From Saccostrea echinata (taxonomy: Eukaryota), in contig NW_026889774.1 in NCBI RefSeq assembly GCF_033153115.1, positions 11,594,001 through 11,658,000 on the forward strand: DNA of 64,000 nucleotides, written 5' to 3'. Shown one piece after another: positions 1 through 64,000 of this stretch. The position numbers were made by a program, and so were the translations under genes. The notes beneath the pieces were generated by a model. The model was not told where the DNA came from and searched no databases. It saw only the letters and a list, made by a program, of their open reading frames with translations. Each line of letters opens with the position of its first letter. Position 1 is the first letter of the stretch.

Positions 1-11880: not shown

Positions 11881-14800
11881 GTATAATACTGACATTTCTT
11901 TTTGCTGTGCATTATGGTATCAGCATGCTTAATTATTAATTTCATTGCTAGCTGCATTTAATATAGCACATGTCATTTGATTGATAATTAAAGATGATAA
12001 CATCCTTACACCGTTCATTGAATTTAGTCAGAGGCATCACAATTATTTTTTACCTAAAAGTAAACCTCCAGAAATGCTTAAGGTAATGTTGAAATGGTAA
12101 CTTTCACTTGTGAATATTATGGTCTAGATATTTATTTCTGAGGTAAATTGAGAAATATTGACTGGTTACTTTTCATTTCACTGTATTAAAACATTACAAA
12201 GGCACACAATCTAGATAAAACTGAAGTCAATAATATAAGTACATGTACTTTCATTTATTAGGAAAAAAATAACTGAATTTAGTTATGTCCCTGAATGCTA
12301 TAGAATTTATCTTTTTTTTTATGTGTTTAAATTGAAAATAAACATGATAAACATTTGCTTTCTTAGGTTTGATACTCTGATAAGAGAGATAACTCTTAAT
12401 GACATATATCTCTATTACTCTTTTATAAATAGATTTGTCAAGTTGAAATGTCTTTTTTGTTTAGTTTTGCCCAGCAAGCTATTGTATAATTGTTTGTACT
12501 TTACTTATAAAATACATTTCTTTTGGAAAATCAGAAAAGTTCAAGCAACATTTCATATGATTGAGCAGAGGGTTTATGAACCTTAATTGATTTAAGTATA
12601 ATGTACATGTACAAAATGTGAAGTATTATAATTAATTTTATTTCTTCCATCTTTACTTGTTAAAAGTAGAGAGTTCAGTATATACTGAGCAATGTCACTT
12701 GTCTGACACATCTAGGAAGTGAGAGTCTGGTCCATTGGATATAACAGGTTTTTGTACTTTATTTTTGTATTGGTTGTGCTGTGCAAAATGCAGATCTGGT
12801 GTAAAGATTAATGATCTCTGTCAACCTATTTAGTAAAGCATTGAGTTCTTTTGTTAACTTGTTAGGTGATCTATTCAAAGTAAAATCTTCCAACGTCATG
12901 CACAGTAAATTTTTTCATCATCAGTATAGACTTTGGCCTTGAGCAGAGGAAAACACGGACCTCTGAAAACAGAGGTGGGATCAGGTGCCATGGAGGAGCA
13001 AGCATCCCCTGTCAAGGGGTCTAACCCTTGTCATGATGGGGTAAATGGAAAATCCGTACACAATTCAGTATGGAATATATGACCTAACAATAGTATGTTT
13101 GAAAGACGCTCAACATATGACCTATTGATTCCTTATTCATTCAGTTATTTCACCTGATAAACTTGTTTCATAATGGTGTTTTATTTATTTATCTTCATAT
13201 ATGCTGCCATTTTCTACTTTTGTCGTTGTATTACCATGATGTTTTTAATACAGTATGGTAAAACATGAAATAAGTCATAAATTGAACACTATATTAAAAA
13301 AATATTTTTTAGTAATTCTGTAAATTTGGTGCAATTGTTTCTGAAAAACATTCAAGTGAAAGAAAAACTGTTTGTTGCATGTATGAACTTCTGTGTTTAC
13401 AAGAATAGCTTGTATTATATAGATGATCAGATTAAGAATAGAAAAACTATAACCCAATTGAGAGGCCTTTGGACATTTGACTTCATCATTGAACCAGATA
13501 GATTTTCATCAGATTTATCCAACGGACTGTAAAGTTGCTTTTGGAATGGACTGTTAGAGTAATGGTTGGGGGAGGGGGGGGGGGGGGGGATTGGCGATGA
13601 CAGGTTGTTCATAGGATTGTATGGGCGTAGAAATAATATGGTTGAAAGTGCTTAAGTTTTATGCATAGGTGTTTTAACTCAAAAAAAAAATTGGGCTGTA
13701 GTGTCTTATAGCTGTTAGCATGAATAAATTAGATGTGTGTCAATATTTCAATTTATATTTCTTTTATTTGAGAATTTTACTACATGTCGTTTGCTGAGTT
13801 TAAGTGGCTGAGCTTATCATGAAAGGTTTCTTCATTTTGATGATGGATGCCAGGAAAAATTTCTTTCCTGACGTAAATGAAAACTATTTTTGTAAGTTGA
13901 GAAATCGTCTGAAAAGACTCAGTTGCTCATCTGCAAAAAATTATCATTAATAGTCAAGCGATAAGTATTCCTTTGGAAATTCTCTGATTTTCAGACAAAA
14001 ACCCAGGGACATGTAATATATGTGCATTTTGAAAATTTTAATCAAATATAGCAAAGTTTGTTCCCTGGGTAAATTTTCTGCTATAGACACCTTCATCACT
14101 TGTTATGTTCTTTCGTAATGGCTTTGTGCACTATAGGAGTGTTCCTGGTCAGCTGTGTAACTGAGAAGATCATTTCTTGGCTATTGATCTGAACAGCACC
14201 CTGTGGAGTCCTTGGCATTTAGACACCAGCCAGTCAAACAGCACATATAATTTCATACATACACATACCATTGGCACATTGAATGAGATAGCCCAATTAC
14301 CAGCTACATAGATAAAGACACTGGTATCATCATGCTCTTGGATTCAGCAACACTAGGGGTTACCCAATCATAATCTGCCAAGAATTGAGAACTATTTATA
14401 TCTTTTGGCTGGTGTGTGTGTAAAACTTGTGTCATTCAATTGTGAATATCCTGTGAAAACTTTAGGAGTGAAGGATGTAACTTCCTGTAGGTTGTGTCAA
14501 ATCAAAATCTTGCACATGTGTGCTTGTGATTCAGGAGTTACTGATTGTGATGTGGAACAAAATAATTCTGGGAATTACGTAGTAAATACAGGGATATTTT
14601 TATAGGAGTAAAGGTTTGTGTATTTTGGTTATTGATATTGGGAGTGTGAATGGTATTTCATTCATTTGACCACTCCTGAACATACAAGATTCTGAAAACA
14701 TCTTGTTAGTTTCATGTATACATGTGGCCTGTGAGTTTGTTTACAGCATGTAGTTTTATCTGGGTCAGCCTCCAAGTATACTTCTTATCTTCTTCAGACA

Positions 14801-16425
14801 TCAGTTTCTTTGTGAAAAGAAAACCAGTATTTCTAATCTATTTGCCTTCCCCCTAATTTCCTGATAATGGTTTAATTGAATTTGGTGCGAATCCCAATAA
14901 AAATAGTTCCAATGGGAAAAGAAGTTTTTGTAGCCAGATTTGATGTTGGTAGACTGAGTGTGGTTTTGGGGGAAGAATGGAGAAGGATTCATGATCAATT
15001 CACAAAGGTGATGGAGTTTATACTGTTATGTTTTGTTTCTGGGGTATAAGAATGGGGTATTAATTTGGGAATGACTTGGCGTGTGGCTGTGCTTTTAATA
15101 TGCCTGATTGAGATCATTGGTTCACAATAGATGTAAGCCGATACTGTCAAAAGATACTGTCAATTTGGCAATATGGGGGCCTTGTGCCACGATCAAACCA
15201 TTTAGTTCAGTTGTTGTCATGTGTCATTGGCAGACTTTAGCACATGGCTTTGTTTCAAAATAAAACATGATTCAAGATTAATATTTGGGTCTTAAGAAAT
15301 CTACTTCCAAAATAATATTATCAAAGTAATGAAATATCTGAAGTTAAATGGTGTCATAACATTACCCATGTGATCGTTAGACTGATCGTGTGAAAAATGT
15401 AATTAACAAGTTGGAGAACGAAATTGAACATTGGTTATTAATTATTGGACAGATGGTGCCATCTGGGAAAAGACAACTTAAGATACAAGACAAAAAAATC
15501 AATCATATGTGATGCATGTTAGAAAAGACAAAGGTTTTTTTCCGAGGATGGACAAAGCAGGAAATATTTAACTGATGACTGCTTGCAACTTCCTATACAA
15601 TGTCAAGGACACTCAAAACTTCATTGTGTGTGTAGCTTGTAAACGTGTCTCAGATATTGGAATTATAAGTATTTTGTCATGATAGGGATTAAGGTAGGAC
15701 AGAAATAGTAGATTTGTGATTCATTGTGTAATATTGAGTTTTGTCAGTTGTTACAATTTTCCTCATGATGATGCTCACGAAGTACACGATTTGTGTGTGG
15801 GTGTCATGTGCAAGGTTCTGATTGAGCTTTAACTAAGCATCAGTTTTATCTTTGCCTAGTCTGGCTATATTTGAAGTTGAAACTTCTCAGAATTATGTAA
15901 TATGCTGAATGACTGGTTGGGTTTTTATTGATTGTGTTTTGAAGTAGGGGAATAAGACATCTCTGATTTCTGATTATTGTTGCTCAAGCCATATAGTGTC
16001 GACTCAGAGAGGTGGAATTTTTTTCATAAAGTCACAAAATTAATACACAAAATTGGTAGTTGATTACACCAAAAAATTCAGCAATGGTGAGAAATGCTTA
16101 GAAAATTATTCCATTATTGAGCTAACCCCAAGATTGCAAGTCATATTCTTGTATCAGCTACATAATTACATTGATTGAGAATTTATGAGAGAAAAAAATA
16201 AGGTGTTGAAAACCACCAAAATCACTGCAATGTGGAACTGCTATTCAGCAATAAGTATGCAGTGCAAAAACTTAAAGTAGATTTCAAATCTTCTACATTG
16301 TCAGGAACAATTCTTTTTTCTACACTTCAATTGCCCTTTTGTTTCTAATATGTACCATAATAATTTCTGTACAGAATGTTTAAGTTTTTTGTATGTTTTG
16401 TAGTTTGAACACAGATAAATTACAA

Positions 16426-19400
16426 ATGGATCTAAACTCTGGACCTTACTTAGAGTACCCTGATGGGACTGTGCCAAGTAAGTAGGAAAAATGGTACAAA
16501 ATTCACTATAGTAGAAAGCTATTTTATTAGGTTACTATCATGAGCTGATTTTCAATATATTCATTAGGTCTCTTTTTGGGTAAAACCTTGTGTGGATTCA
16601 TGATACATGTATGTATAATGTAAATACAATAAAGTATTTTTGTTTCAAATATTAGAATCTTTGGACTTTGAAACTTCTCCCTAAATTTCTCGGAGGGAGA
16701 AGTAACGTCTCCTTAAATTTTGGGTCTAGGTTGGTTACTGTATAGTATCTTGAAATCAAAAGAAACTGTGTTCAGTATGGAAAATTATTTTATACAAAGA
16801 AATGACAATGTTCCAAAAATTATATTTTCTGTTTGATATTTTTTCCCAGTGGTAACCAAGATGAACACAGGGCGGATGTCACCAGTTCGGTCCAGGACCA
16901 TGAAGGAATATGATACAGTAAGATAGCAGGCCACAAATTATCAAGTCTTTTTACATTACCTATAGGTCTTAATCTTACCTATCTCTTTTCCTGCATAAGT
17001 TTCTCATTAAAAAATTGTTGTTGTTATTAGAGAAATTATTAATGGACATGTATCAGCATTATGTTCATGATGTTTATACATTAATTTGAATGCATGAGTT
17101 TTTTTTAAGAAACAGAGATGAGTTAAAAGAAAAAAAAGAGAATAAGGATTAAAGTTAAAGATTTTGTAGTTAGTTGTAGTTAGTTGACAGATATCATGAA
17201 ATTTCTGTATGTTTACAATCAATGGATGAAAGAGAAAGAGGTACTGTGGTTCACCACTGAATGTAAGACAAATAATAAAGAATGTGGTACTGTTGTATAT
17301 ATGCAATAGTTAATCAAATTTCCTTTTATTTTTACTTAAAACAGCAAATAACAGAATTAAAGAAAGAAAACTTTAATTTAAAACTGAGGATTTATTTCAT
17401 GGAGGAGAGAATGCAGCAAAGGCTAGGAGATGGAGACGATGTGTTTAAAATTGTAAGATTTTCTTTTTCTTTAAATTTTCAGTGTCTGGCATAAGTATAT
17501 CGATTATTTATAAAGGCTTTGAAAAATAGGAACCATGTCTTTTAAAATAAGAATTTTTGCAGAAAATGATACTTATGTCTATATTTATAGAATATTGAAC
17601 TAAAAGTAGAAGTGGAGACCTTAAAGAAGGAACTGAAAGAAAAACAAGAATTATTGAAAAAAGCCTCGTAAGTATTTTATATGTTAATCATTGGTTGGTT
17701 GATTCTTCTGCAATGTCTGTAATGTTAGGTGTAAGAGATACTGACCAAATGAGAAAAGATTGTGCATCAGCTGTGACCAAAGTCCTTATCTCCTCTCTGT
17801 AAAGAAAAAAAACTGCAGAGTATTATAAATCAGGAATAAGTGAAGGGATGAACAAAGTCATTTTATTTTATTTTTCCCTAGTGAAGCCATAGAAACATTG
17901 TCCACAAAACGTGAAGAAGACCTACAAGAAATGCGCCGAGAAATGGAGGAGGAAATGAATGAAGTCAGGCAGAGGCTGGAAGAGGAAGTGGAGTGTAAAA
18001 AGAAGGTGACAAGAGATTGAGAGATTGTGTCAATTGTTTTTTGGTTTTTTTTTTATTTGTGGGGCCTGATTGATATCTTGCTTTATTGATTAATAATCAT
18101 GTTTCCTGAAATGACTTGTATTTGAGATGGAGAGATTACTGGTATTTCTGTTAATTTGTTGTGTTTGATTAATCTTTTATTGTAATAATTATTAATTTTA
18201 TTATATGTTGAACAGACGAGAGGTTGAAATGAACCATTTATTACTTCATCAACCCAAAATAGGATGCAGAAAATAAGACGATACCTGTCAATTGATTACA
18301 GAGTTTATTTAGTTTGTTGTAAATTTATGTGATTTCCTGCTTTTTTATTCTGTCAGGAGGTTGAAGCTTCCCAGAAGTCCCTACAGGAGGCTACTCATCA
18401 GCTGGCTGACCTGGAGAACCGGAATGAACAACTTCTAATGGAGATTCGGCAACTGGAACAATCCAAGGAGATCCAGATGCAGGTATGTTGGAAAATAGAA
18501 GATGATAAGTCACCTATAATAAAAATGAAAGTAAAAAATAAGTTTCGGGCTTAGTTTTAGGAGAATCAACAAAATTATTCAAGAAATAGTATGGAGCATA
18601 TAAAATATACATGTATAAATAAGTGAAGATACATATAAATTGATTGCATGGAATTCATAATAAATTGATTAAAATTTATCCATTTTTTAATGCAATGCTT
18701 TAATTTTTTATATTCAGTCATTAAAGGAAGATTTGGATGCACAAAAAAGGTAAGGCTTATTTACTTGTACATGGCTGTCTATCCAATGGAAGTGTATTAG
18801 TCATTTGTGGTTGTGGGGAGATTGAATTTTTTTTTTTCATCTTTAAGGGAGCTGGAAGCTCAAATTGAGGAGAATCAGAAGAACTTAGGACAAGCGGACC
18901 ATCTTCAGAGGATTAAAGAGGACCTAGAGGAAAAAGTGGAAATGTTGGAGAAAGAGTTGTCAAGAAAAGACCGGGATATGGAGGTTTGTGCACAGTTTTT
19001 GGATATTGTACATTCTGTGAATAAAACTCACTGCATTTTAGAAAGACATGTTTGATTTTTCACTTTGTGCATGGAAAGTTTGTAGTAATCTATAATTTAA
19101 AGATAAAAATTTTCATTATTCTAGAGAGTTTAACTTGAAAATTCATATTGAATCAAGTGCCAAAAACTTTTGAGTGTGCATTTTTAATGCAAATAAAGGT
19201 GTAAACTTCACATACTAATGCAGGGAAAAAAATCTTAAGAGTAAGAAGCGCTTTATCTTAACGTAAATCCATCTCTTTTTTTTTTAATAATGAATCATCT
19301 TGGAATAACTTCTTGATGCTGATCATTTTAGGATATTAGAACCAAGTAGCTAGTTTGAGAATTTTTCAATAGGGATTGAATTATGTTTGCTTCTTGTTTT

Positions 19401-22400
19401 AATTTTTACATTGATGTTATGGTTTGAGATAAATAGGGGCAAAACTGTAAGGAAATAGAATTATATAGTTGTTGAATGTTTTCATGTGAATGTAAATTGT
19501 AGATAGTCTCTTTCCTCCATGCCCGGACATGATTATTTCTGATCATCACTGATCATGTTTGTTTTCTTTCTCTCTGACATGCAGCATTTGTCATGTATTG
19601 TCAAAGACACCACACAGGTAGAAAGTGAGTCCTTCCTGGCCCCCCGCCATTTACAGGTGGGTCTCATCAGTAATTACGCTAGAATTACCAATGGTAGACG
19701 GGCCTTATCTGCACCCACTAACATTCACAGTAGAGCAATCCTATCTAACATTGCAGTAGAAATGACCACTTACTGGCACCTTACATGTATTTATGTTTAT
19801 TGTATATTTATTAAAAAATTCTATTGTATATTGATACGTAATTATTATTTTCAGGTTAATCTTGGCAAAGACTTAATGTCATTAATTCAGATTATTTACT
19901 TGTAATTTACAATGTTTAAAACTTTTTTTGTTCAATTTGTCCTTATATGAATTGACAATGAAAAAAGTTATGTATTTGATTAAATATTTTCTTAAAAAAT
20001 GGTATTGTATAAATACTTGCATAGCAGATTATTTATTACTGTACATGAAAAATAGGGAAGGATATCTTTCAGAATACAAGGAATTTTATTTTGAGAATAG
20101 GATATTAAACTTTGTTCTAAAGATCCCAGGGTGAAGTAAAATAAGAAAAAAAAACTGACCAAAGCATGTATACAACATTGTTTTTATTTAGCAATATCCA
20201 TGCTTTATTAGTTTTATTTTTTTTTTTTCAACAGTCCTTTTAATATCACAGCTAAAAAATTATAGTCACTTTTATGTTGGCTGCATGAGTAGGAACATAA
20301 ACTTATATTTACTTCTTGGTTGATGTTGATTGTGGTCTATGGTTTATTGTCCTATTTTTGTATCTCCTTTCTTTTTTTCACATCACTCCTTTTGTTTTCA
20401 TTAACAAACATTTTAAGGTAGAGTTGGTAATTTATCATTAAACTTCATGAAGAAGTAGTCACACTTTAGAAAATTATTAGCTAGACAGGTAATGCCGTTT
20501 GTGGCTTGAGTAGATTTTTGCTTTTTTCAATATGTTTGACATTTTGAGCTCATCTCAACAAAGGAGAATCACTATACTCTTGATATTGGCTTTACTTTAT
20601 CAGGTTAAAGTTTGGGAACCAGATTCATTTTCAAGTAACATTTAGCCCCTATGTGTATTGCTTGATTCAGATTAAAGATGAGATGCAATTTGTCTTATAT
20701 ACAATATCTGGTAATTTATCCTAGACTCAACAATTGTGGATTACATAGTTACTTAGGTCTCACAGGTAAACAGTATTATCTAGACCCCTAGCCAATCCAT
20801 ACCTTTTAATGAGAAAAAAGTAATGCATCTTAACAAAATCAAAGATTCATTGGGTATGAGACTTTGCCTTACCTATATGCAATATTTGTTGAGGTGAGCA
20901 ACCATGTATGTAGTATTTTCTCAATGCCCAAAATGATAAAAAAAAAATTCATTTAATGCTTTTGATTTAGTTTCCTAAGACTATACCAAGACTGTATTTG
21001 GTGATCGCTTTTAATTTGTAGTGTGTATGATTAAATACATGTATCACTTTATTTTATTTTAGAATTTTTTAGTTATTGAATTCACAATATTATTCTGGAA
21101 GAAGAGTTTCTAAAACCCAAATCTGTGTTCGAGATGAACTATTTGTTTCTAAACTCCAAATTTGTGTTCATTGTTAGGATGAAGTGGATGATCAAAGATC
21201 TGAATTAGATACCTTGAAAACTAAAGTGGAAGATCTGAAGGAGGATGCAGAGAAAAAGAATGAGATGATTGGAGTAAGTATGGGTTATTGGTGTCCATAA
21301 GAAGCACTTAGAGCTTTTTTTGGGGGGGGGGGGGGGCTAAACAGAAATTCTTTGACAAAAGAAAAGGTCTTCAGACATTATTATTTTGGGGGCACAACTG
21401 TAAATTCATGAAATTAGCTGTTTTTCTGTTGTTTAATATATATTGGTTAATTATTTTGGGAAAGCAGGGGTGAGTTACACCAACAGTTTCTAACTCAAGA
21501 AACACTGGATTTTTATTTTAGAACATATGAATTTTATTTTAATTATAAAAAAGAGGGTTGTGAATTCTTTAGACAGAAGGAATTCTGAGATACAGTACCA
21601 CATGTTGTATGTGAATTAGGTCACTTTCTCTCATAAACTAAATTTTAATTACCTTGCAGAAACTTGAAGATCTGTTGAAAGCAAACGAAGAAGAAAAGAA
21701 AGTAAGTGTTGATTTTCGCTGTCCATGCTAAGGTCAGAAGACTTAATTATATATAATTTTTCCCAGAATTTGAGATTGAAGTATTTAACTATTCCTGAAA
21801 TGACTTCAATGTAGTGTAATAGCTAAGAATGATTTAAAATTTTGTGTTTTTATTTGTAGGATGCTTTGAGGAAGTTAAAAGAGGCAGACAACAAATTAAA
21901 AAAGCATGAAGACTTACAACCAGTGTGGAACTCCACTGTAAAAGGTCTACACCAGGACCTTAGGAAGAGAAATAAAGAGGTCAGAGGTCAACAATTGAAT
22001 CATTTAAATTTGTGGGGGTGTAGGGGGTCAATGTTCATGGACAACCAAAATTTTACCTATTCGTGAGGATGTTATTTTGTGGGTGATTTTTTTATACAGG
22101 AGATTCAGTGAACTGATACATTGACTAAGATTTCATTCATGGGGATGTAAATTTGAGGATAATTTGGTAAGCCATGGGTTACACACAAAATCCATGAGCA
22201 TTAGTCCCTCACAAATGATGATTCCTCAGTGCATGAGAGGTTTATATAGGCTATGCCTGCTGCCCATCCATTTATGTTTCAATATTTACATTTCCAATGT
22301 CTTTGTCCGAGATAAAATTTCAAATAGTAAAAATACTTTATTTCTACATAAATCTACTGGTTCATCGAAAGGCGTGGTGAAAAAAAATCATGTGCGGGGC

Positions 22401-25400
22401 GGGACAAACAGAAGCGGGGCTTGTAGCACGCAGCTTGTAGCATGTGGCAGAATCAAGAGCATGTAAATATAAGGAATAACTGTCAGATTTTTTGGTTTCA
22501 TGACGATGATCAATCGATTGGCTTGCGTGATAATTTTATGCATAAATGCCTTTGGCGTTTATGCAAATTATCACGCAAGCCAATCGCTTGATCACATCAT
22601 GAAACCAAAAAATTAGACAGTTATTCCTTAAGAACATAATAAAATATGTTCAAATCCAAAAAAAAAAAAAGTGCATGAATTGTATAATGAGGAGGAAAAA
22701 GATCTTACTGTGTTTTTTTTTCTCTTTCTCTTTACTACATGTACCTCATTTTGAAATTTAAAATATGGAATGAAATGCTGAAAATATACATGAAATATAA
22801 AAGTTGGGATCCTTTCAAAACTGCGGAGATCGTTTTGTATGTTTACATTAATAATACTGTGATACTTTCCCTTTTTAAAGGGCTTTCTTTTTAATTTAAC
22901 GTATTTGGAAATTCAGGTACCAGTACATTTCATGTGAGAATGATTTGAATTGCACAAATTTCAGATTTGTTGAAGTGCTTAGCACAGTTTTGTGAAGTGG
23001 TAATTAAGAGTTATTCCCCTTAGGTTGCTTCTCAGATAATGATCAATTAAATGCCTGAGAGGAAAAAATATGTTTGTTAATTTCACTGTTACAATTATTT
23101 TATCACAATGAGTTTTTCTGACTAGGTATATCTCATTATTTTCATTTTTCACATCATGTAAATGTATTATATTTAACACTAGAAGAGGCACAGGAATTAA
23201 AACTTGGTTATTAATACAGATCATATTATGTTCAATATTTCATAACTGATTAAAAAAAGAAAAAAAATGTTTTTCCAATAAAGTGTCTGTATTATTATCA
23301 GTTTCTAATCACTTCTGGCAATTTTGAGGTACAAAGCTGATACATATGTACTAGGATCTTGGGTTTATTTGGGGTCTGATATTGCAAAGAGATCTATATA
23401 TTGTTAATGGTTTCTGATGTTATGTATTGAAAAATAGAGAGAACTCTCTAGCATGTTTAAGGTATATTATTTATAATATTATTATAATAAAGTTTTCATC
23501 ATAAATCTTTAATGAAGTCATAAGCAAGTGTCTTCATATCTGACAATAGAAAATAGGCACAATTATTATGAAACTTTTTTTTTAAGATGTTACAAATTTA
23601 CTGAGATAATTATTTGATGAGTTGATATTTCTATCATCTACAGGTCGATGATTTGAAGGATAAACTAGAGAGAAAGGAAGAGGAACTTAGACGATGTCAG
23701 GATGAATTGCACACCTTGTCTGTCCAAAAACAAAAGGTAGGTCTCCTGATGTTGTGTGCTGCTGTGCTATGTTAATTTGATTTGCAGTGATTTGATCTGA
23801 AAGTTTTCTAATTTGTGAGAGAATGTCTTTTGCATTAATATTGTTTCTGAAATATATTTCAATTAGGGATGGCAATTTGTAATCGGTTAACCGGTTACTC
23901 GGTCGGAACGATGGTAATCGGTTAGAAAATCTGTAATCGGTTAGTCGGAAAAAAAATACCCGGTAATATATGTGTAAATCTGAACACAATTTCATAAAAA
24001 AATCATTTAAAAAAGATACATCAAAAATATGTTAATTTTTTACCTATCTATTTAAGCTGATTCGGAGATAATTTAGGCTGTACAGATGGACACCACGGGG
24101 GTAATTAGTCAGTTTTTGAGATGTTAATTGTTTTGTAAACACCATGTCGTTACCCGTGTTTCTTTAATGATTTAAATTAAATGATCGTTGAGTACTGCAA
24201 ACTGTTTATAATGTGTACCTTACCTCTTCTGTCCTTTGCCGTTACCTATCAAATTGTATTATTAAACAAACAATGTAAATTAAGCTATCATGGTTTTGAT
24301 AATGGTGACAATGTAGAATGAATTTGCACGACATCTCTTCTGATATTTTTTAACGTATCTGATATACTTCAGGCATATCCTATGGGTTTCTTTCTCTCCT
24401 TTTTTTTGGCTTATTAAAATTAAGATAATGTATAATAAAATAATGTAAACATCTGATAAATTATAAACATGCCGGTAATATTTATTTACTATACGTAACA
24501 TTTTTTTAATAGAGCTTACAATGAAGAAATATGTCGAGAATTTTTGATACGATTAACCTATTAATCGGTCGGAACGTCTTGCGGTTAACCGATTGGCAAT
24601 TCTGTATTCGATTGCCATCCCTAATTTCAATTGATTTTTTTTTGGAAGGGGGGGGGGGTCTGGGCTTTCAAACAAAGAAGAAGATATTAAGTGTTTGATA
24701 GGCAGAGTAATCTACATGTAATTAAGTGTACATTTAGAGTTATTGCATGACTGTGTAATGTATAGCATAACATGCAAGAAAAATCTGTATGCATGTCTAG
24801 TGTCTTCTTATCAAAAATAGACTTGATCGCCCAACTTTCGATGTAAATGATTTTAAGAACAATATTGCAGAAGGGGAGGAATAAAAGGGAGAAGATGCTA
24901 TAAAATTATTATATTTAATCAACTATGCTGATAAAATCATTTGAGTTTAATCACCTCTTGTATTACCCCAAAAAATCAGTATGGTTGTACTTAGCGGGGA
25001 AAAGAGTGTATAAGAGGCCTCGAGTGGTACTGGTGGAATTGTTTTTACTGGAGATTAATAGTTATAACATGAAAAAAAGAATAGCTCTGAATAACAGTAA
25101 TCCGCCTTAGACTGACCTTTGTTTAAAATCAACTTCACTGGGGTATAAAATGCAATTAAAATGTCTTTGTTGTCTTGCGAGTTTAACTTTTTCCTCAATA
25201 GAAAGAAAATATTGAAAAGCTGTGGATTACTCTATCATGGAGATCATGGGGGATTTTTGTCCTTCTTTTGCCTATTTTGTATTTTCATATATATTGATGA
25301 AAGGGCACCTCCTCTTTTGTGTGTTAATTTGTAAAAATAGACGAATGCTTTGATCTCTTGCATGTAGAAAAAATATTGAAAATTCATTATTGATACATTT

Positions 25401-28400
25401 AAGTACTGGTATATTCTCTGTGCAAGTGAATGAGAAAAATTAAATTTTTAAAAATGTTTTTTGAACAGGCTGTTGAACCCCTTTCCACTTAACAAAATGC
25501 AGTGATTTCATATTCAGCTGAAAAGTCCCATGCACATATTTTTTGTTGACATTTAATCTAATATGTATTTTTTCCACAATCCTGTGGTGGTGGGCGTGGG
25601 GGTGTCTGTGGGATTACAATAAATAACTTTCCTACTTCACAAACTGTTAATAATGCTTCATTGATTATTGGAATTTTTGGATACACAGATATCTGCCTCA
25701 TATGAATTCACTTGAAATTTTTCATGAACTTCATGTGAAAAGAGCACAAAATAAAAATCATCAAAACTCTAAATTTCACATGAGCAAATGCATATGAGAC
25801 AAATTTATCTGTATAAATTACCATAGAAGATTATGTAAGACACAATGAATGAGCATGACTAACTAGTTGTTTGATTGTGTTTGTTAATTGATGTATTTTT
25901 GACTTTTTTGTTTTTGTGTGTTTTGTTACTAATTAGGAGCTAGACAAACAGCATGAAGACCTTACGTTTTTAGAAGACAGTTTGTCCAGCATGAAACTAC
26001 ATCTAAAGGAACGAGAGCTGGAAGTAGAGGTAGCCATTTTTTTCCTCTATGTTTCGTAAGCTCTAAACATCTTGGGTACAAGTCTGATATGACATGTACT
26101 TGGGATTGACTATAAGAGCTAGAATTAATCATAGCATAAATATTGATGTATGATGGTTCTTTTTGCAATTGCAGGAGACATTGTAATCTCGGGCAAAACT
26201 AAGTTAGATATCATACAGAGTTCTACTGTATTATTAGCATGGTCACCATGGGAGCATGTTCTTGGAATAGAGAAATTCACAGTAATATTGATTGAAGATA
26301 TTATAAGAATATGAAAAAATTAAATTGATTCAGATATTTGCAGCATAAGTTTTTCTTATGTGGAGTTTATCTTTATTTTACTATAGATGTTAAAATATTG
26401 TGTATTGAATTCTTTGAGACATTTGAGAGAGAAGTTATATGGAAAATAATTAATCCAAATTTGAGAACAGGTGATGTTTTAGGTGGCCAGTACTGAATTT
26501 TAAATTGTCTTTGGAATGATGGAATAATGTTTTATTTTTTGTTTGTTTATGACAGACAGTAGACTGTTCATTATACAGTGAATATATCATTTATGTTGAT
26601 CTATGGTATTGCATCCACCTTTCAAAGGTCTGGAGTGCCATCTCTTCTTGGGAGGGATCTATCTGCAGTCATTTAACAGATGCACTATCTATCCAGCTCA
26701 AATAAATGGATTTTAACAAACTATTTGATGTTAATCAAATGATACTTTAAAGGTTTGGGAAGATTTTAAATTCTGCAGAAATTCTACAGAGTTAATTGTC
26801 CAGTTTGTATGATTTTTACACGCCCCTGTGGCACGCGTCAGATATACGCATGATAGGGTATAGGATGTTCAATGTGAAGTGTACGGGCAGTTGAACGTTA
26901 AATAAAAGAAGCTCTTAGGTTTTTTCAGCAAATGATAATAGACTTGTAGGGTCACAATAGGATGCTTTTGAAGACATGCGATATAGTCTTCAATAGATAT
27001 CAGATTTAATTGATGTGTATTGCTCAGTTGGAAGTAATACTTGGTAAACACCTAAGCGACAAGACATCATTTGGTCTCTTTAAGTATGCCTTTGAATCTG
27101 AGCTTGATGAGGAAGGGGGATTAATTTTGACTTGCAGGCTTATTTTCTGTGATTTATTGTTGAATTTGCATTAACTTGTTTGAACCTTGGGGCAATATGC
27201 TGAAAGACACACCGCCAATACAGCATCAAACATGACGAAAATATGAACAAAGTAGTGCATAAATTTTCTCAGTGGGATAAAATTCTTTAAATTAATTAAC
27301 CACTGGATTTTAAATGTTAAGGTTTGGCTGAATTGAGGTGATTTTATTTTTTTTCATGCTTTTTGTTCAAGTTATTTTTTACATGAACTTCAAAAGTTCG
27401 TTTGCAGAAAAACTAAAACTGGAAATTTCTTAAAAGTGCAAAGAAATGATGAATGTTAGATTTGAAGCCTTTGATAAAATACTTGGTAGAAGTAGACATC
27501 AACAATTTTTGGTATTTGAGGGGGGATTTGATGGTAAATCTCTTAAGTACCCATAAGAAATTGAATATATTTGAAAATTTTGATGCAGTACCAGGGACTA
27601 GTAAGACATAAAATTTTTTATAGCAAATAAATTTGGGGTGACATTTATGTTGTATTAAAGTATTTCAAGCCTCTTAATCCAGCTAATTCTTTTTATGCTG
27701 TTTTATTATTATTTTTCCAAATTTATTAGTCTTGTAGGTTGTATTTTATTATCTTTTTCCCTTTTGGAAGGCAGCACTGCCTGATCCTCTTATTATCCTG
27801 TGTATTGACCTTTCAGGCAAATTAACTTTATTGACCCAAAAGGTGTAATTAAGTCGTCTTTATTGATATAAGGTGTTCATTCTTAAAATAAACTTTATTT
27901 TGTGAAAGAGCTCTCTAGGGCCGGAGGGGAATTCATTGACAAGGTCTTTTTGATCCAGGGTTAGGCTAAACTGCCGTCTGCAGATACTTCTTGGGAAAAT
28001 GCCCTTTTAAATAAACTATCCAAAGGGCTATGTGTATTAGCTAGTGTCAAATTGTTAAAAACAGATTGACTTAATCTTTGTCAGTGTAATTGTTATTTAA
28101 AGTTGGATTTTTATCCAGGCTGTCCTTTTTTGTGTCTTATTTTATTTATTGTTATTTAATCTTGGGGACCATTTTTTAGGGTGGAAGAAATATAAGTTCC
28201 TGTTGGCAATTATTTGATTCTTTGAGATAATGGCTAGACGAAAATGTAAAAACTGCAATAAATAGCAAAACAAGCATGCAAGTTCATTGTCAAGGGCTTT
28301 TAGCTTCTAAAGTCTGATTTTAGAATTTGTGTAGTTCTGAGGATTGGAGAATTTTTTTTTTGACTGAACACCAGAGAGGATGACATTTTATATGATGTAT

Positions 28401-31400
28401 TACCAGAATTAATTAACCATGGATTTTAAATGGGGGGACTTTTCATGGGAGTCCAGTGATGAAAGTTTGTGGGACTCTGGTATAGAACAAAAATGGACTA
28501 AAAACTCAGAAATTTCTGCTCCAGTGCAAAGTAAGCCTGTAGGAGAAGGTTGTCATAGAAGTAGCAAACATTCAGAACCAAGATGGGCTTCAGAGTTGTT
28601 AGAAGAAGATTCAGGCATTGAAGAAAAATTTCCAGCAAATTTGAGTGAACTTGAGGAAAAATTTCCAGGAGGTTTTAGTGAACCAAAATGGACTATGGAT
28701 CTCATTGGGATTTTGGACACAAATCTAGTCCAGATAACTGACTTATTTAGCGACTCTAATTTAGAGGAAATATGGACTAAGGAGTTGATTGAAGAGAGAC
28801 TGGCTTTAGAAAATCTGACCATTGATTGTGCTGATTTTTCTTCGCAGAATCTGCTGAAAACTCTGGGTAAGAAGGAGGGAGAATTGGAGGGATTCAAAGA
28901 GCTATTGAACAAGGCAGAGACAGCACTACGGCAGAGTGAAGATGCTGTGCAGGTAGGAAATTAGGATTAAGGGAAAATACTGTATACAGGGAAATTTTCT
29001 CCTTCATTCATTTGCACTTATCTTCACCCTTATCGCAAATGGGCAAATTTTAAATGGGGTGCATTCAAGTAAGCATTAACTCTTCAACACAACTGTGTCT
29101 GGGCGAATTTAATTTAAAATTGGACAAAATTGTTTGCAAATGTAAAGGGGTGAAAATAACCCAGTATACAGTTACTGTCTTCTGAGGGAGGTAACGCAGT
29201 ATGGTATCCTAAATTCGCTTGAATTTCATTCTTGTCTGCAATGGGATCTTTGAAAGAAAAAAGTCATAATTACAGAATTTCATTTTAGCAAGCTGAGGAT
29301 TCCCTTTAAAACACTAAACCAGAAAATAAATGTTAGTTGTGATGATATGGCATAAGATCCCCTTGTTTTGTTGTGTGTGTTGTTAAGAAAAATAATGTGA
29401 ATTTAATAAGTTATATGAATAATTGTTCCATTTGGCATATTTTAGGGCACAAGAAATTTTCTGTGTTTTCAATTGAAAATGACCAACAAATAATTTGAAT
29501 TTTAATAAGTCACCAGACATATGGCATCTTTTTTGGGACACAAGAATTGTTTAGTTTGTGCATTTCTAATCGAAAATTAAATCTTACTTGGTAAATAAAT
29601 TATTATAATTTTTAAAAGAAGATCTGAAAAAAGTTCTGTTAGGCATCTTAAATTTCTGTTGTGTTTTCAATCAAAAATTTAAATCTTATTTGGTAAACAA
29701 ATAATCTGAATTTTAATAAGTTATTTGGGGAAAAAAAAATCCTTTTTGGCATCTTTTGTTTAGGGCACAAGAAATTTTCTATGAGTGTTTTCAATCAAAA
29801 ATAAAATCTTAGTTGGTAAATAATTTGAAGTTTATTTTGGCTTATTTGGATATTTAAAGCAAATAGAATTACGTAGACCCTGAGTCTACTTTATTTCTAT
29901 GACATTCGCCAGTTATGGCTTTTAGGTTTGAAATAGGAGGGAATCACAGATTTGTATATAAAAATTTTAAGTTTGGTTTTATTCTACTCTGTTGATTAAT
30001 TAACAGTGATACTATTTACAGTGTACTACATGACGTTTTGTCCCTTTAATAAAGCCAAAGTCAATATTTTCTTAACTCTGTTGTTTACTAACTCAACTAC
30101 ATAATTTCAAATAGTACTTTAGTGAAAATTAATGTTATTAATGTTTAATTTTTTAAATTATTCAGTCAACATTTTAAGGGCGCTTGCTACAAACAAGATG
30201 CATGAACTGGTATATATTTAGCTCACCTCAACGAAGTTATGGGAGCTTATGTCATACCCTCGGCTTGAGCATTCCAGGTTAAAGTTTTTGAAGCAGATTT
30301 CTTTTCAAGTTCTTCTATTGGCTTACACTGATCAGAGGTGTACATATGGACAATAATTTTAGTATGTTTCATTGTACAAGTAAGGTTATAGAAACTGCAT
30401 TTTCAGCCAACAAATGACCAGGTTAATGATTTTGAAAGTCTTTGCCAAAACTTTTTTTTCAGCACATGCCCTTCTGGCAGGTACATCCACTGACAGGATA
30501 GGGCATTAATGGGTGATCAAGATTTTACATAGGAATATATAGGAAAAAATCTTTTAAAAAATCTCAAGAACAGCAAAGGCATGATTGATATGGATTGATG
30601 TGGAAGCATCCTTAAGTAGTGTAGATTCAAGTCTGTTCAAATCATGACCCCTGGGGGTAGGGTGGGGCCATAATAGGTTATTAAATTTTACAGAGGAATT
30701 CTATAGAAAAAAAAAATCTTTAAAAACCTTCATAAGAACAGCAAAGGAATGATTAGTCATATTTATATGGAAACATCCTCAGATTCAAATTTGTTCAAAT
30801 ATTGCACCCAGAGGGTAAGGTAGGGCCACAATAGTCATAAGAATATATAGGGGGGAAAATCTGCTGATAAAGAAAAGTATGTCCAAAGTGACTCAGATGA
30901 GCATTGTGGCCCATGGGCATCTTGTTAACTAGTACAATGGTTTTTTTTTTTGATATTTGATATAAACTAGACAATGCCATGGAATATTTATTTACTGGAA
31001 GTCATGCAGGGTTTTAGAAAAGCTTCATCACATAATGGATAAAAAATGTCTGACCATCTCAGCTTTATGAAGAGAGTGGAGGAAGATTCTAAAAAAAAAA
31101 AAGGCTTAAGATGAAGTTTGTTATAATCTGTTGTTTTCACCATGCAATGCATAGACTAGAAAAAATATTTTAAAAGAAGATATTTTTTCTTCCTGTCCAA
31201 TAGAATCTGTAATGTTTTAGATATGTGATCTAACGGCATTCATGTATATTTGTAGGACCTCCAGTGTCAACTGAGGAAAGAGAAGGAAATTGCCTCAGAG
31301 GATTACAGATCTCAACATTTACAGGTGAGTAGGTGGGAGAACATGTAACATTTCAAGTGTGTGGTTAGGTGTTACATGTAACATTTAAAGGTGTGTGGCT

Positions 31401-34400
31401 GGAAGTTACATGTAACATTTAAAGGTGTGTAGGTGGGAGTCACATGTAACATTTACAGGTGTGTAGGTGGGAGTCACATGTAACATTTACAGGTGCGTAG
31501 GTCGGAGTTACATGTAACATTTACAAGTTTGTGGTTAGGAGTTACTTGTAACATTTAAAGGTGTGTGGCTGGGAGTTACATGTAACATTTACAGGTGTGT
31601 AGGTGGGAGTCATATGTAACATTTACAGGTGTGTAGGTTGGAGTAACATGTAACATTTACAAGTGTGTGGTTGGGAGTTACATGTATCATTTACAGGTGT
31701 GTGGCTGAGAGTTACATGTAACTTTTATAGGTGTGGAGATGGGAGTTACATGTTATATTTACAGATGTGTAGGTGGGAGTTACATGGAACATTTACAGGT
31801 GTGTAGGTGGGAGTTTCATGTAATATTAACAGGTGTGTGGTTGGGAGTTACATGTAACATTTAGAGATTCGTGGTTAGGAGTTCCGTGTAACATTTACAA
31901 CTGTATGGTTGGGAATTACATGTAACATTTACAGGTGTGAATTGGTTGGTGGGAGTTGTATATAAAATTTGCAGGAGTGTGGTTGGGATTTGCATGTAAC
32001 TTTTTCAGGTGTGGATGGGTGGGTGGAAGTTACATGTAACATTTACAGGCATATGAGTGGAAGTTGTATATAACTTTTAGAGGTGTGTGGGTAGGTTGGA
32101 GTCACATGTAACATTTACAGATGTGTGACTGGGTGTTAGTTACATGTTACATGAAAAGGGTGTGGGTGGGCAAGAGTTACATGTAACATTGATAGGTGTG
32201 TTTGTGGATGGGAGGCACACGTTACTTTACAGATGTGTTGGTGAGTGGAAGTTAAATTAATGGGTATGTGGAAGTTACGTGTAACAGAGTTGTGTGGGCA
32301 GGTGGGCGTGACATGTAGAGGTACATATTGTCTTGTAAATGATACTGAAATATGATTTGTTCTAATGTGGTAATAATAACATGTATATTGATTTTTGCTT
32401 TACAAAGAAATGTAACTATATATATTTTACTGAGGTCATAGAGTTTTCAGTCATCAGCATTTTTTCTTGTCAAATTCATCATAAAGGTTGATCTTTTGTT
32501 ATACTGATATTAGAATGTTCAGTCACCTCATTGAACAATGTGTAATGATTATGTTTATAGTAAATCACCATGTGTTTGTTGATCTTAATACCTGTCCAGA
32601 GTTGTAAATAGTCTGAAAAACTATCAAATGTAATTCTACACTGTGCATTAGACTGATATACTGGTTTCCATAATTATACATGTACATATTTCTCTCCGAT
32701 TTTGTGTGGGTGAGCATATAATCTTTCACAACTGAAATTTTGTGTAAAGATTACAGCCATCTTTAGTCATGTATATTTATTTGGGTGAATAAGTGATTGT
32801 CTGAAAATGCTATTCTTAACAAACAGAATCATATGTTTATTATCACCCTCTTAGTTCAAGATAGATGACTTGGAGGCCCAGCTTCATACCAAGGATAAGA
32901 TTATACAACAGCTATCAGACAATCTGAAGGATAAAGAGAGACAGATGCAGCAGTGTATGGAGATCTTCAGACCCACCCCACAGGTAAGGAGCGGATCCAA
33001 GATCTTTATATAATTATATGTTGTATGAAATGAATCTCTAACCACAGGTTAGGAGGTGGATCAAAGGTCTTATTTTAATGTATTACTTGAAATTCACGTT
33101 AGGAGGTGTATCCAAAAAAAAATTTTCAGGATGAATGTCGCAATAATGACTTCCATTATTTAACTGTATTCATTCATTGTAAAGAGTATTGATTTAAATG
33201 TTTGAGGATTTTTTTTTTTTTTTGCAAACTGTAGAATCTATTATAAAATAAACATTGATTTTTTATTAAGGATACATCACCGATGATGATGTCTATTTTT
33301 ATTCTGCATTAGTAATTTAGATACATATATGTTCTGATTTAAGGAGGACAGCTCCATTAAGGACAAATGGATCAGAGAGTTACAGAACAGACTTCAAGAG
33401 AAGGAAAAGGCTGTCGAGGTAATATCTGTATTGTGTTTTACAATGCATTCTCTATAGTCTGTCCCACAGTACCATCATCATCACTTTTTGCGTAATATTT
33501 CTAACAAAATGCATAAATATCTTGTGTCAATGAACTAGGTTCTCGGAACGAAGTCTTTTTTTTTTCTCTTTTAACCAAACACTCTGATTTGTAATGATCT
33601 CTCCAGTTCGAACTAGTGTTGATATTGCAGCAGATTTAGAGTCTGTGGGAATTAAACATTAAATATAGCCACCACTTTGAAAAGGGATCTATCATTATTC
33701 ATAATTTTGCATATCTTGTCATCAGTAACATTAAGAAGTAGCACATGTTTGGAAACAAAATTAGGGTCACACTCAGATGATCTTTTAAAATAATGAACTA
33801 CTTCCTCACATGCTTGAGTACAGAAGGCTGAAATTAGCATTGTAAATTTTTGGACTGAGAAATCTTCTCATGCTGGTTAGTTTCATGATGTATGTATCCA
33901 GTCTGACTAAAAATGATAAAACTTCAATGTGTTAAAAATATTTTCTCTCATGTGAAAATTCATTTACTATAGTAAAAAAATGAGTTGGAAGCACTTGGAT
34001 GGGACAGACTATAAAACTAAATTGATATGTCTTATTGAAAAGAAAAGAAAATATGTTATTGTGAAAAAATTTTTTTCAATGTCAGGAAGCTTTGAATGAG
34101 AGAATGAAACTAGCGGATGACAAGGATGCAGAAATCCGACAACTGAGAAGAGAGGTCCGTGACAAAGAACATGAGATGGAGCGAGCCAATCAGATGTTGC
34201 TTACAGCAGAACAGACCATTGAGGTAACAGCAGTAAGGGGAAGGGGGGAGGGGGTGAAACTAAGTTAACACCTGATATATTGCTTAATTTTTAAAATTGG
34301 CAAAATAAAAATTCTAGCCTTTTTTGTATTTCTTGATTTCTTTGGAGAAAATAAAAGTATTTGATACTTTGATAAGATACTTTTACTTTTAAATATCTTA

Positions 34401-37400
34401 GTTTCTGAGTCTTGTATGATGAATGAAAATTTTGGTTGAATATTATTTAAAAGAAAGAATATGAAGATTGCAAATCTTTTTTTTGTAAGAAACCTGTATT
34501 ATGCAGAGAATAAACTGCACAATATATTTGGGTTACTAAATTGAAGGAAACGGTAAAAATTGAAATGATGTATTTTTCAGTGTCTTGAGAAAGAGGGAGA
34601 TGAGAAGGATAAAACTCTGAAACAGCTGACAAACTCGTTGAAGGTCTCCCAGAAATCTCTTCAGGTAAAAATGATATCATTTCTGTCAACCTCAACAAAA
34701 TGTATTTTATTATTATTATAAAAGAAATTTTTTTTTTTTTAAAATTATGTGTATTTCATCTGAATTTCTGGAAATTTCACACACAAATTAGTTTGAGTGC
34801 ACAAGAGATGTTTTTTTTTTTGTAGGATGCTTTGGAAGAACACAAACAAGAGCTTAAGGAGAAAGAAAATGAGATAGAAAGATTGAAGAAAGGAATGAAA
34901 ATTTCAGAAGGAGAACTACAGGTATGCTTGTATTGAGGGTGATCTAAAATTTTGTTTTTTTGTTCAAGGAAATGAGCAGAAAGGCGTATTACTTGATGAA
35001 TTTCTGAATTTTCTGTCAAATACTTCAGGGAGCAGAAAATGCAGACACAATGAACAGTTTGTTGAGGAAATTACGTGACAAGGATGAGGCTCTACTGAAA
35101 CAAGCAGAGAAACACGACACTGAAATGAACAAGCTAGACAAGGAAATTCACAATCTCAAAACTGAGCTGGCTCAAGTCCAGAGGGAGCTACAGGTACTCT
35201 GTCAGGAGGAGATAACTCTGATATAGCCAGAGAGAGTTAGCAAAGAGAAATAACTCTGTCTAACCTCCACTGAAAGTATCAGTAGGGATCACTGAGACAC
35301 TGAAGTTTAAAAAAAAATCCAATTTAAATTTAATATCTTTTAAACATCAATATGTAAGACTTGATATCACTTACTTGTATCTTACAGTCAGTGGAAAATA
35401 GATGTGGCTGGTCTGAAAAACGGAGTCAAGACACTCTGGATGATTTGAGAGAGACACTTAAGGAGAAAGATAAAGTTATTGAGGTGACTATGAATTCAGT
35501 AGTTAAGCTGTACTTAACTAAATAGACTTTGAAATTGCAGTAAATACAGGATTTCTATAAAAAAAAAAAATTCTAAATTTGTCGTCATTTTTGATAATTT
35601 AAAATCTTTACAAATTTAATGCTCTAAAGAAAGTTTTTTCTTTAATCAATTTTAATGCACTTATTTGTTTTTCTTCTTTTAGGCCTTAGTTGCAAGTGGA
35701 AAAGAGAAGGAGAGATTGATTGTAGAACTACGAGGTTTGCACTCCAACGCAGACACCATCAGTCTCCAATTCCAAATAGAAAAACTGAAAAATGAACTGC
35801 AGGACAAAAATGGTACAGTCAAACACGCTTATAGCGAATTGCCAGGGATGAACGATTTGATTTGTTATTAACATAATTTATGGTATCCATAAAGTTCATA
35901 GTATCTTTTAAAACTACAGGGAATGAAAATCACTTCGCTATAAGCATGAATTCATTATAAGATGAAGTTCATTATGACAATGTTTTTCTATATTAGTCAT
36001 TTCATTCTCTGTTATAGCTCATGTTTTGAGGTCCCGTTAGAGTTAATGTTCTGTAATTAAACAAGGCCATATTAATCATCAATCGATTTAATTTTAGAAA
36101 AATGAAAATTTCAGATTTACTTGATTCATGGACGTTTGATGAAAATGAACAAGTTATCAGTCGAAGGATAGAAAATTTACAATCGGAACTTGAAGCTGCA
36201 AAAGATGATCTTCAACAGGCTCTAAAGAGAGAAGACATCCTAACAAAGGAATTGGTAGGCTGTCAAAAACAAAATCTGTGTGCTGGCATTCATAGCTTCA
36301 ACAAAAAAAATTAAATGATTTTCCAAACACTGCCTCATTTAAATGTACAATGTACCTATATAAGACATTATAAGGTTATTTGTAAGGGTCAGTAAATGTG
36401 TTCATTATTTTGGTCAGAAAGGGAAAAGTTCAGGTATTTTAATTTTTTAGGGTACATGTCAATATGGGTCAAGTGTCATTAAATTAAGGCAGATTAACTT
36501 TCTTGTATCAGATTGGTTTATTTTTAGTCATAAGAGAAGTACATATGTACTTAGTCTTATTCTACAAGTATATGAATTTCATACAAATATGAATTTCTGT
36601 TTCATTTAAATGCTCCTGAGCTCAAGGTTATACAAGTATAAATACTTTGAGGGTGCAGTAAAACTTGGTTGTAGCGAAGTCCTGGGGACCTGCAAATTTA
36701 CTTTGCTATATCCGTAATTCGTTATATACCTATAACAACTTCGTTAAATTATTTATAGAAATTCCCAATATAGACTTTTCTTCTGACTGTCAAATGTATT
36801 TTCGGATGTATTTTAAAAATACTATAGTTTGGTGTCCAAAAGTTTTTGGATGAATTTAAATTCAAATATAATACTTACAAAAAATACCAGATCAATATTT
36901 TAAAGTTGAGATCTTTTGAAATTCGTTATAAAAGATGTAAATTTCATAAAGTTTAACCAGTTGGGGACACATAATCATTTCATTATATCTGTAAATTTGC
37001 TATATCCAAGTTCTTTATATCCGTAAAATTTTACAAAGAATTTTTCAGAATTTTGCTGAGGATTCCAAAAAACTTCATTGTTATATATCCATAAATTCGT
37101 TTTATACATGTTTGTACTAATTAAAGGAGTTTTACTGTATAGTGTTTTTTTTTTCATGTTTAGATATGATTTAATCCCTTTTAATTGAGTTTGTAATGTG
37201 ACAAAAAAATCTTTTAATGATATCATTCATCTTGGTAACTGTCAACTTAAAGCAGTGTATACAAACATCAAGACAAGACACTCATTCATTAATCAGCAGC
37301 AAGCATATAAAAAGTGTCTAAATACAGTCTTTAAATATATCACTTTATATGTTGGCTCAATGAAGAACTCATTTACTCATTCATTCATGCAAGCTTCTTT

Positions 37401-63441: not shown

Positions 63442-64000
63442 AAGCTTCAAGGATTGCCAGAAGTACTCATGTATAAGGACTGAGACAATGTAACAGCTTC
63501 AAATACCATAGTGTCTCTATATTTAAGACATGGTTTCAAAGAGAGCTTATATTTGAAGACTTGAAGGGAGATAAGTCATATTATTATATACCCAACAGTG
63601 TATCACTCAATTTTACTGTAGATTTTGTACAATCATATGACGGTGTGATCCGACTTTCCGCATCACCACTCTGTGGTTTTCTGAATCCATATCACCCCTC
63701 TTTGAAATTGATGACGTAGTACACAGAAACATGACGTTATTTTTCTAGCATTAAAAAGTCCATTGACACAATGCTTTGTTTAATGGAAAAATATTAAATA
63801 ATTGGTCTCAGTTTTTAAAACTATATCTTGCTAGTTGTAAGGGGGTATAATTTAATTCTGGATGTAACACTGTATTTGATTGGATAAAAAATTTACTTTA
63901 TATCGTATAAAATGGGTTGCCTACGTCACAATGACGTGTCAAAAACATATCGATCCGTCTGACATTACATTCAAATTTTGTGCAAATTGAAGTCATTTTT

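What the first reader, a model, noticed from the sequence alone, without database searches (positions are those of the whole stretch)
28419..28952. Hidden alternative N-terminus: CM1-less centrosomin isoform with acidic Trp repeats and DSG degron-like motifs
Seen: 143 stop-free codons in an otherwise AT-rich intron, starting at aaccATGG and in frame with exon 14. The peptide is acidic, Trp-rich and internally repetitive: DSGIEQKW / DSGIEEKFP / LEEKFP and SEPRWASELL / SEPKWTMDLI / EEIWTKELI. An isoform starting here would lose the CM1 gamma-TuRC activator but keep the rod, SxIP and CM2. Known: fly cnn and mammalian myomegalin use alternative termini to retarget the protein, DSGxxS is the beta-TrCP phosphodegron, and acidic-W-x-x-L is the LIR core. 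Inference: an undescribed non-nucleating or differently targeted, possibly short-lived isoform from an intronic promoter.
Basis: partly seen in the sequence, partly recalled or inferred. Interest (0 to 1): 0.75.

Follow-up and report, generated by a model that had tools for sequence, protein, structure and literature searches.

The report
Conserved alternative start exon, oyster myomegalin
An intron of an oyster centrosome-scaffold gene holds a conserved start exon that would give a protein lacking its microtubule-nucleating motif and carrying an acidic, tryptophan-rich tail instead, a design already known from a vertebrate relative.

Summary
ORF 28419-28964 (+) gives 143 stop-free codons running straight into exon 14 (28848-28952) of a CDK5RAP2/myomegalin/centrosomin gene. 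The window's exons match XP_061183808.1 (Saccostrea echinata) at 100%.

Chance is unlikely: P about 2e-5, 1 of 2000 shuffles, and coding-type codon use in this frame only. The ORF is single-copy. It is kept open from the same Met in at least four oyster lineages at 50-58% identity, with every gap in frame. A deposited Pinctada imbricata model (2052 aa, no CM1) starts with a similar Trp-rich acidic segment.

Transcript evidence is thin. One 235-nt contig, in 1 of 4 RNA-like runs, lies on 28376-28610, and the rest of intron 13 is empty. None of 28 oyster RefSeq models seen starts here.

Best reading (0.7): an alternative first coding exon producing a CM1-less isoform. Its N-terminus is disordered and ends in a helix that abuts the rod.

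There is no [WFY]xx[LIV] and no DSGxx(x)[S/T]. The conserved unit is W-x-x-[D/E]-L-[L/I].

The closest known case is vertebrate EB-MMG. I class this as a new variant of a known kind, of moderate interest.

The parts
28419..28847 (+). Isoform-specific coding part of the alternative first exon (143 codons), contiguous and in frame with exon 14
   Evidence: Conserved open frame in homologues. Codon-usage score positive in this frame only. Single copy in the genome.
28848..28952 (+). Exon 14, shared with the canonical isoforms (aa 439-473 of XP_061183808.1); donor GT at 28953-54
   Evidence: tblastn map. Contigs of 4 of 4 RNA-like runs lie exactly on it. Nearly invariant in the alignment.
28415..28422 (+). 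Start codon in the context aaccATGg (A at -3, G at +4)
   Evidence: Met 1 is invariant in all 13 aligned sequences.
28410..28412 (+). In-frame TAA three codons upstream of the ATG. It bars entry into this frame from any upstream exon.
   Evidence: read directly.
28380..28412 (+). Short upstream ORF (ATG, 10 codons, TAA) in the same frame, inside the stretch covered by the RNA-like contig. It is a possible translational brake if the transcript starts upstream of it.
   Evidence: read directly. Contig start at 28376. Its function is inferred.
28376..28610 (+). Stretch covered by the only contig that lies on the isoform-specific part (run X1, 235 nt, 16 differences, depth 2.3)
   Evidence: tables 2, 3 and 8. 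Bins 26168-28375 are empty in X1.
28419..28475 (+). Conserved block 1 (aa 1-19): M-[DE]-x-x-x-E-x-F-x-W-E-S-S-D-[DE]-S-L-W-[DE]
   Evidence: Invariant or nearly invariant columns. N-termini of 72 cluster members.
28575..28634 (+). Conserved block 2 (aa 53-72): E-P-x-W-x-S-E-L-L-E-(E)-D-S-G-I-E-E-K-[LF]-P
   Evidence: WASELL / WSSELL / WTSELL.
28618..28683 (+). 33-bp tandem duplication (2 copies) adding 11 in-frame residues (LSELEEKFPGGF region), specific to this species among the sequences seen
   Evidence: Gap in all 12 other rows of the alignment.
28749..28829 (+). Conserved block 3 (aa 111-137): S-N-L-E-E-x-W-x-x-E-L-I-E-E-R-L-x-L-E-x-L-x-x-D-C. Predicted helix just upstream of the exon-14 helix. 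This is the only block recognisable outside oysters.
   Evidence: AlphaFold2 helix 115-137, pLDDT about 68-86..
25937..26029 (+). Exon 13 (31 codons), the last canonical exon bypassed by the alternative start; it is a cassette exon
   Evidence: Contigs in 3 of 4 runs. Skipped in 3 O. edulis and 2 C. virginica RefSeq models.
31256..31324 (+). Exon 15, the expected splice partner of the shared donor at 28952

Best explanation
28419-28952 is a genuine alternative first coding exon, a 5'-extended form of exon 14, of the oyster CDK5RAP2/myomegalin/centrosomin gene. A transcript that begins in intron 13, or is spliced in from a non-coding leader, would be translated from ATG 28419 and use the ordinary exon-14 donor. 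The product would be about 2135-2258 aa. Its first 438 canonical residues, including the gamma-TuRC-binding CM1, are replaced by 143 isoform-specific residues. Residues 1-110 are an acidic, Trp-rich disordered segment with two conserved short motifs: F-x-W-E-S-S-D-D-S-L-W-[D/E], and W-x-S-E-L-L-E-D-S-G-I-E-E-K. Residues 115-137 form a conserved helix (W-x-x-E-L-I-E-E-R-L-x-L-E-x-L) that abuts the coiled-coil rod. The likely role is a scaffold isoform that does not activate nucleation. Its N-terminal motifs would dock a different partner or place the protein elsewhere, as the unique N-terminus of vertebrate EB-MMG does. Shown: the ORF, its conservation, its coding character, and the loss of CM1 if it is used. 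Inferred: the promoter, splicing onward, the long product, and any partner.
For: ORF and start context. Chance is unlikely. Single copy among 923 Mb. Twelve homologous ORFs, 11 of them with 100% query coverage at 50-58% BLASTP identity; Met 1 is invariant and all gaps are in frame. All 72 cluster members examined keep the frame, and 71 of 72 start at the same Met; these ORFs are seen only if intact, so this is ascertained. By identity of their exon-14 part, these ORFs match Ostrea edulis (P0001, P0002; 100%), Crassostrea virginica (P0003; 100%) and a third unnamed lineage (P0006, P0007, P0011; 97% to this species). The rod (aa 439-700) is 80-85% identical in the same comparisons. The exon therefore evolves faster but stays far from unconstrained. 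The Pinctada imbricata model FSP39_002455 (P0078, 2052 aa) begins with 165 Trp-rich acidic residues, runs into the exon-14 equivalent, is spliced onward, and has no CM1. A Tegillarca granosa ORF and model carry LESLWEAELWQEELVLDGL directly upstream of the same exon, with 17.3 bits against the oyster alt-only profile where controls score 2 bits or less. RNA-like runs cover exons 13 and 14 exactly and leave intron 13 empty, except for one 235-nt contig of X1 on 28376-28610. The structure model gives pLDDT below 50 over most of 1-110 and helices at 115-137 and 142-177. CM1 lies at aa 59-131, and aa 39-217 match CDK5RAP2 chains of solved gamma-TuRC complexes.
Against: Transcript support is one low-depth contig (2.3) in 1 of 4 runs. 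It is 93% identical, so it may come from a close relative or a divergent allele. The runs are only guessed to be RNA, and contigs cannot show a 5' end. No contig covers 28611-28845. None of the 28 oyster RefSeq models seen starts with this exon: 2 S. echinata, 10 O. edulis, 15 of 58 members of the C. virginica cluster, and 1 S. cucullata. All 70 oyster-type ORF records run on into the intron, so they are genomic and show no splicing. In the X1 contig 7 codons changed non-synonymously and 3 synonymously. All non-synonymous changes lie in codons 21-49, so that linker is weakly constrained. A same-frame uORF (28380-28412) lies inside the covered stretch. Outside oysters, similarity of the isoform-specific part is marginal: Pinctada 4.1 bits and Mytilus-like 2.5-2.7 bits against 1.3-1.9 bits for controls. 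It is absent for the long ORFs P0082 and P0084. P0075 (79 aa) looks like a broken or divergent copy in the third oyster lineage.
Confidence: 0.7

Rival explanations
1. A short nested product. A transcript starts at the same place but ends in intron 14, either unspliced at the exon-14 donor or polyadenylated early. It would give a protein of about 181 aa made of the acidic Trp-rich segment plus one helix of the rod. Such a protein could bind the rod or its partner without being a scaffold.
For: The genomic ORF closes 4 codons after exon 14. In 70 of 72 homologous records the frame also closes 0-36 residues into the intron. No spliced alt-exon-to-exon-15 record was seen in any oyster.
Against: The read-through tails are not conserved (GSIIYMVKI, SLS, none). 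The donor is the one used by all canonical isoforms. The Pinctada model splices onward. The records are genomic ORF calls, so reading into the intron is expected and says nothing about the RNA.
Confidence: 0.1
2. A conserved coding exon that is now barely or never used in this species, either a relic or an exon limited to a rare cell type or stage. The isoform would then contribute little protein.
For: 0 of 28 oyster RefSeq models start here. Only 1 of 4 runs has a contig on it, at a quarter of the exon depth. There is a uORF just upstream. The linker is fast-evolving.
Against: An unused exon would not stay open, with the same Met and three conserved blocks, across at least four oyster lineages whose rod is already 15-20% diverged. 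The species-specific 33-bp duplication kept the frame.
Confidence: 0.12
3. An internal extension of exon 14 through an upstream acceptor. This would insert part of the stretch into the CM1-containing protein rather than create a new start, as the Tegillarca granosa model P0104 is drawn.
For: P0104 (2264 aa, with CM1) reads ...GVWLESLWEAELWQEELVLDGLEEDCFLYSQNLMKNLGKKEGE internally. A pyrimidine tract plus cag lies at 28361-28374.
Against: Exon 13 ends in phase 0. Entry at 28375 or 28377 meets a stop within 19 or 12 codons (read directly), and the TAA at 28410-12 closes the frame. The one internal acceptor-like site I checked (28749-50) is out of frame. The N-terminal block and the Met are the best conserved part among oysters, which an internal extension would not explain. 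P0104 is an unreviewed 'hypothetical protein' model.
Confidence: 0.04
4. A chance open frame in an intron, with no coding function.
For: Long introns hold many ORFs. Pfam, the protein atlas and structure-sequence searches give no family.
Against: P about 2e-5; 1 of 2000 shuffles; 0 of 5000 intronic windows reach its codon score. The ORF is conserved from the same Met across genera.
Confidence: 0.03

Closest known systems
EB-MMG, the CM1-less isoform of vertebrate myomegalin/PDE4DIP (Roubin et al. 2012, PMC3575658; abstract and passages read)
   Same: Same gene family. [quoted passage not shown] That N-terminus retargets the protein: Golgi targeting through the N-terminus, and no gamma-TuRC recruitment.
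   Different: The EB-MMG N-terminus is basic and Ser/Pro-rich and carries SxI/LP EB1-binding motifs. The oyster one is acidic (pI 4.2) and Trp-rich with no SxIP. No sequence similarity was found, and the alt exon has no hits outside bivalve-type ORFs. Whether the join to the rod is at a homologous position was not tested. EB-MMG is experimentally characterised; the oyster isoform is not.
Pinctada imbricata gene model FSP39_002455 (P0078; UniRef name 'CDK5 regulatory subunit-associate...')
   Same: A deposited bivalve model that starts with a 165-aa acidic, Trp-rich segment (8 W, pI 4.05), runs straight into the exon-14 equivalent (QKLLKSLGKKEGE...) and continues spliced. It has no Cnn_1N. The motif LEQRWDSDLWEEELVLDDI sits at the place of EEIWTKELIEERLALENLT.
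   Different: It is an unreviewed automatic model named 'hypothetical protein'. It also lacks about 400 rod residues present in oysters, with CC_CDK5RAP2 at 198-300 rather than 870-969. Profile similarity of the isoform-specific part is marginal: 4.1 bits against 1.3-1.9 for controls.
Tryptophan-acidic (W-acidic) kinesin-light-chain-binding motifs (Pernigo et al. 2018, PMC6214655; passages read)
   Same: Short disordered, acidic peptides centred on Trp, often in pairs. The oyster block 1 has two W-[D/E] eight residues apart in a Ser/Asp-rich context (FSWESSDESLWDS), nearly invariant among oysters.
   Different: [quoted passage not shown] In the oyster the residue before Trp is Ser or Leu, and [DE]W[DE] occurs 0 times.
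Other N-terminally truncated bivalve models of the same gene: Pecten maximus isoforms X1-X7 and Mizuhopecten yessoensis isoform X8
   Same: Automatic RefSeq models that start inside the canonical N-terminal region. The Pecten cluster representative carries no PF07989 in the precomputed list. Predicted CM1-less products are therefore not rare in bivalves.
   Different: They start at other positions (MLRTSWKNWRR..., MEALAEKLKV...) with no Trp-acidic segment. I did not scan P0225 (Mizuhopecten X8) against Pfam.

Membership tests
Alternative first coding exon (internal start) of a multi-isoform gene | Start codon in frame with the downstream constitutive exon, and an upstream in-frame stop that excludes use as an internal coding exon | tested here: met
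   ATG 28419, TAA 28410-12, and a frame continuous through 28848-28952.
Alternative first coding exon (internal start) of a multi-isoform gene | Open frame and start codon conserved in related species | tested here: met
   Twelve homologous ORFs with Met 1 invariant and all gaps in frame. 71 of 72 cluster members start at the same Met. At least three further oyster lineages by exon-14 identity.
Alternative first coding exon (internal start) of a multi-isoform gene | Transcripts that begin at or upstream of the exon and not in the canonical first exon | tested here: inconclusive
   One 235-nt contig on 28376-28610 in 1 of 4 runs, with the rest of intron 13 empty. Contigs cannot show a 5' end, and the runs are only guessed to be RNA.
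Alternative first coding exon (internal start) of a multi-isoform gene | Purifying selection at codon level (dN/dS below 1) | not testable with these tools
The only DNA comparison is the X1 contig, with 3 synonymous against 7 non-synonymous codons, all of the latter in the linker.
CDK5RAP2 / myomegalin / centrosomin family (host gene) | CM1 (Pfam Cnn_1N, PF07989) near the N-terminus | tested here: met
   aa 59-131, E = 2.4e-21. aa 39-217 match CDK5RAP2 chains of solved structures at E down to 3.7e-32.
CDK5RAP2 / myomegalin / centrosomin family (host gene) | CDK5RAP2-type coiled coil (PF23246) and the C-terminal CM2 | tested here: inconclusive
   PF23246 is met at aa 870-969. CM2 was not tested: precomputed PF26710 is listed but is absent from the local Pfam copy, and I could not see its name.
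EB-MMG-type isoform | [quoted passage not shown] | tested here: met
   By construction of the reading frame. The isoform itself is inferred, not observed.
EB-MMG-type isoform | SxI/LP EB1-binding motifs in a basic Ser/Pro-rich unique N-terminus | tested here: not met
   0 SxIP in the 143 aa, and pI 4.2. S-x-[IL]-P tetrapeptides occur only in the shared part, at aa 1158, 1234, 1327 and 2446.
beta-TrCP phosphodegron | D-S-G-x-x(-x)-[S/T] | tested here: not met
   DSGIEQ and DSGIEE only: 0 matches in the window peptide. There is 1 match among 6 oyster-type homologues scanned (P0003), 0 in the distant P0012, and 1 in Pinctada. The regular expression is recalled, not taken from a call.
LC3-interacting region (LIR) | Core [W/F/Y]-x-x-[L/I/V], usually preceded by acidic residues | tested here: not met
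   0 matches of [WFY]xx[LIV] in the 143 aa, and 0 acidic-preceded matches in 7 homologous ORFs. The Trp motifs are W-x-x-[DE]-L-[LI]. The core pattern is recalled.
Kinesin-light-chain W-acidic motif | Trp flanked on both sides by Asp/Glu (for example EWD), with a hydrophobic residue at -2 | tested here: not met
   [DE]W[DE] occurs 0 times. FSWE and SLWD have an acidic residue only after Trp. Definition from PMC6214655.

The most novel reading that the evidence does not exclude
The acidic Trp-rich N-terminus is a bivalve-wide docking module. It would consist of paired W-[D/E] motifs plus the W-x-x-E-L-I-E-E-R-L helix. It would recruit a motor or adaptor, for instance a TPR-type reader of aromatic-acidic peptides such as kinesin light chain, to a CM1-less CDK5RAP2/myomegalin scaffold. 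One gene would then yield a nucleating isoform and a transported or anchoring isoform for non-centrosomal microtubule arrays. This would have arisen independently of, and be chemically opposite to, the basic EB1-binding N-terminus of vertebrate EB-MMG.
Probability: 0.1. Interest if true: 0.6.

Novelty: new variant of a known kind. Interest (0 to 1): 0.42.

Why it matters
CM1 proteins decide where microtubules are nucleated. Isoforms without CM1 are known functionally only from vertebrate myomegalin. A second, sequence-unrelated CM1-less isoform conserved across oysters, and probably other pteriomorph bivalves, would show that splitting the scaffold from the nucleation activator by an internal start is a recurrent solution. 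It would also give a compact 143-aa module with three conserved motifs to test for partners. On the practical side, the exon begins none of the 28 oyster RefSeq models I could see, so it is a concrete annotation gap. The gene also carries misleading automatic names, such as trichohyalin-like, golgin A4-like, CEP250-like and TPR-like.

Tried and rejected
Family and look-alike searches gave nothing.
- Pfam on the 178-aa peptide returned 0 families at E up to 1.
- The protein atlas had no usable hit and no structural model.

Fetching DNA of the homologous ORFs for dN/dS and flank comparison failed.
- One metagenome scan with alignment A1 matched 516 pattern stretches, none a relative. I left the permitted second scan unused.

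Looking for annotated long isoforms that carry the exon found none beyond Pinctada.
- Searching with the Pinctada N-terminus returned only P0078 itself plus 9 canonical Mytilus-type proteins (8 named Mytilus, 1 unnamed Logan record).
- Those hits match through the exon-14 part only. The upstream alignment is coiled-coil noise.
- Searching with the rod, aa 439-700, plus the cluster lists, gave no oyster model starting with the exon.
- This is not exhaustive. Only 15 of 58 C. virginica cluster members were listed, and an isoform filed in another cluster would be missed.

I considered reading the contig breaks at the 5' edge of exon 14 as proof of a second upstream path. I rejected this because annotated skipping of cassette exon 13 explains them. 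My arithmetic on the bin depths also leaves no extra contig on 28744-28845.

Coverage just downstream of exon 14 (28928-29295) is not intron retention. That stretch is a dispersed repeat with 1276 first-look candidates in the genome.

I rejected the LIR, beta-TrCP and strict W-acidic readings after the pattern scans.

Homology of the long upstream ORFs P0082 and P0084 to the oyster exon is rejected; they are no better than controls.

Earlier notes of the scan hold nothing on this locus.

Exons were handled apart, so the joined-model step is left out.

Supplementary files were not consulted. Those of PMC3575658 (EB-MMG motif alignment, Fig. S5) might refine the comparison.
Full report
**What is there**

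The + strand carries ATG at 28419-28421 in the context aaccATGg. It is preceded by an in-frame TAA at 28410-12. From this ATG the frame stays open for 143 codons to the acceptor ...ttcttcgcag at 28847. It continues through the 35 codons of the next exon (28848-28952) and closes 4 codons after the donor GT at 28953-54, giving the ORF 28419-28964 of 181 aa.

The 143 isoform-specific residues hold 7 Trp (4.9%, against 0.5% in the canonical protein) and 32 D+E against 12 K+R, with pI 4.2. Part of the internal repetition is a 33-bp, two-copy tandem duplication at 28618-28683. It adds 11 in-frame residues that none of the 12 aligned homologues has.

**The host gene**

A 2430-aa protein found by the representative search (P0077) maps onto the window exon by exon, mostly at 100% identity, from about 10046 to 58407. 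Its source name is 'trichohyalin-like isoform X2 [Saccostrea echinata]', XP_061183808.1. A 2553-aa sister is named 'myomegalin-like isoform X1'.

- Pfam finds Cnn_1N (CM1) at aa 59-131 and the CDK5RAP2-type coiled coil at aa 870-969.
- Residues 39-217 match CDK5RAP2 chains of solved gamma-TuRC complexes.
- Exon 13 is 25937-26029, exon 14 is 28848-28952 (aa 439-473) and exon 15 is 31256-31324.

**Is it more than chance?**

- Stop triplets occur at 0.072 per triplet in the flanking introns, so 143 stop-free codons have P = 2.3e-5.
- One of 2000 shuffles of the 5.2-kb intron pair gave a run of 181 codons or more in any frame.
- A codon log-likelihood trained on this gene's exons against its introns is +0.17 per codon in the ORF frame and negative in the other five frames.
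- None of 5000 random intronic 429-nt windows reached that value, with or without stop codons counted.
- The score is at the low end of the gene's exons (0.2-1.1). This fits a non-coiled-coil composition.
- GC and A-over-T skew rise at about 28400.
- The stretch is single-copy in the 923-Mb assembly, so it is not a repeat.

**Conservation**

A length-limited protein search gave 12 homologous ORFs. Eleven of them cover 100% of the query at 50-58% BLASTP identity. In the alignment, Met 1 is invariant and all gaps are in frame. Three blocks stand out:

- aa 1-19: F-x-W-E-S-S-D-D-S-L-W-[D/E];
- aa 53-72: E-P-x-W-x-S-E-L-L-E-D-S-G-I-E-E-K-[L/F]-P;
- aa 111-137: S-N-L-E-E-x-W-x-x-E-L-I-E-E-R-L-x-L-E-x-L-x-x-D-C.

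All 72 members of these clusters that I could read keep the frame, and 71 start at the same Met. This carries an ascertainment bias, since broken copies would not be in these clusters.

By identity of their exon-14 part, the ORFs match named proteins as follows (taxon placement is my inference from 35 residues):

- P0001 and P0002 match Ostrea edulis at 100%.
- P0003 matches Crassostrea virginica at 100%.
- P0006, P0007 and P0011 belong to a third oyster lineage (97% to this species).

In the same species pairs the rod (aa 439-700) is 80-85% identical. The exon therefore evolves two to three times faster than the rod, but it is clearly held open.

Outside oysters the picture is weaker.

- Pinctada imbricata: the deposited model FSP39_002455 (P0078, 2052 aa) begins with 165 acidic, Trp-rich residues (8 W, pI 4.05). 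It runs into QKLLKSLGKKEGE..., continues spliced and has no Cnn_1N.
- Tegillarca granosa: an ORF and its model carry LESLWEAELWQEELVLDGL just upstream of the same exon.
- Mytilus-like ORFs begin MES[FL]WN.SL.EEE..LR.
- A profile of the oyster isoform-specific part alone scores as follows:

| Target | Bits |
|---|---|
| Tegillarca ORF (P0073) | 17.3 |
| P0074 | 12.0 |
| Pinctada (P0078) | 4.1 |
| Mytilus-like (P0079, P0080) | 2.5-2.7 |
| Canonical-upstream controls | 1.3-1.9 |
| P0082, P0084 (long ORFs) | no better than controls |

Homology beyond oysters thus rests on position plus the shared W-x-x-[D/E]-L-x-E-E-x-L-x-L motif. It is probable rather than shown.

**Transcription**

The run search found no holder on record as RNA. 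It listed five small runs holding 8-10% of the words. I laid four of them on 25800-31300 at 90% likeness.

- Their contigs lie on exon 13 (3 of 4 runs) and exon 14 (4 of 4 runs), with no cover of intron 13. They therefore behave as spliced RNA.
- Only X1 has a contig on the isoform-specific part: 235 nt on 28376-28610, depth 2.3 against 8-10 for the exons, with 16 differences.
- Bins 26168-28375 are empty in X1.
- Nothing lies on 28611-28845 in any run.
- Of the listed differences, one is upstream of the ATG, 3 codons changed synonymously and 7 non-synonymously. All seven are in codons 21-49, the linker that also varies between genera.

This is a positive but thin sign of transcription, possibly from a close relative or a divergent allele. 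Contigs cannot place a 5' end.

Two things that could have been over-read are explained otherwise. The contig breaks at the edge of exon 14 fit annotated skipping of cassette exon 13, seen in O. edulis P0095, P0191 and P0192 and in C. virginica P0212 and P0215. The cover at 28928-29295 comes from a dispersed repeat.

None of the 28 oyster RefSeq models I could see starts with this exon.

**How it most likely works**

The in-frame stop at 28410-12, and stops in the other possible entry frames (read), mean the stretch can only be a first coding exon. It would be transcribed from within intron 13 or preceded by a non-coding leader; a pyrimidine tract plus cag at 28361-28374 leaves that open. Translation from ATG 28419 and use of the shared donor would replace canonical aa 1-438, CM1 included, by 143 new residues.

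AlphaFold2 with the 13-row alignment gives pLDDT below 50 over most of residues 1-110. It gives a helix at 115-137 (pLDDT about 68-86) followed by the exon-14 helix at 142-177 (81-93).

My reading is a disordered acidic arm with two conserved docking motifs, and a conserved helix that caps or extends the rod. The whole would be mounted on a scaffold that can no longer engage gamma-TuRC through CM1. The 10-codon uORF at 28380-28412 lies inside the covered stretch and may damp translation (inferred).

**Comparison with what is known**

- EB-MMG of vertebrate myomegalin is the closest precedent. It is described as 'devoid of CM1 domain', with a 'unique N-terminus' 'encoded by a single exon', no predicted domains, Golgi targeting through that N-terminus and no gamma-TuRC recruitment (PMC3575658, passages read).
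- The oyster module differs chemically. It is acidic and Trp-rich rather than basic and Ser/Pro-rich, and it has no SxIP.
There is no [WFY]xx[LIV] anywhere in the 143 aa; the Trp units are W-x-x-[D/E]-L-[L/I], three in this species and two of them conserved. No DSGxx(x)[S/T] is present.
- The block-1 pair of W-[D/E] recalls kinesin-light-chain W-acidic motifs. These are defined as Trp flanked by acidic residues on both sides (PMC6214655, passages read), and that is not met here.

**Verdict**

This is a real, conserved, largely unannotated alternative first coding exon giving a predicted CM1-less isoform. It is a new variant of a known design. Expression and function are still to be shown. My two paper searches on CM1-less isoforms of this family listed no bivalve study; that is the extent of my claim that it is undescribed in print.

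Noticed in passing
window 28975-29175 (within 28960-29300): About 200 bases just downstream of exon 14 belong to a dispersed repeat family. There are 1276 first-look candidates in the genome, and the 39 scored copies elsewhere are 73-78% identical. This explains the RNA-like depth of 17-200 there.
   Followed up: partly
window 30216-30951: A stretch of intron 14 draws enormous summed contig depth in all four runs (up to about 155,000), with dozens of internal joints. It looks like a very abundant, variable repeat or transposon transcript family.
   Followed up: no
window 25937-26029: Exon 13 (31 codons, phase 0 on both sides) is a cassette exon. It is skipped in 3 Ostrea edulis and 2 Crassostrea virginica RefSeq isoforms, and its contigs in the runs end 28-30 nt into both neighbouring exons, as at graph branch points.
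   Followed up: partly
window 28380-28412: A 10-codon upstream ORF sits in the same frame as the main ATG and ends 6 bases before it. Its conservation could not be checked without DNA from relatives.
   Followed up: no
window 28361-28376: A run of 12 T followed by gactgaacaccag|ag looks like a splice acceptor, and the only contig on the exon starts at 28376. The alternative exon may have a non-coding leader exon upstream rather than its own start site.
   Followed up: no
P0075 (unnamed record, third oyster lineage): This 79-aa ORF begins only at the MELIEER motif and carries several substitutions in the otherwise invariant exon-14 part. It may be a broken or duplicated copy of the exon in that lineage.
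   Followed up: no
P0012 / P0072 (unnamed genomic contigs of 21.7 and 188.8 kb): In this more distant lineage the Trp-acidic ORF runs through the exon-14 equivalent and straight on into exon-15-like sequence (…EAMLEVQKQLQEEKEKGE…). The intron after exon 14 seems to be absent there.
   Followed up: no
P0082 and P0084 (unnamed records): Two lineages have very long open frames (427 and 479 residues) directly upstream of the same conserved exon. The two share the run ESDSDYRTYSD with each other but show no significant similarity to the oyster exon. They may be larger alternative N-terminal exons at the same position.
   Followed up: partly
RefSeq names of the orthologues: The same gene is named trichohyalin-like, myomegalin-like, golgin subfamily A member 4-like, CDK5RAP2-like, CEP250-like, nucleoprotein TPR-like or 'uncharacterized' in different isoforms and species. 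These are automatic names driven by coiled-coil similarity.
   Followed up: no
Pecten maximus isoforms X1-X7 (P0098, P0219-P0224) and Mizuhopecten yessoensis X8 (P0225): These scallop models start inside the canonical N-terminal region. The Pecten start lies near the equivalent of window 19576-19656, and the Pecten representative P0098 has no CM1 in the precomputed domain list. They may be further internal starts or incomplete models.
   Followed up: no
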